From Neoconidiobolus thromboides FSU 785 (taxonomy: Eukaryota; Fungi; Entomophthoromycota): DNA of 49,417 bases. Numbering within the stretch: the stretch's first letter is position 1; each line of letters starts with the position of its first letter. The DNA lies in assembly GCA_025603075.1 (NCBI GenBank), contig MU626404.1, positions 1 through 49,417 of the forward strand, in the 5' to 3' direction. The notes under the pieces are model-generated. The model had not been told where the DNA came from. It searched no databases and worked only from the letters and a program-made list of their open reading frames with translations. Both the position numbers and the translations under genes were made by a program. Shown in pieces: positions 1-49,417 of the stretch.

Positions 1-894
1 CAATATATTAATAATGTAATTATAACATTAAAGTAGTTTATTTATTTGATAATAAATCTACGATGTTGGTTATAAAGCAGTTGATAATAAATATTTCTCA
101 ATTAAGCTTTATAAGAACATGTATTTAAGATCTAGTAGAAATTCAACTAACTTACAGTATGAGCTATAATAGAATGATTTAGAACTGTGTTTGGGTACTT
201 TTGTTTTAATAAAAGATGTGATTTTATAGAATTTTAAGCGAAGTTTTTAAAATACAAAATTTTTCAAAAATTGGATAAAATAATGAAACTAATTCAGACA
301 ACCCCATATAGTTCCTAGTGAAAATTTCAATGCAGAAAAGGGATGGCTCAATTAATGTAATGAATAACAACTCGCAATATTGACAGTGATAAATCCAAAC
401 AGTCAAGATAATTGCTGGAGGACACGAATAATTAAAGACTAAAAGCTGTTCTTTTAATATTTACTTTTCGCTAGAGATAATGTGTTATTAATCTATAGAA
501 TTTACTGCCAAGTTTGGGCAAAAACTTGTATTTTTCCTACTGTTTAAAATGAGTTTATTTTTCTTTACTTTTATTGCCATCAGTTACAACAAATTTGAGT
601 TTATATTTAATAAAAAATATCAAAAATACCATACAATTGATTCAATAAGGCCTCCAAATATTATACAAATATGCTTTGAGTAATTAGAAACTTCATATAC
701 ACTTTTAAACGGTTTTAAAAATAGAACTAGTTTTAACTATTTTTTTTCACTAGCATATAAGATTAAAGATGGTCTGTTCTTTAAAGAGATACTAAGTCCA
801 AATATTACTTTTTAGAATTATGGTGTATAGCGTTAAAAAAGTTTTTGTTCAATATCAATAATAGTAGAGAATTTTCTAATCATTACAAACTATA

Positions 895-981
895 GTTTTA
901 TTTTTACCTTTTTTTATCTTTTAAGCACCATTTGAGCAGAAAAATTGTTAGTAAAATTTTTAAATATAAAAATACATCTTC
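895..981 (+). mobile_element. MITE copy 1 (left end missing)
   Basis: TTTTAAGCACCATTTGAGCAGAAAAATTGTTAGTAAAATT..CATCTTC matches the family core and right end. Confidence 0.75.
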
Positions 982-985
982 ATAT

Positions 986-1083
986 GGGGATGTTTTTTTT
1001 GGCTTCATTATTTTTCTATCTTTTAAGCACTATTTAAATGAAAAAATTGTTAGTAAAATTCTCAAATACAAAAATACATCCTC
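986..1083 (+). mobile_element. MITE copy 2, TSD ATAT/ATAT
   Basis: GGGGATG...CATCCTC, 98 bp. Confidence 0.9.
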
Positions 1084-1612
1084 ATATATTAAAATATTGA
1101 AATACAAGAAAATTCAGAATAGAGTTATTGATATACAGTCTATACTTTGTTAGATTCACACATTAATTTAAAACATGCCAATTAAGTAAAGTTAATGTTA
1201 TAATGGAGTGACAAGTTTAGATGTTTTTTTATACTCTAGTCATTTTAAGTAAATAAATTTTTATGTTAGAAACATTTTCAGATGAGTTTTTGAATATTTG
1301 AAATAAAAGGCAAAATTTTTATTTATAATAAATATAAAACAGTGATCTAATATAGCATTTATCTTATATATTATAAAGTCATTCTTATATAAATAGATTA
1401 TCCTTGAAGATTTTATCTATTATTAATGATAACGCTATTATCATGAAAAATAGTCACGAGCTATTAAGATAATTAAGCTATTTTTTCTCTTAGTTGATTA
1501 TCTATAGATGGTTATCTATCATAATAATACTATCATTGATAATAGATAGATATACCCTTTATTCCTAATATGATAGGAATTCCATCTGCTTAATCCATTT
1601 GATTATTCATAT

Positions 1613-1710
1613 GAGGATGCATTTTTTCGTTTAAGAATTTTGCTGATAATCTTTCCACTCAAATAGTGTTTAAAAATGGAAAAAGTAATGAAGACAAAAA
1701 AAACATCCTC
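1613..1710 (-). mobile_element. MITE copy 3, TSD ATAT/ATAT
   Basis: GAGGATG...CATCCTC, core in reverse orientation. Confidence 0.88.
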
Positions 1711-2127
1711 ATATCTTATTTTGATTTAACTTGTAATATTTAAATTATTATTTTCAGTGTATTAACTAGCTTTAGTTTTGAATTGACTTTTATTCGGTTT
1801 TATTGTATCAATACTAAATATCAAAAAGCCTTTATTAGTAGTTTTATCTTTATAGGGAATGTAAATAAATGTATCTAGCATATGAATCATTAATTTATAG
1901 TTAATTGTGAAAGTGATTTTTTATTAAAAGTATGGGCTAAAACATTTTTCTATACTGATAAAGAAGGTTACCTCAATTAACACAATTTTTTGTTTTTAAA
2001 TGTAAATATCAAAGTAATATCTTATCCTAAATATCATACAAAATATAAAACGCTATTTATAAAAATGAAATATATTGAAAATGGTTTTTTTTAAAAATCC
2101 GACAACTATCCATAAAAGGTCAATAAT

Positions 2128-2533
2128 TTATTTAATACCTAGTTGTTTAGCTTGGGTGGTAACTGGACCATCCGATTCAATATTATCTACATGTTCATGA
2201 CTTTGTAATGTAGCTGGTAGGAATAAATAAATATTTAGTCAATATGACATTATAAAAAAAACTTACAGAGATGATCATCTGGTACTGAAGCAGCAAATCC
2301 TTTCAAAACAGTATCATATTTATGGGTTATTTTACCACCTAGGAGGTTGGATAAGTTATAGTCAATATATAATTATAAATTAATTTACCTCGACTTTCGA
2401 TATCTTTGATAGCACTTTCTAATACATGATCTTCTGTACCACTTTTAAAAGTTACAATATAATTTCCATGTCCTTGAAAATATTAAATATAATAATTCAC
2501 TTTAGCTAATGTAAATCACTTACCTGAACTCAT
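2128..2533 (-). CDS. Peptidase inhibitor I9 family protein (proteinase B inhibitor/POIA-like), 83 aa, 4 exons (2533-2524, 2472-2389, 2338-2267, 2213-2128)
   Basis: Manual splicing with three GT-AG introns gives an uninterrupted 252-nt frame: MSSGHGNYIVTFKSGTEDHVLESAIKDIESRGGKITHKYDTVLKGFAASVPDDHLSTLQSHEHVDNIESDGPVTTQAKQLGIK*. The YIV-F, GGKI-H-Y, GFAA and V-IE-D pattern is typical of I9 inhibitors and subtilisin propeptides. Confidence 0.88.
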
Positions 2534-2693
2534 TGTGATTTTTTATTTATTAAAACTATTTGTATAAGTTGAGAGTTTTATAGTATTTATATACATCTTT
2601 CTTGAAAGTTTTACGTCATCCAAAATCATTTGTTAGGTTTGGGTTAAACCCCTCTTAGTAGAAAATAGATGAAGTCATCATCGTGTTGAAATA

Positions 2694-3065
2694 ATTGGGC
2701 TTTAAGTGAGATTTTAGATTGGTAAAAATTCTACTTCTCTGCCCAAAAATTAAAATAATGAAGTTTATTTCAATTAAGCTTCTAAGAAATCAAATTTAAC
2801 CCCTTGAGCGCCACTAGCTTTTACGAAAATCCGGTTATGGTTAACTTCTTGAAGCAAAGTTATTAAACAGCAATATTTAACCAATAAAGTTGAAACAATT
2901 TAGCCAATCAGGTCAGTTTTTGATTAGCTAAACTTTTTAGACATAGCTGGTTAAAAGCTACATTTTGATTAGAGCGTACATACTCGTTATAATTGCTTGA
3001 CAGGTTAAAGCCACGAATTTTGAATAAAAGTTATTGGCTTAAATTGAAATATCAACAAAGCCAAT
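2694..3065. promoter_or_regulatory. Divergent promoter with six CCAAT/ATTGG boxes
   Basis: ATTGG at 2694, 2718 and 3033; CCAAT at 2881, 2904 and 3061; lies between the head-to-head I9 (ATG 2533) and CSN1 (ATG 3121) genes. Confidence 0.4.
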
Positions 3066-3120
3066 GATGTAAACAAATTTCTTATTTTCAAATTCTATTT
3101 TGACAAAAACAAGGGTGATA

Positions 3121-4713
3121 ATGGACGAATTTAACGATTTCTCAAACGAGAAATATGGTTCTAAAGAAATAGTTTTTATGGAGGATGAAGATGATGAATT
3201 AGGAGAATTCGAAATGGATAAAAGAGAAGCTGATAATAAATTGGAGTTCGAAGGTAAAGTTAAAAAACCTATTCAATTTCATTTAGAAGATTATATTTTG
3301 GACTATGAAGGTAATGATGATTTAATAATAAATGGCAAAATAATAGCGATAACTATAGGCGAAATCAAATATAAACGATTGGAATATCTAATAAAAGTAT
3401 GCCCGGAATTAAAGGAAAAAGCATTATTCTTACTATTAAAAAGTTTACGTGAAGAAACTTTAGAGTACGAAAGATACTTGAAACATTACAATGAGTACCA
3501 TGCTATCATAAAAAGCAGTAGTGGGAACTCCGATAAGCATACTATTAAAGATGAATCAAAATGGATCGAAGATTGTAAAAAATATAGTAAAGAAGAAAGA
3601 GATAGAATTGAAACCCTTATCCGAAATTCCAAAAAAAACAATATCATGGAAAGTATAAGGGTAAAAAATTAGCATCATTTTTATTATCAACGCTTATTTT
3701 TATTAGCTAAGCTACTTTGAGGCAGGTGAACTTGAAATTAAATTAGGAGACATTGAAAAAAGTATTATTTATTTCAATTTAAGTAAAGAGTACTCTAGTA
3801 ATGATAAAACTACATTGCAATGTATCTTAAAAATACTTGAATTACAAGTAAAACAATCTAACTTTAAAGGATTCAATTATCTATTGCATCGTGTTAAGTC
3901 GATTAAGAATATTGGAGAAAAAGAACAATCTTTTATTAATTGTATTAACGTATTAAAGCATTTGCAATCTTCAGAGTACAAACAAGTATTAACTTACTTA
4001 GTTAAAATTGACGAAAAGTATGAAGATGATTTCAAAAGGGTAATTATTCTTAATTCTATTTTATACACTATTTTTACATTATACATATTATTTATACCGT
4101 CCTTAGGTTATTTCGACAAACGATTTAGCAATGATTGGTACACTTTGTATATTGGCTACTTATAACCGCAAAGAATTGAAGCAAATCAGTTTAAAAAGCA
4201 GCCCCATTAAAGCATTGTTAGATAATGAACCTGTTTTAAAAGATTTGTTGTATGATTTTTCAATTACAAGATACTCAAAAGGATTTATGGATTTAGAAAA
4301 CTTAAAGGATCGATTTTTATTAGATATTTATTTAGCACCTCGAGTGAATGCTTTATTTGATAAAATATTTGTGGCTTCAGTTATGGCTTATACTTCTCCA
4401 TTTCAATCTCTTAAAATTGAACGTATCAGTAGCCAATTCAATTTACCACATGATAAAATGGAAAAACTTTTAATTGAGTGGATTTCTAATGATGAGCTTA
4501 AGGCTAGAGTTGATATAAAAAATAAGGTAATATCAATACTAATGATACATATTATTATAATAACAATTTTTTATTTAATTATAGGTCCTTTATAATAATT
4601 TTAACTTAAATACAAACGTATTTCAAGACACTGTCTTAAAGCACTATAATTTAATGATGAAAAATCAAATCCTATTGACTAATTCCATCTTTGCTTTAAA
4701 CCCTTGGAAATAA
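3121..4713 (+). CDS. CSN1: COP9 signalosome subunit 1 (RPN7 + PCI domains); introns 3311-3358, 3661-3706, 4040-4106, 4527-4584
   Basis: Three track ORFs join through GT-AG introns. Segments FHLEDYILDYEG..KRL, KWIE..KNNIMESIR, LCILATYNRKEL and LLDIYLAP..YTSPF..KARVD match the CSN1/GPS1 pattern. Confidence 0.85.
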
Positions 4714-4925
4714 ACTTCATACTATAGCAATTTAAATAAATTTGTTTTTTAATATATAAATGCTTTAACTAACTATTGTATTTTAGAAAATACTTAATTA
4801 ACAAAATTTTAGTAAGTGAATAAAACAAAATGACTAAACAAAATTTCAATCTTCCAAGTTTACTTAACAGGCTAAAAGATTGAACAAAGCAATAACATTT
4901 ATTAATAATTTGTACTAAATAATAT

Positions 4926-5015
4926 GAGGATGTTTTTGTTTTATTACTTTTTTCATTTCTTAACCACCATTTAAAAAAACTAATAGTTAAATTCTTAAAC
5001 AAAAAAGACATCCTC
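4926..5015 (+). mobile_element. MITE copy 4, TSD ATAT/ATAT, internally degenerate
   Basis: GAGGATG...CATCCTC. Confidence 0.8.
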
Positions 5016-5984
5016 ATATATATACTCTTATATCTGTATTATAAGATAAATCTAGTCATTTTGGATATATTAAATATTTCACCAGTTATTCTATTGAAAG
5101 AAAGCCATGTCATGCTAGTTCTTCAAACAATAATTGACTTTGTTTAAACTTATACAGGGTTGTGAAGATTATTTTTTTCCGAAATAACAAAAAGGGAGTT
5201 TTAAAGATTTATCATGAAGCCATGTTATCCTAAACGATTATTGTCAACCTTTTCTTGAAATAACAAATACTGTTTTTTGTAACTAAATAGAATATTTCTT
5301 AATGCTTTGACTGTTACAAAGTATGCAACTCTAATACTTTATTTGGTTTAAAAAAATACTAAAACTGAGCACTCCCATTGTAAGACTACGATGGAAATTT
5401 ATAGAATTGATCATTTTTATCAAGATGTAAAATAAAACACTAACTATAAATACTCAAAATAATCACATATTATCTTTAACATCCTTTATTAATAAAATGA
5501 ACAACTAGTGAAGAAAATAACACAGCCTATAATTGCTCTTCAAGCTCATATGCTTTGATACTAAAACTGGTTTATATCATATAACTAACTACATATACAA
5601 AAGGTAAATAAAATGAACCCCATTTAAATAGTATCGATGCCCCCGAGTGTTTCGGATATGATATCATGGATACTCACTTGTGCTTAGTTAATCGTTATTA
5701 TTTTATTGATAGCAAAGGTATCTCTGACTCATGGAGGCATGAGTTAGAGTTTTTAAAAGGTAACTCAATTGTGCATGTTTATAGATTGTCTTTATTAATT
5801 GTATACCTCTATTAACCTTATGCTATTTACCATCTCTGAATCTATATCATCTGCTAACGACTTATATCTTAATATTGAAGATCTGTATAACTAAATAGTT
5901 AAGCTATCTAGATATACCAATTTAACTTTTACCAGGTGTTATTATATAAATATTTTAGACACACTGTGTTTTTTACCTTCATAT

Positions 5985-6079
5985 GGTGATACATTTTTCT
6001 TTGAGAACTTTACTATCAATTTTTCCACTTAAATAACACTTAAAAACAGAAAAAGTGATGAAATTAAAAAAATATTTTC
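5985..6079 (-). mobile_element. MITE copy 5, TSD ATAT/ATAT, degenerate termini
   Basis: Core TTTACTATCAATTTTTCCACTTAAATAACACTTAAAA. Confidence 0.75.
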
Positions 6080-6857
6080 ATATATTTATTCAATTTTCAT
6101 AAGTATCACTATTGTATAGTGCTCAGGCATGAGATTTAAATGTTTTCTAGAGCAACAAGCATTTTCTAGGTAAATTAAAATAATCTGATATTTATATTTT
6201 TAGCTTTCTTCCAAACTAATGATAAAAATAAGTAATAAATCTTTAAATGCTTTAAATTATCCAAATAGTGTAGCAAGTAAAAAAGATAATATGCAAGTTG
6301 CGTAAGGAGCATTTGAATCGAAATGAATAATCTCATCTATTTTTTAGCTTTAAGAGTTCTCCGAAAATAGTAGCTACTATAAAGAAACCCTCAATCAACA
6401 AAATGTTTCAATATCTGATCATAATACAAGCAAGGATTTAAAGTATTATCTTTCAGTCTCAATTTTAAGCCAAAATACTAAGTTTTAAACTATGAAGTAG
6501 CAAAATAAGACAAAAAATACTTGTTAGTACCGCATATTTATAATAGATAGCCTATTGGTTTTAATAAAATGATTCTATATAGTCCATCTTATTTAAAAAA
6601 AAACATGCTGCCTTGTATTAATAATGAAGCAGTTAATAGACTAAAAAGATCTTTCATTTTGAGTGATCGAATTGTTAAAATCTAGTAAGGTAAAATGACT
6701 AATTCAATGTGATCAATAAATTAGATAGTATTTTCATTCTTTTATTTCTATCTAACCAAGAACTTATTTTATTTTATTTTATTTTATTTATGATATTAAA
6801 AAAACCAGTGGATATGTTTTTTTTATTTCTCAACTTAATTCAGACCAATAGTTAAAA

Positions 6858-8387
6858 TTACGTTAAAGGCTTGAATACAACATAAGGGTCTGGTATTCCC
6901 AAATCTCCAGTATAAAATTCTTTACGTTTGCCGTCTCTTGTTTCAATACGGTATTTCTGTAAAAGAGTGCTCACTAAGGAAATAATCTCCTGTACAGCAA
7001 AGAACCTTCCTGGGCAAGCATGACGCCCCATACCAAAGTTTAAAAAATTTTGAGTTACTTTACTAGCTTTAAGTTTAGATTCAACAAATTGAAATGGATT
7101 GTACTGGAGCTCAAGAGGAACAAAAGGGTCTATATTTAGCATTTTATCTCCATTAGCATAGTTTTCAGGGTTGAAATGAATACTTGGCAAATCAAAGGCC
7201 ATTAAAGATCCCTTTGGAATCTTCATTCCATTGGGCAATACACGTTCGATGTTGGTAAGTCTCCAAGAATCTAAATGATGAGACCTATGTCTTAAAGTTT
7301 CACGGATGGCAGAGTTTAAATTCTCAAATTTATCAATATCCTCTTTACTTAATAACGGGCTTCCGGTTTTATCCTTTACTACATGTTCAGTTATTCTTTT
7401 TTGCTCTTCACGTAAAACTGAAAAGTTTTCCGGATGCGCTAATAAGTCAGCGATAAGAAGACTGGAGTTTCTAGTGGTAGTAGAGATGGAAGCAAACCCA
7501 ATAATCATAATAGCATGTGCAATTTGGCTAATAGTATGCCCTCTATCACTCAATGCATCTATGAGCCCTTTTACTTCAACTTTTTCTCCAGCTTTAATTA
7601 TTTGTCTTCTATTCTGAATATACTTTTCAATTCTAGAATAAATAAACTCTCTTTCTTTAACAGATGGGTTTCCATTTTTGATTTTATAACTAACAATATA
7701 ACTTCCAATAAAAGGTACTAAATGCCAAAGCAACCCTTTTTTTAAACAACTGTCTACCTTGTTAGAGTAATCACGTAGTAAAAAAATTAAGTCATTGTCC
7801 TTTGATAACTCAGGACCAAGTAGAAGAATGCCAACAGAGTTTGCAATTACATTCGAGAAAAGGAACTCAATGTTGATACCTTCTGGACCAGTTCCTTCGC
7901 CTATTTCCTTCTGAATAATTTCATTCATGATTTTTAAAACTTCTGGAAGCATAGTCTTCAACATAGGTGTAATCACTTGATTAATAATTGCAACATTATC
8001 TAAGATTTGATCTGGTTTACCTGGAGAGTCTTTGCTTTCTCCAAGTACCTCAGTGAGGAAAAGTATTTTGTCTCTGCCTTGATATACATCCATATCGTGG
8101 GCTTTGGCTAAGTACTCGGAAGCTTTATTAGCGAATACAAGTATTTTCTTTCCTAAAAAGTTGACTCCAAATATATCACCATATTTCTTTTGGCATTCTA
8201 ATAGAAACTGTCTGGGGTTGTTTCTTAGCTGTAAAGTATGACCAATAATTGGGATATAAGGCACCATTGGAGGTTCATCCTTTATAGAATATAATTTATA
8301 GGCAGCGTGCGCTATCCATAGCAAAAGAGAGTAAATGATTAGTTTATCTAAAGACAAATAATCCTTTAAATCTAAGTAACCTGTCAT
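6858..8387 (-). CDS. Cytochrome P450, intronless, 509 aa
   Basis: N-terminal TM anchor, PP hinge (EPPMVP), K-helix ETLR, heme motif FGMGRHACPGRFFA. Confidence 0.95.
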   Translation of the reverse strand: MTGYLDLKDYLSLDKLIIYSLLLWIAHAAYKLYSIKDEPPMVPYIPIIGHTLQLRNNPRQFLLECQKKYGDIFGVNFLGKKILVFANKASEYLAKAHDMDVYQGRDKILFLTEVLGESKDSPGKPDQILDNVAIINQVITPMLKTMLPEVLKIMNEIIQKEIGEGTGPEGINIEFLFSNVIANSVGILLLGPELSKDNDLIFLLRDYSNKVDSCLKKGLLWHLVPFIGSYIVSYKIKNGNPSVKEREFIYSRIEKYIQNRRQIIKAGEKVEVKGLIDALSDRGHTISQIAHAIMIIGFASISTTTRNSSLLIADLLAHPENFSVLREEQKRITEHVVKDKTGSPLLSKEDIDKFENLNSAIRETLRHRSHHLDSWRLTNIERVLPNGMKIPKGSLMAFDLPSIHFNPENYANGDKMLNIDPFVPLELQYNPFQFVESKLKASKVTQNFLNFGMGRHACPGRFFAVQEIISLVSTLLQKYRIETRDGKRKEFYTGDLGIPDPYVVFKPLT

Positions 8388-9445
8388 TTATATAGTTTAT
8401 AGCAAAACTAAAGCTAAAAGTGGCCTTTTTATATACCTTTTTATATTTATTAAATTGTTTTTTATAATTTTATAGTAGTTTAAGTAATACTATTATTGGC
8501 TGGTTTTAATCATTTATCATAACAACACCTATTATATTTTGAACTACGCTCAATTTTAAATAAAAAGTTTGCTTTATTTGTAAACTTTAACTAAATTTAT
8601 TATTATTTTCCTTAATCTTTATTAATACAAAACGAATTGTAGTATCAAAGTACATCATTCTTTATGCCTATAAGCTTATGAAATATACAAAACATTTCTA
8701 GCTTACATGAACTTTACACAAAATACAAGTTGTTGTTTATTACTGCGAATTAGTTATTGAAAACTAATTGCATAAAAGCAGTTTAGCTGCGATCTAATAG
8801 TTTATTGACTTGCATACACAGAGCTTTTCATCCGTTTCAATGGAGATTTGAGAAATTTAATTTGGACTGGTTTGTATCGGCACTATTTCGAAACTAAATT
8901 ATTATGATATTTGTAATAGATGTTTGAAGGTATAAAATTTTAATAAAGCTTAGGAGGTATAAAGTTTTGTTTTAGTATAAACTTTCCCACATTGTGCAAA
9001 TATCACTTTAGGTCAAAACTTAATTGAAATCGTTATTTGTCTATATTCTATATAAACTCCTTTATTTGTATATTTTAACTTTTATATTAATGAAGATAAA
9101 GTAAACAAAAAGCATATGTTAATATGAATACTAAGAATAATATACTGCGATATGTTTTTTTCACCGAATTTAATTATAAAACTATTTAATTCCCATATAT
9201 TTTATAGAATAGTAAAACAATAAAGTATGGTTTCATATGGAGTAGGTTCAAAAGCTCAATTAAAATTGGATACTTCCACTCTACTTTTTTTGTCCATTTT
9301 CTATTTAGTACAAACATTTGAAAAAACACTGTACAAAAAAATTACTGAGTAATTTAAGTTAAACTCTAGCACCTTATGCCCAGTTCGCAATTTTTACTAA
9401 AATCTATATTATACAAAAATTGAACTGAGATTTTACTAACCCATA

Positions 9446-9542
9446 GGGGATGTTTTTTTTGACTTCATCACTTTTTCTATTTTTTATACGTTATTTGAAT
9501 AGAAAAATTGTTAGAAAATTCTTAAACAAAAAACTCGTTCAC
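9446..9542 (+). mobile_element. MITE copy 6
   Basis: GGGGATG left end, core TATTTGAATAGAAAAATTGTTAG; right end eroded. Confidence 0.78.
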
Positions 9543-9728
9543 ATATTTAATATACTTGTTTGGTTTTTTTCAATGAAGTTAAAACAAATCTTAGGAAATC
9601 CTTTAGTTGAAATATTAAAAATAAGAAAGCCATTATTTATATTTGTAATTATTAACAGTTTTTATAAATACCTTTGCTTTTTAAAATTTATTCTAAAATA
9701 TGGAGTAATTAAAAAATACCTATCATTT

Positions 9729-9815
9729 GGAGATGTTTTTTGCTTAAAATTTTACTATCAGTTTTTCTATTAAGTAATGCTTAAATAAAAATTGATGAAA
9801 TTAAAAAATACACAT
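9729..9815 (-). mobile_element. MITE copy 7 (old, degenerate)
   Basis: GGAGATG..AAAATTTTACTATCAGTTTTTC..GCTTAAA..GATGAAA; ends approximate. Confidence 0.55.
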
Positions 9816-11180
9816 ACATCTATCAGGTATAATGTTTTTAACTATTTTGGGTTTTTGAATAAATAGAATATTTGCTATATTTGGATCAATTAATAATATA
9901 ACTTTTTGAATGTTTTCTTGATTTCGTTTATTTGTTCATTTTTTGTTTGTAAACTTCAAAAAAATATTAGTTGTTTTATAAAAAAAATATCTTGCTTTTT
10001 CGCAATATTTTAATTTGAAGCTCCTAAGTTACTTAAGTTTCATGGCAGCTTATCAAAAATACTGAAATTGTCAAAAGTTTATAGAGACAAGTTCTCACAA
10101 TAACTAAGTTCAATATATTATTTAGTTAATGTGAGTATTCAAATTACTACAAAATTAAGCTGGAGCTTATCAGTTCACAGAAAGATATTAAAAATAATGT
10201 TGGTGTCAGGGCCACTAATCAAATTGCTTACTTTCCGAAGCTTGATGCCATAATTAGACAAGATTCAATAGAGTTGAAACATTTCAAAAAATAATATAAG
10301 AAGGCCATAACAAAATCATTACAAACTTTGGTGACATGTTATCAAATAAAAATATAAGATATGGTAACTCAATGGATTCTATACTCATAGAAAGTATAAG
10401 CAATTGGATCTCTTCTTCTGGATCTCTCTTCATTGAACTTTATTTTACACTCATTTCCGGAATAAACCATACTCTTAAGCCTTACCAATCTAGTTAACTT
10501 GATTTAGATATTAGATTACAATATATTCGTTTAAGAAAACCTCAATACTTCCCGTTTTTATTGGTCAAGCATTGGGTTTGCCTTACTCTACCTTGCTTTA
10601 CATTAACTTATCAATTAGTGCGTCATTGGATTTAAGGAGTTTAAAGCTACTATGCCTTTTATTTACAAATGTGTTATTTAGTAGTAATAAGCAGAAATAT
10701 GTTTGATCCTATTAAGGGTAACTAAAGTCCGTTATGCCTTTAAATATAGGACTGGCCTAACTTGGGAGCTCTCTGTATTGAGAAACTAGATCAGGATAGA
10801 GGTCATAGATTAAACACACCTTTTCTTTGATTTTTATAAAAAAGTAGAAAATCTAGCTTTTGGATTGTTTAGGATACCTCTTTTATTCTAACTCTTTGGG
10901 CATCAAGGACGTAATGTCCTTGCTTAACAGCCTTAATTATGCAATATCGCTTGAATAAACAAGGTTGATTAAAAAATTGAGCTTGAACCAAATAGAATTT
11001 TTGATAAATCTAGTATATAAAGGGTTGATGGTATGAAATTTAAGCATAAAAATAAAAATTAGAGATGCTTTTTACAAAATTTCCTTGCCCAAAAATGTGG
11101 AATATTTTTTTAAATTTTATTAATTCATTAAAATTTTTAAGTTTAAGTTTTTAAGCTTTTGTATCTTTTTAACAATAAAA

Positions 11181-12824
11181 ATGAATCAAACAATTGAAAA
11201 ACAACGTCAGTTATATCAAGAAATTGAAATCATCGAACAAGCCATTGTAGATCAATATCATCAAAAAACGAAAACAGTAAGCTATTTATTCTACTTTAGT
11301 AAAAAATCCATCCACTAACTTTATCTTCCCTCATAGTACAAAGAAAAACTCCAATTAGAACAACAAGTGAATCTGTATCTGACCTCCATACAATCCCGTG
11401 GAGAAAAACTAAACTCATTATATCATGATGAAACTGTCAAGCGAGAAATTGAAGAAATTGGGACTGGGGACTTTGGTTTATTTTATAAAAAAGTAAAAAA
11501 TATACGCGATGGTTATCAAAATAAACCTACTTTATTAGTTGAACCTGTAGGATTGAATTTATTGGCAGCAATTGGACGTGCCGATATTGAAAAAGATCTG
11601 TTTTCTGGTGAAGAGAAAGATGGCAAATATTTGGATTTGATTCAATGCTTTGATTTATTTTTTAACTTACAGATTAATGATAAAGGCTATTTGGAATATT
11701 TAGAAGGTTTGAATGAGTTTGATAAAATTCCATTAGCTAAAAAGGAGACGAAATATCAAGAGTATTTGAACACTTTGATCAGCTATTTGGAATCTTACTT
11801 TATTAGAGCTAGACCCTTATTTGATTATTTAGGACTAAAAAAGAAAGGCGAAGAAGAGCTTAATAACTTATGGAGTGAAGGAAAAGTTGTAGGTTGGCCA
11901 ATGGCAGGAAAAAATGAATTGTTTTGTAACGCATGTAATAAAAGTTTTACTAATGAAGCAGTGTATCAAAATCATTTAACTGGAAAAAAACATATCAAAA
12001 ACCAAAAACTGTTGGAAAATAACGAGGAGCAAAGGGATAATAGTAGTAATGATAATAATGATCCTAAATTTAAGATGGCTTGTATGGAACATGTAGTTAA
12101 AGTTTATTTAGAGGAGTTAAAGGAGATATTAGAAGATACTAAACTTAATATTGAAAGAAAACAAAGTTTGACAGAAAGGGAAAGAGAGGTAATATAATAC
12201 TCTACTAATAAATGAGTAAAAGCATATTTGACATTAACATTAATTCAATATAGATTGAGCAACAGGAAGCTGCAGAAAGTGAAAGTGAAAAGGGAGGGTC
12301 CGATACAGATGAAGATGATGAAAGAATTTATAATCCATTAAAACTACCATTAGGATGGGATGGTAAACCCATTCCATATTGGTTATATAAATTACATGGA
12401 TTAGGAGTGGAATATCCTTGCGAAATTTGTGGTAACTTTGTTTACATGGGTAGAAAAGCATTTGAAAGACATTTTCAAGTAAGAATTCTTATAAAAATTA
12501 AGTATCAATTAGAGATATTAATGCTTTATTTTACTTGATTTTAGGAATGGCGTCACGCTCATGGTATGCGTTGTTTAGGTATACCTAATACCAAACATTT
12601 TAATGAAATTACTTCTATACAAGATGCTTATTCACGTAAATTTTTTGTTATTTATTTAGAATGTATTTTGAGGATTAATTTATTTTTTAGTTTGGGAAAA
12701 ATTAAAAACAAAAGCTAAAGTAGAAATTCAAGATACAGAAACATTAGAAGAATTTGAAGATGACCATGGTCATGTTTATAATAAGAAAACTTATCTCGAT
12801 TTAAAAAGACAAGGTATTATTTAA
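11181..12824 (+). CDS. PRP9: Splicing factor 3A subunit 3 (U2 snRNP); introns 11277-11336, 12189-12253, 12479-12544, 12636-12690
   Basis: Spliced product contains [13 protein letters not shown], zinc finger [67 protein letters not shown] and C-terminal DLKRQGII. Confidence 0.95.
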
Positions 12825-12994
12825 TATTTAAATGATAATATAGATGATATTTCTTTTTATTTGATTATTTGATTAAAGTCAAGGGTCTCACTTTTTGTTA
12901 TCGTTTATTTTCAATTTTATTGGCTATTATGTTTTTAATTTATATTTCATGTCATAAGTTGTTTTTATAAAAATTACAATAACTTTTTGATTAA

Positions 12995-15128
12995 ATGATA
13001 TTCAATAAGTTAAAAACTCACTTTATACCAAAATTAAGGTTTTATCCTAATAAAAGTAAATTTATTAGTACAATTTATTAATATAATAATATTGAATAAA
13101 TTATAGCTTATATTAAAACATTAAATAAAATAAGTTATAAACCACTTGGTTTATTAGTATTAGTAGTAGGTGGAAGTGGTTTAAGCGGTAAAATATTATT
13201 AGAGGCCAATACTAAATTACCATCAGATATAGAAATAAACAAATTAAAAAATGAAGCCATAAAACCAGTAATTGAAGAAGTAGGGGAGGAAGTGATAATA
13301 CATAAAGGAAGCAACAGTATCATCAAAGTATTAAAAAAGCACTATAAATTAATCCTCATAGCCATCCTAAGTAGTATTTTAAGTACATTAATAGGAATCA
13401 AATTACCCATGGCATTAGCTAGTTTAGTAAAATTAATTAACCAAAATGGTGCACTTAACTTAACCATTTTAAACCAACAATTAATAAAGTTAATCAAATT
13501 AATTGGCATTAATGCAGTAGCTGTAGGCTTAAATATCGTGACTATTAATTATACAGTAGAACAAGTATTTAAAGAGATCAAATTAGCTTTATTACAAAGT
13601 TTATTATATATGGATTTAGCTATATTAGAAAGTAAAAGAAAAGCAGAGTTAGTAGATAAAATTTGGTCGCAATACAATGAAGCTAAAAGTTTATTTAAAG
13701 TTTTATTGTTTAAGGTAAAACCACTAGTTTTTTATTATTTGTTTAATTATATATTAATTGATTTATTAGGGTATCCCTTGTCTCACAACAATCCTAGGCT
13801 CCAGTTACAACTTATATAGTATTTCTCCAATGTTAAGTAATTACTTAATAGTTACTTTACCAAGTATCTATTTAGTATTATATTTTTATGGTAATATACT
13901 AAGAAGTTGTCGAAAACAATGTATGAATAGTGAGTCTTATAACCAAGGTTTAAGTATGGAAATCATGAATGGAATACGTACAGTTAGGGCCTATGCCATG
14001 GAAGAAAAAGAGATAGAAAATTATGATGAAAATTTAACTCAACTAATTCATTATAATAATTTATTTTCGTTTCATTTAAGTTTATTCAAATCTTTCATTA
14101 ATTTATCATTGGGTTTAACAACTGCAGGGATATTTTATATGGGTGCTAATAACGTTGTAAAAGGCTCTTTATTACAGGAAGATTTAATAGCTTATTTATT
14201 AACAGTACAAAATATGCAACGTGCTTTAGATTTATCAGGCTCCATATTTGGACAAATAATGAAAGGTAGATCCAGTATAAAAAACATAATTTATTATATT
14301 CAACTACCCTCATCCTCCACATTAAAAAGTTCAAAAAACCTAAAACCATTAGTATCTGGAAAAATTGATTTTGTTATTAATCATTTTGAATATAAAGATC
14401 AACAACCAGTATTAAAAAACGTAAGATTAACAATACCACCTGGTACTACTTTAGCCTTGTGTGGTGCTTCAGGTTCTGGAAAGAGTACTATAGCTGCTTT
14501 ATTGGAACGATTTTATGATTTAAATGAAAATCAAGGACATATATTTATTGATGGTATTAATATTCAAGATTATGAACCTAATTATTTAAGAGGAGAAATA
14601 ATTGCTTATTTAGAACAAGAACCTACTTTATTTAAAGGAACAATTAAAGATAATATAGTATATGGATCAAAATATACAGTAGAAGATGTACAAGAGATTC
14701 AACAAGCAGCTGAATTAGCTAATGCATGGGAATTTATTGAAAATTTAAGTGATGGGCTAGATACTGTTATTGATGAAAAAGGTAGTAATTTATCTGGTGG
14801 TCAAAAACAGAGAATATCAATAGCAAGAGCTATTATAAAAAATCCAAAAATATTAATTTTAGATGAAGCTACTTCAGCTTTAGATACCATTTCTGAAAAA
14901 AAGGTTCAAAATGCATTATATAATTTGATGAAAAATAAGACCACTTTGATTATTGCTCATAGACTATCTACAATCGTCAATGCTGATAATATTGCTTTAT
15001 TACAATCACCAAAGAATAATAATTCTGTTGTGGAACAGGGGAGCCATGATATGTTATTAAAATTGAAAGGTAAATATTTTGAATTGTTTTACTCAGCTAG
15101 AGATAAACATAAGGATACTATTGAATGA
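12995..15128 (+). CDS. Half-size ABC-B transporter (TMD-NBD), mitochondrial ABCB8/MDL-like; introns ~13056-13106 and 13715-13769
   Basis: Walker A GASGSGKST, signature LSGGQKQR, Walker B ILILDE, H-loop IAHRL. Hydrophobic N-terminal half; basic, acid-poor N-terminus (MIFNKLKTHFIPKLRFYP) resembles a mitochondrial presequence. The first donor could alternatively be about 12 nt downstream. Confidence 0.85.
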
Positions 15129-15904
15129 TGAGGTAATGAGATAGAGGATTAGATTTTATATTTCTTAAGAATAAAAATATATTCTATTATCATAACTTTA
15201 TTTTTTTAATTAAATTTTAATTCTATAATAAAATATCATTATTACAACGTATATGAAAACCAAATTATTTGAAAATTTAATAAATTTTCAAAATGAAAAT
15301 GACATCATTTCCTTAATAAAAAAATTTCGAAAAATATTAATAAGTCTAAATTCAGTACAAAAATTTAACCTTAAGGAAAACATGCTTTTCTATTTATTTA
15401 ATTCACTATAAAACATGAATATTCATTTTATTCAATCCACAATAAAACTACCTCAATCTACTTGTACTTCAATCTGATTGCTTAAGTTTTTCAATGAATA
15501 AGAGATTTAATAATATCAGGTGATGTGGCTTTTCATTAAATTTATTTTAAGAATAATAATTAAATGAACATTTAAAATAAATTTCTATCAAATAAGTAAA
15601 ATTATCTGATAAAAATTGAACTGAATTTGACATGATATTGGCTCCAAATTTAATATTTTCCCACCACCAATTAAAAGCCCTGATGATTTGACCATATTCT
15701 TGAAACCTGATGAATTAATCAACCAGTGGTTAACTATTATAAAATACACTATAAATACCCCCAACTACCTCCAGACTATTACATTTTATTGATTATAAAC
15801 TTTGATTTCAATTTTTATAGCTACTTGAATTTACTAAGTAAGTCTTTAAAACCTCCTCTCTTTATAATTTAACGATACTAACTTTTTTATTTCTATTAGC
15901 AACC

Positions 15905-17029
15905 ATGACTACGATTAAGAATAAATTTTTATCTACTAGCACCGTAGGTATTATTCCAGTTGCCTTCACAGATGGACAAGTAAGTTAACACTATCTTTTG
16001 TATTTTGACCTTATTAATCCCTTACTTTTAGCCTAGAAAAGGAGTTGAAAAAGGTCCATCCCATTTATTAGAAGCTGGTTTAGTACAACAAATTCAAGAA
16101 CTTGGGTATAATGTAGAATTTGATGGCAAAATTCATAATTTTGAAGAAATTCGACCACAAAGTGATCCAGATGTTGGTGTAGCTAAAAATCCAAGATTTG
16201 TTGGTGCAGTTGCCGAACAAGTAAATTTAAAAGTAGCTGAAGAATTAAAAAAAGGTCACTTTGCTTTAACTTTGGGTGGTGATCATTCTATTGGTTTAGG
16301 TACTACTACAGGTACCTTAGATGTATTCCCAGATGCTTGTGTTATTTGGGTAGATGCTCATGCTGTAAGTGAATTGTTTTAATATGTTAAATAAGTTTAT
16401 TTATTTTTATTCTAGGATATCAATGGTGTTGATGATACTGAAACTGGTAACTTACATGGATGTCCATTATCTTGGGCTGTTGGTGTATCTCGTGTTATTG
16501 AAGGCTTTGAATGGATCTTAAAAAGTCAAAAACAACCACGATTAAATCCTAATTCTTTAGTTTATATTGGATTAAGAGATGTTGATAAAGCAGAAAGAAG
16601 AATCTTAAAAGAACATAACATTAAAGCTTTCTCTATGCATGAAGTCGATAAATATGGCATTGGTAAGGTAGTCGATATGGCTTTAGATCATGTTAATCCA
16701 GATAGAAACCGCCCAATTCATCTTTCTTATGATGTCGATGCTTTAGACCCCTCGATTATTCCTGCTACTGGTAAGTTTTTTCTGAAATTTTAACCATTTT
16801 ATATAGTTGTTAATTTCTTTTCTTTTTAGGTACCCCAGTTCGTGGTGGATTAACTTTTAGAGAAGGTCATTATATTTGCGAAGCTTTATATGAAACTGGA
16901 TTAGTTGTAGCTATGGATTGTGTTGAAGTTAATCCTGATCTTTCTTATAAAAAAGAAGATTTAGAAATCACTGTTAAAACGGCTTGCTCTTTAATTCGTG
17001 CTGCTTTAGGGGAAGGTTTACTCAATTAA
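15905..17029 (+). CDS. CAR1: Arginase; introns 15980-16031, 16365-16415, 16771-16829
   Basis: Not in the ORF track. Splicing yields the Mn-binding motifs LGGDHSIG, WVDAHADIN, GNLHGCP and SYDVDALDP, plus TPVRGGLTFREG and EVNP. Confidence 0.95.
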
Positions 17030-17274
17030 GTGAAAAAAAGAATTTTTGATTTTTGTATAAAATTATGTTTTTGATTAGAAAAATAGCGTTTCCACTTTTT
17101 TTTACTTTAAACTTTATCTTTCATTAAACTTATTAATATATAACTAATAGAACAAAGAAGCAAAATATTTTAGAAAAATAAGAACAGAACATGAAACAAG
17201 TTTTTTATTAACTGTATTCACTTGTATCTCTATTATGTAATTAGTACTTATAATCTGATAAAAAAAGTCTAAAC

Positions 17275-17310
17275 TAAATAAAATAAAATAAAATAAAATA
17301 AAATAAAATA
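17275..17310. repeat. (TAAAA)n microsatellite
   Basis: About 7 tandem pentamers read directly. Confidence 0.8.
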
Positions 17311-17611
17311 CAGATAATATTAAAATAAATAAGTTCCATAATTTATTCGAGTATCCTTTACTTTATCCACACTATCAACTAACTGTTATAACATTGCTTT
17401 TAAAGTCAAATTAAAAACTCAATTCATCAATTTATTAAATAATTAACTTAAAATTTGATTCGAAATCTCTCTGCCCATGATCTCTGCTTCAAATAATATT
17501 TCAACATTATATTAAAAACTAATTTAATAAACTACTCATTTAAAAGCTACCCTCAATCATTTTAAATAACTAACACAAGATCGAATTCTTTTCACTTTCT
17601 CCTAGTTAACT

Positions 17612-19444
17612 TTAATAGTTTTTACAACATCCCTTAAATAATTGTAATTTATTAAAATAAAATTCATGTAATAATGGCCACCTTGGATTTTTAACATTTT
17701 CAAAAGTAGCTAATAACCGATTCAATGCTAATTTAATATTTTGATTATTAGGTTGATTGGAGGGATATTTGATTGCTAAATGTAATGCAAACGCAGCTAA
17801 ATAAATATTAAAATACCATAAGGGACCAGAAAATACATCAATTCTTGGTACTAAAAATAAAAATATTTTACAACTTAATAATGCGGCTGCTGTGGCTATT
17901 GGGTTTGAACTTTCGGTTAAAGTTGTAAAATTAGGATAGTGTAAAAGAATGATAGAATTATTATTGAGAATATGTAAGGACATGTATTGATACGCTTGTA
18001 TATTATCTTTAGAGCCACGTTGATTTTCTTTATACCAAAAATTATTTAACGGATATTTGGTATTTAAATAATTTCTCCAAGAAGTCACTTTTTCTATATA
18101 ATGTTTGACTTTTTTTTTATATGTTATTTCTCTATCTTTTATTATTGATAATAACTTATATTTTTTTGAATTTGAATAATTATTATCTGTTTCTAATAAA
18201 CTTCGATTTAATGAATGAATCATTGTCATTTTGGAGATTAAATATAATTCAATGATAAAGAAATTACTATTTTCTAATAAGGCATAGCGTTCTAATTTGG
18301 AATGTTTACATAATTTAGATTGAAATGTATTATTAGGGTCGTGGATCGGACACCATTCTGAAGTGACTGAATATTCAATTAATAGGTTACTTTCATTTTC
18401 ATGTAACAATAAAGGCTTATCAAACATTAAACTAACACATCGATCCACTAATAAACTACCCCACCACCCTCTAATTAATAATTCTCGTTCTACTAAATCT
18501 TTTTTTAAATTATTAGTAGGCATCTCTAATATTTTATTTAATTCTAATAAACCAGCAAATCTATTATAAATATTCAATATTATTCAATTATTATTATTAT
18601 TGTAAATTTATAAATCAATTCTTACCTCGTTGCTAAACCTAATTGATAGATAATAATAAAAACAAATTTGATTAATAAATAACTATAATAGATTTAAAAA
18701 AATAGATTTAAACTTACCAGCATGTTTCCAACCCAACCAAAGTTTATTTCTACAATGAAAAAAGAAATTTAAATGTAAATGAGACATTACTTTAAAAATC
18801 TCTGGATTACCGATAGTATTACTTAATAAAGCACTTGCCAATTTTGCATATTTGAATCCATCTTTTTCCATTTCTTTAGAGTACATAGTCGCAATAGCCA
18901 AAACGGAATAAAATAAATGATGATTTTGATAAATTGCTTTAAAAAAAGTGGGTTTATAAATGAGTGGTACAAATGGATAATAACAGGTGACATATAATTT
19001 TAATAATTTTTTTAATTTACAATTACTTTTTAATAAGATACCATAACCTTCATCTGAAGAATTGATCGTTAATTGACGTAATAAAATTTCTTCATAACTT
19101 GTATTTAATGCCCCTGTACATTTGAAATTATCTGGTAATCCATAAAGTATTGTTATTATTTTTTCGCTTATATCCGATAATTTTTCGATCACATATTTAT
19201 ACCGCCGACGTAAATCAATTTGTTCTAATTTTAATTTATTGGTATTATTTAATTTAATTGGGGTATAATGACATTCATTATTACTATTGAGACATCGAGT
19301 ACAACTAGGACGTTTGCGATCACATCGACCCTTTCGTTTTCGACAAAAATCACAACTTAAATAAAATGGTTGTTCCGATTGATTATCCATTTCTTCCAAA
19401 TTCTCTTCTCCTTTAAATTGAATTTTTAATCGTTTACTAGACAT
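17612..19444 (-). CDS. Zn(II)2Cys6 fungal transcription factor with middle homology region; exons 19444-18718, 18638-18626, 18560-17612
   Basis: CDFCRKRKGRCDRKRPSCTRCLNSNNEC binuclear cluster; YYPFVPLIYK..F and spliced HAGLATRFAGLLELN resemble the fungal TF middle homology region. Confidence 0.85.
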
Positions 19445-20793
19445 AACTTATTAAATCTCGTTATTGGAAGTTCCTATTAATATAATTGAAAATAAGAGAT
19501 AAGTTATCTCTTTTTATTATTATTAAACTGATCGTTTTGTTTTATACCCTTATCTAATAAAATATTGAATTGACTTTTATTTTGAAGGTTCAAATCTAAT
19601 GTTTGCTTGTTTATGTCAATTTTTACAATTACTAATCATTGGTTTAAATTAATAGCTTAAATAAAAAGAATGCAATTGAATTTATTCTTTTTATTAAAAT
19701 TAGCAATTATGTTTGTTAGCCTAACTTGGAGTTACTGTTCTATCAGATGTTAGAATCACTATGATTAAAAATGCTGGAATAATTTAATAAATTACATTTA
19801 CTTTCTACAGTAGTCAATGACTAGGATCAAATATTCTTTAAAAGGATGAGTGGAACGTAAGTGTCAGAAATTCTATTAGTTTCCGTATCTTTTCAATACA
19901 TTAATTTAGGGTTAAAATAGTTCAATTTAATACAATTAAAAATCTAGAATATCTGTATTAAAAATTCAATTGGTATTATCCAATCTAAATGTAGTTTGTA
20001 TACTTTTTATTTGTTGCTTTTTTAATTTAAAGGTATCAAAATAAAAACAAATAACCATTACTATTATACCATTTAAATGAATTTATTTACAAATAAAGAG
20101 TGCATAAATTATGTTTCAACTGGAATGACAATACTAACTCCTTATATCTCTGCTTCAATTCTTTTATCGTTTTTCTAGTGGTATTTAGAATTAAATCATT
20201 CATAAATTCTATTTTTAAACATTAATCCTATATTTATTAGAATTTCAATATGAGTTTATTTTTCAAATAAACAGTTAATTAAGTCAAAAGAAAGTAACAA
20301 CAGTTATATCTACTAATTACTAATCTAAGGAAATTGAATTTTTTATACTTTTGTTATCTGATTACATAATTGAAGCTAAAGAATTCAAGTAACCAGGGTA
20401 AATTTAATAATTTAATATATTAAACCAATACAACTAATAGAATCAATAGTACCACTATTATATGATTTTATGCAATTTTTAATATTTAATATTTAATTAA
20501 TGTGCTTTTTGAATCAAACCCAGAATCTAATAAATTTATTCATAGGAATTCAATGTTTTGATAGTGATTTTTTGGGCAGATCCTTTATTTTAATAACTTT
20601 CTCTATGGATTTAAAAACCTGTCTATTCTCAAACTTAATCTTGAATTACTAAATATAGTAAGGATTATGAAATCGTAATTTTTTAAGATTTAAAAAATTC
20701 AGGGTTCTATTTGTAAGCAACCTTAGAAAGATAAGAGGTAATAAAAAATAAATTAAGGAGAAAACTATTATTATTATTTAATGTATTAATTTG

Positions 20794-20795
<2 letters not shown>

Positions 20796-20831
<36 letters not shown>
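20796..20831. repeat. (AAT)12 microsatellite
   Basis: Read directly. Confidence 0.85.
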
Positions 20832-20832
<1 letters not shown>

Positions 20833-21046
20833 GTGACAATAATAAAGTAAATAATTTTTATTAATTATTAATATACAAAAAGGTTTAGTTGTCTATAATT
20901 TAATCTTAATAAGTATAAGAAGGATAAACTATAATTGATTTTAATAAATAAAATAAATCTCAAATTTGCGTTGATTAATTATTAGATAATATTAATATTA
21001 AGCTATTATCAATAAATAATAAATATTAAAATATTAAAAATAAAAA

Positions 21047-21116
21047 TAAAATATTAAAAATAAAATATTAAAAATAAAATATTAAAAATAAAATATTAAA
21101 AATAAAATATTAAAAA
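21047..21116. repeat. 14-bp minisatellite (TAAAATATTAAAAA)x5
   Basis: Five perfect tandem units flanked by TAAAAA hexamers. Confidence 0.85.
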
Positions 21117-21276
21117 TAAAAATAAAAATAAAAATAAATCAAAGAATTCAACTTTCAACTTTTATAAATTAAAACAATAATAATAAAGAAAAAAAAAATA
21201 AAAAATAAACTTGATTCGTTCAATAATTGAACATTAATTGATAATAACCTTTTCGTAATTGTTTTCTTTTCTCTTT

Positions 21277-22443
21277 TTATACATTCAATGCCTTTAAATG
21301 ACATTCTAATACATGAGTAAACTCAGCGTGTTGTCTTATAGTAGGATGTTGTAATACAAAATATTGTTTTCTTTTCAATTCCAATTTCTTCATTTTGTCC
21401 ATTTCTTCTCCCACTTTCTCCACTTTCTCAACATTATCCAGTAATTGACATACAATAACAGATATATTAACTAATTTTTCATTATCCAAAACCTTAACTA
21501 ACTTGACCATTTTTAAATCTGTCAATTGCAAAAACTTCCATTTATTCATTTGAATGGACCATAGTTTTTTACTAACTGCTAACATAATAAATGTTGGATA
21601 TAAAAATAATTTGATTCTTCGTCGTGATTTTAAATCATATGCTTCTGATAAAAATACTTGTTTATACCCACCATTACGTAACATAGTAGGACAATTATCC
21701 ACTAAAGAATAGATTGCTTCTGCTGTGGCTTTTTCTTCTTCACTACGTCGGGTTTCATTGGCTTCTATTGCTAGTTTTGTCATCATTTCAACTGCATTAG
21801 CTAAAGGTATATAATCTGGATGATCTACTAAGGTACGATTTTTTAGTGTTTGTAATAATAAAGAATATCTTGTTAATCTTTGAATAGGTAATATTAACAT
21901 TTCTTTTAAGGTTTGTCTTGCTGGATTGATCGATGCTTTAGATTGTAGATATTCTTTAAACTTTAAATTATTATTTTCAAGGGTTGTTATAGTATCAATA
22001 GAAATCAAATAATTTTGGACATAATTTAAATAACATAAAAACTTCTTTTGACGTGATAAAAATTCATGGCCAATACATGAAGTGTCATAATTCCATTGAT
22101 GTAATTGAATACAATTATCTAAACTAGACCATAATTCTTGACTTAATTCAATTATAGGTTCAATTTTACCAAAGATTAAATTTAACATTTGAGTATTAAT
22201 ATGAAGTTTGAAATCTAATTCTGTTCTTAATGGTGTATAAAATAATTGTAATATTAATCTTAAATTATTTAAAAAATTTAATTCAGTTTCAATTAATTCT
22301 TGTATTAAATAATATCGATGTTGATGCCAACTTAATTCTTCTTCTTCATTTTTAGGTGAAATTGAAGGTGTATCTCCAAATTCAGATGATTTACATGATG
22401 GAGTAGGTGATATTTCATTATAATTAATATTATTTAATTGTAA

Positions 22444-22512
<69 letters not shown>

Positions 22513-24326
22513 GAATTTTTGTTGTTGATTATTATTATTATTATTATTATTATTTAAATCATTAAATAAACTTAATTCTTTTAAATTTAAATTATTAGTT
22601 TGAGATAAATTAGTTAAATCATCATAAGATCTATTAACCTTAATAAACCAAGGAATAGTTTCAAAATCATTTAATTGAACTTGAGCAGTTTGATTATTGA
22701 ATATCAATTTATTCATAATTTGCTGTAATTGATATTCAGGATTATTATGATTTTGAAATACTGAATTAGTTATTGCTTTTCTAGATTTGATTTTTGATAT
22801 TAATGAAATAGATGGTGTTAATTGATCAATACTTTTAGTTTTAAAATGAGATGTTGGATTTAATCTTCCACTAAATGTTTCTGCCTTTTGATAAAAATAT
22901 GTTTTTGCTTTTGTTTTGGGACTATTTTTACTATTATTAGATTTAATTGAGGATTGTGTAGATACATTTTCAATTGATTTATCTAATTCATTAATAGCTG
23001 TATTACGTTTGATTTCTTCACTATGAGAACGTTGAACTAGAAATTCAATATCAATATAAATTTAGATAGTACAAATAGTATATATATATCTTACCCACAG
23101 TAATAGGAGATAATAAACCATCCATACTATTCTATATGAAAAAAGAATACATAAGTTAAATAATAAAATAACAACCAATTTCACTTACTGTATTAGATAG
23201 TTCAATAGCACTTTCCGTCGTAAAAAACCGTTCTAATAACTCATGATTTTCTTGATTTTTTAAAATCATAGAACTTTCTTTAAATAAATTAGATAAACTT
23301 TTCTTACTTTTTGGTGATAATTCTAGTTCTTTAATATCATTATTTTTATCTTCATTATCTTGATTATCTTGATTATCTTGATTATCTTGTTCTTTTTCTT
23401 TTTTTTCATTGAAATGATTACTATCTCCAACAAATGGGTAACAACTTTTAGGTCGAATCTCATATCCTTTTAATCGTCTTTTAATCAACTCTAAATATAA
23501 TAAAAATAAATAACAATATACAATATATAATATATAAGAATAATCTACCTTGATCCAAGTCTTTAGTTTTAATTGAAATATCGGATAAAGTATCCATTGT
23601 ATTAAAACTATCTTCTGATATCATACTTCTAGGTCCCATTAATCTCGAAGTAATATTAATTGTAAAACAACTATCTCTTCTAGTATCTATCTTAGGTTTA
23701 ATAATAGGTGAATTTGGTGTACTTTTAATACTCATATTATTAGCTTTTGGTAATGGTTTATGATAACTCGAATTTCTTAAAGATTGATGAGTATTATTGT
23801 TGATTTTAGATTGAGTGTTACTGACTGCAGTAGTAAATGGTACAATAGGTAATGGTTTTTTTAATTTTATTGAAGAAGTAGGTGAGCAAATGATTCCACT
23901 TTGTTCATTTAATAATGTGTTATTATTATTATTATTATTATGTGTTTCCATATTAGTTAATGGCAATGAATGATTACTTTCAACTTTAATTAGAGTTGGG
24001 TTATTGTTAATGGTATTAGGAACTTGTTGTTGCTGTTGTTGTTGTTGTTGTTGTTGTTGAGTATTATTAATCTCAAGGTTATTACAATTATTATTAAAAT
24101 TAAGATTGATATTTAAATTACACTTTGGAATAGTAAAGATGGTATTCATGTCCGTATTATCTTTAATATCGATATTTTTATTACTTTCTTCTTTATTTTC
24201 TTCACTATCTTGTTGCTGTTTTAATGATAAGTGATGTATCGTTGCTTCTGTTATTGTATTTTTAAAATTTAATGAATTATTAATAGAAGGTAATTTAATA
24301 GATAAATTTAATGTTAAGATGGACAT
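21277..24326 (-). CDS. RhoGEF (DH domain, probable PH) with long N/Q-rich N-terminal region; introns 23548-23491, 23188-23132, 23094-23037
   Basis: DH motifs ELIETELNFL..L, LILPIQRLTRYSLLL and HPDY. The frame stays open upstream of the track ORF to 23036, and phase-compatible GT-AG introns join the three track ORFs. The true start is uncertain. Confidence 0.75.
22444..22555 (-). repeat. Coding (AAT)n tracts, poly-Asn, inside the RhoGEF
   Basis: TTA repeats on + strand, in frame with the RhoGEF ORF. Confidence 0.85.
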
Positions 24327-25742
24327 AATAAATTTTTATTCCATTAATTATTGAATGGTATATAATTAAGTTTATTTGATCAAGTTATTATTGAAGATTG
24401 AGTAATTTGGATAAAAACTGATAGTGAAAATGAATTAAGTTTAATATGGGTTGGGTGTAGTTTAAGCCTTACTTTAATCAAGTTTTATTTGATTGGTGGT
24501 TGCTTAAATCATCTTATTGGTTCTTTTTTTCAAAAAATGCCATCATCGGCTTTCAAGTTTTCATTATTTTTAATAATAATTTTATATAATTTTATATAAT
24601 TTTATATTGAATAAGTTCACTTGTTTAATATATTAATAATATTATTTAAGCTATTTTTATTGATAGCATTTTTAATTTCATTTATTAATGCTTGAGTTAC
24701 AATTTATCAATTATTTTTCATGAACTAATGATAAATAAAATGTTTGAGGGCAAAGTGGAAATATTTTAATAAAATACTATTGTTTGAGTTTGAAATTTCT
24801 TCATTAAATAAAAATTAGATTCAAAATTAAAATGATGCATTAATAAAAATCTCTATTCTAACAAAGAAAATAAAAATAAAATATGGGTTTATTCTTTCTT
24901 ATTCTTATTAGCATAATTAAAGTCCATAGTAATAAAATCAAAATATTCATACTATTTTATTAATATTAATATTAATATTAATATTAATATTATTTATATC
25001 ATTATTATCTATAGTGTTATTTATAGTGTTATTTATAATGTTTATTGTTGTTATTGTTACTATCATGTTTATATTATTATTATTATTAATATTAAGTTTT
25101 TCTATTTAAAATTCAATTAAACTCTATCTAGAATAATTAACCCCCGATCTTAACAATATTATAATTTCAATTAAGTGGCTGAACAATAATCAACCCTTTA
25201 TTTTTTCTGTTATCAATTTTTAACCGTAACAATAATAAAAATAGCTCGATTTAACTTGTGGCTTAAAAATCTATTTGGGAGTTTATTTTCTACTTTTATT
25301 TTGCCACTTTTCATCTATTTTTTTTGACTATTTCTCGATAGTAAGAAATATGGCACTTATTTTTAATATCAATAATCAATTGATAAACTAAACTAACTAA
25401 ATCAATCTAAAGTCAATATAACGTAATAATGATTAATTAATTTATAATTGATATGGAAGAGACAGGTGATGCTATCAATTTCTCAAGTGATGGAAATTTC
25501 TAAATGAATAACGTTATTTAATTTAGAGTTTAAATTGTTTTTAATATGAATTCAAACTTCATTTTAAGAAAATCAAACTTCTATTTGAAACTAAATAAAA
25601 AAGTGCAATTAACTAGTATTTTGAAGTTTTATTTTGAATTAATGTAAAAGATAAAGTTATTGGGTTAATTTTTGAAAATATTAATTGAATATTCAATTTC
25701 GATAACTCTTTTATTTGAACATCAATTATGATTTTAACATAT

Positions 25743-25839
25743 GGGGATGTGTTTTTGTGTTTAAGAATTTTATAACAATCTTTCTGTTCAAATAGTGCTT
25801 AAAAGATAGAAAAAGTGATAAAGCCAAAAAAACATCCCC
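25743..25839 (-). mobile_element. MITE copy 8, TSD ATAT/ATAT
   Basis: GGGGATG...CATCCCC. Confidence 0.9.
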
Positions 25840-26433
25840 ATATTCAATTATTATAAATATCAAAATGTAACTATTAGATTAATTTTATTTTAAAAAGAAT
25901 ATTTTTAAATAAATTAAATAAATAAGTTTTTAACGTAGTTAGTTACTAATAATTGTTTTAAAGTTGGCAAAATATTATTAATACTAAATTATTTTTTGTA
26001 TGAGATCTTATGGAATTTTATAAGTTTAGTAATAAATAATATATTAAATTAGAATTAACTTTCGTTTATTTTTAAATTAGATCCTTAGTTTTACAATTTA
26101 TTTATTATTAATATATATATCAATAATTTAAAATAAATAAAGATAAATTGTTAAACTAATAATAAGTTCTTTTTTATATATGAGCAAAAGTAATCAAATT
26201 TGAAATAGTATAAATTTATTTTTATTATTATTACTAAAAACAATAAACAAATATTGAATTATTTTAAATAAAAAAATAATAGCATTATTTAAATTATATT
26301 TAAAAGTTTTATTATTTTTTAAAGTACTTAATTAATTATGTTAAAAAGTATTTTGAATATTATCTATATTAATAAAACAACAGGTCTAAATACTATGTTG
26401 TTTTAGCTTAAAAATGAATCTTAATTATTAAAT

Positions 26434-26525
26434 GAGGATGTGTTTTTTTGTTTAAGAATTTTACTAACAATTTTCCCACTCAAATAGTGCTTAAGAAAAA
26501 GCAATGAAATCAAAAAAACACCCCT
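26434..26525 (-). mobile_element. MITE copy 9, TSD AAAT/AAAT
   Basis: GAGGATG...CACCCCT. Confidence 0.85.
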
Positions 26526-26649
26526 AAATATCTATTTAACTTTCTATACTTATGAGAAAAGAGTAATTTATTAAACTTTGAATGTTTATATATAACGAAT
26601 CGTTTTCTCATTGTATTTTTTCAAAAAAATAACTTTTACGCTATATAAT

Positions 26650-26742
26650 GAGGCTGTTCCTTTTGGCTTTGTCACTTTTTATTAAGCGCTATTTGAACAG
26701 AAACATTGTTAGTAAAATTCTTAAATACAAAAATACATCCCC
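26650..26742 (+). mobile_element. MITE copy 10
   Basis: GAGGCTG...CATCCCC. Confidence 0.85.
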
Positions 26743-27244
26743 ATATTTTAAAATGAATATAAAGTATAATTTGTTAAATATCTTTTAGATTTTAAAGCAA
26801 AAATGTCAGTGCTTTCAAAAATTTAACGAAAACTAATAATTGATTTTTAATATTACAACATAACTATTAAGTTACTATAGATTATAGTAACATATACTTT
26901 GAAATCAAACTATGACTAACAATTAAATAAAAAAGATGTTGGTATTAACTTTAATTCTAAATTTAGTAGATTACATAGTGGCATCTTTGAAGTTGTATAT
27001 TTGAACACCTTGTTTTTGTATTTGACCTTTTCATTTTTTTATAGAACTATATTTAACTTTAATTCGTTAATTTGGAATAATTAACTTTTTAGACCAATTG
27101 AATTCCTTATTATTTAAAACATAGAACATTATTAATGAAATCAATTAAAAGTTAAAATAACTAATCTATTGATTTAGTTTACAATGGGCGGTGAATTATG
27201 TACTATATATACAATGAGTATACCCAGTACATGCCTTACAAATT

Positions 27245-28033
27245 ATGAGTGAGTTAAATTTTATTAAAAGTGAATCTATATCTCCAAAGCAAAAGGAGAG
27301 GGTAGTACTGAGTATGGCACAAAGATTAGAAATTGTAAATCTAGGCGAGCAACATGGATTATCTCATCAAGAGATAGCCACTCAATTTAATGTAGGAAGA
27401 AGTACGGTGACAAAGATACTTCTAAATAAAGAAAAAATTAAAAGGATAAGTAAAGGGGTTTCAAATGATTTAAGGAAAAGAATACGAACTAGTGAATTTG
27501 ATGAGCTTGAAAGAAGGTTAGCAGTTTGGTGTACTAAAGATGCTATTATTAATGATAAAGGCATATTAGAATTAACTTCGGAGCATGACAGCTCTAAAAT
27601 TGAAGAAAAAGCTCAAGAGCTTGCTGTTGAATTAAAATTGTCAAACTTTAGTCCAAATAGTAGATGGTTAGTTAAATTTCGTAGGAAATTTAAACTTGGG
27701 TTTAAGAACATTGTTAAAAGTAAAGAGGATAATAATCAATATGTAAATCAGAACATATATAATCAAATTGAGACTATTGGGTTCCAAAATTCACTCTTGT
27801 TTAATTCTAATTCTTCTGGCTTTAATAATGAATTCTATGACTATAGGAATAATTTGGATTACAGCTCAGTTCTCCTTAACTTTAACAATAACCTTTGGCA
27901 TAATAATTATCGTACTTCTAGTCTTGATGATATTTTTAATTATAGCAACATAAATGATTGCAACTATACTCAACCATATGTGAATGAATTTTATAATTTG
28001 TTCACTGATAATAATGATTTATCAAATTATTGA
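27245..28033 (+). CDS. CENP-B/pogo-type double-HTH DNA-binding protein, paralog 1 (262 aa, Asn-rich tail, no DDE)
   Basis: LSMAQRLEIV..SHQEIATQFNVGRSTVTKI (CENP-B_N/psq HTH); LERRLAVW..KAQELA..F..NSRWLVKFRRKF (Tc5-type HTH). Confidence 0.85.
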   Translation: MSELNFIKSESISPKQKERVVLSMAQRLEIVNLGEQHGLSHQEIATQFNVGRSTVTKILLNKEKIKRISKGVSNDLRKRIRTSEFDELERRLAVWCTKDAIINDKGILELTSEHDSSKIEEKAQELAVELKLSNFSPNSRWLVKFRRKFKLGFKNIVKSKEDNNQYVNQNIYNQIETIGFQNSLLFNSNSSGFNNEFYDYRNNLDYSSVLLNFNNNLWHNNYRTSSLDDIFNYSNINDCNYTQPYVNEFYNLFTDNNDLSNY

Positions 28034-28310
28034 TTTAATTTAATTAGCTATAAAGTTATAAGTCATTATAATAGCCTATTATTAAATTAATACGTAGCAA
28101 GTCTTTTATGTCAATATTTACTTTTTATCTCTGTGCGATTACTTTTTGAGCTTTAGTTACTCTTCGATTTTAATTGAAAACCAACTTTCTGTACATTTCT
28201 ATCACTTTGACCTCTACTTATAAGTATATCTTTAAAATTTCAAGGATATAAACCAACCGAATATTTAAATGAAAATAAATTTAAATACAATAGTTCTAAT
28301 TTCAATAAAT

Positions 28311-28409
28311 GGGGCTGTTTTTTTTTGGCTTCATCACTTTTTCATTCTTTAAGCACTATTTGAGTGAAAAATTCGTTAGTGAAATCCTTAAACATAAAAA
28401 TACATCCTC
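28311..28409 (+). mobile_element. MITE copy 11, TSD AAAT/AAAT
   Basis: GGGGCTG...CATCCTC. Confidence 0.88.
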
Positions 28410-29838
28410 AAATATTGCTTTGGTTTTTAGAATATTATAAAGTAATAATTATTTTAAAAGTAAAACTTCTTCAACTAGTTTGTGACAATACTCTTATGAA
28501 TAATCTTTTATCATCTATATATTAAATGCAGCTATGTGGATCCATTATAACTAAATCTGATACATTATGATAAATTATTTAGTCTTTGGGAATACCAACA
28601 TTTATTGAATTTTATATTTGATATCTTACATAACATTTTGACAACGTATCTACTTTTGACCAAAACAATTTGCTTTTGTATAAACGTCAAGATCCTTTCA
28701 ATGAATCTATTTTACTTATACCACAAAAAATTATATAGTTAAAATTTCAAGTGCTTTTTTTAATTTTATAACTTCCATTCTATTTTATCAATGGAAACCT
28801 ATTAAATATTGACGTTTTAAAACTTAGAATTCCCTTAAAAACTAGAATCCTTTAACAAATAGTCCAAATTAGATTGCTTTGTTACTAATTTAATATAAAC
28901 ATAATATAGATATTTTAATTCTGTATTTGTTAGATACAAAAATAGGAAAAATCTTTATGATTAAACTCATCAAATACAAAATAAAAATGCCCATCTTATG
29001 TTTAAATCAAACCAGTAGTATCTGAATTTTGAATTTTAAGTGTCATTTTCCTTTTTTGATTTAGTAGAATAAGTTATATTAAATGTTTTAAATTATATTA
29101 TATTACTAAAAAATAAAATTTAAATTAACTGAAGCCTAGAATATTAGGATAATATAAAGCTAAATTTAGTAAATTACTTTTTGAATTTTGAAACAATGAC
29201 ATGTTTTATTTCGTAATATAAAATTAATGATTTGGAAAGCATGAGATAAATAGAACTAAATTTAGTAAGTTTTAACCTCATGGTTTTTATACTTATTAAA
29301 GATCTTAGCTATTACTCAGTATCTCAATGATTCTACAGCAATATCAAAGGTAAGCTAGATTGGTTTATAAGATTTCGCCGTTTTCATTCTCAAATGAGCC
29401 CTATAAAATAACTTTAATTAGTTTTTGAACTCTACACTAGAATCATTTCGTGACTCATAAAATTGGCCTTATTGAATTAAAAACTGCGCATTTTTTTAAA
29501 CGCAGCAATTTTGTTTTTTTGAAGCTTATGTAAGAAAAATGAATACTTTTCTTGGAAATATAAACAAAATAGTATGTATATATTTGGGATTTTTATGTAA
29601 TTTAATTATAAAATATTCCCTTAACTGACCTTACATCCCATAATTTTAACAGTGTTTATTTTAGAGTAAAAAAAGTTGACCAAGAATAAAATTCTACTGC
29701 GTAAAATAGGGAACAAAATGAAAAATAGCAAAAATTAAATGATGATATAGTTAAAAGTTCTTACAGTGAGAATGTGGCGTTTTAATAAAAGGTTGATAAA
29801 AAAGTATATAAGCATTAAATTCAACAAAATCTCAACTT

Positions 29839-30834
29839 ATGGCTGAAAGTGAAAATTTTATTGATAAATCTAAAAAAGTGGGGAGGACAACTTTGAGTAT
29901 GAATGAGAAGCTTAAAATTATAGAATTAGCAGGTAAACATACACATCAAGAAATCGCAAATCAATTTAACGTTGGACGTAGTACAGTTACTAAAATTTTA
30001 TCGAAAAAGGATAAAATTATTGATTCAAGCAAGGGTATTTGTATTGATTTGAGAAGAAGAGTTCGGTCCAATAGCTTTGGTGACATTGAGAAAAAAGTAT
30101 TAGAGTGGTGCGCCAAAGATGCAAAATTGGACGATCAAGGAACTTTAACTTTAAACACAAGATATGACAGCGAAAAAATAATTAAAAAAGCAAAAGAAAT
30201 AGCAAACGAGATGAATCAGCAGCATTTTTTTGCAGATAATGTATGGCTAATGAAATTTAGGCGGAGATTTAGGCTCAACTTTGATATTAAAAAGCTTAAT
30301 GATTCTGAGAGCTTTGAAAATAACTCCGAGCCTAGTGTTTGTAACCAAAACCAAACCTCTATGTTTAATGGCGATGAATTTAATTATGATAGTAATGGTA
30401 ATTGGTTTGAGGCAAACGACATGGGGCTTGACTTTTTATATAACCACAATAATGCAGTTTATAACAATTTATTGAATCACGTTCAAAGTAATGTAAGTAA
30501 TATTAATATTCAGGATAATGAACTTGGCCTAAATTCGTATAGCTATAGTAATCAATGCCTTGAAAATAATGCTAAAAGCCCATATATAATGGACTCGGCT
30601 ATCCCATCCCCATTTTTAACTCCCTTGAGTCAATCTTCGCAAAGCATTGAAAGCTTTTTACTTCAACAAAACGACCTTTATGCTTTAGATGGTTTTAATC
30701 CAATGGGCAACGATAATGAGTTCAATCAATCAACATCATCTAATACCCTTTTTCCTTACCCTATATCCTTTTCTACTAACCAACTAAATCCCAAACCAGA
30801 AGATTGGACTTCAAACCAACATAATAATCTGTAA
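29839..30834 (+). CDS. CENP-B/pogo-type double-HTH protein, paralog 2 (331 aa, N/S/Q-rich acidic tail)
   Basis: LSMNEKLKII..HQEIANQFNVGRSTVTKI; IEKKVLEW..KAKEIA..FFADNVWLMKFRRRF. Confidence 0.85.
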   Translation: MAESENFIDKSKKVGRTTLSMNEKLKIIELAGKHTHQEIANQFNVGRSTVTKILSKKDKIIDSSKGICIDLRRRVRSNSFGDIEKKVLEWCAKDAKLDDQGTLTLNTRYDSEKIIKKAKEIANEMNQQHFFADNVWLMKFRRRFRLNFDIKKLNDSESFENNSEPSVCNQNQTSMFNGDEFNYDSNGNWFEANDMGLDFLYNHNNAVYNNLLNHVQSNVSNINIQDNELGLNSYSYSNQCLENNAKSPYIMDSAIPSPFLTPLSQSSQSIESFLLQQNDLYALDGFNPMGNDNEFNQSTSSNTLFPYPISFSTNQLNPKPEDWTSNQHNNL

Positions 30835-32413
30835 AATAAGATATAACTATATCTTCCTTAAAAATAATAAAATAATAAAATAATAGTAATATATATATTG
30901 CATTATTATAATGAGTTCTATTATAGCCTTCTGAGCTATGATGAAAACTTTAGTTATCCTTGTTTGAGCTCCATTTTTCGACCCTACCTAAATTGAGTAG
31001 TGTTTCAATACAAAAAGAAACATCTTATAATGTATAAAGGTGAATAAATATGATAGAAAAATCAAACATAACAATCAACTATACAAACAAAGTGGTACCC
31101 TAAAAAAATCTTAACTACTCAATTGCTCTAAGGCTAAAAATTTGGACAAATTTTTTTTGGTCACTTATTCACTTATTAAACTCAATTAAGTCATATAAAG
31201 TTCCTCACTAATATGATGAACTTGTTGAAAAATTTCCAAGTGTAACACTTTAAATGATTTGATTGGGGGATTGAGTTTCAAATTTCTTGAGAAAAATTAA
31301 CTGCAGTACTTAACCTATCTAATTTATTTTGGAATTACTAGTCTATAGACTTTATCTCTTGATAGATATCTTCACATATAAGAAGGTGTTAAATTCGTTA
31401 CAAAACTTGTGAACATATTTAAATCGAGTATTAGTAAAATTAGTAATGGATTCTAATAAAAGGATCATAAGCTATTGGGAATAAAGACGGTAGAATTAAC
31501 TCATATTTATGAATCAGAGTAACATTTAAAGAACTCTTAAGAACAAACTAAATTTCTTTTATTGTAAAAATAGTTTTTCAGCCTAAAAGTATAATTTCAA
31601 AAATGTAATTTCTTAATTTAACCTACTTTCTAATAAGATTCTTAGTTTCATATTAACTATGATTAAAATTAAAATTGAAGTCATTACGATCATTATAGTA
31701 AATATTAGGATAGTTTAGTGAGTTTTGTTAAAAATTTCCAAAATTTGGATTTCATACTACCATATTTCAGTCATAAGTGGTTATTGATGAAATAAAGTGA
31801 TAAATTATATTAAAAATAATGTTTATAAGGGATCCAGTGGGCACAATCTGTTCAAAAAAAGCTTTACGAAAGTTATTGAATAACAATATTGAGCTTTAAG
31901 GATAAATGTTTCACCTGAAACATTAAAGTCCAGAGCATTCATTCTATTTATAATTAGCTAATAAACCTTTATTAAAGTTTAATGACTGAGTTATAGATAT
32001 TTTATAAATATAATGCATTGGTATAGAGTTGAATATTTTCTAAAACTGCTACAATTTAAAAGAAATATATCTTCAACGTAGTTGTTAGTAAAGAATATCT
32101 ATATTTGAATCATTTCAACACACTATACTTATTAGTATATTTTATTCAATTGTATATAACATATTTATATTGATAAACTAATATATAAAATTCATAATTA
32201 TAGCGAGGTTTCACTTTGAGATGTTTTGAATTAATTGTCCATATAATATATTAAAAACTTTGATACATTATGAGAACTTAAAAATGTATATAAATTAAGG
32301 AATACTAAAAGGCATTTAAAACATTCTTTATTCGATAGCTTAAACTTTGACTTTAATTCCCTTGAATAAGGCGTTGTTACCTTGGTGATCAAGTTTTTAC
32401 ACAGAATCTTACA

Positions 32414-33346
32414 ATGACAAAGCGGTTTGCTTTGAGTATATCCCAGAAATTGGAAGTAATAAAATTACACGAAGATGGAATGCTCCACAAAGACATAGCT
32501 AAACATTTCAATGTAGGTAGGAGTACTGTAACAAAGATATTATTAAAAAAGGATGAGATAACACAATTATCCAAGGGAATCCAGATTGATTTAAGGGAAA
32601 AAGTCAGGAAGCATAAGTTTGCTAATATTGAGCAAAAAGTAATGGAATGGTGCTCCTACGATTTAATTAAGAGCCATAAAGGTGATTTGTTATTTCCGTT
32701 AAACTACAATAGCGATAAAATAAAGGAAAAGGCTAAGGAGATTGCGGCTGGAATAGGAGAAAATAATTTTATAGCTGACAATAAGTGGCTAGCTAGGTTT
32801 CGTAGAAGATTTAAATTAAACTTTGTAATCAAAAGAAGGTGTAAAGCCCAGAAGTTTATAGGTAAAGCCAATGGTATTGAGTCTGAACATTTAGGCTATT
32901 GTGGTAGCTTGCCAAATCTCAAAAGTTCATTACTTGATGATTGGAATTATATTTTAGACAATGAAATTTTATTAAATAGTTTAAATTCTAAATTTAGTAA
33001 CAATGTCAACAACGATTCTGTGAGAGCATTTTATAATAAAGACCATAATAAAAACTACAAGCCAGACAACACGATTTTGAACATTAACAGCTCGAATTTT
33101 ATCTCAAGCGGTTCCAATTGTATCCCTTGTCCATATCAAAGCTATACGCCTATCGCGACAAACTCTATAAATGGGTTGCTACTTAATGGAATGCCTTTTT
33201 ATACTGATATCTACCCAAGTATCATTAATAATGTTATTCCATGTCAAAATACATCTTTTTACAAAGTGTCAATTTTTGGAAACTCTTCATTTGATCACAA
33301 CATTATTCAAACTCAAATGAAACTTATGGAGAATTCAATAGTGTAA
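32414..33346 (+). CDS. CENP-B/pogo-type double-HTH protein, paralog 3 (310 aa)
   Basis: LSISQKLEVI..HKDIAKHFNVGRSTVTKI; IEQKVMEW..KAKEIA..FIADNKWLARFRRRF. Confidence 0.85.
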   Translation: MTKRFALSISQKLEVIKLHEDGMLHKDIAKHFNVGRSTVTKILLKKDEITQLSKGIQIDLREKVRKHKFANIEQKVMEWCSYDLIKSHKGDLLFPLNYNSDKIKEKAKEIAAGIGENNFIADNKWLARFRRRFKLNFVIKRRCKAQKFIGKANGIESEHLGYCGSLPNLKSSLLDDWNYILDNEILLNSLNSKFSNNVNNDSVRAFYNKDHNKNYKPDNTILNINSSNFISSGSNCIPCPYQSYTPIATNSINGLLLNGMPFYTDIYPSIINNVIPCQNTSFYKVSIFGNSSFDHNIIQTQMKLMENSIV

Positions 33347-33854
33347 ATCCAATAATTCCATAATTCAAAGATATGATTGCTTGATATAATCAGCTTATTA
33401 TATATTATTTTGGATTAGTACAATATTAGTAAATGTAAATTTAGCCCTAAAGTTTTTTATCCAGAAATTTTGGTTTGTAAATATTAAATAAAAATGTTAT
33501 GTACAGCTTTAGATTTATACTTTTTAATTTTAATATTGCGAAATCTTCTTGACAGGCTCCTAAATAAATAACTTGTTGAATAAATATAATAAACTGGGGG
33601 GTACAACGATTGGTTTAAAGCAAATACTTATAAAGTAAAGAATGAAAATAGGAAAATACAACTTCATTCAAATATCTACCAAGTTTCTCTAGAATAGTAT
33701 AAAAATGGATTTATTTCTTATTTCACTTTTATCACCATTTACTCACACTTTTTAAGCTATGTCACTTCTCGGTAACACGAGAATTTAAGGATATTAAACA
33801 TAATTGTTATAAAAACTCGATTTTTTTGTCCCCTATAACTATCTTAAATTATAT

Positions 33855-33952
33855 GGTGATGTTTTTTTTGATTTCATTATTTTCCCATTTTTTAAGCGCT
33901 ATTTGAGTAGAAAGAGTATTAGTAAAATTCTCAAATACAAAAATACATCCCC
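33855..33952 (+). mobile_element. MITE copy 12, TSD ATAT/ATAT
   Basis: GGTGATG...CATCCCC. Confidence 0.9.
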
Positions 33953-34055
33953 ATATATTAGAAGCTAATCAAAATTGATCTTTATATCTATACAATTCTT
34001 TTGTTAAGTTTTGCTTTTAGTAAAATCATAAGAGACTATAGTAAGAAATAAATAT

Positions 34056-34151
34056 GGGAGTGTTTTTTTGGTTTCATTACTTTTTCTATCTTTTACACTA
34101 TTTAAGCGGAAAAATTGCTAGTAAAATTCTTAAACAAAAAAACACATCCTC
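34056..34151 (+). mobile_element. MITE copy 13, TSD ATAT/ATAT
   Basis: GGGAGTG...CATCCTC. Confidence 0.87.
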
Positions 34152-34554
34152 ATATGTATAATTTCAAATAGTTAAATCAGGTAATCTAATAAAAATTATT
34201 TCAATAAGTACCACTAAAAAACCCTATCTCGTAGAGCATAAAGTATAGCACTCCAAAACAAGCGTTTTGCTGTAAAATGCTAAACAAGTTTCTATAGCTA
34301 CATAATGAGATTTAATAAATTATAAATTTATTATAATAGCCAATTGAAATAAGGCTGACATATTATTGCTATACTAAATTTATTGTAGATAAAAGGAAGG
34401 ATCAATTAAGAATTAATTAAGTAATTCAAAGCATTGAAGTAAATAAGATCATCATAATGGTCTAAATAAAAAATATTTTAATCATCAAGGGTATTTAAAA
34501 AGGTATCGCTATTGGATAGAGAATTCCAATAAGCTCAACCGTAGCTGTTATCGT

Positions 34555-35163
34555 TCAAAAAATATAATCATCAAATTGGATATCTATATCATTATCGATT
34601 TCATTGTAGATTTGATAATCAGTTAGAGAAGGAAGAGTAAAATCATCAGGTACATTGCTTTTAATAATGTTAGTATCTTTGATAGTCAAAGAGCTTAATT
34701 GTTTTTTGGGTATTTTAAATTTTAATTTAAACTTCCTTCGAAGCTTGGATAGCCAAAGGGTATCTGCAATAAAATGAGATTGATTTAGCTCATTTGCTAT
34801 TTTTTGAGCTTTCATAATAATTTTATCACTATCGTAATCTGGAGCTAATTTAAGAAATCCTTGTTCATCTTTTTCTGCGTCCTTGGTGCACCATTCAATT
34901 ACTCTTTTTTCAAGTATGTTGAACTCATTTTTTCTAACACGCTTCCTTAAATCATTTTCAACTCCTTCACTCAATGTAAGTAGTCTTTCTTTATTAGTAA
35001 TGATTTTTGATACTGTACTTCTTCCTATATTAAACATATTTGAAATGTATTGATTTGTGCTTCCAGCTTTGTGTAGTCTTATTATTTCTAGCTTCTGGGT
35101 CATATCCAATACATTCCTTTCTTTATGTTTTAGTTCAGTACCTTGATTGCTAGTATTAGGCAT
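34555..35163 (-). CDS. CENP-B/pogo-type double-HTH protein, paralog 4 (202 aa, short acidic-aromatic tail)
   Basis: LDMTQKLEII..NQYISNMFNIGRSTVSKI; LEKRVIEW..KAQKIA..FIADTLWLSKLRRKF. Confidence 0.85.
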   Translation of the reverse strand: MPNTSNQGTELKHKERNVLDMTQKLEIIRLHKAGSTNQYISNMFNIGRSTVSKIITNKERLLTLSEGVENDLRKRVRKNEFNILEKRVIEWCTKDAEKDEQGFLKLAPDYDSDKIIMKAQKIANELNQSHFIADTLWLSKLRRKFKLKFKIPKKQLSSLTIKDTNIIKSNVPDDFTLPSLTDYQIYNEIDNDIDIQFDDYIF

Positions 35164-35636
35164 TGATTTTATTTTTTTAAATCTATTATTGTTTTAAACT
35201 ATATATATATTAATGGGAGGCTATTTTATAATAGTCAAATGCTCTAATCTTATAATAAAAATTATGAACACATATACTAATAGTATTATATTTGGTATTT
35301 GATATGTTTATAATATTATCTTATGATGCTTCATCCTTTCTGATAACTTCAATTCTTTATTAGAAGCTTCTTTTCTATAAAGAATAATTATAAAAGTTTT
35401 GATTCGCTTATCATTTTGTTTTTTTTGATAAAACTCAATAGCGGTGTAACATAATGAATTGATTATAAGCCACATTTACTATAACTAATCAATATAGTCA
35501 ATCTGTTGAGGACACAGTGACGTTCTCTCAAATTTCGTCATCAGAGCTAATAACAAATATTCAAAACTTTATTTAAATTTGTCTATATTAAATGTAATAT
35601 TTAACATTATTAATTCTAATTGCTTTAGAACGATAT

Positions 35637-35735
35637 GGGGATGTTTTTTTTGGCTTCATTATTTTTTCTATCTTTTAAGCACTATTTGAGTGGAAAAATT
35701 GTTAGTAAAATTCTCAAATACAAAAACACATCTCC
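35637..35735 (+). mobile_element. MITE copy 14, TSD ATAT/ATAT
   Basis: GGGGATG...CATCTCC. Confidence 0.9.
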
Positions 35736-36930
35736 ATATATAGATTTAAATCAATTGTTTAAGCTATTTATAACTAAATGATTATACTATGGTTGCTATA
35801 AAAAATGCTCTTGTATAGTAGTGATAATTATTGCCATAAGAGCAAAAACATATATACAAATTCTGATATTCTTGAACATTAAATCAAAAGGATATCAGAA
35901 ATAATTAAATATCAACAATTATTTTGAATTTACATTGTTACCATGAAAAGCTGATATTCTATACTACCAGAAAAATTAATACTTCTAGCCAATCAAATAT
36001 AAAGAACTACTATTAGGTCAAAACTCGAATTTATTGATTTTATAGTTTCTATAAAGAAAACTAGTGATCAAAAATGATACTTTTTATAATATAAAAAAGG
36101 TAAAATAGTCATTTGTTTTAAAATAGGACCACTTTAAACTATAGAAATTAGCGAGAGGGGCAGAAGAATTAAGCTCAAAGCCAAAGTCTATCTCGTATTT
36201 CTATAGTAACATGTCTACGAATTTTGCGTTCTCTTCTTCAAATGGCAAACCTGTAGCTCAAGTTAAAACCCGAGTTAAAAATATGGAATATTCTTTTTTG
36301 AAGAAGTGTATAATACATGGGAAATATAGCCGTTGTTTGTTTATTGGGAAATTACAAGGACTGGAAAAAAGAATGCGAAAGAAAAAATAAATGAATTTAT
36401 TTGGAACTATTGTGCTCAAGACAATGCAAATTAATTTGTAATAAACATAAGGTTAAATGGATGTACCAGCCCTAAAAGGTTTATCTTCGAACAAATAACT
36501 CATAAGGCTGAAAAGTATAGTATTAGTGGCCACAACTGACTTCTAGCTTTGATCTGGATTCAAATTACAATCTAGTTGGTTTAAGTTAATCTGAGCCTAC
36601 AAAACAATTTAGTATCTATATGTAATACTTGAGACATATGCTTACAAATTCAAGCTCAACAATACTCAAGTTTATGAAAGAACTTAAATAGTTGCCTAAT
36701 TAACTTAAATAAGATGTATATTAATTTTTTTTCAAAGTTTATATGAAAAAAGTTCTAATCCAATAAATATATGTTAGTGTTTTTTAATACAACTAGTAAA
36801 CTTATATATATGAATTACATATACAATATTTAATAGAACTTTCCATAAGCAAAAAATGTTATAGGTTTTTGTATTTAATCAAATGTTTCAAAAATCTTTG
36901 TGCTAGATTTAAGATAAATATTAAGGCTGT

Positions 36931-37027
36931 GAGGATGTATTTTTATGTTCAAGAATTTTACTAACAAATTTTCCACTCAAATAGCGCTTAAAAAACGGGA
37001 AAATAATGAAACCAAAAAAACAGCCCC
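36931..37027 (-). mobile_element. MITE copy 15, TSD CTGT/CTGT
   Basis: CTGT|GAGGATG...CAGCCCC|CTGT. Confidence 0.9.
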
Positions 37028-37271
37028 CTGTAATATAAAAGTTCGATGATAAAATTATTATCGTTCTGTTTTGGAAATTTAGCATTAATCAAAATTTTTA
37101 TTAATTTAATACTTATGGGCAATACTTTTGTTATAATATAGCGTTAGACTCTGTCAATGGTAATTAGAGTTGGTTTCATGAATCTATATCTCGCAATTAC
37201 TGATGTTTAGTGATTCCTTCAACACTACTATAAATAATCTCCATAAAATGAAATAATTTATGACTAAATGG

Positions 37272-37766
37272 CTATTTAGAATCATGGTATTTAGATACAA
37301 AATCGTCTTTATTTAATATAATATACCTATTTTTTCTATATCTCTTTTCACTCATCTTAAACTTTAGCTTATACTTCCTACGAAATCTAATAAGCCAACT
37401 ATTATCAATAGTCAAATTATTGATGCTTAGCTCTTCTAATAAAGTTTTTGCCTTATTTGCAATAACGTCTCCTGTGATATCCTCATTTAATCTTAGGAAG
37501 CTATCAGTCGTTAATATAGCGCCTTCGGAGCAAAGTTGTAGCAGTCGATTTTCCAGATGGTCATATCCCGTTAACCGAATCCTTTTCCTTAATTTATTAA
37601 ATACACCTTCCTTAAGTAACTTGATTTTATCCTTATTCAAAATGATTTTAGTTACCGTACTTCTCCCAATCTTGAATTGCTCAGCAATAGTTTTATGGGG
37701 AAAACCTTGGTCAGCTTGTTTAATAATTTCTAATTTGGTGGATATATCAATAGCTTTACGGCTCAT
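37272..37766 (-). CDS. CENP-B/pogo-type double-HTH protein, paralog 5 (164 aa, essentially tail-less)
   Basis: IDISTKLEII..HKTIAEQFKIGRSTVTKI; LENRLLQLC..KAKTL..DNSWLIRFRRKY. Confidence 0.82.
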   Translation of the reverse strand: MSRKAIDISTKLEIIKQADQGFPHKTIAEQFKIGRSTVTKIILNKDKIKLLKEGVFNKLRKRIRLTGYDHLENRLLQLCSEGAILTTDSFLRLNEDITGDVIANKAKTLLEELSINNLTIDNSWLIRFRRKYKLKFKMSEKRYRKNRYIILNKDDFVSKYHDSK

Positions 37767-39412
37767 TTTGATTACATCTATGTAAAATAAGCCAATCTTT
37801 TTTAAGCTGATTTTGTATATTAGACTGTTTATATAATGTTAAACTGTTCCTTAATCCTCATGCTTTGAAGTTGTAAATAATATTTCTATTTAGAATATTT
37901 CATACAACCATTGCTAATTTTTACAGAAAATGTTTTCATATTGATGCTTTACTGTCGATATTCATTCCAAAGAACTTCATATAAGTTACTCTAAAACTCA
38001 AAATTATTATTTGGTTATTAAAAATACCTCTTTGATTATGCTTTTTGTTACTTTTCGATAACCCATATTTGCTTTTCATCTTAAATTTTGTAGCTCTTTC
38101 ATTTAACTCTACATAATATATATTATTAAAATGCTTAATATTTTACAAAAGAGAAAAAATGGATAATAAACGAAACTATGTAGAATGCTTATACGCTAAA
38201 GTAACTCCTCTTGATATAATAGTAAAATATTTTAGGGAAATGAAATGTGAATTTTTTGAGGCAGAGTAATTAATTAAAATGAACTTTAGCTATTCACATA
38301 TTGCGAAGTGACTAGTACCATTATTAAATGAATGGACTTTACCTGAGCTATTGCTTTATGTTTCGAGAGGTAGCAAAATTTATCTAAATAAAAAATAGAG
38401 GAGGTACTGATATAGGTAAAAAACCAAAAATGAGGCTCATGTGAAGCCTAAAAAGCAAAGATATAAATAATAGGAACGTTCTAAAACCTGATGATACAAA
38501 TTAATAGGAAAGGGAAAAAGTAAAGACAGTAATTTATTAAGCTAAATCAAATTTAACAGTCAAACCCTTCATATAACTAGAAAAGGAAAATTTAGTTGTT
38601 TATCTTTCCCATAGGGGCACTTAGGGGCTACATATAACTAAAAAAACCATATTATTTAATTCCAACTTAATCTGTCAATTTTAGGAAAAATATCAAACCG
38701 CAATTTTTATAAAATACAAAAACGTTAGCTAAAAAAAGTGAAATTATATCTATAGTTTAGGTTTCGTCATTTGTTCTGTTATTTAAAACTATAGCAAAAG
38801 GTTTTTTGGCTTTAAGTTTATATGGCTTCTGTAATTATTGGGTTATCATATAAGAATATAGCATATAAACTATTCTAAATAGTATATTATCTCCCGCTAT
38901 AATATTACACTTCTTTGAAATATTGAATAATTAATCTAATTAAAAATATATCTCTTTTTAATATATTTTATTCAAGTTTTTTTGAAAAATTGCGTTTAAT
39001 ACAGTTAACACTTTCAATACCATATACTATCATTATTTATACTCAATGTTTGGCCTTTATTTATTTTTTTTGACCCATATAATATATGGTAATTTTTACT
39101 GCTGTCATATCTTCTAAAGGATGGGGATCCTGTAAATATAACAAAGTCATAGTATAAGAAGATATTATATTATCATCTTCAATTGCAGAGACCAATGCCT
39201 TTTCAAATAAACTTTTGATTTGATTTTTGTTTAAATTATACTTTGTAGATTAATTTTTAACAGCAACTTGATTTTAAAATTTGGACTCAATCTTTATTTG
39301 GTTCTTAATTTGGTATATATTAAAAGCAATAGGATCACATATCATAGTTTGGCCGTTTTAAAATGATTAATTTTAATACATAGAAGAACAATATTTCTAT
39401 TTAGAAATAGGC

Positions 39413-39444
39413 TTCAAAGGTAATTCAAAGGTAATTCAAAGGTA
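39413..39444. repeat. 11-bp tandem repeat (TTCAAAGGTAA) x3
   Basis: Read directly; the third unit is one base short. Confidence 0.75.
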
Positions 39445-40334
39445 GTAGTTGATTTAATCTGGCTTTTTTAGTTTTATTCCTTCCAAAAAGGAATACCAAA
39501 CTATTTATAAAATTCAAGAAATCCTACTTAATTATATATATGTTCGGGGTGTTTTTTCTGAATATAAAATTAATTGTGTATGATATTGTAGACAAAAAGA
39601 TCCTGTACGTTTTATTGGTGAAGAAAGCTATTGGATACAAAAGCAAAGAATATTATAAGTAGCATTACATATGATTACAGTCAAAGGCCATTAAAGAATA
39701 TAATGGTTGCGTTCTTATCAGGTTTTTGAACTTTAGTATTTTAGTTATCATTCAAATAATTACATTAGAACAAAACAGGAATCTCAAAGTCCCCCTATTT
39801 TGATTATTTGTACGCAACAAAAGTTAAAATAATACAGCTCAATTGCTAAATTATATAAAATCAGTAGTCAGTCATGTCAGAATCCGATATATAATCACCT
39901 TTAACAATGTTATCATAATATTACACTATTGTTGAGAAATAAAAGGTTTACACAAGTCAGTAATAAAGAAGATCGAATGGGAATAACCATAAATTTATAG
40001 TAACATCTATAAGAACATTTAACGTGCCTAAATGACAATCTAATAGTGATTAAAGTAAAAGAAAAGGTGACCAAATTTAAGGTATTTTATACAAAGTAAT
40101 GTAAAATAATCCTTGGAAGAGAAATTCCTTAATTAAATAAAATATTTTAATCGAAGTGTTTAAATTATTTAAAGCAGGGAATAAAAAACAATGGTTCTTA
40201 TCAATAGCAATACTTTTCTTTACTTGTTATTAATATTTACTCTAATAATTACACATAAAATTTAGGATTTCCAGATATATATAAGCGAAAAGCCAGTACA
40301 AACTTCAAAAGGTTTTAGTTTTTAAAAAATAATT

Positions 40335-41312
40335 ATGTCTCGTAGGTTCGTAGATTTAGATACCAAATTAAATATTATTAAACTAGCCGAAAAGGGATTA
40401 TCACACAAAGACATTGCTAACCATTATGATATTGGAAGGAGTACAGTGACAAATATAGTTTTAAACAAAAGTAAGGTGGAGAATATCAAGGAGGGAGTTT
40501 TCAATAAATTGAGAAAAAGAGTGCGTGCTACAGAATATGATGATTTGGAAAATCGAGTACTTCAATTCTGTACAGAAGGAGCTATACTTATGTCTAATGG
40601 AATACTTAAACTTAGAGATGACATTGATGGTGATATTATTATAAATAAAACAAAAGAGCTACTAAAAACACTAAATAATGATGGTATTGTTATTAATAAT
40701 AACTGGTTAGCTAAGTTTAGAAGAAAGTATAAGCTCGCTTTCAAAATAATCAAAAAAAGAATGGACCCTAAAGATAACTGCATATCCTATGGGGAGTACA
40801 TAATTGAACCTGATGTCTCTAAATATCCTTTAAATAATTACCAGCATAGCTCAAACCTAAGCAATTCATATCCCAATAGCGACTCCTTTAATGACAATCC
40901 AGTGTTACCAATAGTAACATATCCAGAGTTTGTTGGTACAAATGTAACAGGTTCCAATATACATCAAAGCAGTACTGAAATTCATAGAAGATTTAATAGT
41001 CATATATATAAAGACCATATGCCAAACAATTTTACATATGCGAACTCTCTTGGGCTTGTTTCAAATATTGATAATAGTTATAGTGCAGCTAGTTTACTAC
41101 ATCCTAATTACCGGTCTTTCCCGCTAGTAATAACCAGTAAACCAATCCATGTTTTAAATGTTCCGTACAACTATACTAATCTAAGCTCGCCTACTCTTTC
41201 TTTTTCAAATAATTCTTTAGACCAGTTTAATAATCATATAGTTCCTTCAAATTTTACTACTAATGAAGTTTGTAACTACTACTATATAAACACCTCAACC
41301 ACTAGGATTTGA
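40335..41312 (+). CDS. CENP-B/pogo-type double-HTH protein, paralog 6 (325 aa, N/S/P-rich tail)
   Basis: VDLDTKLNII..SHKDIANHYDIGRSTVTNI; LENRVLQFC..KTKEL..NNNWLAKFRRKY. Confidence 0.85.
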   Translation: MSRRFVDLDTKLNIIKLAEKGLSHKDIANHYDIGRSTVTNIVLNKSKVENIKEGVFNKLRKRVRATEYDDLENRVLQFCTEGAILMSNGILKLRDDIDGDIIINKTKELLKTLNNDGIVINNNWLAKFRRKYKLAFKIIKKRMDPKDNCISYGEYIIEPDVSKYPLNNYQHSSNLSNSYPNSDSFNDNPVLPIVTYPEFVGTNVTGSNIHQSSTEIHRRFNSHIYKDHMPNNFTYANSLGLVSNIDNSYSAASLLHPNYRSFPLVITSKPIHVLNVPYNYTNLSSPTLSFSNNSLDQFNNHIVPSNFTTNEVCNYYYINTSTTRI

Positions 41313-41505
41313 TTTTTCGGTTTAATCTTTCATTCTAACTTCGAATTTTACCTACCCTATAGGTACTCTTTCTTTTACTTTATGCTATCTAAAGTTAATT
41401 TTTGTTGAAAAGTTTGAGAGGATAGAATCCTCAAGTAATCAGTCATCTATTGTTTTTAGCTTTAATTTTTCAAAATGAAGTAATTTGTTTTTTATTTAAG
41501 TATAT

Positions 41506-41591
41506 AGGGATGTTTTTTTGATTTCGTTGCTTTTTTCATTTTTTAAGCACTATTTCAGCTGAAAGATTAGTAAAATTCTTAAACAATAAAA
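41506..41591 (+). mobile_element. MITE copy 16 (right end missing)
   Basis: AGGGATG left end and core; no right terminus. Confidence 0.75.
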
Positions 41592-42079
41592 GTCAGAATT
41601 TATCACTAAATTCAGTTACCATAGTCACTATTACATATGTAATACTCTTAAGTTTAATTTCAAGAAGGTTTTATCGATTGAATCCTGTATAATAGACAAC
41701 ATAATGCTTTTTCCCACTTTTTTATACAATCTAGAATAAAAAGAGTATATTTACTACTTCTAATGATAAGGATGAGATAAACATATTTAATTTTGATACT
41801 AAATATTAACTCAATTACAAAGGCTTCTTTATTGAAATACAATTTATTCATTTTCAAAAAATAAATAATAGTAGTATAGCACTAGGGTTTTTTTTTCTGA
41901 TAATTTTTATACTACAATAACATAATACTAGATAAATCACATAAATATTTAATTATTTTTAGTTGTTTATATCTTTATGATTTAGTTGGCATTATAATAT
42001 TTCTAACTTTTGTACAGTTTATTAAAAATAAAATAAAATAAAATAACTTATAACTTTGCTAGTTTTATGACATATATAT

Positions 42080-42174
42080 AGGGATGTTTTTTTTTATTTC
42101 ATTACTTTCCCGTTTTTTAAGCGCTACTTGAGTGGAAAGATTGTTAGTAAAATTGTTAAAAAAAATACATCCCT
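42080..42174 (+). mobile_element. MITE copy 17, TSD ATAT/ATAT
   Basis: AGGGATG...CATCCCT. Confidence 0.9.
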
Positions 42175-43058
42175 ATATGCAATTTTTTTAACTAAGAATT
42201 TTTTTATAATATTTATTTTGATTTGCAGATTGATTTTTCTTGAAAGTTAGTGTGCAATATGATTGGTTAAAACATGGCTTCAATTTTTGATCATTATTAA
42301 GCTGAGATCTCAACAAATGTTATAAAATCAATCAATCTGTAATCCAATTTCAACAATATAAACTAATGATGCTTAACAAACAAACACTGTAATTAACAGC
42401 CGAATAAAGTAAGTGTTTATTCCATAATCTTTTGATATTGATAAGAAATAGGATCTTCATGTTATAGATAGCAATAATTAAAAAGTTATTAGTTATTATG
42501 AAATAATAAGTGTATTTATTAAAAATATAGGAATTTAGTAGTACTTTTGTTTAAACAAAGGTTAAAAGACATAAAATAAAAGCTATATATCAAAAATGAT
42601 TGATCAAATATATTGGTGAGTGCTCAAAAGTTGGAGAACGTAAACTTTTTATTAAAAAATCCTTAATATGTTTGATCCTAATACACTATCACATCAAATA
42701 ACGTTTTGGGTAAATAAAATTTTGAAGTTATAAAAAAATTAATTGAATTTCTTGATTACTTCCAAATATAGTTATACAACTAATAATCATTATAGGCTGT
42801 TACTATTCTATTGCGAGATAATTGTTTGTTCATTTAAAAAATATTTTTTGCTAAAACCAAGTCAAAACGTTAAATTTAGACTATGAAAAAACTAAACAAG
42901 CAAATAACTAGCTCTTAAAACTACTACAAATCAGATCGTAATAGTGTTGTAACAGTCGTAAAGAATAAATAATTCATAAATTCTACAAAACAATATAAAA
43001 ACAAAATCCAAGTCAAAATCATTTTTATTTTTATTTTTATTTTTTTTAAATATTAAGG

Positions 43059-43361
43059 ATGAAATTCTCTGGTAGTATTTTAGTCCTATTAAACTTAAGT
43101 TTATTACTTGGTAAACCAGTGAAAAAGCATGTCAATCCAGAAGGAATAAATTATAGATCAATCCCAGAAGATGATCCCGGTTCTGAGTTCCTTTCTCCTG
43201 TACCTGAATATAAAGCTGGTCCCTGTTCCGTCAATGTGGATTTTGCAGTTTGTGCTGATTTTTCAAATATCAATCAATGTATTGATGGCAATTGGTCTTC
43301 TAGTCCTTGTGAGCAAGGTAAAATTTGTCAAATTACAAGCTTTGGTCATAGGTGTTCTTAA
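43059..43361 (+). CDS. Small secreted Cys-rich protein (6 Cys; CBM19-like chitin-binding pattern), 100 aa
   Basis: Hydrophobic signal MKFSGSILVLLNLSLLLG; C-terminal C-x8-C-x8-C-xGxW-C-xGx-C-x8-C pattern. Confidence 0.65.
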   Translation: MKFSGSILVLLNLSLLLGKPVKKHVNPEGINYRSIPEDDPGSEFLSPVPEYKAGPCSVNVDFAVCADFSNINQCIDGNWSSSPCEQGKICQITSFGHRCS

Positions 43362-43928
43362 TATCTTAATAAATACACTCTTTATAAGTTTATTGAAGGT
43401 TGTCCATATGGTGTTGAATTGTTTTAATTTACAGGCTATAGATTCGCAACTTCACTTTATGAAGTTGCGAGTTCTCTTAATAAAATTGCAAGTAGTGTTA
43501 TAAGTTTGTTTTTCTAAAGTCAATTAATTAATCAATTTGGACACCTTCATATTGGTATTTAAATTAATCAAGTTTTCAATAAATTGATAAATAAAGTAAT
43601 ACGATAATTTTTATTTTGAAATACACTTTAGCATAAATATGTTTTAATTTTATTTAAAATAAACTTTGAAACATTATTTTAGACTTAAGTTGTTTTTTAC
43701 TGTCCAGTTGTATTTGTTACTAACTCTGGTTTTGATTTTAACTATAATTATAGAAATAAATACAAAAATAGAACTAAAATAGTTACCGAGCACTATCGCC
43801 ATGTAAGTTAATTATTATATTATTATAAACTATATCAAAGATTTAAACTGATAGCTCAAAAATAATAGCTTTATTTTATCCCAATATTAAACTTACCACA
43901 TGCAATAAACTTGTATCTAAATCTGATC

Positions 43929-44552
43929 TTATTGCCTATTCAACTTATCTAGTAAACTCTGCTTACTAACTTGAATCCACCTAACATCATCAATCTCATA
44001 TTTTACCATATCATAACTTACACCCCCTATAACCAACTTCTCATTACTATTGATCAGCTTTGCTTTACCTACTTTCTCTAACCAACCTATCATCGGTTTA
44101 TTTGTATTCAGAGTTTCAAAAGTTACTCTCTTTAACACTAGTTCTTCAAAAGCAATAACTGATAGCTGATAAATACATTCAGTGCCAAACTTTTGATCAA
44201 AATAAGCAGATTCTATAATTAAACCTAAATTACAACTACTTTCTTTATAATCAATTGCAGTAAGACATCCAGCTCCTATTTTTTTCCTACTTTCTTTGGA
44301 TACTAATATATAATTCTTTCGAACTCCTTGTTGTTCTTCTGAGATTTGATGGGTTACTAAGTTCCTATAGTCGCTGTCTTCCCATCCAGAAGTTATAATT
44401 GGTATCCATGGTAAATAGCTCATACTGACAGTATCTTGGTATATTTTTTTTATATATAAATAATCATCTGGATGAAGTGAGGTTAAGTCCAGTCTTAGTT
44501 GGATTAGTTGCATCTTTTGTGAAATTATTAATGAATAAAGAAAATTGGTCAT
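43929..44552 (-). CDS. GNAT acetyltransferase, RimJ/RimL (Acetyltransf_3) type, intronless
   Basis: RLDLTSL..D, KIGAGCL..ID...CNLGLII..Y..KFGTE, AFEELVLKRV...TLNTN..M..LEKVG match the RimJ/RimL layout. The start may be the second Met. Confidence 0.8.
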   Translation of the reverse strand: MTNFLYSLIISQKMQLIQLRLDLTSLHPDDYLYIKKIYQDTVSMSYLPWIPIITSGWEDSDYRNLVTHQISEEQQGVRKNYILVSKESRKKIGAGCLTAIDYKESSCNLGLIIESAYFDQKFGTECIYQLSVIAFEELVLKRVTFETLNTNKPMIGWLEKVGKAKLINSNEKLVIGGVSYDMVKYEIDDVRWIQVSKQSLLDKLNRQ

Positions 44553-46381
44553 TATTTATATTATTATATTATAATTGTTTTTATAATCTTATGATTTATT
44601 TTAAGAACCATTTGTTAAATATAAACGCGATGTTTTACAATTGAAAAAGGTTAAATATAAGAATGTTTCTACAGTAATGTCTTTTTATGACCTGAAACTA
44701 TAAGGTTGTTCTTGGTTGCAACAATTATTAGATCTTTATATACAAAAACAAATTATTTACAATTTACTGTTATAATTTATTACTCTCATTTATAATTTTT
44801 ACCAAAATAAATAAAAATTAATTATAACATCGTTATTACATAAATTAAAATACAATAATCAAAAGCAATTGATAAGTATAGTTAATATGATTAGTATAAT
44901 TAGATATAGTGATAATAAAGAAAGGCTAAGCAAAGAAGATCAACCTATATATATTTATCAGTAATAGGAATAGTGGTCATTGAAATTTCAAACCATGAAA
45001 CAACAATTATATTAAAACAGTAATATAGTGGAATAAGATCAACTTATTAAATAAATATATGATTAACATCATTAAGAACGACCAAAGCAGCTATGAAGCA
45101 TTATTTCATTAGTTATGCTATGATAATATTGATTACAATTCTTTTAGTAAAGGATATATTCATAACTATTATAAAATGCTAAGGGTTTTAATTGATATTG
45201 ATTAAAGCTCTTAATGAACCTAATATCATAAAAGTAAATATAAAAATATCCAAATTCTAAGCACAATGGTTAAAGTATCATTCTTTGAACTATTATATAG
45301 GCCAACCAGTATAAAATGCTAGAAAGTTTTCATCTTTCTGGTGAAAATGAGCCTTCCATGGATTAGAAAATATCCATAACTTATATAACGCAATAAGCAA
45401 AGATGTTTTGTCTCTTAGGCACAGAGACACCAGATACTATAACTGAATATTTGAGTATTCAAACTAAAAAGTCGAAAGTTAGCCGTTAAGTTTTTTTATT
45501 AATTTAGTTTTACAAGGATTTGCTGAACAAATACAGTTATTTGAACTTAAGTATATATTGACTAACAAAGTTCTTGATAACCATTATTTTGTATTTTCAT
45601 ACTTCTACAATCCAACCAAAACAAATGCTCAGATAACGCCCGTTTGAACTTAAACAACGTTAAAAACTAAAGGATAGAAAAGGCTTGGCTATGAATAAAA
45701 AATATCAGTCAATTATATATAGAGGCCAAGAATAACTTTGATTACGTAGCTAGAAACAAGATTTCCAACCTCTTCAAAAAACGCAGAAAAGTTTTCTAAG
45801 CAGTGAATTGGATAAAGGTAGTTAATTTTATATACACTTCTCCAATCATAGGCTACCATCCTTGCTTTTTTCCTCTTTCTATTATCTTACCTCTTTATAA
45901 ATTCTCACTATCTTAAATAAACCAAACTTTCTGTATGGATGGGTGATCCAAAAAACAAGATTTCAATTATGTTTCATTTAGAATATCACATTTATAATTA
46001 AAATAATATTATCTGGATGATTTACCTGGTTTTTACTTAAAAGCTCGCCTCTTTTGATCACACTCCTTAGCATTTGAGGAATAATATAATATAACAAAAC
46101 AAACTTTATAGCTTAATACAGCTTTAGATTATTTTATTATAATTTATATTATAAGTTAGTAGAATCTTTATCAAATTCAATAGAAACCCCCGGATTAGCA
46201 AGGATTTTGCTAATATATCCTATATATTAATATTGATCGAAGCTGTGGTATATAAATAAATATGCATTTTTATAAAACTTTATTAAGAAATATTTATTAT
46301 TAGCTGCTTTATAGCTAACATTATAAATTTATTATTAAATAAAGAAATAATTTTGATATTATAATTAGATTTCTAATATAT

Positions 46382-46476
46382 GTGCATGTATTTTTGTTTA
46401 AGAGTTTTACTATCAATCTTTCCGCTTAAATAGTACTTAAAATGGAAAAAGTGATGAAACCAAAAAAAACGTTCCC
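46382..46476 (-). mobile_element. MITE copy 18, flanks ATAT/GTAT
   Basis: GTGCATG...CGTTCCC with family core. Confidence 0.8.
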
Positions 46477-47043
46477 GTATTACTAAGTTAATAAATAGCT
46501 GAATAGGAGAGAACTGTTAGCCCCAAAACTACAATAACCATCTTTATATAATATAGTTGTGAGACATCACTTTGTCAGCTCTACGATTGACTATAACATA
46601 GCAATCACTTAAGTTGTTATGTTCTCGAGTTTAGGCATAATCAATCTCAAACTCTTATTTTAATTTGCTATGAGAATTTCTGTCATGTAATTCCGAAGGA
46701 CATTATCTCCCCGTTTTGATCTCCATACTTGTTGGAGTATAAAAGGGATCCTTCAACATAATAGCTTGAGGCTTTTTAATTGAATTATTCCCTGATATTC
46801 TTGCCTTTAATAAAGCCATTAAATTTTCCTAACAGTATTTTACATAGATTTTACAGCATTATTGTCTATTCTATTTGTCTTATATAGTCCATAGCCTATT
46901 ACATACTATTCTTCATAACTCGAGTCTATCTTATTCCCATAAACCAAGGCCTTTCGACTTACGTCTGATTAACCAGGTAACAGCTGCTTTTGACTTCAAC
47001 CACTAAGTATCAGATTTCATAAAGGGAAACTAATTTAATGTAT

Positions 47044-47140
47044 AGGGATGTATTTTTTTGTCTAAGAATTTTACTAGCAGTTTTTCTACCCAAATAGCGC
47101 TCAAAAAATGAAAAAGTAATGAAATCAAAAAAATACCCTC
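47044..47140 (-). mobile_element. MITE copy 19, TSD GTAT/GTAT
   Basis: GTAT|AGGGATG...TACCCTC|GTAT. Confidence 0.88.
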
Positions 47141-47303
47141 GTATAATAACTGTTATGGAGAAAATCCCAAAGACAGGGATTTATTTAATGACAAAAAAAT
47201 AGAACACAATAAGTATGCTAATAAATATAATTCGATTCAAACTTTACAAACTAAGTTTATTTAAAAAAATGGTACAAAAATGAAGAATATATATTTAACA
47301 AAT

Positions 47304-47401
47304 GGTGATGTTTTTTTGGCTTCATTATTTTTTCCATCTTTTAAGCGCTATTTGAGTAGAAAAATTGTTAGTAAAATTGTTAAACACAAAAATACATCCC
47401 C
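47304..47401 (+). mobile_element. MITE copy 20, flanks AAAT/ATTT
   Basis: GGTGATG...CATCCCC. Confidence 0.88.
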
Positions 47402-47835
47402 ATTTCATTATTAAGCTTTAAACTAATATTTCTTATCAAAAAATCCCAAAAATTCAAGCCCTTTTCACTATTGTTATATTTCAATCTCACTGGTATACTT
47501 TTAATGTTGTCTTTTGCATCAACATTAGCTTCTTTTGATTCTGATGCCTTACATTCTTTATTCTTTTTTGTTTTTTGCTCTGTACCTTTCGCTTTAAGGC
47601 TGGTATTAATAAAAATAGACTGAAGATTTTCCTTAATGGCGCCAGACATCAAATCTTTGGTATCAAAAATTTTAAATGGATGACTTAACGCTAATGCTTT
47701 ATCTACTTGATTTTCTGGTGGATATATTGATTTTGAATCAAAGTTTGGATGCTTTTTGATAGTTTGCAGGACATGTTTTAATAAACAATAGGTATTTGGG
47801 TTTTAAAAATATAAATAAACTAATATTGTTTATAT

Positions 47836-47932
47836 GGGGCTGTTTTTTTTAGTTCATTATTTTTCCATTTTTTAAGCGCTATTTATGTGGAAAAATTGTT
47901 AGTAAAATTCTTAAATACAAAAATACATCCCC
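47836..47932 (+). mobile_element. MITE copy 21, TSD ATAT/ATAT
   Basis: GGGGCTG...CATCCCC. Confidence 0.9.
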
Positions 47933-48633
47933 ATATAGTCTTTTTATTTAGCGTTTTATTCTAATATATTGTTTTTACAAATTGTCGATACTTTTTTAGT
48001 TATTTAATCATTTCAAATTTATGGATAAAAGATTACTCTCAAATAACATTAAGATATTTCTATAGCCTAACCTTATTATCGCTATTACTCACCTTCCCTC
48101 ACATTCAGAAGTTAACAACACCTAATAAAACAGGCTTAAAGTTAAAAGGGATCGTCTCTGAGCATTGTGGATCTAAGGGTGCTAAGCTGCTGTTGGGAAA
48201 AGGGTCAAAGGAAGCTTAGCTCTTAGTAGACTTTTCAATAAATTAAGTGGATATTTCAAATATTTGTAAAAAGGTTTATCAGCTGTTAATGAAACAAACA
48301 AAAATCGCTAGAGAAAAGATGATAATTATAAAGACACTAAGAGTATAAAGGCAGGTAAAGATATCGAAGATGGTAAAGATTAAATACAGTAAAGGGGCTG
48401 AATATATCATAAAGGGTAATAGAGCTAAAAGTAAAGCTAAGGAATCAATCCAAAGAAGTGTTGACAAAAAAGTCTTTATTGATAGTAAAAAAGATCCAAT
48501 GTAACCTGAAAGAACAGCTTACAATTATTCCTATAATGATGGTTTACTTCAGTAAATTTTATATAACTAGATATAATCACTAAGCTTAAGTTCAGCCAAT
48601 GCTATACACTGATCTCTGAAACATATCGAGTAT

Positions 48634-48732
48634 GGGGATGTATTTTTGTATTTAAGAATTTTACTAATAATCTTTCCACTCAAATAGCGCTCAAAAGATG
48701 GAAAAAATAACGAAGTCAAAAAAAACATCACC
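48634..48732 (-). mobile_element. MITE copy 22, flanks GTAT/ATAT
   Basis: GGGGATG...CATCACC. Confidence 0.88.
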
Positions 48733-48886
48733 ATATCCTTCAGCAGTAAACCTTAATTTTAACTTACTTTTATTTAGATTTATTTAAAATGTTTCTCCTA
48801 AAATTTCATTACTAATAATATCTACTATTTAAATATGAAAAGGTATAAAAAAGAAATCAATCTAAAGTAATCATTAAATTTTATTT

Positions 48887-49417
48887 TTAGCAAGTACCAC
48901 CAAGGCGAATATCCCAATAAGTAAGATGGTCATCAACACTCAGAAATGGTTCAGTAGAAAGTGAACAAGAAGGATCTTCAATTTGAGAAGTACTGCAAAT
49001 CTTAGCTTGATTATTATGTAGCCACATTTCAACAAAATAATGATTAAAGGACATAGAACGAGGTGGTACATGAGGTACAATATCCTTGTTATTAGTAACT
49101 CTTGTAGATAATAAACTCAATGAATCAAACCAAGTAGCAAAATCGGAATTTCCTACTCTTGGTTGTCCATAGGTGAATAATTGTATATTTCCCCATGAGA
49201 GTTGTTGAGATGCTTGAAGATCAATAGCAGCTAAATTTGCAATTGCACCGCCTAAAGAGTGACCAGTGACAACTAATTTAAAACCTGGATTGTTCTTTAA
49301 TAAATCTTTGACTACAGGTGTATAAACTAAACTAAGTGCATCCCTAGCTTGTTTAAAACCAAGATGAACTTGAACTTTACTATTACCAGAAAACAAATCC
49401 ACTTTATCTACTTTAAC
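48887..49417 (-). CDS. Class 3 lipase (alpha/beta hydrolase), 5' end beyond the window
   Basis: VHLGF lid-adjacent motif, VTGHSLGGAIA nucleophile elbow, TYGQPRVG, RVTNNKDIVPHVP, DHLTY catalytic His. The frame is open to the window edge. Confidence 0.93.
   Translation of the reverse strand, partial: VKVDKVDLFSGNSKVQVHLGFKQARDALSLVYTPVVKDLLKNNPGFKLVVTGHSLGGAIANLAAIDLQASQQLSWGNIQLFTYGQPRVGNSDFATWFDSLSLLSTRVTNNKDIVPHVPPRSMSFNHYFVEMWLHNNQAKICSTSQIEDPSCSLSTEPFLSVDDHLTYWDIRLGGTC

What the first reader, a model, noticed from the sequence alone, without database searches (positions are those of the whole stretch)
27245..41312. Tandem cluster of six transposase-derived (CENP-B/pogo) DNA-binding genes with no catalytic domain
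Seen: six intact, intronless ORFs over 14 kb (orientation + + + - - +), with no other recognisable gene among them. Each has the ~140-aa double-HTH module and no DDE domain, and I saw no terminal inverted repeats around them. Most other genes in the window are intron-rich. Known: pogo transposases are HTH-HTH-DDE, and domesticated forms such as CENP-B, S. pombe Abp1/Cbh1/Cbh2 and yeast Pdc2 keep a DDE-derived region and are not arranged as such arrays. Inference: a pogo DNA-binding module was domesticated once and expanded locally into a cluster of sequence-specific regulators. They could be developmental transcription factors or TE-surveillance factors, conceptually like KRAB-ZNF clusters. 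I do not know of a description of such a cluster in fungi, but I could not search.
Basis: partly seen in the sequence, partly recalled or inferred. Interest (0 to 1): 0.85.

Follow-up and report, generated by a model that had tools for sequence, protein, structure and literature searches.

The report
Clustered transposase-derived DNA-binding gene family
Six neighbouring genes in the insect-pathogenic fungus Neoconidiobolus thromboides encode proteins built from the DNA-gripping part of a pogo "jumping gene" enzyme without its cutting part; they belong to a family of at least 24 such genes that the fungus has kept and multiplied (three of the six are shown to be transcribed), most likely as gene regulators.

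Summary
The six intronless ORFs are at the stated coordinates. All six hit Pfam CENP-B_N above threshold, and four also hit HTH_Tnp_Tc5 above threshold. No DDE remnant or non-MITE inverted repeat is present.

The window is a whole contig of Neoconidiobolus thromboides FSU 785 (Entomophthorales). Its last 357 nt dovetail with MU626464.1, which carries four more family genes, so this is a ten-gene super-cluster.

The family has at least 24 intact members in this genome: a second six-gene cluster, a third smaller one and singletons among housekeeping genes. Every deposited member is annotated "hypothetical protein" and is its own representative at 50% identity. It forms one clade against 70 pogo/Tigger DNA-binding domains, and neighbours are closest kin, which indicates tandem duplication.

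Synonymous sites between paralogs are saturated while the DNA-binding domain is conserved (omega about 0.2 in the youngest pair). The disordered tails stay open far beyond chance. RNA contigs cover ORF2-4 but not the spacers. These are host genes, not decaying transposons.

One caveat: between two near-identical strains, 16 of 19 changes are nonsynonymous.

DBD-only pogo domestication is already known (Drosophila CAG). The clustered multigene expansion in a fungus is the new part. First-stage notes of this scan describe similar genes on other contigs of this genome.

The parts
27245..28033 (+). W1, 262 aa. Double-HTH DNA-binding domain at about aa 18-155, then a disordered N/S/Y-rich tail.
   Evidence: ORF. 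CENP-B_N 31.4 bits, HTH_Tnp_Tc5 26.2 bits. In the AF2 model, residues 18-155 are mostly above pLDDT 90 and residues 162-262 are below 50. The top Foldseek match is 1HLV. The tail stays open with P=1e-4 under shuffling.
29839..30834 (+). W2, 331 aa. The same DNA-binding domain with a 180-aa N/S/Q-rich tail.
   Evidence: RNA contigs cover 29862-32119 in X1 (identical) and 29895-30763 in X2-X4, unspliced.
32414..33346 (+). W3, 310 aa. The best Pfam match of the six.
   Evidence: CENP-B_N 39.7 bits, HTH_Tnp_Tc5 31.7 bits. RNA contigs cover 32209-33307 in X1 and 32326-33495 in X2/X3 and are continuous. A TATA-like motif lies at about 32287-32294.
34555..35163 (-). W4, 202 aa. The only window member with the family's post-domain motif K-S-N-V-P-D-D-F-T-L (aa 168-177).
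   Evidence: The motif is aligned with about 10 other members. RNA contigs cover 34359-35201 in X2/X3 and are continuous.
37272..37766 (-). W5, 164 aa, essentially tail-less. Sister of W6 and arranged head-to-head with it.
   Evidence: The tree gives 98/88.
40335..41312 (+). W6, 325 aa. DNA-binding domain plus a 175-aa tail.
   Evidence: None of 20,000 shuffles left the tail open (P below 5e-5).
49061..49417 (.). Dovetail overlap with the start of N. thromboides contig MU626464.1. It links the six genes to four further family genes.
   Evidence: 100% identity over 357 nt, running from the window's last base to base 1 of the other contig. The further genes are on L002/L005.

Best explanation
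The six ORFs are bona fide host genes of Neoconidiobolus thromboides. They belong to a lineage-specific family of at least 24 intact members. The family descends from one capture of the bipartite CENP-B-type DNA-binding module (CENP-B_N HTH plus Tc5 HTH) of a pogo/Tigger-like transposase, with the DDE catalytic domain lost. It then multiplied mainly by tandem duplication.

Proposed working (inferred). Each protein binds double-stranded DNA sequence-specifically, as CENP-B does. The two three-helix bundles would sit in adjacent major grooves, joined by the conserved basic R-K-R-(I/V)-R linker. The near-invariant G-R-S-T-V-T-K-I recognition helix gives a shared core specificity, and variable positions and the family-specific insertion in the second HTH tune it. 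The unrelated, disordered N/S/Y-rich tails recruit partners, so the paralogs would act as a diversified set of transcription or chromatin regulators. Some tails carry the short motif [KR]-S-N-V-P-[ED]-x-aromatic-x-L. The MU626341.1 paralogs share a tail segment that looks coiled-coil by eye. The tail-less W5 could compete for sites.

Shown here: domain identity and fold, loss of DDE, absence of TIRs, monophyly, tandem kinship, long-term constraint and transcription of three of the six genes.

Inferred: DNA binding itself, the targets, and the regulatory output.
For: Domain and fold:
- Pfam hits.
- The profile matches CENP-B 1-129 across both HTHs (E=3.2e-14).
- In the AF2 model 104 residues have pLDDT of 90 or more, and its only significant Foldseek match is 1HLV (E=1.1e-5, probability 1.00).

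Not a transposon:
- No DDE in the window or in five related loci.
- Inverted repeats are MITE copies only.
- There are no near-identical copies. Every deposited member is its own representative at 50% identity.

Selection:
- Among paralogs pS is about 0.75 (saturated), while pN in the DNA-binding domain is 0.17-0.44.
- In the youngest pair (C2/C3) dS is 0.88 and dN 0.20, so omega is 0.23 in the domain and 0.56 in the tail.
- Tails of 112-181 codons at 26-33% GC have no in-frame stop, against 3-38 stops in the other frames (P of 1e-4 or less).

Expression:
- In three RNA runs of a ~99%-identical organism, contigs cover ORF2, ORF3 and ORF4 with short flanks. Depth is essentially zero in most of the spacers, except at the MITEs.
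- The contigs are continuous, so the genes are intronless.

Promoters: a TATA-like motif lies 35-130 nt upstream of the ATG in nearly all of the 18 members examined.

Family structure. Some members sit singly among housekeeping genes such as PARP, Ca-ATPase, HSP20 and PTR2.
Against: - Between the window strain and organism B, 16 of 19 coding differences in ORF2-4 are nonsynonymous. pN/pS is 1.24. This is compatible with neutrality and rejects omega of 0.3 or less at p about 0.01. Present-day constraint may therefore be weak, or selection may be diversifying.
- No ortholog from a clearly different species was recovered. There is only one distant homolog from a Logan run and one metagenome fragment, so synteny and deep conservation are untested.
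- The run type 'RNA' is the tool's guess. Run X1 also covers 1.3 kb of spacer downstream of ORF2.
- Expression of W1 was not examined, and expression of W5/W6 is only suggested.
- HTH_Tnp_Tc5 is below Pfam threshold in W4 and W6.
- No DNA-binding or target data exist.
Confidence: 0.7

Rival explanations
1. TE-directed binders. The proteins keep the ancestral transposase's ability to recognise transposon ends. They would bind the abundant TA-flanked MITE (or its autonomous partner). This could repress transposition or nucleate silencing, as in KZFP-like surveillance or S. pombe Abp1/Cbh. Alternatively the dispersed MITEs could serve as a ready-made network of binding sites, as with SETMAR.
For: A roughly 118-nt MITE has about 18-nt terminal inverted repeats and TA on both sides, the Tc1/mariner/pogo hallmark. 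It has 17 copies in the window against 0.05 expected. About 10 of these lie in and around the cluster, and five of the six genes have one within 180-500 nt of the stop codon. The family derives from a pogo-type DNA-binding domain. The excess of nonsynonymous change between strains, the tandem amplification and the divergent paralogs fit an arms-race pattern.
Against: MITE copies are 75-89% alike while gene paralogs are saturated at synonymous sites, so the MITE burst is much younger than the family. The MITE also lies at 0.9-1.7 kb and 46-49 kb, away from the cluster, and is excluded from coding DNA, so proximity may be chance. No autonomous element with these TIRs was seen. Some family members sit in ordinary MITE-unrelated neighbourhoods. 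No binding data exist.
Confidence: 0.2
2. Centromere or heterochromatin proteins in the manner of CENP-B, Abp1 and Cbh, binding a repeat to organise chromatin rather than regulating individual genes.
For: The closest solved structure and Pfam families are CENP-B's. Pogo has been recruited repeatedly for this role (PMC4231638).
Against: The proteins lack the DDE-derived central domain and a CENP-B-type C-terminal dimerisation domain. At least 24 divergent paralogs with unrelated tails are hard to reconcile with one structural role. The window shows no satellite array.
Confidence: 0.06
3. Decaying, internally deleted pogo elements whose first ORF happens still to be open.
For: Internal deletion of the DDE region is common in pogo (PMC4231638). 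Strain-level pN/pS is about 1.2. The region is MITE-rich.
Against: There are no TIRs or TSDs around any gene and no DDE relic. No near-identical copies exist. Synonymous sites are saturated, yet 18 of the 18 examined CDSs are intact and the DNA-binding domain is conserved. Tails are open at P of 1e-4 or less. Three of the six genes have discrete transcripts, and family-specific motifs are conserved.
Confidence: 0.04

Closest known systems
Drosophila CAG (CG12346), with the DNA-binding-module domestication route described for cag and CG4570
   Same: It is a pogo-derived host protein of about 225 aa with CENP-B_N + HTH_Tnp_Tc5 and no DDE domain. It is not flanked by TIRs and it is expressed (PMC4231638; PMC13548663). 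This is the same architecture as W1-W6.
   Different: CAG is a single-copy, syntenic gene under strong constraint (dN/dS 0.08 in the paper). Here there are at least 24 paralogs in tandem clusters with unrelated tails and little sign of constraint between strains. It is an independent event in a fungus. CAG was not placed in my trees.
Human CENP-B; S. pombe Abp1/Cbh1/Cbh2; S. cerevisiae Pdc2
   Same: The bipartite DNA-binding domain is homologous (1HLV: E=3.2e-14 by profile, and the top structural match).
   Different: Those proteins keep a DDE-derived central region, and CENP-B has a C-terminal dimerisation domain. They are single or few-copy and are not arrayed.
Autonomous pogo/Tigger/Fot1 transposases
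   Same: The N-terminal DNA-binding module is the same. The nearest database relatives outside the family are Tigger-type proteins, mostly from arthropods and nematodes.
   Different: The family has no DDE_1, no TIR/TSD and no recent copies. It has a family-specific 3+5-residue insertion in HTH2 relative to CENP-B. It forms a separate clade more than 2 substitutions per site from every sampled transposase.
Tandemly amplified, fast-evolving DNA-binding gene clusters (KRAB-ZNF, insect ZAD-ZNF) and transposase-derived factor families (pipsqueak, FAR1/FHY3, MADF, THAP)
   Same: They share local amplification of one DNA-binding fold, with divergent partner-recruiting regions. The transposase-derived families listed also share a transposase origin for the fold.
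   Different: The resemblance is of pattern only (from general knowledge). No KRAB-like or ZAD-like effector domain is present and no target data exist.

Membership tests
CENP-B-type bipartite HTH DNA-binding domain (PF04218 + PF03221) | N-terminal CENP-B_N HTH above the Pfam gathering score | tested here: met
   All six score 22.8-39.7 bits against a cut-off of 21.2.
CENP-B-type bipartite HTH DNA-binding domain (PF04218 + PF03221) | Second HTH (HTH_Tnp_Tc5) above the gathering score | tested here: inconclusive
   W1, W2, W3 and W5 pass (23.2-31.7 bits against 22.2). W4 (13.4) and W6 (18.9) do not. However, the six-sequence profile aligns through HTH2 of 1HLV, and the AF2 model folds it with pLDDT above 90.
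Autonomous pogo/Tigger transposon | DDE_1 catalytic domain | tested here: not met
   There is no Pfam DDE_1 hit. tblastn with eight DDE regions gives a best E of 0.038.
Autonomous pogo/Tigger transposon | Terminal inverted repeats with a TA duplication bracketing the gene | tested here: not met
   Only MITE copies and coding paralogy appear among the inverted repeats.
Domesticated transposase gene (criteria of Feschotte and Pritham as listed in PMC4231638) | Intact coding capacity under functional constraint | tested here: inconclusive
   Long term, the criterion is met: pS is saturated, domain omega is about 0.2, and tails stay open. Short term, between strains, there are 16 N: 3 S changes and pN/pS is 1.24.
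Domesticated transposase gene (criteria of Feschotte and Pritham as listed in PMC4231638) | Orthologs at syntenic positions in other species | not testable with these tools
   Only ~99%-identical transcripts of a coded second organism and one distant homolog on a 1.35-kb Logan contig were found. No related fungal genome could be searched.
Domesticated transposase gene (criteria of Feschotte and Pritham as listed in PMC4231638) | Expression as a discrete host transcript | tested here: met
   ORF2, ORF3 and ORF4 are covered by continuous contigs in four runs, and in X2-X4 depth is essentially zero across most of the spacers. W5/W6 are suggested by word shares. W1 was not examined. The run type is the tool's guess.
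CENP-B / Abp1 / Cbh centromere proteins | DDE-derived central domain and a C-terminal dimerisation region | tested here: not met
   Pfam finds nothing beyond about aa 155. The W1 tail is modelled as disordered.
Drosophila CAG-type DBD-only pogo derivative | Orthology or shared origin with CAG | not tested
   CAG was not available from a tool and was not placed in the trees. Only the architecture is the same.

The most novel reading that the evidence does not exclude
The family is a fungal counterpart of KZFP-type genome surveillance, or of SETMAR-type rewiring. On this reading it is a tandemly amplified, fast-diversifying set of transposase-derived DNA binders. Their targets would be the termini or the conserved core of the genome's abundant TA-flanked MITE, so gene-family growth and MITE spread would be coupled.
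Probability: 0.15. Interest if true: 0.75.

Novelty: new variant of a known kind. Interest (0 to 1): 0.45.

Why it matters
Transposase DNA-binding domains are a recurrent source of regulators, but documented pogo cases are single genes (CENP-B, CAG, Abp1/Cbh). This locus shows one capture amplified to two dozen divergent, probably expressed paralogs in tandem arrays, in an early-diverging insect-pathogenic fungus, all currently annotated as hypothetical.

If the paralogs bind distinct sites, they are a sizeable lineage-specific addition to the regulatory repertoire of Entomophthorales. They would also be a tractable natural experiment in how one DNA-binding fold diversifies. If they bind the co-resident MITE, they would be a rare fungal example of transposase-derived TE control. 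Either way, the family should be named and modelled rather than left as 'hypothetical', or masked as TE in annotation pipelines.

Tried and rejected
1. A word-indexed homolog search with W3 alone returned only itself. With the 23-member alignment it added one member (P0155) and nothing from other named fungi. These searches are capped and word-limited, so absence elsewhere is not shown.
2. DDE remnants were sought by tblastn in the window and five loci. None was found.
3. I looked for TIRs specific to the genes. There are none; all are MITE copies.
4. I asked whether the MU626427.1 and MU626464.1 clusters are recent segmental duplicates. Only the 5'-nucleotidase block (88% nt identity over 2.4 kb) and the small ORF are duplicated. 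The adjacent HTH genes share no nucleotide similarity and are not sisters.
5. A k-mer search for a shared upstream motif in 18 promoters gave nothing convincing beyond TATA-like boxes.
6. I looked for a closest transposase lineage or donor. No outgroup is nearer than about 2.2 substitutions per site. The arthropod bias of the nearest hits is a lead, not evidence of horizontal transfer.
7. Rfam over the cluster gave no match.
8. Pairwise dN/dS for most paralog pairs is undefined because pS is 0.75 or more.
Full report
**What is there**

The window averages about 25% GC. It carries ordinary fungal genes: a P450, an ABC transporter, a RhoGEF, a Zn2Cys6 factor and a GNAT.

They are separated by spacers of 1.2-2.6 kb. 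W3/W4 are tail-to-tail and W5/W6 are head-to-head.

- All six pass Pfam's threshold for CENP-B_N.
- Four also pass for HTH_Tnp_Tc5; W4 and W6 fall below.
- None has DDE_1.

The first ~145 residues align at 35-52% identity with 26 invariant columns. The rest of each protein is unrelated and N/S/Y-rich.

A profile of the six domains matches human CENP-B 1-129 over both HTHs (1HLV, E=3.2e-14). It shows a 3+5-residue insertion in the second HTH.

An AlphaFold2 model of W1 was built on a 23-member family alignment.
- It gives two three-helix bundles at pLDDT mostly above 90.
- It places a small hairpin at the insertion.
- It leaves the tail disordered.
- Its only significant PDB match is the CENP-B-DNA complex.

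**Not a transposon**

- tblastn with the catalytic halves of eight verified pogo transposases finds no DDE relic in the window or in five related loci.
- Every long inverted repeat is either a copy of one MITE or coding similarity between opposite-strand paralogs.

**Whose genome, and how big the family is**

An exhaustive profile search of 1.84 billion representatives gave 3165 hits at E of 0.001 or less.

- The top short, single-domain hits are all 'hypothetical protein' of Neoconidiobolus thromboides FSU 785.
- The window's last 357 nt are 100% identical to the first 357 nt of that assembly's contig MU626464.1, end to end. The window is therefore this genome, and the two contigs abut.
- MU626464.1 carries four more members, one of them absent from the called genes.
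- The six genes are thus part of a ten-gene stretch of about 42 kb. It is interrupted by a small ORF that a first-stage note calls secreted, a GNAT and a lipase.
- MU626427.1 has another six in 27 kb, plus a relic.
- The end of MU626341.1 has two intact members and two degenerate ones.
- At least two members (P0043, P0155) lie singly among housekeeping genes; P0027 also has no called family neighbour. The neighbourhoods of P0031 and P0041 were not fetched.

That makes at least 24 intact members. Outside this genome I found only one distant homolog on a 1.35-kb Logan contig and one soil-metagenome fragment. The next best hits are animal Tigger-type or multi-module proteins.

**Evolution**

In a tree rooted on four pogo transposases the family is one clade (100/99).
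- W5+W6 are sisters (98/88).
- W1-W4 group with the MU626341.1 genes (97/94).
- The other two clusters group together.

Physical neighbours are therefore kin, as expected from tandem duplication.

Against the 70 nearest non-family domains, the 24 members remain one side of a branch (SH-aLRT 92). No outgroup is nearer than about 2.2 substitutions per site.

Nei-Gojobori counts on 18 CDSs, all intact, give the following:
- Median pS is 0.75, which is saturation.
- pN in the DNA-binding domain is 0.17-0.44.
- In the least diverged pair, omega is 0.23 in the domain and 0.56 in the tail.

Tails of 112-181 codons at 26-33% GC contain no in-frame stop, against 3-38 in the other frames (P of 1e-4 or less by shuffling). 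Sequence evolving neutrally for that long would not have stayed open.

The family also shares features that the CENP-B reference lacks or that lie outside the DNA-binding domain:
- the R-K-R-(I/V)-R linker;
- the HTH2 insertion;
- a post-domain motif, [KR]-S-N-V-P-[ED]-x-aromatic-x-L, in about 11 members including W4;
- aromatic C-termini.

**Expression**

Contigs of four public runs were laid on 29500-35400. The tool guesses the run type as RNA.
- In three runs of a second, ~99%-identical organism, contigs cover 29895-30763, 32326-33495 and 34359-35201. These are ORF2, ORF3 and ORF4 with short flanks.
- In those three runs depth is zero or close to it (at most about 5) across most of the spacers, apart from very deep MITE signal.
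- The contigs are continuous, so the genes are unspliced.
- The run identical to the window also covers ORF2 (plus 1.3 kb downstream) and ORF3.
- Word shares of 0.17-0.37 for 37100-41500 in the second organism's runs are what transcription of W5 and/or W6 would give.
- Nearly all of the 18 members examined have a TATA-like box 35-130 nt upstream of the ATG.

**The caveat**

The main-haplotype differences between the window and the second organism are 16 nonsynonymous and 3 synonymous over 2.4 kb.
- pN/pS is 1.24.
- This is compatible with omega = 1 and rejects omega of 0.3 or less at p about 0.01.
- None of the changes hits an invariant column.
- The sample is small and may be within-species polymorphism.

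**Context: the MITE**

A roughly 118-nt MITE occurs 17 times in the window against 0.05 expected.
- It has about 18-nt terminal inverted repeats.
- It has TA on both flanks.
- It has a strongly conserved central core.

About ten copies lie in and around the cluster. They are 75-89% alike, which is far younger than the gene duplications, so they are later arrivals and not part of a mobile unit.

Their TA flanks point to a Tc1/mariner/pogo-type mobiliser. That keeps alive the idea that these pogo-derived binders recognise them, but nothing here tests it.

**Comparison with what is known**

The closest known thing by architecture is Drosophila CAG: 225 aa, the same two domains, no DDE, no TIRs (PMC4231638).

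What I did not find described is such a gene amplified into tandem clusters of two dozen divergent paralogs, or any account of this family in Entomophthorales. The literature tool covers open-access text only.

**Verdict**

- This is a new variant of a known kind: an independent, DBD-only pogo domestication followed by large tandem expansion.
- Function as diversified DNA-binding regulators is the best-supported reading (about 0.7 for host DNA-binding genes). MITE-directed binding is a live minority alternative.

Noticed in passing
window about 25735-25850, 26425-26540, 26642-26755, 28305-28415, 33850-33960, 34050-34157, 35634-35745, 36930-37035, 41500-41600, 42075-42185; also 0.9-1.7 kb and 46.4-48.7 kb: A MITE of about 118 nt has about 18-nt terminal inverted repeats (T-G-G-G-G-A-T-G-T...) and TA on both flanks. 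Its central core (TTTAAGCRCTATTTGAG) is very well conserved. It has 17 copies in the window against 0.05 expected. Its word depth in the RNA runs is in the thousands, so many copies are transcribed genome-wide. None lies between 1.7 and 25.7 kb.
   Followed up: partly
window 49061-49417 and L002 (MU626464.1) 1-357: There is an exact 357-nt end-to-end overlap between two contigs of the assembly, inside a lipase gene. The two contigs can be joined.
   Followed up: yes
L004 14082-16451 vs L005 11324-13719: A 5'-nucleotidase gene (Metallophos + 5_nucleotid_C) and a small upstream ORF are duplicated at 88% nucleotide identity. The copies sit at the ends of two different HTH clusters. The adjacent HTH genes share no nucleotide similarity.
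   Followed up: partly
window 30879-32119: The run identical to the window has one 2281-nt contig that runs from ORF2 through 1.3 kb of ORF-free spacer. The three runs of the other organism have no more than trace depth there. This could be read-through, a non-coding RNA or DNA carry-over. The first 23 letters of that contig do not lie on the window.
   Followed up: no
window 30072-30277 and 30330-30386: The second organism's runs hold a minor ORF2-like contig with 17 differences in 206 nt. One run has a variant with 10 differences in 57 nt (7 nonsynonymous). This points to a recent extra copy or a divergent allele of ORF2 that the window genome lacks.
   Followed up: no
L006 1772-2920 (-) and 9629-10726 (+), 15301-16434 (-): The MU626341.1 members share a conserved tail segment that looks coiled-coil by eye and is absent from the window genes. 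One 382-aa member has lost the first HTH but keeps that tail.
   Followed up: no
proteins P0006, P0007 (ENA assemblies), P0008 (scorpion), P0015 (chironomid): These are proteins from other sources (scorpion, chironomid and unnamed ENA assemblies) that carry three to six tandem copies of the same CENP-B_N + Tc5 module in one polypeptide. They were the best non-family hits of the profile.
   Followed up: no
L009 10001-10715: The gene model for family member P0027 spans 715 nt for 199 aa and does not translate colinearly. This is either an intron gained by a family member or a faulty model.
   Followed up: no
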